Assembly: GCA_963666835.2 (NCBI GenBank)
Contig: CAXXGO010000003.1
Location: 1 to 64,000 of the forward strand
Origin: Phycisphaerae bacterium
Lineage (GTDB): Bacteria; Planctomycetota; Phycisphaerae; UBA1845
Direction of reading: 5' to 3'
DNA length: 64,000 nucleotides
Shown: positions 1 through 64,000 of the stretch, piece by piece
How the letters are laid out: each line of letters opens with the position of its first letter
How positions within the stretch are numbered: the stretch's first letter is position 1
Position numbers and translations under genes: made by a program
Notes under the pieces: generated by a model
Seen by the model: the letters and a program-made list of their open reading frames with translations, nothing else
The model's database searches: none
Told to the model about the DNA's origin: nothing

Positions 1-82
1 TCTCGTTCCTCGACGCTGCCCTACGACCCATCGCATGACACGCGTTTTTGCGGCAGGTCTCGTTCCTCGACCGTGCCCTACT
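1..82 (-). repeat. Two GTAG-type REP-like palindromes (GTAGGGCACGGTCGAGGAACGAGACCTGCC family)
   Basis: Copies at 1-24 (truncated by the window edge) and about 52-81. Near-identical copies occur at 50646-50675 and, inverted, at 50705-50733. Confidence 0.7.
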
Positions 83-107
83 AGGTCGCATACCGCTCTC
101 GTTGCTC

Positions 108-934
108 CTAGCCGGCACTCAGCGGGCCTTCGAAGAGTGTCTGGAACTTGGCGTAGTCGGCCAGGTCGACGTCGAGGTCGCCGTCCAGGTCGCCGGGTTT
201 GGCTAATTGGATTACCCAGTACATGATCAGTTCATCGATACCGTATCCGCGATATCGGCGCCGCCCAGTCCGACTACTCCCACGCCGGATAGCCCGTTGG
301 CGTCGCTGTCGTGGAGGATCAGTTCGAAGCAGCCCATGTTCGCCCCGTTGTCGTACAAGCAGATTCCGGATTCGAGAATGGTGTAATCAGGGTCCGGGGT
401 CCAGGTGATTTTGTCCGTGCCGGCCGCGCCGGTGCCCACGTCGAACCGCCAAGACTGAAAGGCGGTGGAGTTTTCCGAGATTGCGCCCGCGGGCACGAGA
501 TCTGAGCCGTCGCTTGTCCAGTAGTTCACTTGAAGGAGATTCGGATCCGGCAGTCCCGGGCCGTTATCCGCTCCCGCGATCCACATATCCACCCCGGAGA
601 TAAGGTTGAGCCCGGCCGTTTCGGTACCGGTGCCGAAAGTGTGGTTGTCCGGAAGATCGTCCAGGTACCAGGCCGTCGTCTCATCCTGAACCAGCGCCGT
701 GGCGTCGAAGGTGTCGTTGGTGGCGTCGCGGGCCGGAGCCGGCGGGAAGCTATCGCTTCGCGCGCTTAGCAGGTTGGCCGGTGGCGCCTTCGAGGCTGTT
801 GCTGACAACACGGTCTTGGCCTGGATGGCGGGTCGGGTTCTCAGATCCTGAGGATCGTGGCCGAAGACCGGAAGCAACAAACCGCAGATTCCCACGAGCG
901 CTAAACCGGTTATCAGGTGACTCTTCTTTGACAT
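108..934 (-). CDS. Secreted protein with C-terminal dockerin-like (EF-hand-like) motif; apparent 1-nt deletion near 247
   Basis: Signal-peptide-like start MSKKSHLITGLALVGICGLLLPVFG. The ORF stops at 227, but the shifted frame continues GYGIDELIMYWVIQLAKPGDLDGDLDVDLADYAKFQTLFEGPLSAG* to a TAG at 108-110, matching the tails of the 55-62 kb proteins. Confidence 0.7.
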
Positions 935-1346
935 GCTATTCCCCTTCCTGAATTCGTTAATACGCAAGACCGGTCGAACTCCGCCGGCCACCTTATTCCG
1001 CTGAGAATCCGCAGTTAGTTCGGTCGTCGCCCGCGACCGGAGGCTGTGGAGACCCCGATACCGACCCCTATGGTAAGGATTATCGGGTCCCGAGTCCAAG
1101 AGAAATCTGCCAAGTTCTGAAGATGGCCGGCAGCCCGTTCCTGCCGCTAAGCCGTTTGAGTGCGGTCGGGCGTGTCTGCGACCGCCGGTTCTCGCCGTGA
1201 GGCCACGCGGTGCCGGAACCGCATGCTCCGGCGCCTACTGCTCCGTGGTTGCTCGCCAGCGGTGTTTTCGTGATACTCTGGTGACCGGCATCGTGCTCTT
1301 TAACGTGTCCGGACACTAATCCTTTCGCAACGGTTGTGAGGGCGAC

Positions 1347-3718
1347 ATGGCGAGTACAACGGGCAGCAACAATGATGGGCCGGCAAGGCGCGGGGTTCTT
1401 TCGCTGATCGGGAATACGCCGCTGGTGCCGATGCTTCATCTCAGTCCCAATCCGGCGGTGGAGATCTTAGCGAAGATCGAGAAAACCAGCCCGGGAGGGT
1501 CGGTCAAGGATCGGATCGGCCTGTGGATGATCGAACAGGGCCAGCGTTCGGGGAGAACTCACCGAAGGTAAGACCATTATCGAAGCCACCAGCGGCAACA
1601 CCGGCATCGGCTTAGCCGTGGTCGCGGCCAGCAAGGGGGTTTCCGATTCTGCTGGTCATGAGCGAAGGCGTTTCGGTGGAGCGGCGGAAGATTCTCGCCG
1701 CCCTCGGCGCGGAGTTTCTGCTCACCCCGGCCGACCGGGGAACGGACGGCGCCATCGAGCGGGCCTATGAGCTGGCGGCCGAGGATCCGGATCGCTTCTT
1801 TATGCCGGACCAGTTCAACAACCCGGCGAACGTGCTGGCCCACTACCACACCACGGCTCCGGAGATCTGGGCGCAGACCGACGGGCGGATAACGCACTTC
1901 GTGGCCACGATGGGTACGACGGGTACGCTGATGGGTTGCTCGCGGCGTTTCCGCGAGCTCAATCCGCGGATTCGCACCATCGGGGTGGAGCCCTATTTGG
2001 GGCACCGTATCCAGGGTCTGAAGAATCTTAAAGAGGCCTACCTTCCCGGCATTTATGATTCGACCGGGCATGACGAGAAGGTCAACATCGAAGACGACGA
2101 CGCGTACGAGATGGCCCGGCGCCTCGCCCGCGAGGAGGGGCTGCTGGTGGGGATGAGTTCGGGAGCGGCGATGCACGCCGCGTGTGAGCTGGCCGGTCAG
2201 ATCGAATCTGGCGTGATCGTAACGATTCTGGCCGACGGCGGCGATCGGTATCTGTCTACGCCGTTGTTCCAGGTCGCCGAACCCGAGGCCGTCAGCGTCA
2301 AGCTGAATTTCTTCAATACGTTGACCCGTCGCTATGAACCGTTCGAGCCGTTGTCGAAGGGTACCGAGGCTACGATGTATTCGTGCGGACCGACGGTGCA
2401 TCGCAGGCCCCACCTGGGCATTCTGCGGCGGATGCTGGCGGACGACCTTATCCGGCGCACGCTCGAGTTCGCTGGTTATACGGTCAAGCATGTGGTGTGC
2501 ATTACGGACGTGGACGACACCACGATTCAGGAGGCCGAGCGCACCGGCGAGCCGCTCGCCGAGCTGTGCGCCAGACATGAAGCGGAGTTCCACGAGGATC
2601 TTAAGGCGCTCGGCGTGAATCCGGCCGACGTTTACGCCCGCTCGTCGGAGTCGGTGGATGAGATGATTGCGCTGACCCGACGGCTGGTTGATACGGGTTA
2701 TGCCTACGAGAAGCTCAACTCGGTTTACTTCAATATCGGCCGGGTGAAGACCTATGGGGAGATTTCCGGCAAAGACCTCGGCAAGATTAAGATCGGGGCA
2801 ACGGTGGATCTGGAACGCTATGAGAAGGACGACCCGCGCGATTTCACGCTCATGCGACGTTCGACTCTGAGTGAACTGCGCAAGGGGCTAAGCTTCAAGA
2901 CTGAGTGGGGCAACGTGCGTCCGAGTTGGCACGTGCAATGCCCGGCGATGGCCCGTATTCACCTGGGTGACCGGTTCGACATCCACACCGGTTCGGTCGA
3001 CCTGATCTTCCCGCATCACGAAAACGAGCTGGCTCAGTGCCGCGCCCTTGGCGGTGAGCCCCAGGCTCGTTACTGGCTCCATTCCGAGTTGGTGCTGACC
3101 GCCGGGAAGAAAATGACCGATACGGAGGGGGTTCGCGAGACTCTCCCGGATCTGATTCAGCGAGGCTACTCGGCGCGGGAGATTCGTTTCTTCCTGCTTC
3201 GGACGCACTATCGCCAGCCGGTCCACCTTACTGATGAACGGCTGGAGGCCGCGCGGACCTCGCTGCGAAGATTGGACGAGTTCGTGGCCAATCTGGCGAA
3301 CTTCCCGGTCACGGAGACCCGGGCGGTCGAGGTCGAGGTGGAAGGTTGGATCAGTGAGATGAAGGAGGAGTTTCACCGGGCGCTGTTCAATGATATGAAC
3401 ATCTCTGCGGCGCTCGCGGCGTTGTTCAGTCTGGTCAGGAAGGTCAATTACCTGATGCACCAGGGGCGACTCCACCGCGAAGACGTCGGCGTGGTGATGG
3501 ACGGTCTGCGCTCGGTGGATGAGGTGCTGGGAATCCTGCCGCCGTCGGAAGAACCTGAAGATCTGCCCGCAGAGATCGAAGATCTTATGCGTCAGCGTGA
3601 CAAGGCCAGGGAGGCGAAGGACTTTGCCCAAGCCGACGAGATCCGTGACACCCTGGCCGGCCTCGGTTACATAGTGGAAGACGTCCTCGGCGGCACGCGC
3701 GTGAAGCGGAAGATCTAA
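1347..3718 (+). CDS. cysM-cysS: Cysteine synthase (CysM-type, PLP) fused to cysteine--tRNA ligase-like domain; two +1 frameshifts in G runs (about 1538-1553 and 1635-1639)
   Basis: PGGSVKDR (PLP Lys), IIEATSGNTGIG (intermediate frame 1555-1638), MGTTGT and DGGDRYLST, followed in frame by YSCGPTV, WHVQC, DLIFPHHENE and the anticodon-domain motif AREAKDFAQADEIRD. About 789 aa if both extra bases are removed. Confidence 0.9.
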
Positions 3719-3736
3719 CCGGGGAACTCAGCGGTC

Positions 3737-3799
3737 GGGTGGCCCATCTCCTCAGAGGTGGGGGATTCCGGGTGGCATGGGCTAACTTGTTAGCCCGTG
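3737..3799 (+). repeat. Two GGGTGG-led REP-like palindromes downstream of cysM-cysS
   Basis: GGGTGGCCCATCTCCTCAGAGGTGGGG and GGGTGGCATGGGCTAACTTGTTAGCCCGTG. Homologous units recur at 5782-6070. Confidence 0.7.
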
Positions 3800-3899
3800 T
3801 GGCATCATGACAACGAAATGTCACCCTGATCGGAGCGAGCGCCCGCGTGTTGGACATCCGTAGCGTACGACGCGTAGACTTCCGCCTGAGCCCATGCAA

Positions 3900-4772
3900 C
3901 TACGACGACGTCAGAACAACGCAGGTACCGGTGTACTCCTGCGTGTCCATGAAGTCGTCGCTGAGCTGCACGGTTACCGTAACAGTGATGACCGGATCAA
4001 CTCCGATGATTGTCACGATCGTTCGGGCGGCGCCGGGCTGATCGAAGGACGCGCCGGTCGAGTACCATCGATACGTGGGCGTTCCGACCGGATCGACTCC
4101 GGTCACACTGGCATTCAGGACCGCGGTCTCTCCGAAACTTGCTTGGGTGGGGCACCCAGAGATCTCCACTGCGATTCCCGGGTCCGTGCAGGTTCCGCTT
4201 GATTCATCGCAGGTCTGGTCGGAGTCGCAGGGCTCGTCGCCGTCGATGCAGACTTCTTCAGAGCAGGTCTCCGCCCCGTTGCAGAAAACGCCGTCGTCGC
4301 AATCCGCATCCGTCAGGCACTCGGGTTCTTCTTCCAACTCGCACTCACCGGTCTCCGGATTGCACAAGTAGCCGTCGGAACACGCAATCGGCGTATTCGT
4401 GCAGCCGCCGGTGGCGTTGGAGACATCGGTAGTGCACGGGTTACCGTCGTCGCACGGGTCGATCTCGGTGGAGGTTACGCATTGACCGAGCTGCGGATGG
4501 CAGGCGCTGCCTTCGGGACATTGCATCGGGGTATACTCGCATTCCGCTTCGCCATCGTCGCCTACCACGCAGGTGTCGACCGTGCAGAGGTTGCTGTCAT
4601 CGCAGACGACGTCCGCGCAAACACCCTGGGTGTCGTCGGCGGGATCGGCGTTTGCATCCAAGCTCCCGCCATCGCCGATCGACGAAGTCGTGCAGCCCCC
4701 TGCGATTAGGGTTGCCGCAACGAACAACGCCCAGCTGGCGATGACTTCCGATAGCCTGATCTTATGCCTCAT
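3900..4772 (-). CDS. Cysteine-rich lipoprotein (CDDGNPCTxD-type repeats, C-terminal beta-rich domain)
   Basis: Lipobox-like IAGGC, repeats CDDSNLCTVDTC / CDDGNPCTTD / CDDGVFCNGAETC, and a beta-strand-rich C-terminus. Confidence 0.8.
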   Translation of the reverse strand: MRHKIRLSEVIASWALFVAATLIAGGCTTSSIGDGGSLDANADPADDTQGVCADVVCDDSNLCTVDTCVVGDDGEAECEYTPMQCPEGSACHPQLGQCVTSTEIDPCDDGNPCTTDVSNATGGCTNTPIACSDGYLCNPETGECELEEEPECLTDADCDDGVFCNGAETCSEEVCIDGDEPCDSDQTCDESSGTCTDPGIAVEISGCPTQASFGETAVLNASVTGVDPVGTPTYRWYSTGASFDQPGAARTIVTIIGVDPVITVTVTVQLSDDFMDTQEYTGTCVVLTSS

Positions 4773-4852
4773 ACCGGATACCCCTTTCTGCGGGTATTGT
4801 AGGTTCTGAGGACTGTCCGGTCGATAATTGCGCCGAAGGCACTACCTGGCGG

Positions 4853-5725
4853 CTAATCGGGCATCTGCACGTACGCCATTAGCTTGTAGGCCAGCCGAGC
4901 CGCGAGGAATTCAGTGACGACCTGGCCGGGGATGGGCGCGACCTCGACAATATCGGCCGCCACGATGGTCTTTTCGGCCGCCACGAGCCGAAGCAGGCTG
5001 ACTACCTGATACCAATCCAGCCCACCCGGCTCCGGGGTGCCCGTGCCCGGAGCGTACGCCGGGTCGAATCCGTCTATGTCGATGGTTACGTAGACCTTCT
5101 CGCCGAGAGCATCGAGGACGCGGTCGACCCACCCGTCTTCGAAGAGGCAGTCACGGGCGGTGACCGGGTTGATCCCGCTTCGTTTCATGAACCGGTGCTC
5201 TTCCGCGGCAACGCAGCGAATCCCGACCGGGACGATCGTAGCGCCCAGCTCAACGACCCGCCGCATGACGCAAGCGTGAGAAAGCGGGGAGCCGTGGTAG
5301 CGGTCGCGCAGATCCGCGTGGGCGTCGATCTGCAGCACGGACAGCTTCTTGTGTTTGGTCATGACCGCGCGGACCAGCGGGGCGGTGACGCTGTGGTCGC
5401 CGCCTAAGCTGAAAAGGAACTTCTCGTCGCGCACCACTCGGCGAGAGCTCTTGAAGATCTCCTCGTGCATTGCCTCGGGGCCGCTTACGATCGGTTCGAT
5501 CTCGTCCAGAGTGGCTATGCCGCAGTCATAGCACTCCCCCGCCAGCTCTTCGTCGAACTCCTCGACGTGGTGAGAGGCGTGGATGATTGCTCGGGGGCCG
5601 TTACGGGCTCCGGTCTGATAGCTGGTCGTGGCGTCATAGGGGATCGGCAATACTGCGAAAGCCGCCTTGTCATAGACGGAATACCGCGGCTCCAGAGCCA
5701 GGAAGCCATTGGGGGTTGTACTCAT
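4853..5725 (-). CDS. speB: Agmatinase
   Basis: Ureohydrolase motifs GGDHS, DAHAD and DIDGFDPAYAPGTGTPEPGG; clustered with an arginine decarboxylase. Confidence 0.93.
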   Translation of the reverse strand: MSTTPNGFLALEPRYSVYDKAAFAVLPIPYDATTSYQTGARNGPRAIIHASHHVEEFDEELAGECYDCGIATLDEIEPIVSGPEAMHEEIFKSSRRVVRDEKFLFSLGGDHSVTAPLVRAVMTKHKKLSVLQIDAHADLRDRYHGSPLSHACVMRRVVELGATIVPVGIRCVAAEEHRFMKRSGINPVTARDCLFEDGWVDRVLDALGEKVYVTIDIDGFDPAYAPGTGTPEPGGLDWYQVVSLLRLVAAEKTIVAADIVEVAPIPGQVVTEFLAARLAYKLMAYVQMPD

Positions 5726-5781
5726 GATTCACCTAGCAATAATCGGCGACTAATCCAAGAGGCGGTGACCCGCCCAAGACG

Positions 5782-6070
5782 GGGTGGCCCGCCTCTTTAG
5801 AGGTGGGGGACTCGGACCAGTTCCGTGTTTATGTCCCCCACGGCCAAAGCCATGGGCCACCCGTCCACCCGACCCAGCTTGGAATACACGGGCAAACAAG
5901 TTTGCCCATGCCACCCGTGTCCGCCCGCGAGGCTGGGAAGCCCGCTTCTTCAGAGGTGGGGGGCTCGGACCAGTTCCGTGTTTGTTTCCCCCACGGCTAA
6001 AGCCATGGGCCACCCGTCCGAACCAGTTCCGGGTTTATTTCCCCCTACGGCTGAAGCCATAGGCCACCCG
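5782..6070. repeat. Cluster of REP-like palindromes (BIME-like mosaic)
   Basis: Three copies of CCCC(C/A)ACGGCxAAAGCCATGGGCCACCC, two of GCCCGC..AGAGGTGGGGG, one of CACGGGCAAACAAGTTTGCCCATGCCACCC, and a repeated ACCAGTTCCG linker. Confidence 0.8.
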
Positions 6071-6102
6071 GCTCACCTCTCAGTTGCGCTACCCCGAAAA
6101 CG

Positions 6103-7242
6103 CTAGCGTTCCCCGAAATACTCCGGATGCTGCTGACGCAGCCGGGGGTTTTTTGCTGCAGTCTCCCGTAAGACCTCCGTAAGCTCTTCCAACCGCCGGA
6201 AGAGCCGACGCTGCCGGCGCGGCTTCGCCCGCGCCATGGCGTATTGGGTAATCAGTGGGAAACTGATCGACGCACACGAATAAACGACGATGTTGTTGGC
6301 ATGGGCGTCCTTGACCTTCCCCCAGCTTCGAGCCTCGGAGGGCGTGGCCCCGGACAATCCGCCCCAGTGGGGAGAATCGATCGTAAGCTGAAGGAAGTAG
6401 TCATGCCCACCCTTGCTGGTATCGAGCAGAATCTGGTGTAGCGTCGGTTGGGTCTGCATGTAGAAGTTCTTCGGCGATCCGCCGCCGATGACAAACGCCC
6501 CGTTAGTATCCGCATCACGGACAATCGCCGCGGTTTCGATCACGTCCAGCAGGGGGTTAAGTGGGATCGGCCGGTCGAACATGTGCGGGATTATCAGATT
6601 CATGCCGATCGACGAATCGCCCGGGGACGACGTGTAGACGGGAACATCGTTCTCGGCTGCGATAGCCAACACGGATTTCTCCGGATGCGGAGCCCTCTCT
6701 CGGATCGTCTGGCCGAGCTGGTAGTGCAGGGATGCCGAGGAGAACGGTCTAGTTACATCAATCTGGTCAACCGCGTCGAGTATCACCGAGTCGGTTGCCA
6801 TCAAGGTGTCGTCGTCCGCGATATAAGTGTCGTAAATGCGTGCAACACCGGCGTCTGCCAGCACGTTATCGTCGACGTTAGAGTCGCCCTGGACCATCGG
6901 GAAGTTGAACGGTCGGTGCAGGTCATGATAGAGGTTCGCCCCGGTGGAGATGATGAAGTCGACGAATCCGTGTTCGATAAGGGAGATGCAGATCCCGCTC
7001 ATCCCGATCGGGGTCATGGCTCCTGCTAGGGTCAACCCGACGGTGGCGTCGGCCTCAAGCATGCGGGTGAGAAGCTGAGCCCCTTCCGCGAGCTTGCGGG
7101 CGTTGAACCCGCTGCGGGCGAACACATTGTCGAGAAGATCGGCGGTACTCTCGTTTCCGATTAGTTTGAGCGGCTCGATTAACTCTCCGCTCAGCCAATC
7201 GCTACGGCTGAGGCAGTCATTGTGGTGTCGGTCAGAGTTCAC
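6103..7242 (-). CDS. Deoxyhypusine synthase-like protein (probable homospermidine synthase)
   Basis: DHS-family motifs STGANLYHD, GGGSPKNF and GGLSGATPSEARSWGKV (catalytic Lys); lies between pdaD and speB. Confidence 0.88.
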   Translation of the reverse strand: MNSDRHHNDCLSRSDWLSGELIEPLKLIGNESTADLLDNVFARSGFNARKLAEGAQLLTRMLEADATVGLTLAGAMTPIGMSGICISLIEHGFVDFIISTGANLYHDLHRPFNFPMVQGDSNVDDNVLADAGVARIYDTYIADDDTLMATDSVILDAVDQIDVTRPFSSASLHYQLGQTIRERAPHPEKSVLAIAAENDVPVYTSSPGDSSIGMNLIIPHMFDRPIPLNPLLDVIETAAIVRDADTNGAFVIGGGSPKNFYMQTQPTLHQILLDTSKGGHDYFLQLTIDSPHWGGLSGATPSEARSWGKVKDAHANNIVVYSCASISFPLITQYAMARAKPRRQRRLFRRLEELTEVLRETAAKNPRLRQQHPEYFGER

Positions 7243-7351
7243 AGATCCATTCCCTGGCGTTGAGATTGCCTCTGACGGGCATTGCGATATCCTGCGGTAC
7301 GTTCGCGAGCCGCGGAAGACGATAGGCGCAGGTTCCGCTGCGCCCGTGCGA

Positions 7352-7906
7352 TCAGGGCAGTAGCACCGCGGCGGCGAGGGCGGTCGTCCAGAGTCCGTTC
7401 TTGTCTCCCTCGGCGGTCTGAACCACCGCGCGCGTGCGAACGATTATGCCCTTGGCCTGGTAGATCTCCTTCCGTTCGTTGTACGCCTTGTCCGGGTCGA
7501 GGTCGATTCCCTGGGTCCGGGCGAGCATCGCGGCGGCCATGTCCTCAACATAATCCGCGCAAGCCCGGTGCGTCATGCCGAACCCGTGATGTTCGGAGAT
7601 GTACCCGTATTGGGATTCGTTGGCGGGCACAGCCAGTCCGATCCCGGCACCGGTTAGTCGGTTAGGCTCGTTGGTGCGAGATTCCGCCATCACGCAGAAT
7701 ACTATTTCTCCGGGAGAAAGCTGGGCGAGTCCTTTAGCCCGGGAGACGATCTTGCAATGGGGGGGGTAAATGCTGCTCACCCGTACCAAGTTGAACGCGG
7801 CGATGCCGGCGTCCCGCAAAGCCTCCTCAAACGACTGCAGATTCTCTCGATGTTTGCCCATCCCCTTCGTGAAGAACATCTTTGTGGGAACAAAGTGACC
7901 GTTCAA
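7352..7906 (-). CDS. pdaD: Pyruvoyl-dependent arginine decarboxylase
   Basis: SFEEALRDAGIAAFNLVRVSSI self-cleavage motif, GYISEHH, and C-terminal WTTALAAAVL. Confidence 0.92.
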   Translation of the reverse strand: MNGHFVPTKMFFTKGMGKHRENLQSFEEALRDAGIAAFNLVRVSSIYPPHCKIVSRAKGLAQLSPGEIVFCVMAESRTNEPNRLTGAGIGLAVPANESQYGYISEHHGFGMTHRACADYVEDMAAAMLARTQGIDLDPDKAYNERKEIYQAKGIIVRTRAVVQTAEGDKNGLWTTALAAAVLLP

Positions 7907-8018
7907 TGGCGAAGCTCCGAGTTAGGGGGTAATCGCAGTCCACCTCGGACGGCGCGCTGCGATTATAACGAGCCAGCTGCCGGCGACAATTGGTACTTGT
8001 TGGGTATTTGCGTCGGTT

Positions 8019-8648
8019 TCAGATAGTATCAGAGCCCGGCCCGTGGTCTAACAGGAGTTCGATCTCCTTGCGGATTGCCAAAAAGGCCCGTGCTCGATGG
8101 CTGATACGGTTCTTTTCTTGCGGATCCATCTCCGCCGCAGTCATGTTGCAGTCGGGGACGAAGAAATGCGGGTCGTAACCGAACCCGTTGGCGCCGCGCC
8201 CGTTGTTGATGATCAGGCCCTCCCAGACGCCGTGGGCAACCGCGAGCATTTCCTGCGGTGTTGCCAAGACGGCAACGCATCGGAACCGTGCCGTGCGCGC
8301 GTCGTGAGCGACTCCCGCCAGCTCTTCGATGAGCTTGGCGTTGTTCGCGGCTGAATCACATTCCGGGCCGGCGTAACGGGCAGAGTGGATACCCGGCCTT
8401 CCGCCGAGGGGATCAACTTCGAGCCCGGAGTCGTCGGCCAGGGTCCACAATCCCGTAAGGCCCGCGTAATGCGCGGCTTTCAGTCGAGCGTTGTCTTCAA
8501 AGCTGTCGGCATTCTCCACTGCTTCCGGCAGAGAGCCCATGTTGGAGAGGCCCTCAAGGTTGATGGCAAGGCCCGCCAGGATCGCTCGGACCTCTCGCAG
8601 CTTGCCGGGGTTCGTCGTGGCGACCAGGATGGTCTCCCGGGCTACCAT
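8019..8648 (-). CDS. rdgB: Non-canonical purine NTP pyrophosphatase (RdgB/HAM1)
   Basis: ATTNPGKLRE, ADDSGL, GFGYDP and KNRISHR motifs. Confidence 0.95.
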   Translation of the reverse strand: MVARETILVATTNPGKLREVRAILAGLAINLEGLSNMGSLPEAVENADSFEDNARLKAAHYAGLTGLWTLADDSGLEVDPLGGRPGIHSARYAGPECDSAANNAKLIEELAGVAHDARTARFRCVAVLATPQEMLAVAHGVWEGLIINNGRGANGFGYDPHFFVPDCNMTAAEMDPQEKNRISHRARAFLAIRKEIELLLDHGPGSDTI

Positions 8649-9505
8649 GGGGCCGAAGCCTCCTTGTGGGGAATGTGGACGAGTCGCGAGGGCATGCGCA
8701 CCTTGTTGCCTTTCTCGGTCCGTGCCCGATAAACAGCCCCGTTGAGCCGGTTGTACATCAGGAGTTCGTCGCTCTGTTGCAGTTTTATGACCTCGGCGCT
8801 GTAAGTCGGCAATCCTCGTGATTGCGAGATCACTGCTTGGGGGCCGAAGACCCCTACCGTTACCAGGCTGGAGGACTCCGTGTGGTAGTAATAGGCTTCG
8901 TAGCCCTTCTCGCGGAGCAGCTTGCAGAACTCCGCCGCGGCCTGCTTGTATTGCCAGAACTCGTCCGTGGGCTCGAAAACGCCCACCTGTAGGGAGTACA
9001 TCCCCTCGACTCTGGAAAGGTCCCAGTTAGGGTTGCCCACATGGGGTGTGGGCACGCGCACGACGCGCGCGCCCATGAAGAAGTACTGCCCCGGGCCGGT
9101 TCCCAGCTCCTTGATGAACTTCAAATCGTTCGTCAATCGTTGCGGGGTTGAGCGCACCCCGGTCTTCCGGTCGCTCTTGCGATAGTAAACACCGTAGTAC
9201 AACCGTGCCACTCCGTCAGCGTCGTCGGTGGTGCTAACCTCGTCCGGCCGTATCCCGTCGGTCCGTCTCAAAGTGTCGGCGATCTGTTCCAGTCGCTCGA
9301 CATGATGGGGCCCTTGCAACTCCAGGCAGAGAATCGTCCAGGGGCTGCCCTTGGGGCTGAATAGGGAGCGAGACTGCCCCTGCTGGAAGTCCGGCGAGCT
9401 GCTAGGTCCGGGCGCACACCCGGGTATCGTCACCATGCCTGCCGCGAACAGTGCAACCAGCGGCGCGCTCAGTCTTGCCGGTATGGAAGGCACGGTCCTG
9501 CTCAT
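8642..9505 (-). CDS. Hypothetical lipoprotein, possibly with SPOR-like domains
   Basis: Lipobox-like [12 protein letters not shown]...LREKGYEAY...VTVGVF pattern; overlaps rph and rdgB, suggesting translational coupling. Confidence 0.65.
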
Positions 9506-10224
9506 CGGATTCGCTTGCGCAGAGCGCTTTCTTGAACGCTGACCAGTTCTTTGATTCCCCTGGCGGCGACGCGCAGCATCTTGTCCAGTTCCTCACGCGT
9601 GAAGGTCGCCTCTTCGCCGGTACCCTGTACTTCGATGAAACGTCCCTTGCCGGTCATCACGACGTTCATGTCGACCTCGGCAGTGACATCTTCCCGATAG
9701 TCAAGGTCCAGCAGGACCTTTCCACCCACTCGTCCCACGCTCACTGCCGCGACCTTGTCGCGGACCGGGGTCCTCTTTATCCACTTCTCGCGCAGTGCCA
9801 CCTTTACGGCGTCACACATTGCCACGTACGCCCCCGTGACGCTGGCGGTGCGGGTGCCCCCGTCTGCCTGGAGTACGTCGCAGTCGATCAGGATCGAATT
9901 CTCTCCGAGAATCTCCAGATCGACGACTGCGCGTAGTGATCTTCCGATGAGCCGCTGAATCTCGTGGGTCCGTCCGTCGATTTTGCTTCGGCTGCGCCGC
10001 CGGCGCTCGTGCGTGGACCCGGGCAACATGTCGTACTCGGCCGTGACCCAGCCGGTGCCCTGACCGGTCTTCCACGCGGGTACGCCGGTCTCCCAAGAGG
10101 CGGTGCATAGCACGACCGTATTGCCGGTGCGCATCAGCACCGACCCGGGCGCGGCACTTGTGTAGCCTCGATTTATTTCAACCGGGCGGAGTTCGTTGGA
10201 GCGTCTTCCATCTGGTCTGGCCAT
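9502..10224 (-). CDS. rph: Ribonuclease PH
   Basis: [28 protein letters not shown] and [15 protein letters not shown] motifs; start taken at MARPDGR. Confidence 0.96.
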
Positions 10225-10372
10225 GCAGGATTCTCGTCTGTCGGGAAGCTCGAACTCTGTGGAACGCGTCAACGTTGCCTTTCATGGATACTCGCTCTTG
10301 TACCTCGATCAAGAGGATCAGCCGCTTTGCATCCGATCGTTGAAAGGACGATAGGGTCCGCGGTTGCGCGTG

Positions 10373-10855
10373 TCAATGCTCGGCGGAGCGGAGGCCATCG
10401 AGCACGCCGGCCGAGATTGGTCCGGTAGAGCGGAGCCTCACGCTGCGTTGGGTGTCACCGGTGATGGTCAGCTCTATCCACAGAGTGTCGTCGGGCATAA
10501 CATCTCTGACTCGATCCGCCCATTCCACCACGACCGTGCCGCCGGCCTGGACCATCTCGTCGAACCCCAACGCCAGTAACTCGCCGCCACTGCCCAGCCG
10601 ATACGTGTCCAGATGATATAGCGGGAACGTACCCGGATACTCGTGAACGAGAGTGAAGGTGGGACTGGTCACCTGCTGCGCGTCCTCGATTCCGTTGCCC
10701 GTGGCGATTCCCTTGACCAGGTGGGTCTTGCCGGCCCCCAGCGGACCCACCAAGCCGATCGTGAGTCCCTCGACGAGCACTGACCCGATCGACTCGCCCA
10801 GACTGTGCGTATCCTGCAGGCAGGTCAACTCCCGATCGATGCTCGTTACCGTCAT
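10373..10855 (-). CDS. tsaE: tRNA t6A biosynthesis ATPase TsaE
   Basis: GPLGAGKT P-loop, VTSPTFTLVHEY, HLDTYRL and VVEWA. Confidence 0.95.
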   Translation of the reverse strand: MTVTSIDRELTCLQDTHSLGESIGSVLVEGLTIGLVGPLGAGKTHLVKGIATGNGIEDAQQVTSPTFTLVHEYPGTFPLYHLDTYRLGSGGELLALGFDEMVQAGGTVVVEWADRVRDVMPDDTLWIELTITGDTQRSVRLRSTGPISAGVLDGLRSAEH

Positions 10856-11781
10856 CAGTGTATATACCCCGTTGGAGTAATGGTCTCGGTCCGTCCGTCG
10901 GCATGACGCAGGCGCAGACCCTCCTGTGTAACCACGCCGACCCTGTACAGTTCCACGCCGGGAACCTCGGCCTCGCCGGCCGTAGCCAGTAGCAGCTCGA
11001 AATCCTCCCCGTCTTCCAGGGCATGAGACAATGCGTTGCGGTTATCGTCAGCGCAGCGCCGGGCGTCATCACTGACGACCGCATCAATCTGAGACTCATT
11101 CAGGATTGCGCCCGTGTGCGATGCCCGACACATCCGCCAGAGATCCAGCGATAACCCATCACTCAGGTCCATCATGGCGTGCAGGTCCGCGCCCAGGGTC
11201 TCGGCGATCTTGCGAGCTTCGTGAACTCGTGGCGTAAACGACAGATGATGCCCAAGGAGGCTGCCGCCGAGCGGACCGGTAACGTGAAGTGCATCGCCCG
11301 GCCTGGCCCCGCTCCGCGACACGGGCGCAATACCCGAAAACGGCACCGCTGTGATTGCCACGTCAATCGCGAGGCGATGAGCCCACCGCGTAGTATCGCC
11401 CCCGACTATCACCGTATCGTACGCCGCGGCGATTCTGCGCATGCCGCCGAAGAGGGCTTTAGCCTCGACCAACGTGAACTCGCTCGGCAGAGCAACGGAT
11501 ACCAATACCGCGACCGGGCGGACCGCCATTGCCGCGCAATCGCTCAGGCTGCAGGCAATGGCCTTCCGTCCGATTTGGGGCAGCTCGTGCTTCGTCGTGT
11601 CGAAATGCACCCCGTCCAGCAGCATGTCGCAAGACAAACAGACTGATCCAGAGGATGTGGCCAGGGTGGCCATATCGTCGCCGATCCCAAGGGTCATTTC
11701 GGGGTACTGGGCCGGTCCGGGCAGCTCGGTCCGAAGCCACTCTACGAATTCGAGTTCATCGCCAGCCATGGTGGTCCCCAT
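10855..11781 (-). CDS. thiL: Thiamine-monophosphate kinase
   Basis: GIGDD, DMLLDGVHF, SDCAAM, GGDT, DLSDGL and GEDFELL. Confidence 0.95.
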   Translation of the reverse strand: MGTTMAGDELEFVEWLRTELPGPAQYPEMTLGIGDDMATLATSSGSVCLSCDMLLDGVHFDTTKHELPQIGRKAIACSLSDCAAMAVRPVAVLVSVALPSEFTLVEAKALFGGMRRIAAAYDTVIVGGDTTRWAHRLAIDVAITAVPFSGIAPVSRSGARPGDALHVTGPLGGSLLGHHLSFTPRVHEARKIAETLGADLHAMMDLSDGLSLDLWRMCRASHTGAILNESQIDAVVSDDARRCADDNRNALSHALEDGEDFELLLATAGEAEVPGVELYRVGVVTQEGLRLRHADGRTETITPTGYIH

Positions 11782-11934
11782 GATAACCCCGACGCGGCGG
11801 AGCGGCTAACCGTCCGGTCTACGGGGCTCGCGGGCCGTCTGAAGTGGAGCGAGCCTCGCCGCTTCCGCCGGCTTCGACCGAAACCGGTGGTTGCCGCTGA
11901 TGTTGAAAGCGGGCTCGGTCAACCGCAGTCCCTA

Positions 11935-12050
11935 CTATCTTGACAATTGTCCAGCCACCGTTCGATCCACGACATGCTGTGGTTGGACAATTGTCGAGAT
12001 AGGCGATCTTGACCATTGTTCACTGGCACGGTGCGACAATTGTCAAGATC
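11935..12050. repeat. Two tandem inverted repeats built on an ATCTTGACAATTGTC core
   Basis: 11935-11958 pairs with 11979-12002 (2 mismatches); 12005-12019 pairs with 12036-12050 (1 mismatch). Confidence 0.75.
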
Positions 12051-12249
12051 CAATGGGGCACGTCGACGCTGCGAAGACAGGTCGCGTGCGTTTCATGGCA
12101 GGCAGCGACGATACTGTGTGAGGGTTCTCGTGCGGCCCCGAGCTTGAATCTTCCGCACAAAACGTCGCGGCCTTTCCAATCCGCTTGCCCAACAGGTACG
12201 ATAACAAAAGCCGCATGGATACAGAGCAGAGGTTTGGGACGGGCTTTCG

Positions 12250-13077
12250 GTGAAGCAGGTGTTGTGTAGGCCATGGATCACAGTCCTCTTCGGCGCGGTC
12301 GTCCTTCTGGGGGGAGGTTGCCGCACGGCATCGCCGCGCTTGGTCGGGGAGGTTGTCTCGCCGATCCCGGTTGCCCGCTCCGTGCCTACTGACGAGCGTG
12401 AGCACTCAGCCGCTGCCGCGCCCTTGGATTTCCTGAGGGAGTGTCGCGACCACTATCTGGCGACGGTGCGGGACTACCGGGGCGTGTTCTCTTTGCGAGA
12501 GAGGGTCAACGGTGTCCTGCGCCCGGCAGAGGTGATCGATATTCGGTTTCGCGAAGAGCCCTTCAGCGTGAACATGGAGTGGGTCGAGAATGCCCGGCGA
12601 GCCGCTCGGGTGACTTATGTGGCCAACCGGTGGGTCCGTAATGGGCGGCAGCTTGCCCTTGTCAAACCGGCCGGTCTATTGGCTTGGCTCGTGCCGGCCG
12701 GTGTCAAGCGCTACATCCACGCCCCGGAGATGCTGGCCGAATCGCGCCGCCCGATCGACAAGTTCGGCTTCCGCAACACCTTGGAGCTGATCATCGATTA
12801 CTGCGAGAAGGCGCAAGGGCATCCCGACTTCAGCCTGCGCTATCTCGGGATTGCTGAGCACAATGAACGTGAGTGCTTCGTGCTCCAGCGGACTTTGCCG
12901 TTTACCGGAGTCGGCGGGTCTTACCCCGATTGCTTGCTCACCGTCTACATTGACCGGGAGTGGCTGGTGCCGGTCGGCTGCGTCTCCTACCTTGACGCCG
13001 CCGGCGAGCAGCTCTTGGGCAGTTACTCGTTTGCCGACGTGGAGTTCAACGTCGGTCTGACCGACCGGGACTTCTAA
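12250..13077 (+). CDS. Lipoprotein, DUF1571-like
   Basis: Lipobox GGGC; DYRGVFSLRERVNG..FREEPFSV, ESRRPIDKFGF, and C-terminal FNVGLTDRDF, as recalled for this family. Confidence 0.7.
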   Translation: MKQVLCRPWITVLFGAVVLLGGGCRTASPRLVGEVVSPIPVARSVPTDEREHSAAAAPLDFLRECRDHYLATVRDYRGVFSLRERVNGVLRPAEVIDIRFREEPFSVNMEWVENARRAARVTYVANRWVRNGRQLALVKPAGLLAWLVPAGVKRYIHAPEMLAESRRPIDKFGFRNTLELIIDYCEKAQGHPDFSLRYLGIAEHNERECFVLQRTLPFTGVGGSYPDCLLTVYIDREWLVPVGCVSYLDAAGEQLLGSYSFADVEFNVGLTDRDF

Positions 13078-13150
13078 TGTGCCCCAATCATGTCATAGGA
13101 CTCCTCGATACGACGTGTCGGCGGCGGAAGGTCTACGAGTACGCCGAGCT

Positions 13151-13837
13151 TCACGGCTCTGTTCGCCTGATGAAGTAAACCGTACCGACGAAGAAGAGCA
13201 GGATCCCGGGAATGACGGCACACCGGCGATACCACAAGTATATGTTGAACTCGTAGGCGAAGTGGTATTTAAGCACCGCCAACAATGCGAAGACCAGGAT
13301 CGGTGTGGCAATACCGATGGCCGCGGCGATTGTCGGACTGTCCAGAAACGTCGTAGCCAACCACGCCGCCCCGAACAGTAGTATCGCCGTGAAGCTGAAT
13401 ATCGGGAACGCATCCCCGCGGAACCTCACCAGATGCTCCGGGATCTCGCCGAGCAGCGGCGGGATTACGTACACCGCGACCGTGCCGAACAGCCAGACCA
13501 GAGCGGAGCACCCCAGAGCCAGGATGATCTTGCTGGTGATGATTGAGAGACGCGATGGGGGCAAGTAGGCCAGAAACTCGGCGGAGCGGTCCATCCGTTC
13601 GGCGGCAACCGCATTGCCCGCGAGGATTGCGATAGACAGCAGCGAAATCCCCAGCGTCGTCACCCCCCCGGAAATCAGGAACCGCTGCCAGCCCCATACG
13701 AGCTTGTCGTACCGCCAATCGGCGTACACGTTGATGATGCCACCGACGCCCATGGGCCCCACGAGAAGGACAAGGCCGATAATCAGGGCAAGCCGGTTAA
13801 CGTGAAAGTCCTTCCAAAGCAGTGTTCTTACCATCAT
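13151..13837 (-). CDS. ABC-2 type transporter permease
   Basis: LLWKDF start, about 6 hydrophobic helices, AAERMDRSAEFLAYLPPSR motif; overlaps the ATPase stop. Confidence 0.85.
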   Translation of the reverse strand: MMVRTLLWKDFHVNRLALIIGLVLLVGPMGVGGIINVYADWRYDKLVWGWQRFLISGGVTTLGISLLSIAILAGNAVAAERMDRSAEFLAYLPPSRLSIITSKIILALGCSALVWLFGTVAVYVIPPLLGEIPEHLVRFRGDAFPIFSFTAILLFGAAWLATTFLDSPTIAAAIGIATPILVFALLAVLKYHFAYEFNIYLWYRRCAVIPGILLFFVGTVYFIRRTEP

Positions 13838-14742
13838 GCCGATGCCCTCCTTCCGCGGATGACGTCTTTGAAGACGTCCTCCAGCCCCAGATCCATCACC
13901 TCGATGTTGTCTACGGGGTACTTCTCCTTCAGGAACGCCAGCGTGTTCTGCGAGAAGCCTCGAACCGTCAGGAGCCACTCCCGCCGTTGAAACCGCTGCC
14001 ACACGGTCCCGTCGGGAGACTCACCCGGTGTGCAACCGTCGTGCAGGACTGCTCGGATGCGTTTAGTGCCCGTGATAAGCTCGTCGGTCGAGCAATGTGA
14101 GATCAGCCGCCCCTCGTTGATGATCCCTACCGTATCTGCCAATCGTTGCACATCACTGAGCGTGTGGCTCGAGAACAGGACCGTCTGCGATCGCTCGCAG
14201 ATTGTTCGCAGTACTCCGTCGAGAAACTCCTCCCGGATTAGCGGATCAAGACCGGAGGTCGGTTCATCCAGAATGAGGAGCTCCGGTTCGTGGGCGATTG
14301 CCAGAAGCAAAGCGAGCTTGGCCACCATCCCTTTAGAGAGGTGTTTCACCTTCTTGTTGACATCCAAATCGAATAGGTTGATCAACTCTCGGCAGACTCC
14401 GTCATTCCAGGTCGGATAGAGTGCTCGGCAGAACGCAACCGCTTCTCCAACGCGCATCCACCGGTAGATGTAGTGCAGCTCCGGCACGTACCCGACTCGA
14501 TGCTTGACCGCCTCGGCGCGGTTAGCGGCGTCGTGTCCCAGAACCATCGCCGTCCCAGAGCTTCTACGCACCATGCCCATCAACATCTTAATGGTCGTGC
14601 TCTTGCCGGCCCCGTTCGGACCGATGAACCCGAACGTACTTCCCACCGGGATCTGCAGGCACAGATCTTCCACGGCCGCCTTGTCCCCGTACAGCTTCGT
14701 CAGGCCCGCCGTCTCTACCGCGAAGGGGGTTGAATCGTTCAT
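13834..14742 (-). CDS. ABC transporter ATP-binding protein (YtrB-like)
   Basis: GPNGAGKST, LSKGM, LILDEPTSGLD and SSH. Confidence 0.95.
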   Translation of the reverse strand: MNDSTPFAVETAGLTKLYGDKAAVEDLCLQIPVGSTFGFIGPNGAGKSTTIKMLMGMVRRSSGTAMVLGHDAANRAEAVKHRVGYVPELHYIYRWMRVGEAVAFCRALYPTWNDGVCRELINLFDLDVNKKVKHLSKGMVAKLALLLAIAHEPELLILDEPTSGLDPLIREEFLDGVLRTICERSQTVLFSSHTLSDVQRLADTVGIINEGRLISHCSTDELITGTKRIRAVLHDGCTPGESPDGTVWQRFQRREWLLTVRGFSQNTLAFLKEKYPVDNIEVMDLGLEDVFKDVIRGRRASA

Positions 14743-15143
14743 GTTTGCCTCGTTCTGTCTGTCTTGGTTTCCAAGCGGGTGTGTTTCCACGCCTGCTCAA
14801 AGCACGCCCGGATACGTTCGCCGGGCATGTTCGCATCCTGGCCAGCGAGAATTCCCTGCTCGAAGGCCGCCAGCACGGCTTCCTCCGACTTGTCCCGGGC
14901 GAATGTCGCTCCGTGTGTCGTAACGAACATTCCCCGTCCCTTGCGGGCATGAATAAGTCCTTCCCGCTCCAACTCCTCGTACGCCCGCTGAACGGTGTTC
15001 GGGTTCACGGTCAGCTCCAGAGCCATCGCTCGCAGCGAGGGGATCATCTCTCCCGGTCGGTACACCCCGGCCGCGACCGCCCGGCGTACATATCCGGCTA
15101 TCTGGCGGAATATTGGAACTGGACTCGATGGATCCACACTCAC
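14739..15143 (-). CDS. GntR family regulator, YtrA subfamily
   Basis: PIFRQI, PSLRAMALELTVNPNTVQRAYEELEREG..RKGRGMFV; short C-terminus; heads an ABC operon. Confidence 0.92.
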   Translation of the reverse strand: MSVDPSSPVPIFRQIAGYVRRAVAAGVYRPGEMIPSLRAMALELTVNPNTVQRAYEELEREGLIHARKGRGMFVTTHGATFARDKSEEAVLAAFEQGILAGQDANMPGERIRACFEQAWKHTRLETKTDRTRQT

Positions 15144-15160
15144 GTCGCCAACCCCCGCGA

Positions 15161-15199
15161 TGATATACTGCGCTAGCACACTAATGCAGTATAGCACAT
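15161..15199. promoter_or_regulatory. Probable YtrA-type autoregulatory operator
   Basis: Inverted repeat TATACTGC...GCAGTATA with TAGCACA repeated 18 bp apart, immediately upstream of the GntR gene. Confidence 0.6.
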
Positions 15200-15436
15200 G
15201 GGTTTCCGGTGGTCAAGCGTATCGGCGGCGCGAACGGGCTTCTCAACGAGATAGACGGGTGTGGGAGTGGTTTGTTGAGGTGTTGAAGCCTGTCAGTGCG
15301 GATCCTGTGAAGTGTCACGTATCCTGTGGCACAAACTCCGACAGGATTGTACAATGCGCGGGCGCGACTCTGCCGTAATATCGGTGGTTGGGCAGACAGA
15401 CGTTAGAGGAACAACCGAGCAGAGAGGATCCTGACA

Positions 15437-15646
15437 GTGGCGGAGCGATCGGAGCGAAACCGAACGATGTTGGGGGTCGGCAGTCTTCTGAGTACGGTGG
15501 GGGGCACCATGATTGTGCTCACAATACTGTTGGACCCCCAGTGGCTTCATGGGGTTTTGGCTTTCCCGGCCGGGTTTGCAATGGGGATCATGGCCGGAGT
15601 CGGGGGCGGTCTCGCCCTGGCGAACCTGCGTCCTTCCAGCTCCTGA
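15437..15646 (+). CDS. Small two-helix membrane protein
   Basis: AGAGG RBS before the GTG start; two Gly-rich hydrophobic segments. Confidence 0.55.
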   Translation: MAERSERNRTMLGVGSLLSTVGGTMIVLTILLDPQWLHGVLAFPAGFAMGIMAGVGGGLALANLRPSSS

Positions 15647-15765
15647 CCGTTCTTGGCCGAACTCGCGTGCAGGGTGGGGGACTGACGTTTGTCAGCCACA
15701 GCGGCCAGCCGACACTGCACTATATCATCATCCCATCCGGATGCCGGCGAGGTGTGCTCGCGTTA

Positions 15766-15846
15766 CGTAACGCAGGCTTCCAGCCTGCTGGGCGATCAGT
15801 AGACCAACGACGCGTTTGAAGATGCAGACAGGATGTCGGCGTTACG
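15766..15846. repeat. Inverted REP-like pair (CGTAACGCAGGCTTCCAGCCTGC / GCAGACAGGATGTCGGCGTTACG)
   Basis: Imperfect palindromes with outward GTAA(C) ends; a partial third copy at about 15854-15870. Confidence 0.6.
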
Positions 15847-15999
15847 GCCAAATGCGGACAGGATGTCTGGGGCTGCGCGCATCTGCTACGGGCGCAGGTG
15901 CGGGAAGAGGATCACTCGCTACAATGCCTCGGCGAAGGGCGGGTTCGTCGTTGATTCCGTCTTGTCCGACATGCGACTCCAAGACACGCGGAGGTCTTT

Positions 16000-16488
16000 G
16001 TGAAACAGGTAACGATCAGCACTGATTCAGGTGACATGAACTTGACATTCCTGCCGGACAAGGCTCCGCAGCACGTAGAGAACTTCGTGAGTTTGGCCGA
16101 GTCGGGTTTCTACGACGGTCTGGCCTTCCACCGGATTATCGACGGTTTCATGATTCAAGGAGGGTGTCCCCGGGGCGATGGGACCGGTGACGGGCCGCGT
16201 TCGCTCAAAGCCGAGTTCAACGATACCCCGCATGTGCTGGGCACACTGTCGATGGCCCGATCCCAGGATCCGGATTCGGCCTCCTGCCAGTTCTTCATCT
16301 GTCTTGCCGACGCCGGTTTCCTTGACGGCCAGTATACGGCCTTTGGTCGGATTACGGATGACGCGTCTCTTGAGGTCCTCAAGAAGATCGGGTCCGTGGA
16401 GGTGCGTGACGCCGGAACGGGCGAGAGGTCCAGCCCGGTTCAGCCGGTCAAGATCAATTCGATGACGGTTTCGGAGGTTACAGCCTAA
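16000..16488 (+). CDS. Cyclophilin-type peptidyl-prolyl cis-trans isomerase
   Basis: FYDGLAFHRIIDGFMIQGG, GTLSMAR, QFFI and LDGQYTAFG; GGAGG RBS. Confidence 0.95.
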   Translation: MKQVTISTDSGDMNLTFLPDKAPQHVENFVSLAESGFYDGLAFHRIIDGFMIQGGCPRGDGTGDGPRSLKAEFNDTPHVLGTLSMARSQDPDSASCQFFICLADAGFLDGQYTAFGRITDDASLEVLKKIGSVEVRDAGTGERSSPVQPVKINSMTVSEVTA

Positions 16489-16969
16489 GACCAGGGCGGT
16501 CCGCAACCGCAGGGACCGGCACGGGTCTTCGAGCGATTCCGCTCCGTGGTTGGGTGCGCTCCGCGGTGCCCTCGGTCCGTTCCGAGCCGGGCGTTTCGAG
16601 GTTCAAACCCAAGCTGCGGCAGACGTATTCGGTGACATCCTCATTGCGGATTGGCTTAGGGATAAACGCCGTGGCCCCGCACTCGAGGAGGTCGGAGATC
16701 TCGCGCGGGGCGACCACCGCCGACATGATGAGGATCGGCAGATCTTTTCGTTCAGGGGAAGCTCGGAACTGGGAGACCAGCTCTCGGCCGTTCATGATGG
16801 GCATGTCGACGTCGGTGATCACGAGGGCGATGTCGGGGTTATCCTGGTAGATCTGCCAGGCCCGCGCGCCGTCACTCGCCGAGATGTCCGCCAGCCCCAT
16901 GGACGAGATGATTCTGCCCACGAGCCTTCTCATGGCTTCGTCGTCGTCTACGATCAGTACCTTCTGCAT
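16478..16969 (-). CDS. CheY-like single-domain response regulator with short C-terminal extension
   Basis: VLIVDDD, VITDVDMP (phospho-Asp) and FIPKP; directly downstream of cheB. Confidence 0.85.
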   Translation of the reverse strand: MQKVLIVDDDEAMRRLVGRIISSMGLADISASDGARAWQIYQDNPDIALVITDVDMPIMNGRELVSQFRASPERKDLPILIMSAVVAPREISDLLECGATAFIPKPIRNEDVTEYVCRSLGLNLETPGSERTEGTAERTQPRSGIARRPVPVPAVADRPGLRL

Positions 16970-17010
16970 GACAACCTCCCGGGCCCCCGGGGCGAGAGCG
17001 TTTATGAGCT

Positions 17011-18090
17011 CTATGCGGAGGCGGTTTGGGGTTTCGGCTTCCGCTGGGTCAACATGGCGAGGGCCTCGTCCGCGATGCTGTCCAGGGGCATCAACTTCTC
17101 TGCGCCGCCACGAATGTAAGCCTCTTTGGGCATTCCGAAGACCACGCTGGTAGCCTCGTCTTGTGCCACGGTTCTGGCCCCAGCATTTCTCATATTGACC
17201 ATAGCGTCGGCTCCGTCGTGTCCCATGCCTGTCAACATGATCCCCACGGCGTTGGCTCCGACATGCTTGGCAACGGAGTCGAACAGCACTTCCACTGAAG
17301 GGCAGTGCCCGCAGACGTTTTCTCCGTGGCGGCAATCGACGGTGTAGATACCACCCGACCGGCGTACCGTCAGATGGCGGTCGCCCGGGGCGATCAACAC
17401 TTGTCCCGGCATGACCCGGTCGCCGGTGTCTGCCTGCTTCACTGACATCTGGCAGAGGGTGTTAAGGCGGTTGGCGAACGACTCGGTGAACCCGGCCGGC
17501 ATGTGTTGGACGATGACAACTCCGGGGGTAGTCGCCGGGAACTGCGTGATCACGGCGCGAATGGCCTCGGTTCCACCGGTTGATGCCCCGATGGCCACCA
17601 CCTTGTCAGTCGACTCCTCGAGCGCTTTTGTCGACGCCCGGGCGGCGGTCGGGGTCGAGGGTTTCCGGTTCTTCCAATGGCTGACGTTGGCCGAGGCGGC
17701 GATCTTCACTTTGGTCCGCAGCTCCATCATCATCCCGTCAAGGCCTTGGGCGACGTTGGTGCTGGGTTTAGTCACGAAATCGACGGCTCCGGCGTCCAAA
17801 GCGTCGAGCGTAATGCGTTTGCCCCGCTCGGTCAGTGAACTGACCATGACCACCGGGAGCGGGTATTGCGGCATCAGGCGGCGAAGGAATTCCACGCCGT
17901 CCATCCGCGGCATCTCGACGTCGAGAGTCAGGACATCCGGGCGTAGCTCGATGATCTTGTCGCGGGCGATGAAGGCGTCGGCCGCCGTCCCGACAACGTC
18001 GATGTTGACGTCGGCGGCCAGTCCTTGGGACAGGATGTTCCGCACGAGAGCGGAGTCATCGACGACAAGCAGTTTGATTATCTTCGCCAT
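17011..18090 (-). CDS. cheB: Chemotaxis methylesterase CheB
   Basis: REC domain (LDVEMP) plus GASTGG, VQHMP and LTGMGHDGA. Confidence 0.97.
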   Translation of the reverse strand: MAKIIKLLVVDDSALVRNILSQGLAADVNIDVVGTAADAFIARDKIIELRPDVLTLDVEMPRMDGVEFLRRLMPQYPLPVVMVSSLTERGKRITLDALDAGAVDFVTKPSTNVAQGLDGMMMELRTKVKIAASANVSHWKNRKPSTPTAARASTKALEESTDKVVAIGASTGGTEAIRAVITQFPATTPGVVIVQHMPAGFTESFANRLNTLCQMSVKQADTGDRVMPGQVLIAPGDRHLTVRRSGGIYTVDCRHGENVCGHCPSVEVLFDSVAKHVGANAVGIMLTGMGHDGADAMVNMRNAGARTVAQDEATSVVFGMPKEAYIRGGAEKLMPLDSIADEALAMLTQRKPKPQTASA

Positions 18091-18095
18091 GGCTG

Positions 18096-18971
18096 TCAGT
18101 CCTTCTTGTACACCGAGGGGGCTACACTCCGGTATTGCGTCGCGCCGCGTTCCAGGGTTTCCGAGTGGGCTATGAAGAGATACCCTCCCGGTTCGGTTAT
18201 ATCATAGAGCCGTTGAACCAGAGCTCTCTTGGTCGGCTGATCGAAGTAGATCATGACGTTCCGGCAGAAGATGACGTGGAATGGTCGCCTAAAAGGCATG
18301 CGGGTGTTCATCAGGTTGAACCGGCGATAGGTGACTTCCTTCTTCACCTCGGGCGTCACCGCCCAGCGACCATCCTCCAGTTTGGTGAAGTACTTGTACT
18401 TGAGGTTGGCGGGGATGCGGGAAAGCTCTTCTTCGTCATAGACCGCGGTTCGCGCGGTTTCCAGGGCTTTGAGAGATATGTCCGTTGCCAGTAGCCCGGC
18501 GGTCCACGAACCGTACTGCGGACCCAAAAAGTCGTGCAACAGTATCGCCAGCATGTACGCTTCCTCCCCCGTAGAACACGCGGCACACCAGATTCGTAAG
18601 TCGCGCTTGTTGATCCCAGACAATCGTGCCGTGATATCGGGTAGAACCGTCCTCGTATAGAAATCGAAATGAGCTTCTTCGCGATAGAAGTAAGTGAAGT
18701 TCGTGGTAATACGGTTGGCGAGTTCATCTATGGCTTCGCCGCTGGGTTCGTGAACGACGTGTTCGTAATACTGCTGGAAGGTTGAGAAATCGTGCTTCCG
18801 CAGGAGTGAGCGGAGCCGGCTTATCACCAGACTGCGTTTCTGGTCTCCCAAAGCAATGCCGAATCGGTCGTACACGAGCTTGCGGATCTGATCGAACTCT
18901 CGATTCGAGAGCTTGGGGTCGCTCTTCGCCGCGTCATACGGGCTTGTCGATGTGGGTGTCGGACCGTCCAT
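18096..18971 (-). CDS. cheR: Chemotaxis methyltransferase CheR
   Basis: TTNFTYFYRE, IWCAACSTGEEAY and IFCRNVMIYFD. Confidence 0.97.
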   Translation of the reverse strand: MDGPTPTSTSPYDAAKSDPKLSNREFDQIRKLVYDRFGIALGDQKRSLVISRLRSLLRKHDFSTFQQYYEHVVHEPSGEAIDELANRITTNFTYFYREEAHFDFYTRTVLPDITARLSGINKRDLRIWCAACSTGEEAYMLAILLHDFLGPQYGSWTAGLLATDISLKALETARTAVYDEEELSRIPANLKYKYFTKLEDGRWAVTPEVKKEVTYRRFNLMNTRMPFRRPFHVIFCRNVMIYFDQPTKRALVQRLYDITEPGGYLFIAHSETLERGATQYRSVAPSVYKKD

Positions 18972-19191
18972 CGCTGGTGTGCTCGCAAACGAACCGGTTT
19001 TTGGTCAACAGCCCGAGAGAAACGCGAGGTCCCTAGTCACAAGGCCACGCCGCCTTCTGTGGGGGGCCAAGACCGTACGTCTGTACCGGCCCAGCGCAGG
19101 ACCGCATTTGCTCAGCAGTCCTTCCGCTGAGCCGGCACCAATGCCGACCCGACCGTAAATGGGTCGGGCCGGCCGATATCGAGACCCTTCC

Positions 19192-22079
19192 CTAGAATCT
19201 CCCAAACTCGTCACTATCCAAAGCGATCTCCGGCTGCGGCGATTTCTGCGGAGTCGGACTGCCGACCTTCGGCGGCGAAGCGGAGGTCACTCGCGCCGGC
19301 ATGCCGAAACCGTCCGTTTCGCCCGTTTGGCCGCGAAGCTTGAATTGCGATACTAGTTCCTTAAGTTGCGCCGCTTGGCTGGCCAGTTCCTCCGAAGCGG
19401 CGGCGGATTCCTCAGCGTTGGCGGTATTCTGCTGAGTTACCTGGTCCAACTGCGCCAAGCCATCAGTGACTCCGCCAATACCCTGGGCTTGCTCATCGCT
19501 GGCCGCGGCAATCTCCCCGACCAAGTCCGTGGTCTTACTTACATGGTTGAGAATCTCTGCCAGAGCCTCGGCGGTTTCTTTCGCGATACTGGTTCCCGCC
19601 TTCACTTTCTCAACGGACTCCTCGATCATCGCGGTTGTCTCTCGGGCCGCCTTGGCGCTGCGGGCGGCGAGATTGCGCACTTCCTCGGCTACTACGGCAA
19701 AGCCCTTCCCGTGCGTGCCGGCCCGAGCGGCTTCGACCGCCGCGTTAAGAGCCAGGAGGTTCGTCTGGAAGGCGATTTCGTCTATTACCTTGATGATCTT
19801 GGAAATGTTGGTTGAGGACTCGTTAATGGCAGCCATCGACTCAACCATGTTCTCCATTCGCTGATTACCCCGGTCGGCGGAGGTCTTGGCTTCTCCCGAC
19901 AACAGGTTGGCCTGTCCGGCGTTCTCCGCGTTTTGGTGGGTCCGGGCGGCCATTTCCTCCATGGCTCCCATTATCTCTTCGAGGGAGCCGGCTTGTTCAG
20001 TAGCTCCTTGCGCGAGCGACTGGCTGGTGTCGGCGATCTGCTGCCCGCCGCCGGCAACGCCCTCGACGGCCGCGTTGACCTCGCCGAGGACTCTGTTCAT
20101 TGTGTCGGTGATACCGTCGATGGCGCCGCCGAGTCTCCCGATTTCGTCCTTGCGATCGCTGTCTACTCGAAGAGTGTAGTCCCCCTGAGCGATCTGTTCG
20201 GCGACTTCGGTAGCTCTAATGACGGGACGAGCAATACCGTGGCCGGTGATCAGGCCGAACCCGAGAACGAAAACGCCTGCAATACCGCCAAGAACTCCGA
20301 CCCACGTAAGCAGCCGGTTGCTCGCTGCGGTGTTGGTCGAGTTCATCTCCCTCACGGCGGCCATCGCCTCCGCCTCGTCAATCTTCGAGATAAGGCCCCA
20401 GTGGTCCCCGTACACGTCGATTCCGGTATAGGCTACGGCGACGCCGTCCCCGTGACTATCCTGAAAAATCTGCTGCCCCTCGGCATTGCGAGCTTTCATG
20501 GCCTCGTCTATGTAGGGCGCGGAGATCGGATGGCCGACGACGTACTCTTCATCCATGAATGACAGGTCGCTTCTGAACTCGATTGCCTCGGTGGCGAGGT
20601 CTCTGGCGACCAGGTACGTGCAGCCCGTCGTCCCCATTCCCGTTCGCGATGTCATGACAGTGTTCAACCCGTCCTTGGGCAATTGCAGGGCAACGAGGAC
20701 CTCGACCTCACCGTTGGCATCAAGTACCGGCTGAGCAACGAAGGCCGCCTGAGCGCCGTCATTTGGGGCGTATTCTTCATAGTCTGCAAACCCGAAGGTC
20801 TTCGAATCGGTCACGCGGCGTATGAGTTTGCCCAGGTTAGTTTCCTTGAACTTTCCCTTAGCCAGGTTCGTACCGTGATCCGGCCTATGATACGCACTAT
20901 AGAAACAGTCCCCCTCGGCAGTGAGCAGATATAGATCGCCGTATCCATGAGAATCACTGAACTCGGTAAGGAAGTCTTTGGTTCTGCCGGCCGGCGTCGG
21001 GGAGATGATCTCCTCGAGGCTACCGGTCGTATTCATGACCCACTGCAGATCGAGAATGTGCAGGTTGTCGCAACGCGATACTTCGACATGTCCGGTGCTT
21101 CCGGACTTCACCATGTTTCCCGAGTTACCCGCGAAGGCCCGTTCGATGTTGGGCCCTGACTTGGGCTGGCCGACTCGATTACCCTTCTTGACTACGCGAT
21201 GGCTCCGGTAACTGGTTGCTCCGTCAGGATCGCGTCCGACCAGGTATGTTTCCTGGGTGGAGCCCAGTCCGGCGCGCTGTTGGACGATCTGGTCGATTGA
21301 CTCGATCGGCAAATCGACCGCCAAGACCCCGATGGTCATATCACCTTCTCTCAACGGAATCGCCATGAATGCGGCCGGTTCGCCGCCGGCCGGCTCATAG
21401 GGAGCGAAGTCTTCAATCGTGGTACGCTCGAGGGCCTTGGTGAAACACCTCCCGAGCGGACTGTCTTTGAAAGGTGCCTCGGTAAGATCTTCTCCCAGAT
21501 CAGAGCGTTTGGCTGACGAATAGGCTACTTCTCCGGTATGCGTAATCAAATAAAGGTCGTTGTATCCGTAATCCGTGCGGTACGTGTCCAGCCACGCGCG
21601 GTGTCTTTGCGAATCGGCTTCCGTGACGTCGCGGATCGTGTCACTGTCTCCCGAATCATGGCATTGGGTACAACTACCCATCATTCCATCCAACACTGCG
21701 GGGTTGTCTGCGAGAGTCTCCAGATTGCGGACTCGGTCGGCAAAGAACCCCTCGAGCTGGGTCTTTTTGAGGATTTGGATTGCTTCCAGTTTGGCGTAGA
21801 CTTCCTGGTTCGCGGAAGCGACATTGTCGGTCAGCGTCTGAAGATCGTTTCTGCGGTCTTCGAAATACTGCCGAACCTGTCCGGCCTTGACGTCCCGCAG
21901 AGCTACAAGTTGCGCGAATGCTCTTTCTTCAAGGGCGGTCTCGCCCGCCTGCTCGATCATTGCCATTCCGTCGTTGGCCGTACGATAAGTTGCAATCGCT
22001 ACAATCGCCAACGGGATGAGACTGCACGTTAGACAAGACACAATCAACCTGGTACGTAGTGTCATCGGCTTGACCATCT
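19192..22079 (-). CDS. Methyl-accepting chemotaxis protein with multi-Cache periplasmic region, HAMP and C-terminal EFGRF pentapeptide
   Basis: Two TM helices, [20 protein letters not shown] hairpin tip, Cache-like YNDLYLI / YGDLYLL and GxTxxTYLV segments; CTQCH at 21658-21672. Start codon uncertain (22064-22116). Confidence 0.95.
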
Positions 22080-22173
22080 GTTTTCTCCCCGACCGGTCTA
22101 TTATCAGTGATACCACGAAAGATGTCGGCCCGACCGCGCCGCGATCGAGCCGACCTGCTATACAGACTTTCTG

Positions 22174-25100
22174 TTAGAATCTACCGAATTCGTCGTCGTC
22201 CAGTGCGATTTCCGGCTTCGGCAGATTCTCCGGTGCCGCACTGCCGGCCGCCAGGACCGGCTTGAGCTTTGTGTGCGTTGGGGATGGCGTAGTTGCGGGA
22301 CGAGCCGCTTCCCCCCCGTGCCCCCGTAGCTTGAACTGTGATACTAACTCCTTTAGCTGGGCCGCTTGGCTAGCCAACTGCTCGGCCGCCGCCGCCGATT
22401 CCTCGGCGTTGGCGGTGTTCTGCTGGGTTACCTTATCCAGTTGTCCCAGCCCGTCGTTAACTTGCCCGATTCCCTGGGCCTGCTCATTGCTGGCCGCGGC
22501 GATCTCGCCCACCAAGTCGGTGGTTTTGCTGACGTTGTTGAGAATCTCCGCCAGCGCCTCCGCGGTTTGCTTCGCGATGCCGGTTCCCGCCTTTACCTTT
22601 TCGACCGATTCTTCAATCATAACGGTCGTTTCCTGCGCGGCCTTGGCACTGCGTGCGGCCAGGTTACGCACTTCCTCGGCAACGACGGCGAAGCCCTTCC
22701 CGTGCTTTCCGGCGCGGGCCGCCTCGACCGCCGCGTTAAGGGCGAGCAAGTTTGTTTGGAAAGCGATCTCGTCGATCACCTTGATAATCTTGGATATGTT
22801 GGCCGAGGACTCATTGATATCGTCCATGGAACTGACCATGCTCTCCATCTGCTGATTACCCTGGTCGGCGGAGTTCTTGGCCTCCCCGGATAGCCGGTTA
22901 GCTTGTCCGGCGTTCTCGGCATTCTGCTTGGTCTGGGCGGCCATTTCGGTCATGGCGGCCGTGATCTCCTCGAGAGAGCTGGCTTGCTCGGTGGCTCCCT
23001 GGGCGAGGGACTGGCTGGCGTCGGCGATCTGCTGTCCGCCGCCGGCGACTCCCTCGACGGCCGTGTTGACCTCGCCGAGGACGTCGTTCATGGTGTCGGT
23101 GATGTTGTCGATGGCGCCGCCGAGCCTCCCGATCTCGTCCTGGCGGGTACTGTCCACGCGGAGGGTGTAATCACCCTGGGCGATCTGCTCAGCGACTTCG
23201 GTTGCTCGAACAACCGGGCGGGCAATCCCGCGTCCCATGATCACGCCCAGGACGAGTACGCAAAGGCCGGCTACTGCCCCAACGGCTCCGACCCAAGTCA
23301 GCAACCGGGTGCCCGCGGCGGAATTGGTAGCGTCCATCTCCTTCACGGCGGCCATCGCTTCCGCTTCGTCGATTTTGGAGACTAGCCCCCAATGCTCGCC
23401 GAAGACATCGACGCCGGTGTAGGCCACCGCCACCCCGTTACCGTGGCTGTCTTTGAAGATCTTTTGCCCCTCGGCGTCGGGACTCTTCATCGCTTCTTCT
23501 ATGTAGTTCGTAGTGATCGGATAACCGACGACGTACTTTGGGTCCATGAAGGACAGATCACTCCTGAATTCGGTTGCGCCGGATTCGGCGTTCTTCCCGA
23601 TCAGGTAGGTGCAGCCCGTCTCGCCCATTCCGGTACGCAAAGCCATGATCTCGTTGATCTGGTCCTCGGGTAACTCCAGGGCGACGACTATCTCGACCTC
23701 GCCGTTTTCATCCAGAATGGGGTTTGCGATAAACGCCACCTGGGCTCCGCCGCCAGGGGCATACGGCTTGAAGTCTGCAAACCCGAAGGTCTTGGAGCTC
23801 ATCACTCGGTGGACCAACTCTCCCAGGTTCGAGTCCTTATACTCCCCGGTAAGCAGATTCGTCCGGTAGTCCGATTCGTGCATAGCGGTGAGGAAGCAGT
23901 AGCCCGCGGCGTCGATCAGGAGTACGTCGTTGTAGCCGTAAATCTCATTGTACCGGGCGAGGAAGTTCTTGTCGGAGTTCTTGATTCTCGGGTCCAACGC
24001 CTCTTCTACGTTCATCTCGGTGATGACCGCTAAGTCGAGCTCCTCGAGATATTGGTTGTTGCTCAATACGGGTGTGCCGCGGTGGTTCCGGTAGATCCAG
24101 TTCTGGCGTTGTCCGCGGCCCGTGTCGCGATACTCAAAGACGTTTCTGACGCCCGCCGTCTCGATCTTCTTTTTGAGGATTGTCGGTTCTTCCTCGAAAC
24201 GAGAATTCGACCGCATGACGTAATCCGGACCCACGAGATAACTTTCTCCCGTCTCGCCCAGCCCTACGCTCAGCTCCATGATGTCGGTTATGTTGTCCGT
24301 ATTGCAGACGACCACGGCCATGGCGATTGGGGCCCACGTGTTACGGTCGCGGATGACGTGTGCCATGTGTACGGCCGGCCGGTTCACCTCGGGGCACTGT
24401 TCGATCGTGCTGACGTAGAGATCCTGGCAGGATTCGCCTTTTCTGGTCTTACGTGCGTTGGCCAACGCCGCCTTGAACCAGGTTTTGTCACTTTCGTTTT
24501 CTTCTATCCCGAGCAAGCTGACCAGGTGGTTGCCCTGCAGGTCGAGCAACTTCATTTCGTTATAGTATCCGTGGAGCTTCTGGTTGATCTTGAACTCGTT
24601 GAGGACGTTATTGCGATACTTGTCCATGTTGATCAGTTCATCGAAGTAGACGCTGACTCCGATCACCCATTGCCGGTCCGGAAGGTGTACCAAAGCGGCC
24701 ACCTTGTCCCGAGACTCGGTTTCTCCCTGATTCCTCCAGGGATAGACTTGGTAGTCGACCTGGTCGTTAGTCAACATCTTCCCCTTGGCGACGGCCTGTT
24801 GAATGAAGGGCACTCCGTCGGCATCCCGGGCATCCCAGATGTTCTCGCCGTCTCTTTTGCGGTCCTTCGAGACGACGTAGTTGCCTTCGTAATCGAGGAC
24901 GTAGACATACCCGGTCTGCCCCACCTTGATCTTGGCAATCGCGTCCTTGAGGTCTTCATCTTCCCCGGTCCAGGCCTTTGCGAAAGTGTGCGTCGCGGCG
25001 GCTTCGCTGGCGATGATCTTCTTGGCGTCGAGTTCGACGTCCGGAGTCCGGCGACCGGTCAGAGTCATTGCGGCATCCACGTACGTTGGCATCAACGGCA

Positions 25101-25470
25101 TCGTGTGGACGTCGGCCATCCGTTCGCGAATCCACTTCTGGAGGAACCGCATTTTGTATTCGGCAATCCCGGCGAGTTTGTCCGCCCGTTGCCCTTTGAC
25201 CAGTTCGGTCAGCACGTCCATATCACTCTTGCGGGCGGCGAAATAGTCTTCGACCTGGTTCCTCTGGACGTCGCGCAGCGCAGTGAGTTGGGCGAAGGCC
25301 TTCTCTTCCAGGTCCTTGCCACCTTGCTCCGTTACGGTACCCATCCCGCCCTGCGCGGTTTCGTAGCTGATATAGGCGACGATTACCATGGGGACGAGGC
25401 CGCAAACAAGGAATGACAACACTAATCTTGTTCCAAGGTTCATTTTCTTGAACATCGAGCTTAGCTCCAT
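22174..25470 (-). CDS. Methyl-accepting chemotaxis protein with three Cache-like modules, HAMP and C-terminal EFGRF pentapeptide
   Basis: Two TM helices, conserved hairpin tip, and a periplasmic region of about 690 aa; paralog of the downstream MCP. Confidence 0.95.
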
Positions 25471-25510
25471 TCTATTCCGAGAGAATCACTCTCTTATTCA
25501 ATGCGCAACG

Positions 25511-26050
25511 TCAGGAAACTGACGCTTCGGTGACGCCGGCCGACATGTGCTCAAAGTCGTCTTTGCACAACATTCTTCCCACATCGAGCAAGATCTTGAC
25601 GTCATCGCCCACCTTGCCCATTCCGGAAACAAACCGATGCGCTTCCCCCTTATGGACTGTGGGCGGCGGGGCGACGTCGTCGTCGGGAATATCAAGAACC
25701 TCAGCGACACGGTCCACGATCAGTCCGACCTGAGTACCGTCGAGGTCGACGACGACAATGCAGGTCCGATCGTCGTACTCGCGTGTACCAATACCGAAAC
25801 GCATGCGGACGTCGATCACCGGAATCACCTGACCGCGCAGGTTGATTACTCCGCGCACGTAATCCGGTAACTCCGGAACCTCCGTAATGCTCTGCATGCC
25901 GATGATCTCAGTTACATGACGGATGGGGATTCCGTATTGCTCGTTGGCTACCTGGAAAGTCAGGTATCGCCCGAGCATCGTGTCCTCGTCATCCTCGTCA
26001 TAAAGCTCATTGTCGAGTTCAACGTTCTGAGGTGACTTGTTCTCAGTCAT
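25511..26050 (-). CDS. cheW: Chemotaxis scaffold CheW
   Basis: YLTF, GVINLRGQVIPVID and GLIVDRVAEV. Confidence 0.97.
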   Translation of the reverse strand: MTENKSPQNVELDNELYDEDDEDTMLGRYLTFQVANEQYGIPIRHVTEIIGMQSITEVPELPDYVRGVINLRGQVIPVIDVRMRFGIGTREYDDRTCIVVVDLDGTQVGLIVDRVAEVLDIPDDDVAPPPTVHKGEAHRFVSGMGKVGDDVKILLDVGRMLCKDDFEHMSAGVTEASVS

Positions 26051-26178
26051 GTTCGGTTCTCCATGCGATTCTCCATCCGTTGTGCGATGCCGACCAGTCC
26101 GCTCTAACGAAGCAAATGTTGCAGTTGACCGGTCATAGTATTGTCAGCCCCGTTGGGCATTTATTTCTTCCGGGGGGC

Positions 26179-28887
26179 TTATGCCGGAGCTTCTTGAACC
26201 TCGCTTTCACTGACTGATTCGCCGGTTTCGTTCGTTGGGTCAGGCATACCTTGCGGCGCGGCGTCGAGGGCAGCCTCGCGATTCCGGTAATCCCGGGCAC
26301 GCTCGAGCAAACCTCCGACGTCGAGAATCAGGCTGACTTCTCCAGTGCCCAGGATGGCGCAACCGGACACCCCGGGGACGTCGCCGATATAGCCGCTTAG
26401 TCCCTTGATTACCGTCTGTTGCTGGCCGATCAGCTCGTCGACGAAGAGACATACCTCCTCACCGTGAGCTTCGATTACCACGAGCAGCCCGTCCTCCAAG
26501 GTGAGATGGTCGGCCTGGCAGTCGTACAATTCATGGATCCGAATCACCGGCAAGAGCTGCCCGCGGATTCTGACCACCTCCTGCCCGTCCATGGTCTTGG
26601 TAACGTCGCCGCGCTGCGGCCGGAAAGTCTCGCGGATGCTCAGGATCGGCACGGTGTAACGCGCCCGGCCCACCCGCAGGAGCATTCCGTCGATAATGGC
26701 GAGTGTTAACGGGATGTGCAGAATGAACGTGCTGCCCATTCCCGGTTTGCTGAAGACTTCGACACGGCCCTTGAGTTGTTCCAGGTTCTTCTTCACGACG
26801 TCCATGCCGACGCCGCGGCCGGAGACGTCGGTGACTGTCTCGGCGGTGGAGAATCCCGGTTCGAAAACCAGTTTGAAGACCTCCCGGTCACTCAGGTTGC
26901 TCCCGTCGCCCGTGACCAGACCGTTGGCTATTGCTTTCGCCAGGATCTTCTCGCGGTTCAGTCCGGCTCCGTCGTCCCGGATAGTGACCCAGACCTCGCC
27001 GCCCTCGTGCTTTGCTTCGAGGTAGACGTTCCCGGTAGGCGGCTTGCCGTTCTCCTCGCGTACGGCGGGGAGTTCCACTCCATGATCGACCGCGTTGCGG
27101 ATAATATGAACGAGCGGGTCGGCCAGCAGCTCGGCCACCGTCTTGTCGACCTCGGTGGATTCTCCGATCAGATGCAGCTCGACCTTCTTCTTAACCTTGC
27201 CCGAGAGGTCATGGACCAGGCGGATCATCTTCCGGAACACTCCCGAGATCGGGATCATGCGGACCGACAGGGAGATGTCCTGCAGGTCCCGCGAGATCTT
27301 ATCGAGGTGTTGGGCGGCCTTATCGAAGTTCTCAAAGTCGTGCCCGCGCAGGTCCGGGTTATGAGTTACCAGGGTTTGGGCGATGACCAGCTCGCCGACG
27401 AGATTGATCAGAGTATCCAGCTTATCGAGGTCCACTCGAATGTCGCGTCGTTTGGTCTGACGCCGTTCGATCGAGCTGGCCGCGGTAGGCGGCCGCGCGG
27501 CCGGTTTGGGTTTCGGCGGAGGCGGCGGGGCCTTTGATTCGACTGTCGGAGTCGGCGGGCTCTCGAGATGCAGATCAATGATAGGGGGCGCCGCGGCAGG
27601 TGACGGCGCGGTGTCACAAGATACCTCCGGTTTGTGCGGAATCAAATCAGACATGACGCGCAGCATGACGTCGCAGTTGTCGATCGATCCATCTCCCCCT
27701 TCCGCCAGCGCGGAAACCGCTTCTTGCAGACAGTCTACAACGCTAAGCAAAATGGGGATGGCGTGTTCGTCGGGAAAGATGGAGCCGTCGAGGAACGCCC
27801 CGAGGATCTCTTCGATCCGATGACTCATCCGCTCCAAGTCGGCCAGGCCGCAAAGCCCGCAATTGCCTTTGAAGTTATGGATGCCGCGGCGCGCGTCGTC
27901 CAACGCGTCGCGATCGTCCCAGCTCTTCTCCAAGGCCATGAGCCGCTCTTCGACGAGCTTGAGGCCGTCCTCAGCTTCGGTCGCGAACTGTCCGAGAAGG
28001 TCCGCACTTACGTTCGGCTGCGTTGTGGGCGCGGAGTCCGCGGTTTCACGTGGGGTGGTCGCGCCGGTTTGCGGTAACTCACGGATCATCGCCATAGTCG
28101 AGGCGAACGCCTCGTCCGGATCCTGAGCGGTCTCGCCGCAGATCAAGTCCCGCAGGACACGACTCAGCGCACGGGACTTGTCGTGAAGGGTGGCGTTCGG
28201 GTACGGCCCCGCCGGAGAGGTTGCGTCAACCAGTTCCGTGCAACATCCGTGGATCTTGGCCAGTCGGCTCAGATCGTCCGGCTGGACCGTTTCGACCAGA
28301 GTTGCGATTCTGCTCAACTTGGCCGACACGTTCTCATCCCCATCGTCGGCTGCGGCGGGCGGTGGTGTGTGGGGGGCGGCCTCCGCCTCGGCCGGGGCCG
28401 GCGAAGGTGCCGGTGATTCGGTACGAGGCTCCGGTCCTGATGGGGATTCTGTCGACTCCGGCTGCCCCTTGGCGATCCGGATCGCCTCAACCAGCTCGTC
28501 CTCCAAAGCCTTGCCGGTGGCGGCGTGGTCGGTGTCGGTTAGATTCTCTTCGATGCCATCGAGCATCTGCCGAAGCGCATCGCAACATTGACAGAACAAC
28601 TGAGTGTGACGCGGGATAAGCACAACCTTGTCGTTGCGGATAAGGTCAAGGAGGGTCTCGGCCTGATGAGCTAACCCTACGACGACATTGAGGTTCAGGA
28701 ATCCCGCCCCACCCTTCAAGGAGTGGAAGGTCCGGAATATCCCGGCGATGGTCTCCGGGTCTACCCGGCCCGCGGCGTCCTTCTGGGATTCCAACTGGAC
28801 GAGGACCGGTTCGATCTCGTCGAGCATGTCGCGAGATTCGGTGACAAACTCGTGGAGGATATCCTCCATGTCGCTCGTATCACTCAT
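26179..28887 (-). CDS. cheA: Chemotaxis histidine kinase CheA with two HPt domains
   Basis: FRTFHSLKG and RGIHNFKG HPt motifs, IRVDLDKLDTLINLVGELVI, HIIRNAVDHG, GRGVGMDVV and a C-terminal CheW-like domain. Confidence 0.96.
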   Translation of the reverse strand: MSDTSDMEDILHEFVTESRDMLDEIEPVLVQLESQKDAAGRVDPETIAGIFRTFHSLKGGAGFLNLNVVVGLAHQAETLLDLIRNDKVVLIPRHTQLFCQCCDALRQMLDGIEENLTDTDHAATGKALEDELVEAIRIAKGQPESTESPSGPEPRTESPAPSPAPAEAEAAPHTPPPAAADDGDENVSAKLSRIATLVETVQPDDLSRLAKIHGCCTELVDATSPAGPYPNATLHDKSRALSRVLRDLICGETAQDPDEAFASTMAMIRELPQTGATTPRETADSAPTTQPNVSADLLGQFATEAEDGLKLVEERLMALEKSWDDRDALDDARRGIHNFKGNCGLCGLADLERMSHRIEEILGAFLDGSIFPDEHAIPILLSVVDCLQEAVSALAEGGDGSIDNCDVMLRVMSDLIPHKPEVSCDTAPSPAAAPPIIDLHLESPPTPTVESKAPPPPPKPKPAARPPTAASSIERRQTKRRDIRVDLDKLDTLINLVGELVIAQTLVTHNPDLRGHDFENFDKAAQHLDKISRDLQDISLSVRMIPISGVFRKMIRLVHDLSGKVKKKVELHLIGESTEVDKTVAELLADPLVHIIRNAVDHGVELPAVREENGKPPTGNVYLEAKHEGGEVWVTIRDDGAGLNREKILAKAIANGLVTGDGSNLSDREVFKLVFEPGFSTAETVTDVSGRGVGMDVVKKNLEQLKGRVEVFSKPGMGSTFILHIPLTLAIIDGMLLRVGRARYTVPILSIRETFRPQRGDVTKTMDGQEVVRIRGQLLPVIRIHELYDCQADHLTLEDGLLVVIEAHGEEVCLFVDELIGQQQTVIKGLSGYIGDVPGVSGCAILGTGEVSLILDVGGLLERARDYRNREAALDAAPQGMPDPTNETGESVSESEVQEAPA

Positions 28888-29654
28888 CTGTACTTCGCCT
28901 CCGCGCAGCATCGAACGCTGCCCGTGCTCTTCGTTCCAGTGACGACGTGTGCCGAGTTACCTTGCGTTCTCGGATACGATGCCCCGTCCGTGGCGCACGT
29001 GGTGCACCCGTCGAATCACGCTCATCCTGAAAGCAAGCGGCCGGTGGGTTGCCGAAGATGGTGTTCCGATCATCCGGTGCGGCGACCAGAACATTGTGCC
29101 TGACTATCTCGGTCGTCCTTTGGGGCCGGGCAATGTGTTCATCGGAAACCTGAATCAGGAGATCCCCAACAACGGCAATCTCGATGCCGGTCAACGTTGA
29201 CATCGGGAAGAGTGACTTCTGGGTAAAGGAAAAAGACGCAGAGAGCACTTTGCGTCGGACGGTCCTACGAAGCAGCGAGCGTGGCTTCGACTCTGTGTGG
29301 ATTGCGGGCGAGGGACAGGGTGTTGTCGCTAAGAAGTGTTTACGGACCTTGGGGTACCGCCGCCCGGGTGTGGGGTTATCGGAGGTTTCAACCCACCGTT
29401 GCGCGGCCCGGCGGGATGCTGTCGAGCAGGCCAAGACCCGCATCCGAACGAGTGACTACAACGCGGCACTAACTAAGCAGTCTGATAACATTTCGAAGGC
29501 CCGATATTCCCGCCGGCCCACGTGCTTGGCTCGCCGGATCAGGGGTAAGGCGCGGGCATGCCCTTGATTACTCTCGACCGTCCGCGAGGCGCCGGGCTGC
29601 GGTGGGGCGGGCGGGGTCTACGAGAACCGCACACCCCGCACCCGGGTAGTTGTC

Positions 29655-32600
29655 CTACGTCCACGATGCGGATTCCGAAGCCTTCGGACGTCCGAGAACC
29701 CAAGTCAAGAAACGGGTCAAAGCGCTCTTCATGTCCCTGACGATCATATACAACGCCGGGACCGCCAACAAAGTCAACACGGTGGCAAAGATCAACCCGG
29801 CTGATACGGAGATTCCCATGGGGACGAGGAATTTGGCCTGGAAGGACCTCTCCAAGACTAGCGGAGCCAGGCCAAGTACGGTGGTTGCCGACGTCAGCAA
29901 AATCGGCCGGAGCCGGTCTCGCCCGGCCTCGATCACCGCTTCAAACATTGGCACCCCCGAGGCTATCCGCCGGTTTGCGAATGCTACCAGAATCATTGAG
30001 TCATTCACGATAATACCGGTCAACGCTACCGCGCCGAACATCGACATGATCGTTAGCGGGTAACCCATAACGTAATGGCCGGCCACTACCCCGATAAGAC
30101 CGAAGGGGATTACGGACATCACGATGATCGGCTGGACGTAGCTACGGAACAGACCGGCCAAGACGACGTAGATCAACCCCAGCGCGATCGGGAAGGTCCG
30201 CTCGAGCGACTCAAAGGACTTCTTGGTCTCGAGCTTCTGCCCCCCGAAGGTCAATTCGATTCCCGGATACTCTCGCTGCAGTTGAGGGAAATCGTTCGAC
30301 AGCTCGGCCATGACCAACTCCGCGGTGGTGTTGGTGCCCTCCGAATCTACGTCGGCGGTTACCGTTATCGTACGGCGTTGGTTCTTCCGGGAGATGGTAG
30401 CGTAACCGGTGCCCTCCTTGAGTCGTGCCACCTCGGTGAACGGGACGAGACATCCCGTCGGGGTCGCCACGCGCATCGACTCGATGTCGTAGATCCGCCG
30501 GCGATATTCCGCCGGATAGCGGACCATGATCTTCACGTCCTCCCGCCCGCGTTGCACCTTGCGGGCCTCGAATCCGTAGAAAGCCGAGCGCACCTGGGTC
30601 GCCAGGGACTTAGTAGTCAGACCGAGAGCCCGGGCGGATTCCAACAATTCGATTTGAACCTCAGGTTGGCCGGAGTCGAAGTTGTCTACAATGTCCTCTA
30701 CCCCGTCGAAGGACGCGAGTTTCTTACGGATGAGGGCGGAGATGGCAACGAGATCCTCAATGCGTTCACCGCTGATCTCCAGTTGAAGTTCGGCTCCGCC
30801 GGGCCCGCCCTGCGCGGCGGTGAACTTGAACTCCTCCACTCCGGGGATGTCGCTGGTCATCCGGCGCAGCTCTTGGACAATCTCGTCGCTGCTGCGCTCC
30901 CGATCTTCAGCGGCGGTCAGTTCCAAGAATAGCTGTGCGGTGTGAGCCTGCCGGGCCGAGATGATGCCCTCTTCGTCAACCTGCATGCCGATCAGCGTGA
31001 ACAAAGACTGCGTCTCGGGAAGGCTCAGGGCGGCCTCCTCCGCGACCCTGGCTGCCTCACGCGTGGCACTGATCGGCGCCCCGATGCTCATCTTCAACTT
31101 GGCAAAGACGGTCTCGGAGTCCATTCTCTGGATGAAGATGAACGGGACGTGCCCGCCCTTGTACGCCCCGACGGCGACAAGCAATACTGCCGTCAAAACC
31201 GCCATTGTCACGTAGCGGTAGGAGGTGGCCGTGCGGAGCAGTCTCTCGTAGAAGGCGCGCAAGCGGCTCTGCACGTAGTGCTGTTGCGCCTGACGCAAAC
31301 GCCCCAGCCAAACCTGCAGCAGGCCGGTGCGGGCTGTCGTAGAGTGGTCCTCGCGCGCCACCGGGCGCACTCCATGAGCAAGGTGAGAGGGCAGAATGGT
31401 CAGAGCTTCGAGCAGCGAGGCCGATAACGCCACGCACGCGATCAGCGGGAGTACGCCCAGCCAATCGCCCAACTGACCTTCGATAGCCGCCAGCGGCACG
31501 AATGCGATGATGGTGGTGACAATCGCGCACACTACGGGCCAGGTCACTTCCTCAGTCCCTAAAACGGCGGCACGTTTCGGCTCGGTCCCTTGTTCGATTT
31601 TCGTATAGACATGCTCCGACACGATGATGGCATCGTCAACGAGCAGGCCCAGGATCATAATCAACCCGAACATCGTTATCAGGTTCAAGGTCATCCCGGT
31701 GAGTTTCATGCAGATCAACGCGCCCATGATGGCCAGCACGAGCCCCATCATCACCCACAACGCGACCCGCCAGTGAAGGAACACCAGCAGCGAGAGGAAC
31801 ACCAACGCCAGGCCCCACACTCCATTACGCTTCAGAAGATCCAATCGCTGTTCTATGAAGCGGGACAACTCGCGATGGACTTTGAGCTTGACGCCGGGAG
31901 GGAAAGGGTCGGTCCGGGCCTGGTCGTATATCTCCTGGATTCGATCTCCCCCGGACAGCTTTCCCGAGAGTTGGTCCAAACGGCTCCGCCGAAGCGGCTC
32001 TTGCTTCTTGCCGGCGACCATCGCCCGGACCTGTTCCGCTATGGCGATAGCGTCCTGATCGGCCGTCTTCGATACGATTACACTGACCGCGGGTGAAGCC
32101 TGGAATCGACCGATGATGTCGACGTCCTCAAACCCGTCAATGACTGTGGCCACGTCCCGCAAACGCACCGTTCGTCCGGTGGGATCGCTCCGGATCGAGA
32201 TATCATAAAGGTCTTCTCCGCGATCCTCCTCGCCGAGCGTTCGAACCGCGACGTTGGCCCGCGCGGTCCGGATCTGACCGCCGGGAAGGTCCAGATTGCT
32301 GACCGCAATCGCTTCGGCTACCTGCATGAAGGAAAGACCATATTCGGCCAGCTTCTCCGGACGGACCTCAACACTGATCTCGTCCTTACGCGTACCGCTC
32401 AGGAAGACATCGGTAACGTCCGGAAGAGCCAAGACGTCGTCACGCAGTCGTTCGCCCAGTTCCTTCAGCGTGCGGTCATCCAGGTCGCCGTACAAGGACA
32501 CCGTGGTGACCGGCAACGTCGGATCCAACTTCGCCACCCGCGTCTCCAGCGCGTCTTCAGGGAAGTCCTCTCGGGGGATTGCGTCGATGGCGGCCTTGAT

Positions 32601-32927
32601 ATCGGTGACGGCCTGGTCAATCGCGTCGAAACCGCTCCGCATCTCCGCCACGATCGTACTAATGCCCTCGCTGATGATCGACGTCGTTTCCTCGACTCCG
32701 TCAACATCCTTGATCTGCTCTTCGATCTTCAGGGTGATACCCTTCTCGACCTCGGCCGGAGCTGCACCGGGATATACGGTTGTGATGAGCACGCGGTTAG
32801 GCCGCGACTCCGGGAAGAACTCCCGCACCAGCGTCAAACCGGAAAAGACACCGCCGCCGATGATCGTCAACATGAACAGGTTGACGAGCACGGGGTTGTT
32901 TACGCTGAAACGCGGCAACGACGTCAT
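29655..32927 (-). CDS. RND efflux permease (AcrB/AcrD/AcrF family)
   Basis: 1090 aa; GLLVDDAIIVSE and RLRPILLTSATT motifs; duplicated periplasmic/TM halves. Confidence 0.95.
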   Translation of the reverse strand: MTSLPRFSVNNPVLVNLFMLTIIGGGVFSGLTLVREFFPESRPNRVLITTVYPGAAPAEVEKGITLKIEEQIKDVDGVEETTSIISEGISTIVAEMRSGFDAIDQAVTDIKAAIDAIPREDFPEDALETRVAKLDPTLPVTTVSLYGDLDDRTLKELGERLRDDVLALPDVTDVFLSGTRKDEISVEVRPEKLAEYGLSFMQVAEAIAVSNLDLPGGQIRTARANVAVRTLGEEDRGEDLYDISIRSDPTGRTVRLRDVATVIDGFEDVDIIGRFQASPAVSVIVSKTADQDAIAIAEQVRAMVAGKKQEPLRRSRLDQLSGKLSGGDRIQEIYDQARTDPFPPGVKLKVHRELSRFIEQRLDLLKRNGVWGLALVFLSLLVFLHWRVALWVMMGLVLAIMGALICMKLTGMTLNLITMFGLIMILGLLVDDAIIVSEHVYTKIEQGTEPKRAAVLGTEEVTWPVVCAIVTTIIAFVPLAAIEGQLGDWLGVLPLIACVALSASLLEALTILPSHLAHGVRPVAREDHSTTARTGLLQVWLGRLRQAQQHYVQSRLRAFYERLLRTATSYRYVTMAVLTAVLLVAVGAYKGGHVPFIFIQRMDSETVFAKLKMSIGAPISATREAARVAEEAALSLPETQSLFTLIGMQVDEEGIISARQAHTAQLFLELTAAEDRERSSDEIVQELRRMTSDIPGVEEFKFTAAQGGPGGAELQLEISGERIEDLVAISALIRKKLASFDGVEDIVDNFDSGQPEVQIELLESARALGLTTKSLATQVRSAFYGFEARKVQRGREDVKIMVRYPAEYRRRIYDIESMRVATPTGCLVPFTEVARLKEGTGYATISRKNQRRTITVTADVDSEGTNTTAELVMAELSNDFPQLQREYPGIELTFGGQKLETKKSFESLERTFPIALGLIYVVLAGLFRSYVQPIIVMSVIPFGLIGVVAGHYVMGYPLTIMSMFGAVALTGIIVNDSMILVAFANRRIASGVPMFEAVIEAGRDRLRPILLTSATTVLGLAPLVLERSFQAKFLVPMGISVSAGLIFATVLTLLAVPALYMIVRDMKSALTRFLTWVLGRPKASESASWT

Positions 32928-34219
32928 GGCGTTTCATCCGTGTCGGCGCCGTTTTCGTCATGCTCCGCTGGGCGATCCGTTCTGATGCGTATGCGGGAGC
33001 CCGCGGCCAGGCGATCCAGATGGGAAAGGATCAAGCGGTCGCCGTCGTGGAGGTTTCCACTTACCAGGGCGCGGTCTCCGATGAACCGCTCCACGACAAC
33101 CGGGCGAACGGCCGCGACTTCCCCCTCCACCAGCAATACCCGCCCGGAACGAATCGAGTCGCGCGGGACTGTGATGCGGTTTCGGTGAATGGGCCCCTGG
33201 ACTTCCGCGCGGACGAACGCCCCAGGTACCAGCGGGACGGTCTGCGCTGCGTTGTCTACCTCTACGAAGGCCGCGAACGTCCGAGCTTGCTCATCGACCG
33301 AGGCAGCGGTTCGGGCTACCACACCTTGCCATTGAATGCCCTGCATGCTCTCGCAGGCGAGACGGACCGGTGCCCCAAGCTTCACGCGATCGTGAACTGC
33401 GGCCGGCAATTGGACGGCGATCTCGACTTGCCGAGCATCGAGCAGGGTCACCAGGACCACGCCCGGGGCTACATGATCCCCGACGTCGACTCGCAGCTCG
33501 TCTATCTTCCCCCCGATTGGTGCAACGATCTCGCACCGCCGGACGTTCAATTCCGCCAATCTCGCCTCCGCCTCTCGGCTACGCTGAGACGCCGCATACC
33601 GCGCCTGTCGAGGCACGTTCTTGGCGATTTCCATCTCGTAGCCCTGCAGGACCCGGCGGGCCTGCTGGTACGCGAGATTGGCGAAGTCACATTCCTTCTT
33701 CGCGGCCATGCCGTTTTCGAATAGACGGGAAAGCCGGTCGCGCTCGTCGTCGGCAACGCGGACCTCCTTGTCTGCCGTAGCGATGAGAACCTGGAGAGTC
33801 TGAGCTTCGGCCGCAAGCTCTTCGCATGCCGCCTGATCCGCCAACGCGAGGGCCTTCGCTCTATCGAGGGCATGGCGGTACTCGCGGTCGTCAAGGCGAA
33901 TCAACGGCTGTCCGGCTTCAACAACCGAGCCGGCTTCGATCCCGCCGACGAGCTCTATGACCTTTGCGGATACCTCCGCCGCTACGTTGGCGGTACGGTC
34001 CGGCCGCGCCGTGCCGTAACCGGCAAACCGTTCGGTGACGTCCCGGGCTCGCAGTACCTTGCTTTCGACCAACGGTGCCGGTGTCGGCGATTCGCGCCGG
34101 GGTGGTTCCGTGCGCAACTCGTACAGGCCGTACGCAATCGCCCCACCAACCGACAGGGCGGCAGCGATCAACAAGAGCGAGCGTAAGAGTCGGGGGCTTC
34201 CCGGAGGCGTATCCGTCAT
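32924..34219 (-). CDS. RND periplasmic adaptor (membrane fusion protein)
   Basis: N-terminal TM anchor, lipoyl half-motifs (VAAEVSAKV / IVAPIGGKI) flanking a long coiled coil; overlaps the permease start. Confidence 0.92.
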   Translation of the reverse strand: MTDTPPGSPRLLRSLLLIAAALSVGGAIAYGLYELRTEPPRRESPTPAPLVESKVLRARDVTERFAGYGTARPDRTANVAAEVSAKVIELVGGIEAGSVVEAGQPLIRLDDREYRHALDRAKALALADQAACEELAAEAQTLQVLIATADKEVRVADDERDRLSRLFENGMAAKKECDFANLAYQQARRVLQGYEMEIAKNVPRQARYAASQRSREAEARLAELNVRRCEIVAPIGGKIDELRVDVGDHVAPGVVLVTLLDARQVEIAVQLPAAVHDRVKLGAPVRLACESMQGIQWQGVVARTAASVDEQARTFAAFVEVDNAAQTVPLVPGAFVRAEVQGPIHRNRITVPRDSIRSGRVLLVEGEVAAVRPVVVERFIGDRALVSGNLHDGDRLILSHLDRLAAGSRIRIRTDRPAEHDENGADTDETP

Positions 34220-34471
34220 TTCTCAGAACAACCCCGACGCGGCTACTCCAACTGCAAAATGCCCGCAATCTCGAAAAAGCGACATCCGGTTTCCGTCGGG
34301 CGGTACAGCCCTGTTACGCTTTGTTCGTACGTGGCCTGCCGCGCGCCGACCACCGCTTGTATCCACCGGTCCTTCCGGGCGAATCACGCATTCTACATGT
34401 TGTCGCCGATCATGCCCAACGATGATGCGGAAAGGGCAGCGGCTGGAATGTCGGGCGAAATCGACCGCCCT

Positions 34472-34502
34472 AAAAAAGCGGCCCGGTGGGGTGGACCGGG
34501 CC
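34472..34502 (-). terminator. Intrinsic terminator on the minus strand, possibly the 3' end of a small RNA
   Basis: Minus strand GGCCCGGT-CCACCCC-ACCGGGCC-GC-TTTTTT. Confidence 0.65.
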
Positions 34503-35025
34503 TTGGGGAACCGTCCAATGGGGGATTGGACGGCGAGTGAATCTAGTTAAACGGAACAACTTGGCTCTGTGCCGAGATCCGCACGGCCAATACCATTCCA
34601 TGCCAAGATTCTAACGGAAAGCAATCCGCCGATAAAGGCCCTTCGCGTACTTTTCTTCACGAAACTGCCTATTCCCCACGCCACTTCAGACAGAATGTCT
34701 CTGATGGTGTAAAAAAGCCAGTCACAAAGGCCGCCTGTGCCGATGGTGCGATTAGCCTCCACCAATGGGCGGTGTCCGCTGCTCATAACAGCACCGCGTG
34801 ATCGCCTCGTCCGGTGACGTGTCAGGGGCAATGACCTGCTTGTTCAGTGTTCGCTCCTTGCTTGGTCTAGCGGGCTCGGTAGTCCGGCACCGGGCGGGCG
34901 ATAGTGCGAACGTGTTGTTCACGCGCGACGTTGCGATACCCGGTGCGCGTTGGTTGCTCCCAAGGTGATGAACAGTTGTTATATCCGCCTTGCACCTTAG
35001 CCCGCCTACGTCGAGCGTCGCCGAT

Positions 35026-35053
35026 TTGACACGCGATTCGCGTTTCCTATACT
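35026..35053 (+). promoter_or_regulatory. Sigma70-type promoter of lptD
   Basis: TTGACA-N16-TATACT about 90 nt upstream of the ATG at 35142. Confidence 0.6.
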
Positions 35054-35141
35054 GCTGCGCCGGTTGTGACGGGTCGTTATAGAGGCGCGGAACCTTCGGG
35101 CTTCGTCACAACGAGTACTCATCCCATGGGCCCTTTTCAAT

Positions 35142-38093
35142 ATGGCTCTAATGAGAAGGATCAGTTGGGGCGTCTGGGTATGCGTTCTCTGCGCGACAGC
35201 GTACGGGCAGCGCCCTGTTCCACTCGCGGACGATGTTGGCGAGCCGCTCCTCCCTTACGGTATCTCGGAGCAGGAGGTAGCTCTAAGTGGGCAGTTAGCC
35301 TATTTCTTCGAGGACGAAGATGGGACGGACGTCGTTCATGTGATTGGCGATGCCCACTTGACGCTCGGAGAGCCGCAAGGTCAGCAACTCCGTGGTCGCG
35401 AGGCGGTCGTCTGGATCGCGCAGCGCGAGTTCGAGGATCGTACGTACCATCACCTGGAAGTCCTGTTGTGGCAGGACGCGGAAGTATCCGAAGTCGGCCA
35501 CACGATTACGAGCGGCCCCGCTCTGTTCGTAACGCTCAACAGTTACAGCGGCATTACGACGAACGTAGACGACGTAGCGCTGCGATCCTCTGCGGATACC
35601 CAAGTTTACCAGCGCGGTCGGGACGTTCGTTCGGCGTATGCGGCGGGCACGTTGCACGTCCCGGACGAGAACGTGTCCCTGCGCGTGTATCAGGCGACCG
35701 GTCTGGGCGCCGAACGTAAGCAGGTCAAGCAGCGCCCCCCGATTCTCATGCAGTTTCCCGGGGAGTTCACGACGTTGGAAGTCGACGGCCGGTCGGTAAT
35801 AACGGTTGCCGGCGGGGCGTATCTGTCCCGTGGGGATTCCGGCTCCGGTGATTTCCTCGAGATTCGGGCCGATGCGGTTGTTGTCTTCCTTCCCAGGTCG
35901 ATCTCCGGCGGGGAGGTCGACGAGGCGCAGGATGCGGGACTCGGCGCGGGAGAGAGAGGGTCCGACGAATGGGCACGATCGACGCGCCGGCGGACCGATC
36001 GCAAAGAGGCGGACCGGCAGTTGCTCTCGACCGGTCTGGGCGATGATGTCGAGGTGGAGGCCGTGTACGTCGAGGGTGACGTGATCATGTCGCAGGGGGC
36101 GAACATGATCAGGGCCTCGAGAATCTACTATGATTTCGTTCGGGAGAAGGCTCTGATTCTCGACGCTGTAGTTCGGGCGACGCTTCTGGAGCGGAATGTT
36201 CCGATTTACGTGCGGGCCGAGGAGGTCCGGCAGCTTTCGGCAAACAGGTTTGTAGCTAGCCAGGCCTGGCTTACCACCAGCGAGTTCTACACGCCGCACT
36301 ATCACGTGGGAGCTGCTCGAGTGGAACTTACTGATCGAACTCCTCCTACGACGGCCGGGCGGCGCACCGGCATTCGCGCCGGCAGCTTTCGAATTCGCCA
36401 TGCCACTCTGAACGTCTCAGGGCATCCGATTGGGTATTGGCCTTACATCCACGGACGGGTGGACACCAGCGAAACCGCGGTTCGGAGTGTGCGTTCGGGC
36501 TATAGCGATGACTTCGGTGTAGAGATCGAGACGGAGTGGGATTTCCTGAATGTACTCGGGCTCGAGACCCCGGACGGATTCAGTTCGACACTCAGTCTGG
36601 ACTTCTTCTCGGAGCGCGGACCGGCCATCGGCATTGACGCGGATTACGAGCAGGACCGGTACTACGGCTACGTGCGGAGTTATCTGCTCAACGATAATGG
36701 CTCCGATTTCCTCGGGCGTGATCGAGAGAACTTGTCGCGGAAGGACGTTCGGGGGCGTTTCCTATGGCGGCATCGCCAGTATCTGCAGGATGATTGGCAG
36801 ATTTCGTTGGAGTTGTCGGATATTTCGGACCGGGGTTTCCTCGAGGAGTTCTTCGAATCGGAGTTCGACACCGGCAAAGAGCAGGAGACTCTGCTCTATC
36901 TCAAGAAACAGCGGGATAACTGGGCATTCACGACGCAGCTTCAGACGCGGCTGATGGATTTCACCACCACCACCGAGCGGGTGCCGGAGTTTGGTTACGT
37001 TCGGGTCGGAGAGCCGCTTGGTAACGGAGCGACTTGGCATTCCGACAATCGGTTGGGCGTGGTTCGGTATCGCCCGGCAGATCAGATGTTCCGCGAGCTT
37101 CTGCGGGACGGGCGGCACGTAGGTTCGGGTTCAGTTGCCCGCTTGGATAGCCGTCAGGAGATCGGTTGCCCGGTTGATCTGGGGCCGGTGCGGCTGGTGC
37201 CCTTCGTATCCGCTCGTGGCACGGCCTGGGACGACTCGCCTTCGGAGGGGGGATTGGCCCGCGCTCTGGGGGCGGTAGGGGTGCGAAGCAGCATGTACCT
37301 TTCCCGGGATTACCCGGAGGCTCGATCGTCGCTCTTCGATATTGACGGAGTGCGGCACATCGTCAAGCCGGAGTTGGTGGCGTGGGCAAGCGCCGCTAAC
37401 CGCGATGCGGATGACCTGTTTCTGTTCGATGATCGTATCGAGGGTGTGGATGCCACGGATGGGGTGACGTTGGGCGTCCGGCAGCGGTGGCAGACCAAAC
37501 GGGGGCAGGGCGCGACCCGGCGAGTCGTCGACTTCCTCACGCTGGATCTCGAAGTGGGTGTGTTCAACGACTCCGATGGCGAAGCTCTTACGAACGGATA
37601 CACGTCATTCAGCCGTCCCGAAGAGAGCGTCGCCCGCAACTTCGTCAATGGGGCGATGGTCTGGCGCGTGAATGACCGAACGGCACTGCTCAGCGAGGTC
37701 AACTTCGATATGAATGATGGGGCGGTTGACGTGTTCAACCTGTCTCTTGCCGTCGAGCGCTCGCCGCGGTTCAGCTATTTGCTGGGGTATCGCTATATCG
37801 GTGACACCGACTCGAATCTCCTCGGGTTTGACATGAACTACCGCCTGACGGAGAAACACACCCTCGCCTTGCGGGAGGCTTTCGACCTGGAACGCGGGCA
37901 GACCCTTGATTTCACTATCGCCTTCATCCGGAAGTTCCCGCGTTGGTTCAGTGCCGTCAGCTTTGAGCTGGACGAAGCTGAGGACGATTACGGGGTCTCG
38001 TTCAGTCTATGGCCCGAGGGGTTGCCGCGGGCGACGCTCGGCTCGCGCCGCTTCACCGGGCTGGCCAACACGACAAGAATAGAGAACGATTAG
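35142..38093 (+). CDS. lptD: LPS assembly protein LptD-like outer membrane beta-barrel
   Basis: Signal peptide, jellyroll-type VYVEGDV..RASRIYYD..A, SDISDRGFLEEFF, RHIVKPE, and amphipathic beta-strands through the C-terminus. Confidence 0.75.
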   Translation: MALMRRISWGVWVCVLCATAYGQRPVPLADDVGEPLLPYGISEQEVALSGQLAYFFEDEDGTDVVHVIGDAHLTLGEPQGQQLRGREAVVWIAQREFEDRTYHHLEVLLWQDAEVSEVGHTITSGPALFVTLNSYSGITTNVDDVALRSSADTQVYQRGRDVRSAYAAGTLHVPDENVSLRVYQATGLGAERKQVKQRPPILMQFPGEFTTLEVDGRSVITVAGGAYLSRGDSGSGDFLEIRADAVVVFLPRSISGGEVDEAQDAGLGAGERGSDEWARSTRRRTDRKEADRQLLSTGLGDDVEVEAVYVEGDVIMSQGANMIRASRIYYDFVREKALILDAVVRATLLERNVPIYVRAEEVRQLSANRFVASQAWLTTSEFYTPHYHVGAARVELTDRTPPTTAGRRTGIRAGSFRIRHATLNVSGHPIGYWPYIHGRVDTSETAVRSVRSGYSDDFGVEIETEWDFLNVLGLETPDGFSSTLSLDFFSERGPAIGIDADYEQDRYYGYVRSYLLNDNGSDFLGRDRENLSRKDVRGRFLWRHRQYLQDDWQISLELSDISDRGFLEEFFESEFDTGKEQETLLYLKKQRDNWAFTTQLQTRLMDFTTTTERVPEFGYVRVGEPLGNGATWHSDNRLGVVRYRPADQMFRELLRDGRHVGSGSVARLDSRQEIGCPVDLGPVRLVPFVSARGTAWDDSPSEGGLARALGAVGVRSSMYLSRDYPEARSSLFDIDGVRHIVKPELVAWASAANRDADDLFLFDDRIEGVDATDGVTLGVRQRWQTKRGQGATRRVVDFLTLDLEVGVFNDSDGEALTNGYTSFSRPEESVARNFVNGAMVWRVNDRTALLSEVNFDMNDGAVDVFNLSLAVERSPRFSYLLGYRYIGDTDSNLLGFDMNYRLTEKHTLALREAFDLERGQTLDFTIAFIRKFPRWFSAVSFELDEAEDDYGVSFSLWPEGLPRATLGSRRFTGLANTTRIEND

Positions 38094-38136
38094 CCCGGGT
38101 TACTTATGACATTCGCACAAATGCGCATAACCTGCG

Positions 38137-38210
38137 GTAGCGTCATCCCTTGTGGGTGACGCCATTGAAACACGGCGCGCCTCCACGCCCGGGACAAGGC
38201 CTGGCGCTAC
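38137..38210. repeat. Inverted pair of GTAG-REP-like palindromes (REPIN-like)
   Basis: GTAGCGTCATCCCTTGTGGGTGACGC (+) and GTAGCGCCAGGCCTTGTCCCGGGCG (-) between convergent genes. Confidence 0.6.
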
Positions 38211-38371
38211 ACTGGCTTACGGCCTTCTCTTCGCCTGGGTGAATAGTCCGGGCTAAGCGGCTTGGATCCGTTGTTGCAGGGCGAAGCGGTGGCCGGGCCG
38301 GTGGCAGCCCTTGCGCGTCCCTCGTCAATAACCGGTCGGTTTCTGCTTCGGGAAAGACCTGCCGAGAGCCG

Positions 38372-39052
38372 TTACTTCTTCTTGCCGGTCTTCTTGGCGG
38401 CTTTCTTCTTGACGGTCTTCTTCTTGGCTGTCTTCTTCTTAGCGGTCTTCTTCTTAGCGGTTTTGTTCTCGGCTGCCTCAGTCGACTTGGCTGCGGCCTT
38501 CTTCTTGGGTGCTTCAGCCTGCTTGGCCGCGGTTCCCTTCTTGGTTGCCTCCGCCGGTGTGGCTTTGGTCTTCTTTGCGGTTGTCTTGCTTGTAGTCTTG
38601 GCCGTCTTCGTGTTGTCTTCCGCGGTTTGCTTCGGTTTGGCAGTCGCAGTCTCGCTGGTCTTGAGCTTCGGAGCTGCGAGCTTGCGCTTCTTCGCAGGTT
38701 TGGGTTGGACTACCTTGAAATCGGCTTCGACCACGCGGAGATTCGAGTAGTATCCGTCCTTGCGCAGACGGGCGAGCTGGGCTTCACTATCGGCCGGCTC
38801 AATCGACTTGAAAAGTGTGAGCACGGTGTCGCCGGACGTGCCAATCACCTTCCACGCGAAAGGCACGACCTCTTTGGTGCCGAGCGGCCTCTTCGCTGGG
38901 ATTGCCGGGGCTACGGGCAACGCATCGCCATCCGCGGCGTCTGCTTCTGCGTCCGTTGTCAAATCAGGTTTCGCCAAACTTGCATCTTCAGGTTCGCCGG
39001 TCTTGATGGTATCTGAGTTCATCGTTTCTTTGGCTTCTGCCACGTTTCGCAT
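38372..39052 (-). CDS. Protein with small unknown globular domain and histone-H1-like Lys/Ala/Thr-rich tail
   Basis: C-terminal KTAKKKTAKKKTAKKKTVKKKAAKKTGKKK; compact domain VVPFAWKVIG...GYYSNLRVV. Start may be 39022. Confidence 0.8.
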   Translation of the reverse strand: MRNVAEAKETMNSDTIKTGEPEDASLAKPDLTTDAEADAADGDALPVAPAIPAKRPLGTKEVVPFAWKVIGTSGDTVLTLFKSIEPADSEAQLARLRKDGYYSNLRVVEADFKVVQPKPAKKRKLAAPKLKTSETATAKPKQTAEDNTKTAKTTSKTTAKKTKATPAEATKKGTAAKQAEAPKKKAAAKSTEAAENKTAKKKTAKKKTAKKKTVKKKAAKKTGKKK

Positions 39053-39269
39053 TCTTGCCTGAGGGACTTCCGGCAGGGCTCGCTACCGTCCACAACTGTC
39101 GCCAGAGCCCATGCTGAGATGCACGGGCTCCGTCTTTCCTAACGTACACCTTATCCGCGTTCGCGACAAAAGGCCAGCCCCTGGACGGGTAGACCTGACG
39201 CGGACCGATAGTATAATCGCTTTCGCGGTGACGGCGAGCCTGGGCGGTTGGCCTCTCCGATGCGTAGTG

Positions 39270-39343
39270 GCGCCCGTAGCTCAATTGGATAGAGTGGCTG
39301 GCTTCGAACCAGTAGGTTGGAGGTTCGAGTCCTCCCGGGCGCA
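39270..39343 (+). tRNA. tRNA-Arg (anticodon UCG), CCA not encoded
   Basis: Acceptor stem GCGCCCG/CGGGCGC, D-arm AGCTCAATTGGATAGAG, anticodon loop CT-TCG-AA, T-loop GTTCGAGT; upstream TAGACC-N16-TATAAT. Confidence 0.95.
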
Positions 39344-39475
39344 GTGTTCACAACCTTCCACAGCTCCGTGCCCATCGTGGGCAAGCGTGTTTCAGTGGCC
39401 GCGCGTCACTCCGGGAAGGCGAGTTTGCCCAGGCCGCCGCGCCGAATTGCGAAACAGCCGTAGAGCCGCCGTCGG

Positions 39476-41275
39476 TCAATCCTCGGGGTCCAAGACCGAC
39501 ATGAACGCCTTCTGCGGGATCGCGACGTTGCCGACCATTTTCATCCGTTTCTTGCCTTCCTTCTGTTTCTCCAGCAGCTTCCGCTTCCGAGTGATGTCTC
39601 CGCCATAGCACTTGGCGGTAACGTCCTTTCGAAACGCTCTGATGGTCTCGCGCGCGATGACCTTGGCTCCTACGGCAGCTTGGAGTGGCACCTCGAACAT
39701 CTGTCGGCCGATCTCGCGTTTCAGACGCGTAATCAGCCGGCGGCCGCGCCTTTGGGCCTTGTCGCGGTGGACGATGACCGACAGCGCGTCGACCGGGATT
39801 CCGTTCACCAGAATGTCCATTCTGACCAGGTCGCCCGCCTCGTAGCCCACCAGCTCGTAGTCCGCGGTTCCGTAGCCCCGAGTGCAGGTCTTCAGTTTGT
39901 CGTAGAAGTCGTAGATGATCTCGCAAAGGGGCAGACGGTAGCACAGTAACACGCGCGTTGGCGAGAGATAATCGGTCTTACGGTGCTTGCCCAGCCTATC
40001 CATGCTGAGCTGCATGACCGCGCCGATTGTATCCGCGGGAATGATCATGTGGGCATCGACCAGGGGCTCGCGGATTTCCGCGACCTCGCTCATGTCCGGC
40101 AAGTCGCTGGGCGACTCGATACGTACGGCTCGACCGTCCTTAAACAACACCTCATACGTGACGGTCGGGGCCGTCTGGACCACCGCGACGTCGTTTTCAC
40201 GCTCCAACCGTTCCTGGATGATGCGCATGTGCAGCAGGCCGAGGAAACCACACCGGAACCCGATCCCCAGAGCATCGGAGGAGGCCGTCGCATAGGTGAA
40301 CGAGCTGTCCGTGAGCCAGAGTCTCTCCATGGCCTCGCGGAGTTGCTCCGTGGATGTTCCGACGGCAGGATAGAAGTCGCAATAGACCATCTGCTGGGGA
40401 GCCTGATAGCCGGGGAACCGCCGATCGGTGGGCTTATCCGTGTGGGTCACGGTGTCCCCAATGCTGACATCCGCCAGGGTCTTTATCCCGGCCACGAAGT
40501 AGCCGACCTCTCCTGACGATAACGATTCGACCGGCGTGGGTTTCGGGGTGTACTTGCCCACCTCGGTAACCAGGTATTTGCGGCCGACTGCCAACAACTC
40601 GATTTGGTCTCCACGCTTGAAGCTGCCGTCGACGACTCGGGTGTGCGAGATTACCCCGCGATGGACGTCCGGTTTAGCGTCGTAGATCAACGCTCGCAGG
40701 CGGCCTGTAGGGTCGCCCTTCGGTGGGGGGATCCTCTTGACGATCGCCTGCAGCAGTTCGTCGATTCCGGCTCCGGTCTTGGCGCTGGTGAAGATAGCCT
40801 CAGACGCATCGAGGCCGAGGACCTGCTCCGTCTCCAGGGCGATGTCCTCCGGGCTGGCGGCCGGGAGGTCGATCTTGTTGATTACCAGGATGATCTCCAA
40901 GTCGGCCTCGATTGCGAGGTAGGCGTTGGCCACGGTTTGCGCCTGTACACCCTGCGTAGCATCGACGAGAATAAGCACACCTTCGCAGGCTGCCAGGGCC
41001 CTCGACACCTCGTAATGGAAGTCCACGTGTCCCGGCGTGTCGATGAGGTTCAGCATGTAAGTTTGACCGTCGAGCGTGTACGACACTGTCGCTCGGTTGG
41101 CCTTTATGGTGATGCCCATCTCTCGTTCGAGATCCATGTCGTCGAGAAACTGCTCGCGCATCTCCCGTTTTGTGAGGGCTCCGGTGTGCTCGAGGATCCG
41201 ATCGGCCAGGGTGCTCTTACCGTGGTCGATATGGGCAACGATGCTGAAATTGCGGATCGTGCGAAGGTCTGCCAT
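39476..41275 (-). CDS. lepA: Elongation factor 4
   Basis: IRNFSIVAHIDHGKSTLADR, DTPGHVDF, GFRCGFLGLLH and AKCYGGDITRKRKLLEKQKEGKKRMK. Confidence 0.98.
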   Translation of the reverse strand: MADLRTIRNFSIVAHIDHGKSTLADRILEHTGALTKREMREQFLDDMDLEREMGITIKANRATVSYTLDGQTYMLNLIDTPGHVDFHYEVSRALAACEGVLILVDATQGVQAQTVANAYLAIEADLEIILVINKIDLPAASPEDIALETEQVLGLDASEAIFTSAKTGAGIDELLQAIVKRIPPPKGDPTGRLRALIYDAKPDVHRGVISHTRVVDGSFKRGDQIELLAVGRKYLVTEVGKYTPKPTPVESLSSGEVGYFVAGIKTLADVSIGDTVTHTDKPTDRRFPGYQAPQQMVYCDFYPAVGTSTEQLREAMERLWLTDSSFTYATASSDALGIGFRCGFLGLLHMRIIQERLERENDVAVVQTAPTVTYEVLFKDGRAVRIESPSDLPDMSEVAEIREPLVDAHMIIPADTIGAVMQLSMDRLGKHRKTDYLSPTRVLLCYRLPLCEIIYDFYDKLKTCTRGYGTADYELVGYEAGDLVRMDILVNGIPVDALSVIVHRDKAQRRGRRLITRLKREIGRQMFEVPLQAAVGAKVIARETIRAFRKDVTAKCYGGDITRKRKLLEKQKEGKKRMKMVGNVAIPQKAFMSVLDPED

Positions 41276-41491
41276 GTCCGGCCTTGTCTGCGTCCTGTCG
41301 GGTGTCTAAAGCGCTGCGCCGACGGTTTGCCCGATCAGACGGCGGTGCGCCCTCACGCGGGGGCGTGGCTGCCGTCTCTGTCCGTACTCCACGTATCGTC
41401 GGAGCCCGGTAGTATAGCTGAGCGCGGCGGCGGAGGGAATGCGGTTGCCGGGAACGCCTTCTGCGGTTTCAATACCAAAGGAGATCCTGTG

Positions 41492-42748
41492 ATGAACGAC
41501 AAGGAATACACGCTCGATCGAGTGGTACGGGTCCTGATTACCGCGGCGGGGGCCGTTGCCGTCCTGTTCCTGGTCCGCTACCTGTCAGATGTGCTGCTCC
41601 CATTCGCGGCGGCGATCATACTTGCCTACTTGCTCAACCCGCTTGTGGCTGTGTTCGAGAAGAAGACCGGTCATCGAGCCCTTGCGGTCGGAATGACGAT
41701 TGCCGGCTTGGGTCTCGCGGTGGCGGCGATTACCGTTACCGTTGTGCCGTTAATGGTCGGGCAGGCCCATCGGTTCCGGGACAGCCTGGAGAATCTGCGC
41801 GAGGATCTGACCGTATCCGCCGAGACGGATTCCGCGGCGTCGCCGGTCCCGGTTGGAGCAGTCGAAGCCGAGCCCGCGGAGAGATCGGCCTCGGGCTGGC
41901 GAGAGCTATCGGACGGATGGAAGCAGTACCGGGCGGATGCCGATCAGGTGCCTCGGAGAGAGCGAGTCCGGCGTCTGCGGGAGTCCGTTGAAGGAACGGT
42001 TGCGGGGAAGCTGATCGATCAGGCTGTTGACTATACGCGGTCGGAGGAGTTCAAAGCGTTGTTGGTTGACGCAGCCAAGCGCTTGGCGATGGGTGGCTGG
42101 ACCGTTCTGTCGTTCTTGCTTAATGTGATTCTGGGCTTGACCGGTCTGCTCGTAGTGCTTCTCTACCTGGTGTTTCTGTTGCTGGATTTCCCCGAGTATG
42201 CGCGGACCTGGCAGGCGTTTCTTCCGCCACGATACCGTGGCGCGATTGTCGATTTCCTCGAACAGTTCAGTCTGGCGATGCGGAGGTACTTCCGGGGACA
42301 GGCCATTGTGGCTCTGGCGATGGGGCTGCTGTTTGCGGTGGGCTTCTCGATTATCGGGTTGCCGATGGCGGTACCGCTGGGTTTGTTCATCGGCCTTCTG
42401 AACATGGTGCCGTATCTCCAGATCGTCGGTTTGGTGCCGGCGATCATGCTGTCCGGGCTTCGTGCCTTGGAGCACGACACCGGTTTGCTCGCCTCGATCG
42501 GGTTGACCTTGCTGGTATTCGGCGTCGCCCAGCTAATCCAGGATGCGGTTATCACACCCCGGGTAATGGGCAAGGCAACGGGCTTGAGGCCGGTTGCGAT
42601 TCTCCTGGGCGTGTTTGTCTGGGGCAAGCTGCTGGGCTTCCTTGGGTTACTTGTTGCCATTCCGCTGACCTGTCTGGGGATTGCCTACTATCGCCGCTAC
42701 ATCTTGCTAATCGGGCCGCAGAGCACTAAACTGCCTGCCGGCGAGTAA
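41492..42748 (+). CDS. AI-2E family transporter
   Basis: LAYLLNPLV, RYFRGQ, LNMVPYL, ITPRVMGKATGLRP and GFLGLLVAIP; GGAG RBS before the ATG at 41492. Confidence 0.9.
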   Translation: MNDKEYTLDRVVRVLITAAGAVAVLFLVRYLSDVLLPFAAAIILAYLLNPLVAVFEKKTGHRALAVGMTIAGLGLAVAAITVTVVPLMVGQAHRFRDSLENLREDLTVSAETDSAASPVPVGAVEAEPAERSASGWRELSDGWKQYRADADQVPRRERVRRLRESVEGTVAGKLIDQAVDYTRSEEFKALLVDAAKRLAMGGWTVLSFLLNVILGLTGLLVVLLYLVFLLLDFPEYARTWQAFLPPRYRGAIVDFLEQFSLAMRRYFRGQAIVALAMGLLFAVGFSIIGLPMAVPLGLFIGLLNMVPYLQIVGLVPAIMLSGLRALEHDTGLLASIGLTLLVFGVAQLIQDAVITPRVMGKATGLRPVAILLGVFVWGKLLGFLGLLVAIPLTCLGIAYYRRYILLIGPQSTKLPAGE

Positions 42749-42870
42749 ACTGCCGGGACAGCGAGCTTTCGTAGCGGATTCTGCGTCATCCCGTCAGCCG
42801 AAGTCTCTGAAGGTTAGGGGACTAATCGGACGCTTAGTCGACGTTGATCCCGCGTTGGGGAGCGCATGCG

Positions 42871-43410
42871 ATGACCCGTGACGAAGCTGGAATCTGGGTG
42901 ACTGACCCGGAGGCTTATCGCAGGAAGCTGGCGGATTTGCTGGGCGAGCGCGATCCGCTCGATGTGCTGTCCGAAACACCGAATCGCTTGGCCCGCACCG
43001 TGAACACTACCCCGGCAGATGTGATGCGCCGCCGGCCTTTCCCCGGCAAATGGACGCCCAACGAGATTATCGGGCATTTGTCGGACAGCGAGTGGGTGTA
43101 CGGCTTCCGGGTCCGGCAGATCCTGTGCGAGGAAGAGGCGGCGATTCTCGCCATGGATCAGGATCGCTGGGTCGCGGTCCAGAACCACAACGATCGTGAG
43201 CCCTCAGAACTACTGGAGATGTTCTCCGGGCTTCGCCTATTCAACCTGGGCATCTGGCGGAGGATCGAGCCGTCGGATCTTCGGCGTTCGGGGCGGCACG
43301 ATCAGCGCGGTCCCGAATCCCTCGACGTTATGCTCCGAATGTGCGCCGGGCACGATCTCTCCCACCTGGACCAATTAGACCGTTATTTGAGGGCCATCAG
43401 CGAAAGCTGA
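42871..43410 (+). CDS. DinB/YfiT-like four-helix-bundle protein
   Basis: PGKWTPNEIIGHL and HDLSHLDQL His-triad pattern. Confidence 0.85.
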   Translation: MTRDEAGIWVTDPEAYRRKLADLLGERDPLDVLSETPNRLARTVNTTPADVMRRRPFPGKWTPNEIIGHLSDSEWVYGFRVRQILCEEEAAILAMDQDRWVAVQNHNDREPSELLEMFSGLRLFNLGIWRRIEPSDLRRSGRHDQRGPESLDVMLRMCAGHDLSHLDQLDRYLRAISES

Positions 43411-43734
43411 TGACTTGTGCGGGATGTACTCCGCTGGGCAGGCCGGCTTGGGAGAAGCCGCTGATGGGCATTCCTCCCTTTGGGAACGCGGGGCGGGCTC
43501 CGAGCAGGATTCCTCCTTCGGTGCCAATAAACGTCTGCGGCGGCGTGCTTCTTGTGTTGTTTGCGGCGGTGTTGTCCCGCTCGGCATTTCTCGGACGTGC
43601 TCCGGAAGAAGCGTTATCCCGAAGCCGCCTTAAACGTCGCCAAGCCAATCCGCCGATGTGGAATCGGAGCATCTGCCGAAACGCGTACTCCGGCATGCGA
43701 GGGCTCCGTCTCCTCTTACTCTGGGCTTTCGGGC

Positions 43735-44220
43735 TTGTCGAAGCTGGTCACCGTCGACATTGCGGATATGCAGGTCTCCGCCGATCCGGAGGTCGAGCTG
43801 ATCACGCACTCGCTGGGAAGCTGCATCGGACTGGCCATCTGGGATCCGGTGGTCCGGGTCGGCGGCATGCTGCACTATATGCTCTCTGACTCGAAGATCG
43901 CCCCTGAGCGGGCTCTGGTGACGCCTGCGATGTTTGCGGATACCGGAGTCCCGGCGTTGTTCCGAGCCTCCTACCGGCTCGGCGCCTCCAAGAAGCGGAT
44001 GATCGTCAAGGTGGCGGGGGGGGCGAAGCTGTTCAAAACCAACGATGCGATGGACGTGGGCAGACACAACTACGTCATGCTGCGGCGGATTCTCTGGCGA
44101 AATAAGATCTTCATCGACGGGGAGCACGTGAGAGACTGTATAAGCCGGACTATGCGGCTCAGCATCGGCACCGGATACGTTACCGTCGAGAACCGGAAAA
44201 TGGGGCGGATCGCGATCTGA
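43735..44220 (+). CDS. cheD: Chemoreceptor glutamine deamidase CheD
   Basis: SLGSCIG, GGMLHYML, MFADTG, KVAGGAKLF and VGRHN. Start is approximate (TTG). Confidence 0.9.
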   Translation: MSKLVTVDIADMQVSADPEVELITHSLGSCIGLAIWDPVVRVGGMLHYMLSDSKIAPERALVTPAMFADTGVPALFRASYRLGASKKRMIVKVAGGAKLFKTNDAMDVGRHNYVMLRRILWRNKIFIDGEHVRDCISRTMRLSIGTGYVTVENRKMGRIAI

Positions 44221-44365
44221 CGCCAGGACGCTACCGGTGCTTTCCTTCACATTGTCACGCTTGCCGTGTGGGCGTCGGGTCGCGACAATCTCCCGGTTGG
44301 CTGATGGGCTGGTTCGAGCCGGATCGCCATTCCCAATGAGAGGCTGTGCTGAGGAGGGAGCTGTC

Positions 44366-46204
44366 TTGAGGGGCAGTTATGACGTTGTTGTGATCGGAGG
44401 CGGGCACGCCGGGGCGGAGGCGGCCTGGATTGCCTCGGTTCTGGGCATGGATGTCTGCCTGGTCACAATGGCCCATCAGGCTATCGGGCGAATGTCGTGC
44501 AATCCCGCTATCGGCGGGCTCGGCAAAGGGCAGATCGTCCGGGAGATCGACGCGCTGGGCGGAATCATGGGGCTTGCCGCCGACCGGGCCGGTATCCAGT
44601 TTCGGATGCTCAACAGATCGAAGGGACCGGCCGTGTGGGCGCCCCGCGCGCAAGCCGATCGGCAGGCATACCCCCAAGCTCTTCAGGAACTTCTCGGTCG
44701 AGCGCGGTCTCTCGATGTAGTGGAGGGGGTTGTGGGGGAGATCCTCGTGCGAGCGAGCGCCGGGGCTTCCAACGCCAGAGCGCAGAGCGTCAAGGGAGTT
44801 GTGCTGGAGGACGGCCGCGGCATTCTGGCTAAAGCGATTGTATTGACCACAGGTACTTTCCTTCGAGGTATCACTCATTGCGGCTGCGAGCAGGTTGCGG
44901 CGGGACGTCTCGGCGAGCCGGCGGCCGATCGGCTCAGTGACTCTCTGCGGTCGCTGGGTTTCGAGCTGGGCCGACTCAAGACGGGGACTCCCCCGCGGGT
45001 GCATCGCGATACGGTCGACTATAATGCCTGCCAGGAGCAGCCTGGTGACGAGGTCCCGACACCATTCTCCATGATGACCAGTGCCATCTCCCAACCGCAG
45101 GTGTGCTGCTGGACCACGTGGACGAACGCCCGCGTACACGAGCAGATTCGGGCCAATCTGCATCGAGCCCCGTTGTATTCGGGGCAGATCGAGTCGGTCG
45201 GACCGCGCTATTGCCCTAGTATAGAGGACAAAATCGTACGCTTCGCCGACAAACCGAAGCATCAGATCTTTCTGGAACCCGAGGGGGCTGACGACGAGCG
45301 TCTGTACTGCAACGGGGTCGCGACGTCCCTGCCGCGGGATGTGCAAGACGCATTCGTTCGAGAAGTGCCCGGGCTGCGGCACGCGTCGATCCTCCAATAC
45401 GGGTATGCCATCGAGTATGACTGGGTGCCGACGCATCAGATTGACTCTTCTTTGGAGACCAAGCTGGTCGAAGGGCTGTTTCTGGCGGGACAGATCAATG
45501 GCACCAGCGGCTACGAAGAGGCCGCCGGTCAGGGGCTGATTGCGGGAATCAACGCCGTCCAGCGCCTTACCGCGCGCCCGCCGCTTATCCTCGGCCGCGA
45601 TGAGGCCTATATCGGGGTCATGATCGATGACCTCATCGCCCGCCCGCCCTGCGAGCCTTATCGAATGTTCACGTCGCGCGCGGAGTATCGGCTGCGCCTT
45701 CGTGCAGATAACGCCGATCAGCGGCTCACGCCTATCGGTCGCCGGCTCGGTACGGTAGATGACGCGCGCTGGGACCTGCTGCAGCGCAAACTCAAGGCCT
45801 TGGCGCACATCGGACGGGTTTGCGACAAAGGGAACATTGACGGGGTCCCGTTGAAGACTTGGCTCCGGCGGCCGGAGGCTGACGTGAGGAGCCTGGCTGA
45901 CGCTCTACAAAGGGCGAATGGGCGCGCTTCATTTGGCAACAGTGAGCTGGAACAGGCCTTGATCGAGGCGAAGTACCAAGGCTACGTGTCGCGACAGGAT
46001 CGCCAAATTGAGCGCTTCCGGAAGACCGAATCGCTGACCATCCCCCCTGGCGTCGACTATCGCAAGCTCGGCGGCCTGCGTCTGGAGGCCCGCGAGCGGC
46101 TGAGTCTGCTGACTCCGAGGACGTTGGGGCAGGCGTCTCGGATTAGTGGTGTTACTCCAGCGGACATTAGTGTGCTAGCAGTGCATCTTTCCGCAGGTAG
46201 TTGA
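44366..46204 (+). CDS. mnmG: tRNA uridine 5-carboxymethylaminomethyl modification enzyme MnmG (GidA)
   Basis: VIGGGHAG, MSCNPAIGG, GPRYCPSIEDK, AGQINGTSGYEEAA and YRMFTSRAEYRL. Confidence 0.97.
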   Translation: MRGSYDVVVIGGGHAGAEAAWIASVLGMDVCLVTMAHQAIGRMSCNPAIGGLGKGQIVREIDALGGIMGLAADRAGIQFRMLNRSKGPAVWAPRAQADRQAYPQALQELLGRARSLDVVEGVVGEILVRASAGASNARAQSVKGVVLEDGRGILAKAIVLTTGTFLRGITHCGCEQVAAGRLGEPAADRLSDSLRSLGFELGRLKTGTPPRVHRDTVDYNACQEQPGDEVPTPFSMMTSAISQPQVCCWTTWTNARVHEQIRANLHRAPLYSGQIESVGPRYCPSIEDKIVRFADKPKHQIFLEPEGADDERLYCNGVATSLPRDVQDAFVREVPGLRHASILQYGYAIEYDWVPTHQIDSSLETKLVEGLFLAGQINGTSGYEEAAGQGLIAGINAVQRLTARPPLILGRDEAYIGVMIDDLIARPPCEPYRMFTSRAEYRLRLRADNADQRLTPIGRRLGTVDDARWDLLQRKLKALAHIGRVCDKGNIDGVPLKTWLRRPEADVRSLADALQRANGRASFGNSELEQALIEAKYQGYVSRQDRQIERFRKTESLTIPPGVDYRKLGGLRLEARERLSLLTPRTLGQASRISGVTPADISVLAVHLSAGS

Positions 46205-46415
46205 CGCATGTTCCGGGATCCTAGAGTCCTTGGGTCCTAAAATAGCCTACCGCTCTGGCAAGAAATCCGCATCCGGAGTACTAATATCGCCAAAACAACG
46301 CATCTTTCCCGTTGACCGAGCCGACGACCGAAGGTATCGTATAGGAAATATGGGGTAGATAGACAATGTAAGCGGCGAGGGTGATGGCAAGGATTGCTGG
46401 AACAAAGGATTCATC

Positions 46416-46997
46416 ATGGTGGATGGACGAAACAAAGCCGTATACACGACCGGCGAAGTCGCTCAGATCTGCAAAGTAAGCCAGCAGACCGTTATTCGCT
46501 GTTTTGACAGTGGTAGGTTGAAGGGGTTCCGGGTGCCCGGCTCCCGGTTCAGGCGGATACCGCGTGAATCACTGATTTCGTTCATGAAGACGAATCAGAT
46601 TCCTCTCAACCACCTCGACAGCGGTCGGAAGCGGGTGCTGGTGGTGGATGATGATGAGGCTATCGTCGAGATGTTCACGGACCTTCTCGAACGTGATGGT
46701 CGGTTTGAGGTGAAGACCGCGGCGTCAGGCTATGAGGCCGGCGTGATCACCGAACGCTTCCGGCCGGACATTATGCTGCTCGATTACAAGCTGCCCGACA
46801 TCAACGGGACGGCGGTGTGTCGGACGATTCGCGCAAATCCCAATTTCGAGCACATGCGGATTATCGCGATCAGCGGAGTTGCCGATCCGGACGAGATTGA
46901 CGAGTTGCGCGGCGCCGGCGCGGACGAGTTCATCCGCAAGCCGTTCGATATCAACGAGGTCATTGCCCGTATCGCGGATATGGTAGCTGTGGCGTAG
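46416..46997 (+). CDS. Response regulator with N-terminal excisionase-like (HTH_17) DNA-binding domain
   Basis: YTTGEVAQICKVSQQTVIRCFDSGRLKG..RRIPR followed by REC (VVDDD, LLD, KPF). Confidence 0.9.
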   Translation: MVDGRNKAVYTTGEVAQICKVSQQTVIRCFDSGRLKGFRVPGSRFRRIPRESLISFMKTNQIPLNHLDSGRKRVLVVDDDEAIVEMFTDLLERDGRFEVKTAASGYEAGVITERFRPDIMLLDYKLPDINGTAVCRTIRANPNFEHMRIIAISGVADPDEIDELRGAGADEFIRKPFDINEVIARIADMVAVA

Positions 46998-47030
46998 CAT
47001 CGCGGCCCTCGAGACCCACGCAGAGTCGGC

Positions 47031-49316
47031 ATGAGTACCAAGCCCGTGAGTATCGCAAGGTCGTCGGATGCGGAGCCGCCGCCGCGCCGCCGGGTCGAAG
47101 TCATCCTGGCTGAGTTGGAGCGGTTGCCGGCTTTGTCCGCGGTAGCGGTCGAGCTACTTTCGCTCACTACTTCCGAGGTTTCCTCCGCGCGCGATGTCGT
47201 TCGAGTCATCGAATCGGATGCGTCGTTGACCGCGACCGTTCTGAGGATGGCCCGCCGGTGCGACCTGGGAATATCCGGAAGGGTCACTCCGGTTGACAGG
47301 GTTGTGACGCTTCTCGGATTCAAGGCGGTTCGCAATGCGGCTCTGTCCGTCCACCTCTACGAGACCCTGGGGGCTTTGGAGGGCGAGGGCGGTGCCGAGT
47401 CGCTTCGCAAGGGCTTCTGGAAGCATAGCCTGGCCGTCGCTTGCGCAGCGGAGGCGCTGGCCGAACAGGGTCGTCACCGTGCGTCCAGTGGGCAGGCGTT
47501 CGTCTGCGGCCTGCTGCACGATCTGGGGAAGGCGGCGCTGGATGCATGTCTGCCCAAAAGCTACGCCCGCGTAGTCGAGCAAGTGGACCGCCGGCATCAG
47601 TGCATCTGCGACGTAGAGCGCGAGACCTTCGGGCTGGACCACACGGTGGCGGGCAGGCGCGTGGCCGAACGATGGCAGCTTCCTCGGGCCTTGGTAGATT
47701 GTATCTGGCTGCATCACCAGCCACCCGATGCGCTGCCTTCGTCCGTAGCGAACCCGGAGCTCGTGCAACTGGTGTTTGCCGCGGATAATCTCGTGCGCCG
47801 GCAGCGAATCGGATATTCGGGTTATTACCACATCACCGACCCGGAGGAATCGGCCGGGCTGCTCGGAGTCGATCCTAAAGCTCTTGAGGGAATCGCCGCG
47901 GAAATACCGGCGAGAATGGAACCGTACCTGGAACTGGTGGGGTTGGATGAGTCGACTGAGCGTACGTTGCACGCCGAGTCGCTCGTAAAAGCGAACCGAG
48001 AGCTGGGGCGGCTGAACGCGGAGCTGACCGAGTCCAATCGAAGCCTGGAGGTCCGGGGAGTTTGCTTCGAGGCTTTGAACTGTCTCACCGGAATGCTCAC
48101 GCCGCAAGATCGCGTAACCGACGTCTGCGTTGCCGCGGCTCAAGCTGTGCGGGAGATGGTGGGGGGCGCACCGGCTATCGCGTTTGCATGCGCCCCGTCG
48201 ACCGCAATCGTTGAAGTCGGCTTGGGTGGAGTTTCTTCCTCCGGTTCACGGGCCGTTGTGTTGGAACTGGGCGAGACGGAGGCGAACGAGCTGTTCGCCC
48301 TGTGTGGTTCCGGCGCGCCGGCAGATGGGATGGTTAACGCGCCTCCTACCTGTGGCGAGCTGTGGGGACGTTCGGCGGGGGCTTCGCCGACGGCGGCGAT
48401 TTGGATGTTGCCCTTTGCCGGTGCCGAAGGGACGCGCGGGGCCGTACTGCTGATGGCTGAGGAGGAATCGATCGCCCGGTTCCGATCTGCCCCGGAGGCT
48501 TGCGCTGCGTTGGCGACAGGTATTGCCCTGGCGATTGCGACGGCGCGAGCACGCGGAGAAGCGGAAAGGACCAGCGAAGAGCTGCTGGATCTCAACCGAC
48601 GTTTCCAGGCTGCGCAGAAGGAGCTGGTGCGGGCACGCTCGGTTTCGATGGTCTCGGAGATGGCGGCCGGGGCGGCTCACGAGATTAACAACCCGCTGGC
48701 GGTGATCTCCGGGCGTGCGCAGATGGCCATACCGGATTGCAGTAATGACGATCTGGCCAAAGCGCTTACAATTATTGTGGAGCAAGCTCATACTGCATCG
48801 CAGATTGTCACGGATCTGATGCACTTCGCAAAGCCGCCGGCTCCGAAATCGGTGCGTCAATCGGTGCGGACGGTTCTGGAAAAGCTGTGCCAGCATTGGT
48901 GCGCCAGTTCTTCGCTTCGCAGCGATCAAGTGACTCTGGAGCTTGCGGATCCGGAAGTTATGGTGTGCGCCGACCCCGAGCAGCTCTCGACGATCCTCGA
49001 GGCGGTGTTGGCCAACGCCGTGGAGGCATGTCGAACGGAAACCGCGCGTTTGCAGATTAACTCGCCGTCCCGAGTGTCCGATGAGACAGTCCGGATTGTC
49101 ATCGAGGACAACGGCGTCGGCATGAGCAGAGACGTGCTCGAGCATGCCGTCGACCCGTTCTTCTCGAGTCGCCCGGCCGGTCGTGGTCGGGGGATTGGAC
49201 TCTCGCGAGCGTACCGGCTCGCACAGATTAACGGCGGACACCTGTGGCTCGAATCGACGCAAGACAAAGGTACGATCGTGACGATCGAGCTACCGGCAAC
49301 CGCGTCTGCTTCCTGA
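47031..49316 (+). CDS. Cytoplasmic HDOD-domain sensor histidine kinase
   Basis: HDOD (LPALS, WKHSLAVA, GLLHDLGK) plus HEINNPL H-box, NAVEA, DNGVG and GRGIGL; no TM helices. Confidence 0.9.
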   Translation: MSTKPVSIARSSDAEPPPRRRVEVILAELERLPALSAVAVELLSLTTSEVSSARDVVRVIESDASLTATVLRMARRCDLGISGRVTPVDRVVTLLGFKAVRNAALSVHLYETLGALEGEGGAESLRKGFWKHSLAVACAAEALAEQGRHRASSGQAFVCGLLHDLGKAALDACLPKSYARVVEQVDRRHQCICDVERETFGLDHTVAGRRVAERWQLPRALVDCIWLHHQPPDALPSSVANPELVQLVFAADNLVRRQRIGYSGYYHITDPEESAGLLGVDPKALEGIAAEIPARMEPYLELVGLDESTERTLHAESLVKANRELGRLNAELTESNRSLEVRGVCFEALNCLTGMLTPQDRVTDVCVAAAQAVREMVGGAPAIAFACAPSTAIVEVGLGGVSSSGSRAVVLELGETEANELFALCGSGAPADGMVNAPPTCGELWGRSAGASPTAAIWMLPFAGAEGTRGAVLLMAEEESIARFRSAPEACAALATGIALAIATARARGEAERTSEELLDLNRRFQAAQKELVRARSVSMVSEMAAGAAHEINNPLAVISGRAQMAIPDCSNDDLAKALTIIVEQAHTASQIVTDLMHFAKPPAPKSVRQSVRTVLEKLCQHWCASSSLRSDQVTLELADPEVMVCADPEQLSTILEAVLANAVEACRTETARLQINSPSRVSDETVRIVIEDNGVGMSRDVLEHAVDPFFSSRPAGRGRGIGLSRAYRLAQINGGHLWLESTQDKGTIVTIELPATASAS

Positions 49317-49409
49317 CACCCTCCTCCCCACGCCTGGCTGACCTCTTATGCGCCGGTTCTATAGAGCGCGAATGCCCGGTTACGCCGCTGGGGCAGGCCG
49401 GATAGGTAG

Positions 49410-49961
49410 ATGGCTGAGCGCTCTCCCAAGATCCTGGTAGTTGAGCCGGATCCGGATGTTCTGGAACTGCTCGTGGCCGCGCTGGCGCGCCGGTTCGACG
49501 CCAACGTTACGTGCGTGGCCAATGCCGAAGGATGTTTGGACGTCGAGCTTGTCGAACCTCACGATATGGTGATCGCGGAGCTGAGTCTCGACGGCGAAGA
49601 CGGGTTGGTTTTGGCAGAGCAACTGGCGTCGCTGAATATGCGGCCGATCATCCTATTGGCCGACTGTCCTACCTGTGATGACGTGCTCACGGCAATGCGG
49701 CTGGGAGTACACGATGTTTTCCCCAAACCTTTCCCCGTGGCCGAGTTATTGGATACGGTAGATGTTGCGCTGCGCCGCTACCGTACCCAGCGGGCGCAGT
49801 CGGCGAAGTACCATCGGGTCCGAGAGCTGTTACGTCACGCTATTCGGGAGAGACGGGACCTCAACCGGCGGGTGGAGTTGATCTGTCGCGATCTGGTCGG
49901 GGCGCATCGGCGTCTTGTCCACCGCGTTCTGGATTTCGAAGAAGCTCAGAGAGAGCCGTAG
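49410..49961 (+). CDS. Atypical response regulator (REC plus coiled coil)
   Basis: REC fold with ILVVEPD, DMVIAE (Glu at the phospho-Asp position) and PKPF; helical C-terminus. Confidence 0.8.
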   Translation: MAERSPKILVVEPDPDVLELLVAALARRFDANVTCVANAEGCLDVELVEPHDMVIAELSLDGEDGLVLAEQLASLNMRPIILLADCPTCDDVLTAMRLGVHDVFPKPFPVAELLDTVDVALRRYRTQRAQSAKYHRVRELLRHAIRERRDLNRRVELICRDLVGAHRRLVHRVLDFEEAQREP

Positions 49962-49983
49962 GCTCCCCCGGATCGCGGTATTC

Positions 49984-50367
49984 CTACCAGAGAAGCACGA
50001 TCAAGTCTGCCAGGACAACGAGCAACAGGATAACTGACAGCTTCATGGCAATCGGAATGTGCTCGGTCTCACGCGGCGCCAGGCGTAACGCGCAAGCGCG
50101 TTCTTCGACGTTATCGCTTTGCAGAGCTTGCTCACGGCAGGTTTCCACGAGGGTGCCCGCCTCCGAGGCCGAGAGTCCCATCCCCGCGGCGTAACGGATG
50201 ATCCGCCGCCGGCGCGCAGCGGTTAATCGGCCGCTACGCAGCTCCTCGGCGATCATCTGCCGGAAGATCTCGTGAGTGTCTATTGATGGCACGTAAGCCG
50301 GTGGGTCGTCTTCGGTGACGACCGGTTTCAGGCGCACGGGCTCTTCCCGTGGTAGCTCCCTTTGCAT
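49984..50367 (-). CDS. Hypothetical protein with C-terminal transmembrane anchor
   Basis: GAGG RBS upstream; helical body; terminal hydrophobic helix LSVILLLVVLADLIVLLW. Confidence 0.7.
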   Translation of the reverse strand: MQRELPREEPVRLKPVVTEDDPPAYVPSIDTHEIFRQMIAEELRSGRLTAARRRRIIRYAAGMGLSASEAGTLVETCREQALQSDNVEERACALRLAPRETEHIPIAMKLSVILLLVVLADLIVLLW

Positions 50368-50590
50368 TCCTCTTTCCTCCCCACTTGATCATAGGCCGGG
50401 GGGAGCGGCGGAGTCACAGGACGGAGCTTTGAGCCGATTCAGTCGTGCCGCGGCAACGCGAGCTCGAATCCTATCGGAACGACACCTCTGCCAGGCGGAC
50501 GCACCATATCGCCGCGGTCCTATCGGACGTAAAGTGATGCGGTTCGGTCCACCTCCCCAGCGGTGCGGTACTCCGAACATCTTCAGCTTC

Positions 50591-50733
50591 GTCGCACGGT
50601 TGACGTACGAGACTTGCCGCATAGGCGCGCGTCGTATGAGGTCAGGTAGGGCACGGTCGAGGCACGAGACCTGCCACAATGGCGCGCATCGCGCGAAAAC
50701 CGCGGGAGGTCTCGTTCCTCTACGCTGCCCTGC
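50591..50733. repeat. GTAG-REP inverted pair plus one degenerate copy (same family as 1-82)
   Basis: 50646-50675 GTAGGGCACGGTCGAGGCACGAGACCTGCC, inverted copy 50705-50733, degenerate copy 50591-50618. Confidence 0.75.
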
Positions 50734-50755
50734 GGGTCACCAAACGTTGTCTTGC

Positions 50756-52453
50756 TCAGACTTCGATTTGCTCGAAGTGCTTGGCGCCCATGCGCATCGC
50801 GCATAGTCCGGCTTCTGTGCTGAACCACACTGCCGCGGCGCAGATGGCGAGGGTGACGGTGTCGGGTACGCCATCGCCGCGTTGGATCTTCGATCGCCAA
50901 ATCGCAAACCCTATAGCCGTAAGGACGACGGCCACCAGAGCCAACGAGGCCAGCAGGTTTGTTGTGCCGCCGAGGCTGTTGGCGATCCGGGCGACCTTCT
51001 GCTCTTCGAACAAGGGCAGGCGGGCTCCGATTCCGACGGCGAATCCACACAGACCGAAGCAGATGGCGCCGACAACCACCAGGTGGATAATCGTCCAGAC
51101 CCAGTCGAGTTGGAGTTTGAAGGCGGCCAGGGCCATTGCGGTGATCGCTCCGGTGAGGGTCACGGTCATGGCGAAGGCGAGCTTGGCACGCAGGATCCGC
51201 GTGCGCGACATCGGCAGCAAGCCGATCAGCCAGAGATTGTGACCTTCCAGCGAAATCAGCGGGTAGACGAAGCGGCAGGTGAACGTCGCGAGAATCAGAC
51301 TGATAGCGCAGAGATTCAGAAACGGGATGATCTCCGCCCAGACGAGCAGAGCATCGAACTGCTGCCGTAGCGTCGGCATGTTAGTCAGATAGAGAAACAG
51401 CAGCCCGAATAGGATTGCGAGCTGGCTCCACTGCAACGGATCGCGAAGGAACGTTCGCAGGTCCTTCGCTGCGATAAGACGCAAACGCAGCGGCAGGTAG
51501 ACGAACAGCAGCCCGGCCGCTCCGCCGGAAGCTCGGCCGGCCTGATACTGATCGGCGCCGCGCCCGGCCGATACCCGATCGAGGGCTTTGTGGAAGTACC
51601 GGGAGACCACGTGCACCGCCAACCAGCTCAAGAAGAACGCGTTGGCCAAAGTCACCCCGAGATAGAGCAGGGCTTCGGCGAAGTTATTGTGGATGGCGTG
51701 GTCAATCCCGGTAGCCACCCAGTTGTTCGGTAGGAAGGCGGATTCAATGAAACTCATCCGGGCGTAGAAGGACATGAGCCACTGCTCCGTGGCGGAATCG
51801 CCAAGCTGCAAAGTGCGCATGCCCCATAGAACGAATACGGTTAAGAACACCCCTAAGGCTATGGCGAGATCTCGCGCTACCCCTCGCGGCACGAAACGAG
51901 CTGCTACCCAGGCAATGAGCAGACCGAGAGCGCCGGGGATCGGAATGAACGCCAGAAAGAAAGCCAGGAAGAGAACGTAGAAGATCCGCTGGTCCGCCAG
52001 CTCCGCCATCGCCAGCATCATGGGGATGCCGAGTACGACCAGGGACCAACTGGCCAGCACCAGACTCTCAAGGTACTTGAGTGTGACTACGTCCAACGGT
52101 GTTAACGGCGCGGTCAATAGATACGCCGATTCGTCTTTTTCGAAAAGGGCGCTGTAGGCAATCAGCGCGTTCGAGAAGGTGAGCAAGGTCAGCATGACGA
52201 TGAAGAAGAAATTGAACACCAGTGGGATGGCCACGGTCGCCTCCAGCGGAGTGCGCTGAAGCTGGGCGAAGATGGCGTGGAACAGGAAGTAGAGCCCCAT
52301 CCAGATCGTAGCGATCAACACGACCGCGGTGCTAATCCGCAGCGGAGCGTCGTTGACGGCTTGCCGGGATCTATTCCACAGAGCTCGCGTTTTGGCGCGC
52401 AGAAGCAAGCCAAGCAGAGGACGGGACGAGATTTTCACCGGGTCGTCAGGCAT
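50756..52453 (-). CDS. Putative ABC transporter permease (large, multi-pass)
   Basis: Many TM helices, AKDLRTFLRD and ISLEG motifs; overlaps the ATPase stop. Confidence 0.85.
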   Translation of the reverse strand: MPDDPVKISSRPLLGLLLRAKTRALWNRSRQAVNDAPLRISTAVVLIATIWMGLYFLFHAIFAQLQRTPLEATVAIPLVFNFFFIVMLTLLTFSNALIAYSALFEKDESAYLLTAPLTPLDVVTLKYLESLVLASWSLVVLGIPMMLAMAELADQRIFYVLFLAFFLAFIPIPGALGLLIAWVAARFVPRGVARDLAIALGVFLTVFVLWGMRTLQLGDSATEQWLMSFYARMSFIESAFLPNNWVATGIDHAIHNNFAEALLYLGVTLANAFFLSWLAVHVVSRYFHKALDRVSAGRGADQYQAGRASGGAAGLLFVYLPLRLRLIAAKDLRTFLRDPLQWSQLAILFGLLFLYLTNMPTLRQQFDALLVWAEIIPFLNLCAISLILATFTCRFVYPLISLEGHNLWLIGLLPMSRTRILRAKLAFAMTVTLTGAITAMALAAFKLQLDWVWTIIHLVVVGAICFGLCGFAVGIGARLPLFEEQKVARIANSLGGTTNLLASLALVAVVLTAIGFAIWRSKIQRGDGVPDTVTLAICAAAVWFSTEAGLCAMRMGAKHFEQIEV

Positions 52454-53198
52454 CACTTTCCTCGGTGAGCTGCAGGAAGATCTCTTCGAGCGTCCGCTCG
52501 CGCTTCGCCCGGGCACGCAGTTCCTCAAGCGTGCCGACCGTGATCAGGTCCCCACGATGGATGATGCCGATTCGGTCGGCCACCGCTTCGGCAATGTCCA
52601 ACGTGTGGGTGCTCATGAATACCGTCTTGCCGCTTCGGGTGTGTTCGATGAACAGGCTTTTTACTTCACGTATTGTCCGGGGGTCCAGACCCACCATCGG
52701 CTCATCGATGACCAGGACTGTGGGGTCGTGCAATAGAGAGGCGGCCAGAACGATTTTCTGCTTCATGCCGTGGCTATAGCTGACCGTAAGCTGATCGAGA
52801 AACTCGCCGATATCCAGCCGCCGAATCAACAACGCAAGTCTCTGATCGCGCTGCTCGGCGGGGATGTTGTACATCTCGGCTACAAAGCGCAGAAACTCCC
52901 GCCCGGTGAGTCGTTCATAGAGAAAAGGCTGATCCGGCACATAGGCGATCTGCGCCTTGGCGGCTAAGCCGTTTGAGGCAATGTTGTGCCCGCAAACGTG
53001 AACCTCCCCGGCGTTAGGGCGTAACAGGCCGACGATCATCTTGATGGTCGTCGTCTTTCCCGCCCCGTTAGGACCCAAGAACGCGAAAAGCTCTCCCCGG
53101 CGAATCTCGAGCGAGAGCTCCCGCACGGCCACGGTTGTACCGAAACACTTGCGGGCGCCCGACAGGGCGATTGCGAGATCTTGAGGGTTGTCCGCCAT
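52446..53198 (-). CDS. ABC transporter ATP-binding protein
   Basis: GPNGAGKTT, YSHGMKQK and DEPMVGLDP. Confidence 0.95.
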   Translation of the reverse strand: MADNPQDLAIALSGARKCFGTTVAVRELSLEIRRGELFAFLGPNGAGKTTTIKMIVGLLRPNAGEVHVCGHNIASNGLAAKAQIAYVPDQPFLYERLTGREFLRFVAEMYNIPAEQRDQRLALLIRRLDIGEFLDQLTVSYSHGMKQKIVLAASLLHDPTVLVIDEPMVGLDPRTIREVKSLFIEHTRSGKTVFMSTHTLDIAEAVADRIGIIHRGDLITVGTLEELRARAKRERTLEEIFLQLTEESDA

Positions 53199-53212
53199 TT
53201 CCGTCTCCGAGG

Positions 53213-54025
53213 TTACCGCCTTATGTTGGTTCTGCGCGCCGCCAGGCGAGCCCGCTCGTCGTAGTTGGCTTCACGAACGATCCGGGTCCGCCCGATTACC
53301 GGCAAGGTAATCTCCTGAACCTGGACTGAGCCGTTGCCGTCCACCCATGCCTTGGCATAGGGTGATTCAATGATCGTGCAGAGCACGTCTCCGGCTTCGC
53401 CGGTCAGCGTCTCTTTGCCGGTTACCTCGACGAGCATCGGGACGAACCGATCGCCCCTTTCGAGTAGCACGGCGATGGGGTTCAGAACCTGAATTCGCCA
53501 CCGCTGCCCAACTTCCAAGCCGGTCAGCGAGGCGATGGGACTAAGCCCGCCGCCGACCAACATCCCTCCGTCGACCAGCGGAATCTTGAAGGTCTTTTCC
53601 ATCGTGCCGCTGTTAAGAGTGAAGGAGAAGTCCTGGTGGAATCGTTCGCCATGTACTCGGGCGGCCGCCGTAGGGCTTTCGAGCTGGACGGTCAGATCGT
53701 CGAGGATTCCCTTCTTCGTGTACACTGAATCGACGGTCACGCGCAAAGGGGCGATGCCGATCGGTGTTCGCTCGATCCAGATCGTATCACGGCTTTGAGT
53801 GACTACGGGGTCGATGTAGTAGTCGGTCCAGATCGTGCCGAGTCGACCTTGGTCATTGAAGATGGCGAATTGGCTGCTGGCCCCTTCACCCTTGAGCCAG
53901 TCGGTTACTTGCAGTGCGGGGGCGTCGTCCGCGGTGAGCCCCGGCCAGACGTCGTGGGCCACGAGCCAACTCATGGCTGCCAGCCAGACCGGGACGATCA
54001 CGAAACCAGTGGTGCGCGTGAACAC
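53213..54025 (-). CDS. Hypothetical membrane-anchored beta-rich protein, first gene of the ABC operon
   Basis: N-terminal hydrophobic helix (VIVPVWLAAMSWLV) then beta-rich sequence; 14 nt from the ATPase start. Start is approximate. Confidence 0.7.
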   Translation of the reverse strand: MFTRTTGFVIVPVWLAAMSWLVAHDVWPGLTADDAPALQVTDWLKGEGASSQFAIFNDQGRLGTIWTDYYIDPVVTQSRDTIWIERTPIGIAPLRVTVDSVYTKKGILDDLTVQLESPTAAARVHGERFHQDFSFTLNSGTMEKTFKIPLVDGGMLVGGGLSPIASLTGLEVGQRWRIQVLNPIAVLLERGDRFVPMLVEVTGKETLTGEAGDVLCTIIESPYAKAWVDGNGSVQVQEITLPVIGRTRIVREANYDERARLAARRTNIRR

Positions 54026-54166
54026 GAGTTTTAGCTCGCGAGGCGAGCGACCTCCCCAATTGAACAGATGCTTCCCCTTGTGACCGGAAGATTGTAGGGT
54101 AAGAACAAAGACACCGTCAATTGACGGCGACGAAACCTGACACCCTGCTGAGGCAACGCCGCGGCG

Positions 54167-54949
54167 ATGCGTACGCGACCGCTCGGGCTTAAGAGGAGGT
54201 TCTTCACCAGGCGACGGCTGGGAGCGGCCTTGGCCGTCGGAGCTCTCGCGTTCATTGCCCTTTGGTTGGTCTTTCAGCACAAGCCCGGATGGTACCGCCC
54301 TCCAGTAGTCGACGAGGCTCTGCTGCGCCGAGCCCGCACGGAATCCGCGGCATTGGTGGATGATGTCAGCCGCCAGATCGTCGAAGCCCGCCCGTTCGAT
54401 GTGACCCTAACCGATGCCGAAGTCAGCGAGTGGCTGGCTGCCGCCCCGCACCAATGGCCCGACGTTGGGCGGCGTATTCCGCCGCAGATCAGCGACCCGG
54501 TTGTGCGTTTCGAACCGGACGGGGTCCGCTTCGGAGTGCTTTATTCGGATGGTGGCTGGCGCGCCGTGTTGAATGCGACTGTTGCCCTGGGCGTGTCGGA
54601 TGATAGTGAGCACTTGACGATCGCTCTGCTTGGCGTTCGCGGGGGATCGCTTCCGGTTCCGCGGTTCGTCCTTGAGGGCATCTTGAACGAGATCTCGATT
54701 GATGGCGACACAGACTTGTCACTACATACCGGGGCGTCCGTCAGTTCCCCGGCTCGCGCGGCGGTCGACACTGCAGGTTCGCCGCATCGGCGCGGCGAGC
54801 ATTCGCGGGAGCCTCGGCCCGCGGAAGGGGCGGGGGAGCTGATCCTGATCGAGAATCGCTTCATCTGGCCCAACGGCGATCGGCCATTTCAAATTAAATC
54901 CATAAGTGTTGAGTTTGGCAGTTTACATTTGCGAGTCGTGCCGTTATGA
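54167..54949 (+). CDS. Hypothetical membrane-anchored protein
   Basis: Basic N-terminus plus TM helix, then KPGWY..., and GVRGGSLPVP. Confidence 0.7.
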   Translation: MRTRPLGLKRRFFTRRRLGAALAVGALAFIALWLVFQHKPGWYRPPVVDEALLRRARTESAALVDDVSRQIVEARPFDVTLTDAEVSEWLAAAPHQWPDVGRRIPPQISDPVVRFEPDGVRFGVLYSDGGWRAVLNATVALGVSDDSEHLTIALLGVRGGSLPVPRFVLEGILNEISIDGDTDLSLHTGASVSSPARAAVDTAGSPHRRGEHSREPRPAEGAGELILIENRFIWPNGDRPFQIKSISVEFGSLHLRVVPL

Positions 54950-55126
54950 TGAGCCTATCAGGATTCGGTTCCGGTCGCTTCCGGTGGTAGGGGGCGGCGC
55001 GCGGCCGACGGTCTGTCGAATAGACGCATCCGGCTCAAAGAGGCGCCGCCACGTTCAGATGGTGTCGGAGTCGTCGTACCTCAGGTTCTCTTGGAAGGCA
55101 TGTCGCCACGTAGCGGAGGGACGGAA

Positions 55127-57682
55127 GTGAAGGGGATTAGATTGGGGTTCGTGATTCCGGGGTTGGTGGCTGTGGTGTCGGCGGTGTTCTCGGCTGCGGT
55201 GTGGGCGCAGTGCGAAACGGCCAAGCTGCATTCCCCCGACGGCGCGGTCGACACGCGGTTCGGATGGGCGACGGCGATTAGCGGCGACTACATGGTGGTC
55301 GGAGCTCCCGATGCGCATGTGGGATCCCACGCGGATGCCGGTAGAGCCTTCGTGTTCAAGCATGATGGGCTTGATTGGGTGCAGGTGCAGGAGTTGCCGC
55401 TTCCGTCGACGGAGGTGCTGCCTGGCGCTGAGTACGGCTACTCCGCAGCGATTGATGGCGATGTTGCGGTGGTGGGGGCCCGTTACCACGGGTCCTACGC
55501 AGAAGGGGCGGCGTTCGTTTGGCGCCGGAGCCCGGCCAACGCTGAGTGGGAATACGAAGGGATATTGTGGCCGGCCGATCGTGCCGCGTATGACAACTGC
55601 GGCTACTCGGTGGCGGTGGATACGTCGAGTGAAGAGTGGATTGCCCTGGGCTGTCCGGGACGTACGGACGTGGCGCTTGCCGCAGGGGTGGTAGCGACCT
55701 TCAAGTACGACGGCAGCAGCGGAGAGTGGGCAGAACAGGGCATCCTGACCGCCAACGACGGAAGTGAGGGAGACAAGCTTGGCCGGGCGATTGCCATGGA
55801 TGGCGATTGGCTTGTGGCCGGAGCAGAGGGAACGGACGATTCTGCCGGTGCAGCTTTCCTTTTCAAGTACGATGGGGCGGGAACGTGGACGAACGTTCGG
55901 AAGCTCGTCGCGTTGAACGAGGATGGTTCCAGCGATGCCCACGACTATGACAGGTTTGGCGGCAGCGTGGCGTTGCGTGGCGATCGAACCGCCTGCGGAG
56001 CGTATTATTATGATGCGGACGACGTGCCCAACACCGGGGTCGCGTATGTCTACGTCTACAGCGGCGATACCTGGGAGATTGAGGGGCGGTTGCTGGCGAG
56101 TGACCGTGCGAAAAGTGACGCTCTGGGGACTTCGGTAGCGATCGACGGCGATCGGGTCGTCGTGGGGGCGCCGAAAGCTGATCCGGATGCACTCTCCGGG
56201 GCCGGCGCAGCGTATCTTTTCCGGCTCAGGGAGGGCAGTTGGACCCAGGACGAGAAGATGATCGCCGATGCGCCGGCGGCGAGCCAGTACTTCGGCGACG
56301 CCGTATCGCTCGACGGCGACCATCTGGCTATTGGCGCCTACAAAGAGAATTCGGACACCGGGGCGGCCTTCGTATTCGCGTTGGGATTGGGCGAGGACTG
56401 CAACAACAGCGCGATCCACGACGAGTGCGAGTACTACCAGGGGATTCTGACCGACGATGACGGCGACGGCTACCCGGATCAGTGCATCTGCGACAATGAC
56501 GAGTCCTGCAATGACGATCGGGATTGCACAACGGATACCTGCAATCTGGAGACAAACCGTTGCGAGTTCACCGTGGCCGCCGGGTCCTGCCTTATTGAAG
56601 GTACATGTTATTCAGATGGCCAGGTCAATCCGAACAGCGAGTGCCAGGTATGCGACTCTGCCCACGCCGACGCCTGGACTAACGCGGCGGACGAGACCTA
56701 CTGCACGGCGGATGATAACGATTGCACGGATGATATTTGTCTTTCGGGATGGTGCGTTCATCCCCACCTGGAAAGCGGAGCCCCCTGCGGTGATCAGAGC
56801 CAGTCGGATTGCGATCTTCCGGATTTCTGTTTCGAGGGAATATGCCGCGAGAACCGCCTGACCAACGGCACCCCCTGCACGCCGGACGACAGTGTTTGTA
56901 CGTTCGATTGGTGCGACGGCGGCATTTGTACACATCCGGAAAAGCCCAGCGGAAGTCCCTGCACTCCGGACGAGTTCGATTGCACTTTCGACGAGTGTCA
57001 GGATGGTGTCTGTGAGCACTCGCTCAAGCCGGCCGGGTCACCGTGCGGTGATCCGACCGATGACATCTGTACCGATCCCGACACCTGCCTGGCCGACGGA
57101 GTCTGTCAGGCGAACCACGCTCCGGTGGATACTCCCTGCCCCAACGGGCTCTTCTGTGACGGAGATGAACTCTGTGATGGCGAGGGTGTTTGCCTGGCGG
57201 GACTCGACCCGTGTGCAGACTCCGGTTGGGTGTGCGACGAAGGCAATGATGTCTGCATGGGCGGGGCGTGCTGTCTCCCGATGGGGGATTGCGTGGAGGT
57301 TATCGCGGAAGACTGTTCGGCCGACGGCGGCATCTACCAGGGGGACGGGGTACGGTGCTCGACCGTGGAGTGCCCGGTTCCCCCCGGGGCGTGTTGCGTA
57401 AGAGACGTGTGCGTGCCGGACCAGGATGAGGACGACTGCTTGAGCGTCGCAGGAGCCGCGTGGGCCGGACCGGCCACGGTCTGTGTGGAGGGCTTGTGCC
57501 CGCTGTGCGACGACGGGGACGCCGATGCCGACGGAGACGTCGATCTGCTGGACTTTGCGTATCTGCAGACCTGCCTGGAAGAGGACGGCGTCGGTGACTG
57601 CAAGTGCGTGGACCTGGACAACGTCGGCGGCGTGGATCTCGCCGATTTTGGGTACTTTACGATGGTGATTACCGGACCATGA
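55127..57682 (+). CDS. Secreted FG-GAP repeat beta-propeller protein with Cys-rich stalk and dockerin-like tail (paralog 1)
   Basis: Signal peptide ending VWA-Q; seven FG/YG-x-VAIDGD..VGAP repeats; CTxDxC and GACC repeats; C-terminal GDADADGDVDLLDF...VDLADF..ITGP. Confidence 0.9.
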   Translation: MKGIRLGFVIPGLVAVVSAVFSAAVWAQCETAKLHSPDGAVDTRFGWATAISGDYMVVGAPDAHVGSHADAGRAFVFKHDGLDWVQVQELPLPSTEVLPGAEYGYSAAIDGDVAVVGARYHGSYAEGAAFVWRRSPANAEWEYEGILWPADRAAYDNCGYSVAVDTSSEEWIALGCPGRTDVALAAGVVATFKYDGSSGEWAEQGILTANDGSEGDKLGRAIAMDGDWLVAGAEGTDDSAGAAFLFKYDGAGTWTNVRKLVALNEDGSSDAHDYDRFGGSVALRGDRTACGAYYYDADDVPNTGVAYVYVYSGDTWEIEGRLLASDRAKSDALGTSVAIDGDRVVVGAPKADPDALSGAGAAYLFRLREGSWTQDEKMIADAPAASQYFGDAVSLDGDHLAIGAYKENSDTGAAFVFALGLGEDCNNSAIHDECEYYQGILTDDDGDGYPDQCICDNDESCNDDRDCTTDTCNLETNRCEFTVAAGSCLIEGTCYSDGQVNPNSECQVCDSAHADAWTNAADETYCTADDNDCTDDICLSGWCVHPHLESGAPCGDQSQSDCDLPDFCFEGICRENRLTNGTPCTPDDSVCTFDWCDGGICTHPEKPSGSPCTPDEFDCTFDECQDGVCEHSLKPAGSPCGDPTDDICTDPDTCLADGVCQANHAPVDTPCPNGLFCDGDELCDGEGVCLAGLDPCADSGWVCDEGNDVCMGGACCLPMGDCVEVIAEDCSADGGIYQGDGVRCSTVECPVPPGACCVRDVCVPDQDEDDCLSVAGAAWAGPATVCVEGLCPLCDDGDADADGDVDLLDFAYLQTCLEEDGVGDCKCVDLDNVGGVDLADFGYFTMVITGP

Positions 57683-57761
57683 CGCGGGGAGCTTGCGTCA
57701 GGGTGCCGTGGGGGACAAATGGACTGACCGGGGGCCGGTCTCATTCAACGGAGGTGCAAGA

Positions 57762-60700
57762 GTGAACGGGTCAAGAGCTTCGCTAGGTATTTCGGGGCTG
57801 GTGGTTGCGGTGTCGTTGATGCTCTGCTCGCCCGCGTGGGCGCAGTGCGAAACGGCTAAGGTGCATTCGCCCGACGGTGCGCTGGACACGCGGTTCGGAT
57901 GGGCAACGGCGGTAAGCGGCGACTACATGATAGCCGGAGCCCCGGATGCGGATGTGGGATCCTATCCCAACGCCGGCAGAGCCTTCGTGCTCAAACATGA
58001 TGGGCTCGAATGGGTGTATTTGCAGGAGTTGGAGCTTCCGCCAGTACAGGTGTTGGGTTACTCCGAATACGGCTACTCCGTGGCGATCGATGGCGACGTT
58101 GCGGTAGTTGGGGCTCGGAATAACGCATTCGGGGCAGGGGCCGCGTTCGCATGGCGCCGCAACACCGCCAACGATGAATGGGAATACGGGGGCCGGCTGT
58201 TGTCAGCCGGGGGTAGCGGGGGTGACACCTGTGGTTATTCGGTTGCGGTCGATTCGTCGAGTCAAGATTGGATTGCCGTTGGTTGCCCAGGGCGGTCCGA
58301 TGTGGCGCTCGGCGCGGGGGCAGTGGCGATGTTTTGGTACAACAGCAGCAGTGAGATGTGGGACGAGCAGGAGTCCCTGACCGCCGATGCTGCTGAAGGA
58401 GATAAGCTCGGCCGGGCGATCGCCATGGATGGTGATTGGCTTGTCGTCGGAGCAGAGGGAACGAACGGCTCTGCCGGCGCTGCCGCTGTTTTCAAATACG
58501 ATGGGGCGGGCACGTGGACGAACGTTCAAAAACTCGTTGCATTGAACGAAGGCGGATCGAGCGATGCCCACGACAACGACAAATTCGGTCATAGCGTGGC
58601 GTTGAGAGGCGACCGAATCGTTTGCGGGGCGTACTACTACGATGCCGATGGGGTGAGCAATGTCGGGGCTGCGTACGTGTTTGCCCGCGACGGTGACACC
58701 TGGGAAATCGAAGGGCGGCTGCTGGCGGACGATCGGGTGAAGAGCGACTGTTTCGGCACATCGGTAGCTGTCGACGGAGATCACGTTGTCGTGGGGGCAC
58801 CGAGAGTCGATCCGGAGGGGCTCTCCGGTGCGGGAGCGGTGTACCTTTTCCGGTTCAGCGGTGGCGATTGGGTGCAGGAGCCGGGGACGACCGCTGCGGA
58901 GCCGGCAGACAATCAGTACCTCGGACAGTCGGTCTCTCTCGACGGCGACTACCTGGCCGTAGGTGCCTACAAGGAAAACTCGGACACCGGCGCGGCCTTC
59001 GTTTTCGCGGTGGAAACGGGCGACGACTGCAACGGCAGTGCGGTCCACGACGAGTGCGAGTACTACACCGGAGAGATCACCGACACCAACAACAACGGGT
59101 TTCCCGACCAATGCGAATGCGACAACGACAACCAATGTGATGACGGACTGGATTGTACCGTGGATACGTGCAACTGGGAAACGCATCGCTGCCTGTTCAC
59201 GCCCAACCCGGGCTTCTGTGCCATCGGCGGCGTCTGTTATACAACCGGCACGGAGAATAGCGAAAACGAATGCCAGGTCTGTGACGAGGGCGACCCCAAG
59301 GTCTGGAGTAAGAAGGCCGACGACACTGCTTGTACGTCGGATGGCAACGAGTGTACCGAGGACGTCTGCCTGGCCGGGGCTTGCGAACACCCGAACATGC
59401 CCGACATAACCGTCTGCGGCGACCAGACCGAGACGTTCTGTGACGGGGCGGATTTCTGTTGGCAAGGAACCTGTCGGGATAACAAGCTTATGGATGGCAC
59501 CCCGTGCGATCCGGACGGCAAGGACTGCACGTACGACAGGTGCGACGACGGCGTGTGTGTTCATCCGAACAAGCCGGTCGGCACACCCTGCGGCGAGAGC
59601 GCCGACGATGAATGTACCGATCCGGACTGGTGCCTGGCTGATGGCACATGTTGGCCGAACGATGAACCGGCCGGGACATCGTGTTCGGACGGTCTGGCCT
59701 GTAACGGTCACGAAACATGCAGCGGCGACGGGGTCTGCGAGGCCGGCGAGCCGGAATGCAACCGGGCGGGCTTGGTCTGTGAGGAGACCGTTGAAGACCC
59801 GTTCTTTGTCTGCCTATGCCAAGACGCTGCGGCATGCGACGATGGTCTCTTCTGCACCGGTGTCGAGACCTGCGAAGATGGGATCTGTGTTTCCAGCGGC
59901 GATCCGTGCGATGCGGTCGGGCTGGCCTGTGATGAAGTCGACGATGTCTGCCGATGCAGCGCTGCGATAGCGTGCGATGACGGTATCTTCTGCAACGGTT
60001 CCGAAGATTGTGTTGATGGCGTATGCGTTGCCGGCACACCGATAGACTGCAGCGATGGCATCGATTGCACGGCCGACGTCTGCAGCGAGATTCCCGACGG
60101 GTATACGTGTTCCCACGATCCGAACGATGCGCTTTGCGATAACGGCGTGTTCTGCGACGGGGCGGAAGTTTGTGTTTCTCTGGATGGCTGCGTGGCCGGG
60201 ACATACCCCTGTGAGTGGGGCGAGATTTGTGACGAAGAAAACGACGTGTGCATCACGTGCGATTATGACGAGGACTGTGACGACGGCGATGAGTGTACGG
60301 CCGATCAGTGTCTTGACGGCAAGTGCGTTCATACGCTGCAGCCGTGGTGCGGCGTGGGGGCCTGCTGTCTCGGTGGCGGTTGCCTGGAGCATCTGAGCTG
60401 GGATTTCTGCGGATTAGTGCTAGGCGGCGTTTTCGGTGGCGATGGGACAGTGTGCGACGACGGCGTGTGCGAGCCGGGGGCCTGCTGCCTTCCGTTGGGC
60501 GATTGCGTTGAGGTCGTCGAGACGGCGTGCCTGGCCGACGGCGGCGTATTCAACGGGCGCGGGGTCTTGTGCTCGGCGGTCGATTGCCCGGTCCCCCCTG
60601 GGGCGTGTTGCGTATTCGATGTGTGCGTCCCTGACCAAGCGGAGGACGACTGTCTCAGCGTGGCCGGGGGCGAGTGGGTCGGGCCGGCCACGGTTTGCAC

Positions 60701-60896
60701 GGATGGACTTTGTCCATTGTGCTACGACGGGGACGCCGATGCCGACGGCGACGTAGATTTGCTGGACTTTGCGTACCTGCAGATTTGCCTTGATTGGGAA
60801 GGCGTAGGTGACTGCAAGTGCGTGGACATGGACAACGCCGGCGGCGTGGATCTAACGGACTTCGGGTACTTCCGTGCGGCAATAACGGGTCCGTGA
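57762..60896 (+). CDS. Secreted FG-GAP repeat protein with longer Cys-rich stalk and dockerin-like tail (paralog 2)
   Basis: Same architecture as paralog 1 with extra CDDGxFCxGxExC repeats; GGAGG RBS before the GTG at 57762. Confidence 0.9.
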   Translation: MNGSRASLGISGLVVAVSLMLCSPAWAQCETAKVHSPDGALDTRFGWATAVSGDYMIAGAPDADVGSYPNAGRAFVLKHDGLEWVYLQELELPPVQVLGYSEYGYSVAIDGDVAVVGARNNAFGAGAAFAWRRNTANDEWEYGGRLLSAGGSGGDTCGYSVAVDSSSQDWIAVGCPGRSDVALGAGAVAMFWYNSSSEMWDEQESLTADAAEGDKLGRAIAMDGDWLVVGAEGTNGSAGAAAVFKYDGAGTWTNVQKLVALNEGGSSDAHDNDKFGHSVALRGDRIVCGAYYYDADGVSNVGAAYVFARDGDTWEIEGRLLADDRVKSDCFGTSVAVDGDHVVVGAPRVDPEGLSGAGAVYLFRFSGGDWVQEPGTTAAEPADNQYLGQSVSLDGDYLAVGAYKENSDTGAAFVFAVETGDDCNGSAVHDECEYYTGEITDTNNNGFPDQCECDNDNQCDDGLDCTVDTCNWETHRCLFTPNPGFCAIGGVCYTTGTENSENECQVCDEGDPKVWSKKADDTACTSDGNECTEDVCLAGACEHPNMPDITVCGDQTETFCDGADFCWQGTCRDNKLMDGTPCDPDGKDCTYDRCDDGVCVHPNKPVGTPCGESADDECTDPDWCLADGTCWPNDEPAGTSCSDGLACNGHETCSGDGVCEAGEPECNRAGLVCEETVEDPFFVCLCQDAAACDDGLFCTGVETCEDGICVSSGDPCDAVGLACDEVDDVCRCSAAIACDDGIFCNGSEDCVDGVCVAGTPIDCSDGIDCTADVCSEIPDGYTCSHDPNDALCDNGVFCDGAEVCVSLDGCVAGTYPCEWGEICDEENDVCITCDYDEDCDDGDECTADQCLDGKCVHTLQPWCGVGACCLGGGCLEHLSWDFCGLVLGGVFGGDGTVCDDGVCEPGACCLPLGDCVEVVETACLADGGVFNGRGVLCSAVDCPVPPGACCVFDVCVPDQAEDDCLSVAGGEWVGPATVCTDGLCPLCYDGDADADGDVDLLDFAYLQICLDWEGVGDCKCVDMDNAGGVDLTDFGYFRAAITGP

Positions 60897-60925
60897 GGCG
60901 GGGGCGACGCGACGTACGAGGCCGA

Positions 60926-61007
60926 TGAAAAAGGGGACTGGCTCCGAGCCGTTTCCCACTTACGGTATCAAGGGACGCCTTGGGCGAGGTGCCTCTGCCC
61001 TTTTTCA
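60926..61007. repeat. Short MITE/REP-like element with terminal inverted repeats
   Basis: TGAAAAAGGG...CCCTTTTTCA ends, 82 bp in total, absent from the equivalent spacer between paralogs 1 and 2. Confidence 0.55.
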
Positions 61008-61062
61008 ACGGACTGGCAGGGGACGGATGGACTGAGCGGTATCAATCAACGGAGGAGCGGAA

Positions 61063-62622
61063 GTGAAGAAGGCAGGATCGTCTTTGTGGTTTGCCGGTCT
61101 GGTAGTTGTGCTGCCGGCAATGTTGTCGGCATCGGTCTGGGCGCAGTGCGAAACGGCCAAGGTAGCCGCCGCCGATGGTGCGGGCGGAGACAGGTTTGGT
61201 TGGGCGACGGCGATCGATGGGGATGACATGGTCGTCGGGGCTTATCGGGCACCTTCGGGCGGCGTCAGTCGGGCCGGTAGGGCTTACATCTACCACCACA
61301 ATGGGATGGAGTGGGAGGAGGCCCAGGAGTTGACTCTGCCGTCTGCGTCGGTGCAACGGGAGGCCGAGTACGGTTATTCGGTGGTGATAGACGGAGACCT
61401 GGCGGTAATCGGCACGCGGTGCCGCGACGGAGGTGGCGTTGTCGAGACGGGTGCCGCGGTTGTATGGCGAAGGGATGTTGACACCGGCGAATGGGTCTAC
61501 GAGGCGGAGCTATGGCCGGCCGACAGCGCAACGTTCGACAAGTGCGGATCGGCTGTTGGCGTAGGGGTCTCGGGGGGCGAAGAATGGGTCGTAGTGGGTT
61601 GCCCGGGGCGTGATGATACGGACATGAACGCCGGGGCGGTGGCGGTCTTTCGGTTCAACCGGGGAATGAACCGTTGGGAGGAGGACGCGATTCTGACCGC
61701 GAGTGACGGCCGGTACGCCGACGGCTTCGGCGAAGAGATTGCTATTGATGGTGACTTGATAGTGGTGGGCGTGCCGTCAGCCGACCCTGGCGCAGTTGGT
61801 GCGGGCGCCGTATACGCCTATCGCCGCGACAGCGGGAACAATTGGATTGAGATGGGGAAGCTGGTCGCGTTGAATGCGGACGGCAGCAGCGACGCCCAGT
61901 CGGGCGCTCGGTTCGGGGTGAGTGTGTCCACAAGGGACGGCCGGATCGTTTGCGGGGCGGACGGCTACGACACGCAGGAGCGCGATGAGGGGGCGGCGTA
62001 TGTGTTTGTGCTCAACGAGGAGGATGCCTGGGAGATTGAGGGTCGGTTTCTTGCATCGGATCCGGCTCTCAGTGATTGGTTTGGGGAGTCCGTGTCGATT
62101 GCCGGGACACAGATTGGGATAGGGGCGTACAACGTAGATTATCCGGGTGCCGCGGACTCCGGTGCGGTATACCTCTTCGATCTCGTAGCTGATGAATGGG
62201 TCGAGAATTCCAAGATGTGTATTGCCGAGCCGGAGGGTCTTTCGTATCTGGGATACAGTTTATCGCTCGACGGCGGGTATCTGGCCGCCGGGGCATACCG
62301 GGATAACGGATATACCGGGTCGGTCAGCGTTTTCGCAACCACGCCGGGCGAGGATTGTGACGGCAGCGGGGTGCATGACGATTGTGAGTACTTTGCGGGA
62401 ATCCTCGTCGATGACAGCGGCAACGGTTACTCGGATGTGTGTGACTGCACCGACGGTGATGCTGATAGAGACGCTCGTGTCGATCTGCGGGACTTCGCGG
62501 CGTACCAAGCCTGCGTGGGGAAGGCCGGAGTTGACGGCTGCCGGTGTGTGGACATGGACGATGCCGACGGCGTGGATCTGACTGATTTTACGTACTTTGA
62601 GGACGCGATCACCGGCCCGTAG
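61063..62622 (+). CDS. Secreted FG-GAP repeat protein without stalk, dockerin-like tail (paralog 3)
   Basis: Signal peptide VWA-QCETAK; propeller repeats joined almost directly to DGDADRDARVDLRDF...VDLTDF..ITGP. Confidence 0.9.
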   Translation: MKKAGSSLWFAGLVVVLPAMLSASVWAQCETAKVAAADGAGGDRFGWATAIDGDDMVVGAYRAPSGGVSRAGRAYIYHHNGMEWEEAQELTLPSASVQREAEYGYSVVIDGDLAVIGTRCRDGGGVVETGAAVVWRRDVDTGEWVYEAELWPADSATFDKCGSAVGVGVSGGEEWVVVGCPGRDDTDMNAGAVAVFRFNRGMNRWEEDAILTASDGRYADGFGEEIAIDGDLIVVGVPSADPGAVGAGAVYAYRRDSGNNWIEMGKLVALNADGSSDAQSGARFGVSVSTRDGRIVCGADGYDTQERDEGAAYVFVLNEEDAWEIEGRFLASDPALSDWFGESVSIAGTQIGIGAYNVDYPGAADSGAVYLFDLVADEWVENSKMCIAEPEGLSYLGYSLSLDGGYLAAGAYRDNGYTGSVSVFATTPGEDCDGSGVHDDCEYFAGILVDDSGNGYSDVCDCTDGDADRDARVDLRDFAAYQACVGKAGVDGCRCVDMDDADGVDLTDFTYFEDAITGP

Positions 62623-62645
62623 ATGGGCCTGGCAGGTTTCAGCGA

Positions 62646-64000
62646 ATGAAGGGTGAACCACAAGATCGTCTGCGCACGCTCTTTGATGCTGCGTGTCGTC
62701 TCACGGAGCAGAAGCGGCAGCAGTATCTGGATTGCGAGTGCGGGGACGATGTGGAACTTCGCCGGCGGTTGGAGTCGCTGCTGGATTCCGATCAGCGGGA
62801 GGGAGGGGTCCTCGATCGTCCGCTGCTGACTAGCGGGCAGTGGAATACGCTCATTAACGACGTCATGTCGAAATGGCAGGCGAACGTCCCGGAGCAGCTT
62901 GGCCGGTATCGGGTGGTACGGGAGATCGGTAGCGGGAGTATGGGGACGGTCTTCGAGGCCGAACTGGAGAACCCGCCGCGGTCGGTGGCGATCAAGGTGC
63001 TGCGGCCGGGCGTGTCCACCACGGGCATGCTCCAGCGTTTTCAGTTCGAGGCGAGCGTTCTGCGATCGCTGGATCATCCGTGTGTAGCGCGTTTCTACGA
63101 AGCCGGTACGACCGACACGGGGCACGGGCCGCAGCCGTTCTTTGCCATGGAAATGGTCGAAGGTCGGCCGTTAACCGATTTCGCGCGTGAGCAGGGTCTT
63201 TCGATCCGCGAGCGGGTGGAGCTGATGGCTCAGGTTTGCGATGCGGTTCATCATGCGCATACCAAGGGGGTGATTCACCGAGACCTCAAACCCGGCAATA
63301 TTCTAGTGGACCCCGCGGGGAGGCCGCGAGTGCTCGATTTCGGAGTAGCCCGCGCGGTGGATACGGGCTCTTCGGCGTGGAAGGACAACACGGTTACGGG
63401 GCAGTTGATCGGTACTCTACGGTATATGAGCCCCGAGCAGGCCGCCGGGGCATCCGGTGAGATCGATACGCGTTGTGACATATATGCCCTCGGCGTAATC
63501 GGCTTTGAGTTGTTGGGCGAACATCCGCCGTATGAGACCGCCAACGTCCCGTTGCCGGAGGCGGTTCGCACAATCCGGGAGATTCCACCGGCACGGTTGG
63601 GCACGTACTCGCCGGCCTGTCGAGGCGATGTCGAGACGATTATTGGAAAGGCCCTGGAGAAGGACAAGGACCAGCGTTATCAGGCAGCGTCCGACCTGGC
63701 CGCCGATCTTCGGCGTTTTCTTCGGCATGAGCCGATCGTAGCGCGGCCGCCGAGCGTTCTTTATCAACTCGGCAAATACGCTCGTCGCAACAAGGCCTGG
63801 TTTACGGGGGTGGTGGCCGTCCTGGCGTGCATTGCCTTGGGAGTAGCCGGTACGGCGTACGGGCTGGTCAAGGCTGTGGGTCAACGACGCGTGGCCGAGA
63901 CCCGCCGGGTCGATGCCGAGCTGGCCCGCGGGGAGGCGGAGCGGCAACGCTTGATCGCCGAGCAGCGGCTGGGTGATGCCGAGCAGGCGCGGGCCGAGTC
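62646..64000 (+). CDS. Hanks-type Ser/Thr protein kinase, partial (runs off the window)
   Basis: Read manually from the ATG at 62646: EIGSGSMGTV, VAIKVL, HRDLKPGNIL, DFG, GTLRYMSPEQ, then a TM helix and coiled coil. Absent from the ORF track because there is no stop in the window. Confidence 0.93.
   Translation, partial: MKGEPQDRLRTLFDAACRLTEQKRQQYLDCECGDDVELRRRLESLLDSDQREGGVLDRPLLTSGQWNTLINDVMSKWQANVPEQLGRYRVVREIGSGSMGTVFEAELENPPRSVAIKVLRPGVSTTGMLQRFQFEASVLRSLDHPCVARFYEAGTTDTGHGPQPFFAMEMVEGRPLTDFAREQGLSIRERVELMAQVCDAVHHAHTKGVIHRDLKPGNILVDPAGRPRVLDFGVARAVDTGSSAWKDNTVTGQLIGTLRYMSPEQAAGASGEIDTRCDIYALGVIGFELLGEHPPYETANVPLPEAVRTIREIPPARLGTYSPACRGDVETIIGKALEKDKDQRYQAASDLAADLRRFLRHEPIVARPPSVLYQLGKYARRNKAWFTGVVAVLACIALGVAGTAYGLVKAVGQRRVAETRRVDAELARGEAERQRLIAEQRLGDAEQARAE

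What the first reader, a model, noticed from the sequence alone, without database searches (positions are those of the whole stretch)
1347..3718. Cysteine synthase fused to a divergent cysteinyl-tRNA synthetase: possible make-and-load cysteine machine
Seen: the CysM-type PLP domain (SVKDR, SGNTG, MGTTGT, DRYLST) runs in one open frame, with no stop at the junction (about 2260-2310), into a full-length CysRS-like domain including the anticodon-binding tail. Known: these are normally separate enzymes. Inference: the fusion may channel newly made cysteine to tRNA-Cys, limiting the free cysteine pool, or couple sulfur incorporation to tRNA status, loosely analogous in logic to the SepRS/SepCysS route. 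I recall similar two-domain proteins in anaerobes but cannot verify this here, and I know of no characterisation.
Basis: partly seen in the sequence, partly recalled or inferred. Interest (0 to 1): 0.78.

Follow-up and report, generated by a model that had tools for sequence, protein, structure and literature searches.

The report
Cysteine synthase fused to disabled CysRS
This gene joins a cysteine-making enzyme to a spare copy of the cysteine-tRNA-loading enzyme whose ATP motifs are altered but whose tRNA- and cysteine-gripping residues are kept, so the copy likely works as a built-in tRNA/cysteine sensor that tunes cysteine synthesis (likely from phosphoserine) rather than loading tRNA, in a widespread bacterial family that databases label as an ordinary tRNA ligase.

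Summary
The fusion is real. Two frameshifts in the window (1550, 1635) are assembly errors: 4 of 4 runs lack those bases, giving one 789-aa gene. 79 of 80 GTDB loci are fused. 'Make-and-load' is unlikely here. The host has a canonical cysS. The fused domain reads HLGI and KMTDT, and 0 of 303 bacterial sequences keep both a full HIGH motif and KMSKS Lys269. Zinc ligands and the five anticodon-domain residues are kept, under strong selection. Where the gene is split, cysM directly precedes its partner in 13 of 13 loci. In 40 genomes related to a Thermodesulfobacteriales MAG it is the only CysK/M in 32, and 37 lack cysE and metX. With Lys at the CysM-Arg210 position, O-phosphoserine is the likely substrate. 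A Woese-/Nanoarchaeota fusion clade keeps all motifs (19 of 19). Best reading: a HisZ/Gcn2-like tRNA-Cys/cysteine sensor regulating the synthase (about 0.5, untested). Ten literature searches found no description. This scan noted the family at least 8 times on other DNA.

The parts
1347..3718 (+). Fused cysM-cysS-like gene, 789 aa once two assembly insertions are discounted
   Evidence: closest homologue P0002 (787 aa) 84% identical
1347..2272 (+). CysM-type PLP cysteine synthase domain (likely O-phosphoserine sulfhydrylase)
   Evidence: PF00291; the intact homologue passes the TIGR01136 cut-off and scores cysM above cysK; best solved match E. coli CysM
1506..1508 (+). PLP Schiff-base lysine of SVKDR
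   Evidence: sequence; invariant wherever the column is filled
1550..1550 (+). Extra base, assembly error (homopolymer)
   Evidence: absent in contigs of 4 of 4 runs
1588..1605 (+). TSGNTG substrate-carboxylate loop
1635..1635 (+). Extra base, assembly error (homopolymer)
   Evidence: absent in contigs of 4 of 4 runs
2021..2023 (+). Lys of QGLKN, aligned to E. coli CysM Arg210 (position linked to O-phosphoserine preference)
   Evidence: alignment; Lys in 48 of 48 representatives; role from passages of PMC3805590
2273..2299 (+). Short variable interdomain linker; the position where one sub-lineage is split into two genes
   Evidence: pLDDT under 50 at the equivalent residues 310-315 of P0002; split junctions
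2300..3715 (+). Full-length CysRS-like module (Rossmann fold, CP1, DALR helical bundle, anticodon domain)
   Evidence: model of P0002 matches 8qhp (target TM 0.92) and 1u0b (0.84)
2384..2386 (+). Zinc ligand Cys (E. coli C28); the others are C209 at 2939-2941, H234 at 3014-3016, E238 at 3026-3028
   Evidence: alignment to 1li5; conservation
2411..2422 (+). Altered HIGH motif: HLGI (fourth residue His/Asn replaced)
   Evidence: L/V/I in 119 of 119 of this clade
3110..3124 (+). Altered KMSKS motif: KMTDT (Lys269 lost)
   Evidence: Lys269 in 3 of 303 bacterial fusions
3596..3682 (+). Anticodon-domain residues R423, R427, D436, R439, D451 (E. coli numbering), all kept
   Evidence: 46-47 of 48 representatives each

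Best explanation
The protein is a CysM-type cysteine synthase, likely using O-phosphoserine and sulfide, joined to a CysRS copy that has altered ATP motifs and likely no longer charges tRNA but is predicted to bind tRNA-Cys and cysteine and so would act as an allosteric switch on the synthase. Steps. (1) Shown: intact PLP site; CysRS body with HIGH and KMSKS altered and zinc, Trp205 and anticodon residues kept; a separate canonical cysS. (2) Inferred: the synthase takes O-phosphoserine, because most genomes that rely on it have neither CysE nor MetX, four checked have serA beside a class V aminotransferase, and the Arg210 position is always Lys. (3) Inferred: the module binds tRNA-Cys by the GCA anticodon and tRNA body; this is the one feature kept by every lineage, including those that have lost the zinc ligands. 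(4) Least certain: uncharged tRNA-Cys would switch synthesis on, while cysteine in the zinc-thiolate pocket, free or on the tRNA, would switch it off. This would supply the feedback that CysE normally provides (recalled) and that a phosphoserine route lacks.
For: Separate cysS: host, 5 of 5 carriers among 41 relatives, 45 of 50 carriers (two copies frameshifted), 38 of 40 carriers in the thermophile group. ATP site: 0 of 303 bacterial fusions have both HxG[HN] and Lys269, against 19 of 19 archaeal fusions and 93 of 99 unfused CysRS-like proteins at each position. The replaced positions vary freely (L/V/I/E/Q/T; R/Y/D/E), and the Trp of DFALWK is lost in all 303. Kept in 48 representatives below 70% identity: C28 45, C209 44, H234 48, E238 41, W205 47, R423 47, R427 46, D436 47, R439 46, D451 47. 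Pooled dN/dS over 14 pairs is 0.08 for the catalytic body and 0.12 for the C-terminal part, against 0.10 for CysM. Four Desulfovibrio-type members have lost C28, C209 and E238 yet keep the anticodon residues. Split forms keep cysM immediately upstream in 13 of 13 loci. Sole CysK/M in 32 of 40 genomes; cysE in 3 of 40; metX in 3 of 51, the same three, in one block with a separate cysK. No PF01053 transsulfuration enzyme in 4 of 4 apparently closed genomes. Precedent: HisZ lacks adenylation and regulates HisG (passage, PMC9437257); Gcn2 responds to deacylated tRNA (passage, PMC7373986).
Against: No biochemistry. E. coli CysRS K266A/K269A kept protein synthesis in PUREfrex while C28/C209 mutants lost it (passages, PMC5660078), so loss of Lys269 alone does not prove inactivity, and this protein keeps C28, C209, H37, G39, K266, H224 and H235. 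16 of 303 bacterial members keep HxG[HN] with Arg at 269 and could be active. 5 of 50 carrier MAGs showed no second cysS (completeness not reported; close relatives of two of them have it). The model does not fix how the two domains sit (pTM 0.63, disordered linker). For the substrate: 40 of 55 carriers do have a CysE/EpsC-like match, the host has PF01053 enzymes and a stand-alone CysK with no CysE found at 92% completeness, Arg210 is also in E. coli CysM, an O-acetylserine enzyme, and C. jejuni CysM does not use phosphoserine (passage, PMC9855970). The direction of regulation has no direct evidence.
Confidence: 0.5

Rival explanations
1. Make-and-load: the CysRS domain is still active, perhaps slow, and charges tRNA-Cys with cysteine handed over from the CysM domain.
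For: All four zinc ligands, W205, H224, H235, H37 and K266 are kept in this protein. It passes the TIGR00435 cysS cut-off, 364.6 against 340 bits. K266/269A E. coli CysRS still supports translation. Strong purifying selection on the catalytic body. Fully intact fusions exist in archaea.
Against: Canonical cysS is retained alongside. Several ATP- and adenylate-site positions changed together with no new consensus. Members lacking the zinc ligands keep the same architecture. Flexible linker and no fixed channel in the model.
Confidence: 0.15
2. tRNA-linked chemistry: the module holds an aminoacyl-tRNA-Cys while the PLP domain (or the zinc site) converts or removes its aminoacyl group, for example phosphoseryl/seryl to cysteinyl, or repair of selenocysteinyl- or modified cysteinyl-tRNA; a SepCysS-like job built from unrelated folds.
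For: tRNA contacts and the acceptor-side CP1 motifs are highly conserved. ATP is not needed for such steps (inference). Phosphoserine is the likely substrate. The host has a tRNA-Sec.
Against: No SepRS over cut-off in the host or 5 thermophile genomes, so no known source of Sep-tRNA-Cys. The TSGN loop that binds a free alpha-carboxylate (role recalled) is nearly invariant. Canonical CysRS needs no editing (passage).
Confidence: 0.15
3. Cysteine-only feedback subunit (strict HisZ logic): the zinc-thiolate pocket senses free cysteine and inhibits the synthase; tRNA plays no part.
For: Zinc ligands and W205 kept in 41-48 of 48 representatives; HisZ precedent; CysE, the usual feedback point, is absent in many carriers.
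Against: The surface anticodon residues are at least as conserved as the zinc ligands, and four members have lost the zinc site while keeping them.
Confidence: 0.13
4. RNA-binding repressor: the module binds a tRNA-Cys-like hairpin in an mRNA leader (as ThrRS does; recalled) and controls expression rather than enzyme activity.
For: Anticodon reader kept.
Against: By eye no shared leader or GCA-loop hairpin in 14 upstream regions; no Rfam match in window 1-8000; no conserved neighbours across lineages.
Confidence: 0.04
5. Decaying relic with no function in the CysRS half.
For: Graded loss of motifs across the family; patchy presence in the host's class, 2 of 301 genomes.
Against: dN/dS 0.08-0.12; kept in 40 of 41 genomes of 1.3-2.3 Mb; kept as its own adjacent gene after fission in 13 of 13 loci.
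Confidence: 0.03

Closest known systems
Canonical class I cysteinyl-tRNA synthetase (E. coli CysS, PDB 1LI5/1U0B; closest solved relative 8QHP)
   Same: Whole fold and domain order, zinc ligands, W205, anticodon residues.
   Different: HIGH fourth residue and KMSKS Lys269 replaced, DFALWK Trp and GGG loop altered, fused or tied to CysM, and present beside a canonical cysS from which it does not descend.
HisZ (HisRS paralogue, regulatory subunit of short HisG); passage in PMC9437257
   Same: Synthetase paralogue attached to the biosynthesis of its own amino acid; no adenylation reported for HisZ and none predicted here.
   Different: Class I not class II; usually fused; keeps the anticodon domain (HisZ lacks it; recalled), which points to tRNA binding; regulation untested here.
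Gcn2 (kinase activated by deacylated tRNA; passage in PMC7373986; its HisRS-like sensor domain is recalled)
   Same: Proposed logic: a synthetase-derived module reads tRNA charging and controls a fused enzyme.
   Different: Bacterial, specific for one tRNA, output is a metabolic enzyme rather than a kinase; no homology.
CysM / O-phosphoserine sulfhydrylases (E. coli CysM 2V03/2BHS; M. tuberculosis CysM 3DKI; A. pernix OPSS)
   Same: PLP fold II, catalytic Lys, TSGN loop, basic residue at the Arg210 position (35, 71).
   Different: Below the cysM equivalog cut-offs; Lys not Arg; no conserved sulfur-carrier gene nearby (a MoeB/ThiF gene in only 2 of 160 loci); carries a CysRS module.
CysRS* of Desulfobacterales (PMC5389517) and MshC (PMC9437257 Table 1): the two CysRS paralogues listed in that review
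   Same: Second cysS-like gene beside a canonical one; CysRS* occurs in overlapping taxa.
   Different: CysRS* lacks the anticodon domain and is tied to selC*/selB*; MshC is an ATP-dependent small-molecule ligase. This family keeps the anticodon domain, alters the ATP site and is tied to CysM; MshC score 201 against a cut-off of 485 (6).
SepRS/SepCysS pathway (PMC5424206)
   Same: Links phosphoserine, sulfur insertion and tRNA-Cys in concept.
   Different: No homology; neither enzyme found over cut-off in the genomes tested.

Membership tests
Canonical CysRS | Full CysRS fold with anticodon domain | tested here: met
   Pfam and NCBIfam; fold search on the P0002 model
Canonical CysRS | HIGH motif H-x-G-[HN] | tested here: not met
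   HLGI; L/V/I in 119 of 119 clade members
Canonical CysRS | KMSKS motif with second lysine | tested here: not met
   KMTDT; Lys269 in 3 of 303 (71). Caveat: K269A is tolerated in one in-vitro translation assay
Canonical CysRS | Zinc ligands C28, C209, H234, E238 (numbers from alignment; H234/E238 role recalled) | tested here: met
   36, 42, 86
Canonical CysRS | Anticodon readers R427, D436, R439 (passages, PMC4536326) plus R423, D451 (recalled) | tested here: met
   36, 47, 86
Canonical CysRS | ATP-dependent charging of tRNA-Cys | not testable with these tools
   needs an assay; indirect evidence is against (second cysS)
CysK/CysM cysteine synthase | PLP lysine, TSGN loop, GTxGT phosphate loop; score over the TIGR01136 cut-off | tested here: met
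   71; homologue P0002 363.7 against 344.15 bits
CysM equivalog (TIGR01138) | Score over 394.2 bits | tested here: not met
   P0002 362 bits; best of the K/M equivalogs but below cut-off
O-phosphoserine sulfhydrylase | Basic residue at the Arg210 position | tested here: met
   Lys in 48 of 48 (86); alignment; role
O-phosphoserine sulfhydrylase | Genomes lack an O-acylserine source but can make phosphoserine | tested here: inconclusive
   Met in the thermophile group (56, 60, 66, 96, 98) and no CysE/MetX in the host, but 40 of 55 broader carriers have CysE-like genes and the host's serA match is below cut-off
O-phosphoserine sulfhydrylase | Kinetic preference for O-phosphoserine | not testable with these tools
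   needs an assay
HisZ-like synthetase-derived regulator (works-like) | Paralogue beside a canonical synthetase, tied to the cognate biosynthetic enzyme | tested here: met
   7, 41, 48, 50, 80
HisZ-like synthetase-derived regulator (works-like) | Physical contact with, and allosteric control of, the enzyme | not testable with these tools
HisZ family (membership) | HisRS-derived class II fold | tested here: not met
   class I CysRS fold
CysRS* (selC* system) | Anticodon domain absent; selB*/selC* adjacent | tested here: not met
   anticodon domain present; no such neighbours among shared neighbour families
MshC | Score over TIGR03447 cut-off; ATP-dependent ligase | tested here: not met
   201 against 485.1 bits
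SepRS/SepCysS route | SepRS and SepCysS in the genome | tested here: not met
   30, 67, 105
CysRS as cysteine persulfide synthase (CPERS, PMC5660078) | KIIK and KMSK lysines | tested here: not met
   TTIQ and KMTD in this protein

The most novel reading that the evidence does not exclude
The fusion does chemistry on tRNA: the retired CysRS clamps an aminoacyl-tRNA-Cys and the PLP domain converts or repairs its aminoacyl group, a third route to Cys-tRNA-Cys unrelated to SepCysS. It would descend from an archaeal-type bifunctional make-and-load enzyme that survives intact in Woese-/Nanoarchaeota (single origin not rejected: p-AU 0.42 for each domain).
Probability: 0.12. Interest if true: 0.92.

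Novelty: new variant of a known kind. Interest (0 to 1): 0.66.

Why it matters
If the best reading holds, it is a class I counterpart of HisZ and a bacterial metabolic enzyme gated directly by one tRNA species, absent from a 2022 review's table of CysRS paralogues (PMC9437257). It would name the cysteine-synthesis route in a group of thermophilic sulfur-cycling bacteria that mostly lack CysE, and explain how a phosphoserine route is controlled in a sulfide-rich cell. The family gives a graded natural series (intact archaeal fusion, near-intact KMSRS forms, ATP-site-altered forms, zinc-less forms, split pairs) in which loss of catalysis and gain of regulation can be tested side by side, with cultured carriers available (Thermodesulfatator atlanticus, Desulfonema magnum, Desulfovibrio ferrophilus). 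It also flags a routine mis-annotation: these proteins pass the cysS model cut-off and are named 'cysteine--tRNA ligase'.

Tried and rejected
Pseudogene reading of the two frameshifts: rejected. Fusion as sole CysRS in Thermodesulfobacteriales-type MAGs G059 and G077: not supported, since 38 of the other 38 carriers among their relatives have canonical cysS. Conserved operon partner: neighbours shared are lineage-specific housekeeping genes; MoeB/ThiF in 2 of 160 loci only. Leader RNA: none by eye in 14 upstream regions, no Rfam match; promoter/terminator scan at chance level. Plasmid search: 1 of 1426 records covered 80% of the query, as two separate pieces at 37% identity on a 2.6 Mb record; not followed. 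Expression: no RNA holder listed. First domain alignment A1 used one locus on the wrong strand and was replaced by A2. In one search the labels K266-S270 are shifted by one position; one search has them right; L059 was dropped (78 of 79) and is included. Whether the archaeal intact fusion is the only CysRS of its genomes could not be tested (no genome handle). Literature: searches returned nothing; others returned nothing on this fusion in their listings. Westrop 2006 and Newberry 2002 (89, 92) were not held, so Trichomonas Lys214 and the roles of H40, W205, H234/E238, H224/H235, H297 and N351 are recalled, not read. No supplements were read; supplements of the two Mukai papers or subscription papers could mention the fusion.
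Full report
Observation. The window holds a 686-aa open frame at 1658-3718 with PALP (residues 1-193), tRNA-synt_1e (235-533), DALR_2 and CysS_C, with no stop at the junction. The N-terminal part from 1347 crosses three frames. Contigs of all four runs laid lack one base at 1550 and one at 1635 and show no other difference in the gene (at most two samples, and one may be the assembly's source). Without those bases the gene is 789 codons with one terminal stop. The nearest named relatives are Phycisphaerae proteins at 73-84% identity, so the host is probably a Phycisphaerae bacterium (inference).

Family. All 119 best non-self hits carry both domains. The fusion is rare in the host's class (5 of 41 close relatives; 2 of 301 class-wide) but present in 40 of 41 genomes related to a Thermodesulfobacteriales MAG (these relatives are unnamed). 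In both domain trees the bacterial fusions form one clade (SH-aLRT 99), apart from the host's own cysS, and the window's clade groups with Myxococcota and Acidobacteriota records; horizontal acquisition by the host lineage is likely (inference). One sub-lineage is split into two genes, with cysM ending within about 15 bases of, or overlapping, the start of the CysRS-like gene in 13 of 13 loci; of the other 67 loci of that scan 65 are fused and 2 are cut off by the contig end. Neighbouring genes are not conserved across lineages.

It is a second CysRS. The host has a canonical cysS beside ispF, with HIGH and KISKS (C1:1623840-1625336), one tRNA-Cys(GCA) with U73, and a stand-alone CysK. A separate cysS was found in 5 of 5 carriers among relatives (19), 45 of 50 GTDB carriers tested (48; 50 of the 80 loci were given; two copies are frameshifted; 5 MAGs of unreported completeness had none) and 38 of 40 carriers in the thermophile group (50).

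What the CysRS module has lost and kept. Against E. coli CysRS this protein reads HLGI for HIGH, KMTDT for KMSKS, DFTLMR for the DFxLWK motif, TGS for GGG and TTIQ for KIIK. It keeps C28, C209, H234, E238, W205, H224, H235, H37, K266 and R423, R427, D436, R439, D451. Among 303 bacterial fusion sequences (overlapping sets, not independent) 22 have HxG[HN], 3 have Lys269, none has both, and 16 have HxG[HN] with Arg269. Unfused CysRS-like representatives have H/N at position 40 and Lys at 269 in 93 of 99 each (this set includes some split or partial family members). In 48 representatives below 70% identity, Lys269 is kept in 2 and H/N40 in 8, while zinc ligands are kept in 41-48 and anticodon residues in 46-47. 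R427, D436 and R439 are named as anticodon-loop positions in PMC4536326 (passages). Four Desulfovibrio-type sequences have also lost C28, C209 and E238 but keep the anticodon residues. Pooled dN/dS over 14 close pairs is 0.10 (CysM), 0.08 (catalytic body) and 0.12 (C-terminal part) (one pair is saturated in two regions). The AlphaFold model of the 84%-identical homologue is confident within domains (pLDDT 92) but not between them (pTM 0.63; linker under 50) and matches CysRS and CysM structures. Against my reading: E. coli K266A/K269A CysRS still supported cell-free translation while C28/C209 mutants did not (passages, PMC5660078), so inactivity is inferred from the sum of changes, not shown.

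The synthase and its substrate. The PLP lysine, TSGN loop and GTxGT loop are essentially invariant. The domain scores best on cysM but below that equivalog's cut-off, and above the CysK/M subfamily cut-off. The residue aligned to E. coli CysM Arg210 is Lys in 48 of 48 representatives; PMC3805590 states that this position helps select O-phosphoserine in some organisms (passage). In the 40 thermophile-group carriers the fusion is the only CysK/M match at E 1e-30 in 32 (one of them is cut across two contigs), cysE is found in 3 and metX in the same 3 (3 of 51 genomes tested), all in one block with a separate cysK. Four genomes whose hits all lie on contig 1 have serA beside a class V aminotransferase, no PF01053 enzyme and no SepRS or SepCysS over cut-off. 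The host has no CysE, MetX, SepRS or SepCysS match over cut-off (92% complete), but its serA match is also below cut-off (66) and it has two PF01053 enzymes (104). More broadly, 40 of 55 carriers have a CysE/EpsC-like match, in many cases next to a separate cysK. O-phosphoserine is therefore likely but unproven; C. jejuni CysM is a counter-example of a CysM that does not use it (passage, PMC9855970).

An intact sister architecture. A search with P0124 found 19 clusters, several named Nanoarchaeota or Woesearchaeota, with the same domain order and HxGN, K[MV]SKS, DFxLWK and all zinc ligands in 19 of 19. They form their own clade (one row apart in the CysRS tree). A single origin with the bacterial family is neither shown nor rejected (p-AU 0.42 for each domain, on reduced row sets of 51 and 42).

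Mechanism. Shown: the architecture, the motif pattern, selection, the second cysS and the linkage after fission. Inferred: no charging; tRNA-Cys binding; O-phosphoserine use; allosteric control, with uncharged tRNA-Cys activating and cysteine or Cys-tRNA inhibiting (overall 0.5). Rivals: active channelling CysRS 0.15; chemistry on aminoacyl-tRNA 0.15; cysteine-only sensor 0.13; mRNA regulator 0.04; relic 0.03.

Comparison with what is known. It works like HisZ, a HisRS paralogue without adenylation activity that regulates HisG (passage, PMC9437257), and in logic like Gcn2 (passage, PMC7373986), but belongs to neither family. It is not CysRS*, which lacks the anticodon domain (passages, PMC5389517), nor MshC, nor part of the SepRS/SepCysS route (passages of PMC5424206 contain no CysM; PMC2922099 passages do not describe it). 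The review's Table 1 lists only CysRS* and MshC as CysRS paralogues. Ten full-text searches (five aimed at the fusion) found no description; the library lacks most subscription papers, I read passages only, and no supplements.

Earlier notes of this scan. Eight follow-up reports on other genomes reached a similar 'retired CysRS' reading, and the same stretch was read once before. My reading was recorded before I saw them; they are not independent support. One gave the leads 'only cysteine synthase in many' and 'strong selection', which I tested. A word search for intact archaeal fusions and phosphoserine returned nothing.

Verdict. Real, conserved and apparently undescribed; a new variant of the synthetase-paralogue-as-regulator kind; interest 0.66.

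Noticed in passing
P0124, P0295-P0311, P0368: Woese-/Nanoarchaeota clade of CysM-CysRS fusions with all catalytic motifs intact: candidate true bifunctional cysteine synthase/tRNA ligase in reduced-genome archaea.
   Followed up: partly
L153-L165: Sub-lineage in which the fusion is split into adjacent or overlapping cysM and CysRS-like genes; in L153 and L154 a MoeB/ThiF-like gene follows directly, hinting at a sulfur-carrier donor there.
   Followed up: partly
L104, L117, P0121, P0319-P0326: Bacterial members with HxGN and KMSRS-type motifs, the least altered forms; they may retain charging activity. The genomes of L104 and L117 also have canonical cysS.
   Followed up: partly
window 4853-7906 (-): Pyruvoyl arginine decarboxylase, deoxyhypusine-synthase-family gene and arginase/agmatinase-family gene in a row: a polyamine (probably homospermidine) cluster.
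   Followed up: no
window 3737-3800 and 5777-6070: REP-like intergenic palindromic repeats (about 90-nt unit, 153-nt spacing); a 65-nt probe gives 14 matches across the genome.
   Followed up: partly
window 227-1099 (-), 3900-4772 (-), 8642-9505 (-): Open frames for probably secreted proteins without a Pfam match over cut-off; 3900-4772 is cysteine-rich with a weak Dictyostelium-repeat match.
   Followed up: no
L002:8172-9053 (G000:C6:1964189-1965052): Stand-alone CysK in a host where no CysE or MetX was found; its substrate source is unexplained (genome 92% complete).
   Followed up: partly
window 1485-1490: The window's protein has TSPGGS where the family majority is NPGGS before the PLP lysine; reads confirm the bases.
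   Followed up: no
G102, G116, G127: A cysK-cysE-metX block present in only 3 of 40 thermophile-group genomes, probably acquired as a unit.
   Followed up: no
P0169; P0145, P0159; P0152: Other fusions among representatives: serine-acetyltransferase-like domain before a QGLRN-type CysM (P0169); tandem CysK domains fused to serine acetyltransferase (P0145, P0159); a partial plus a whole CysRS in one chain (P0152).
   Followed up: no
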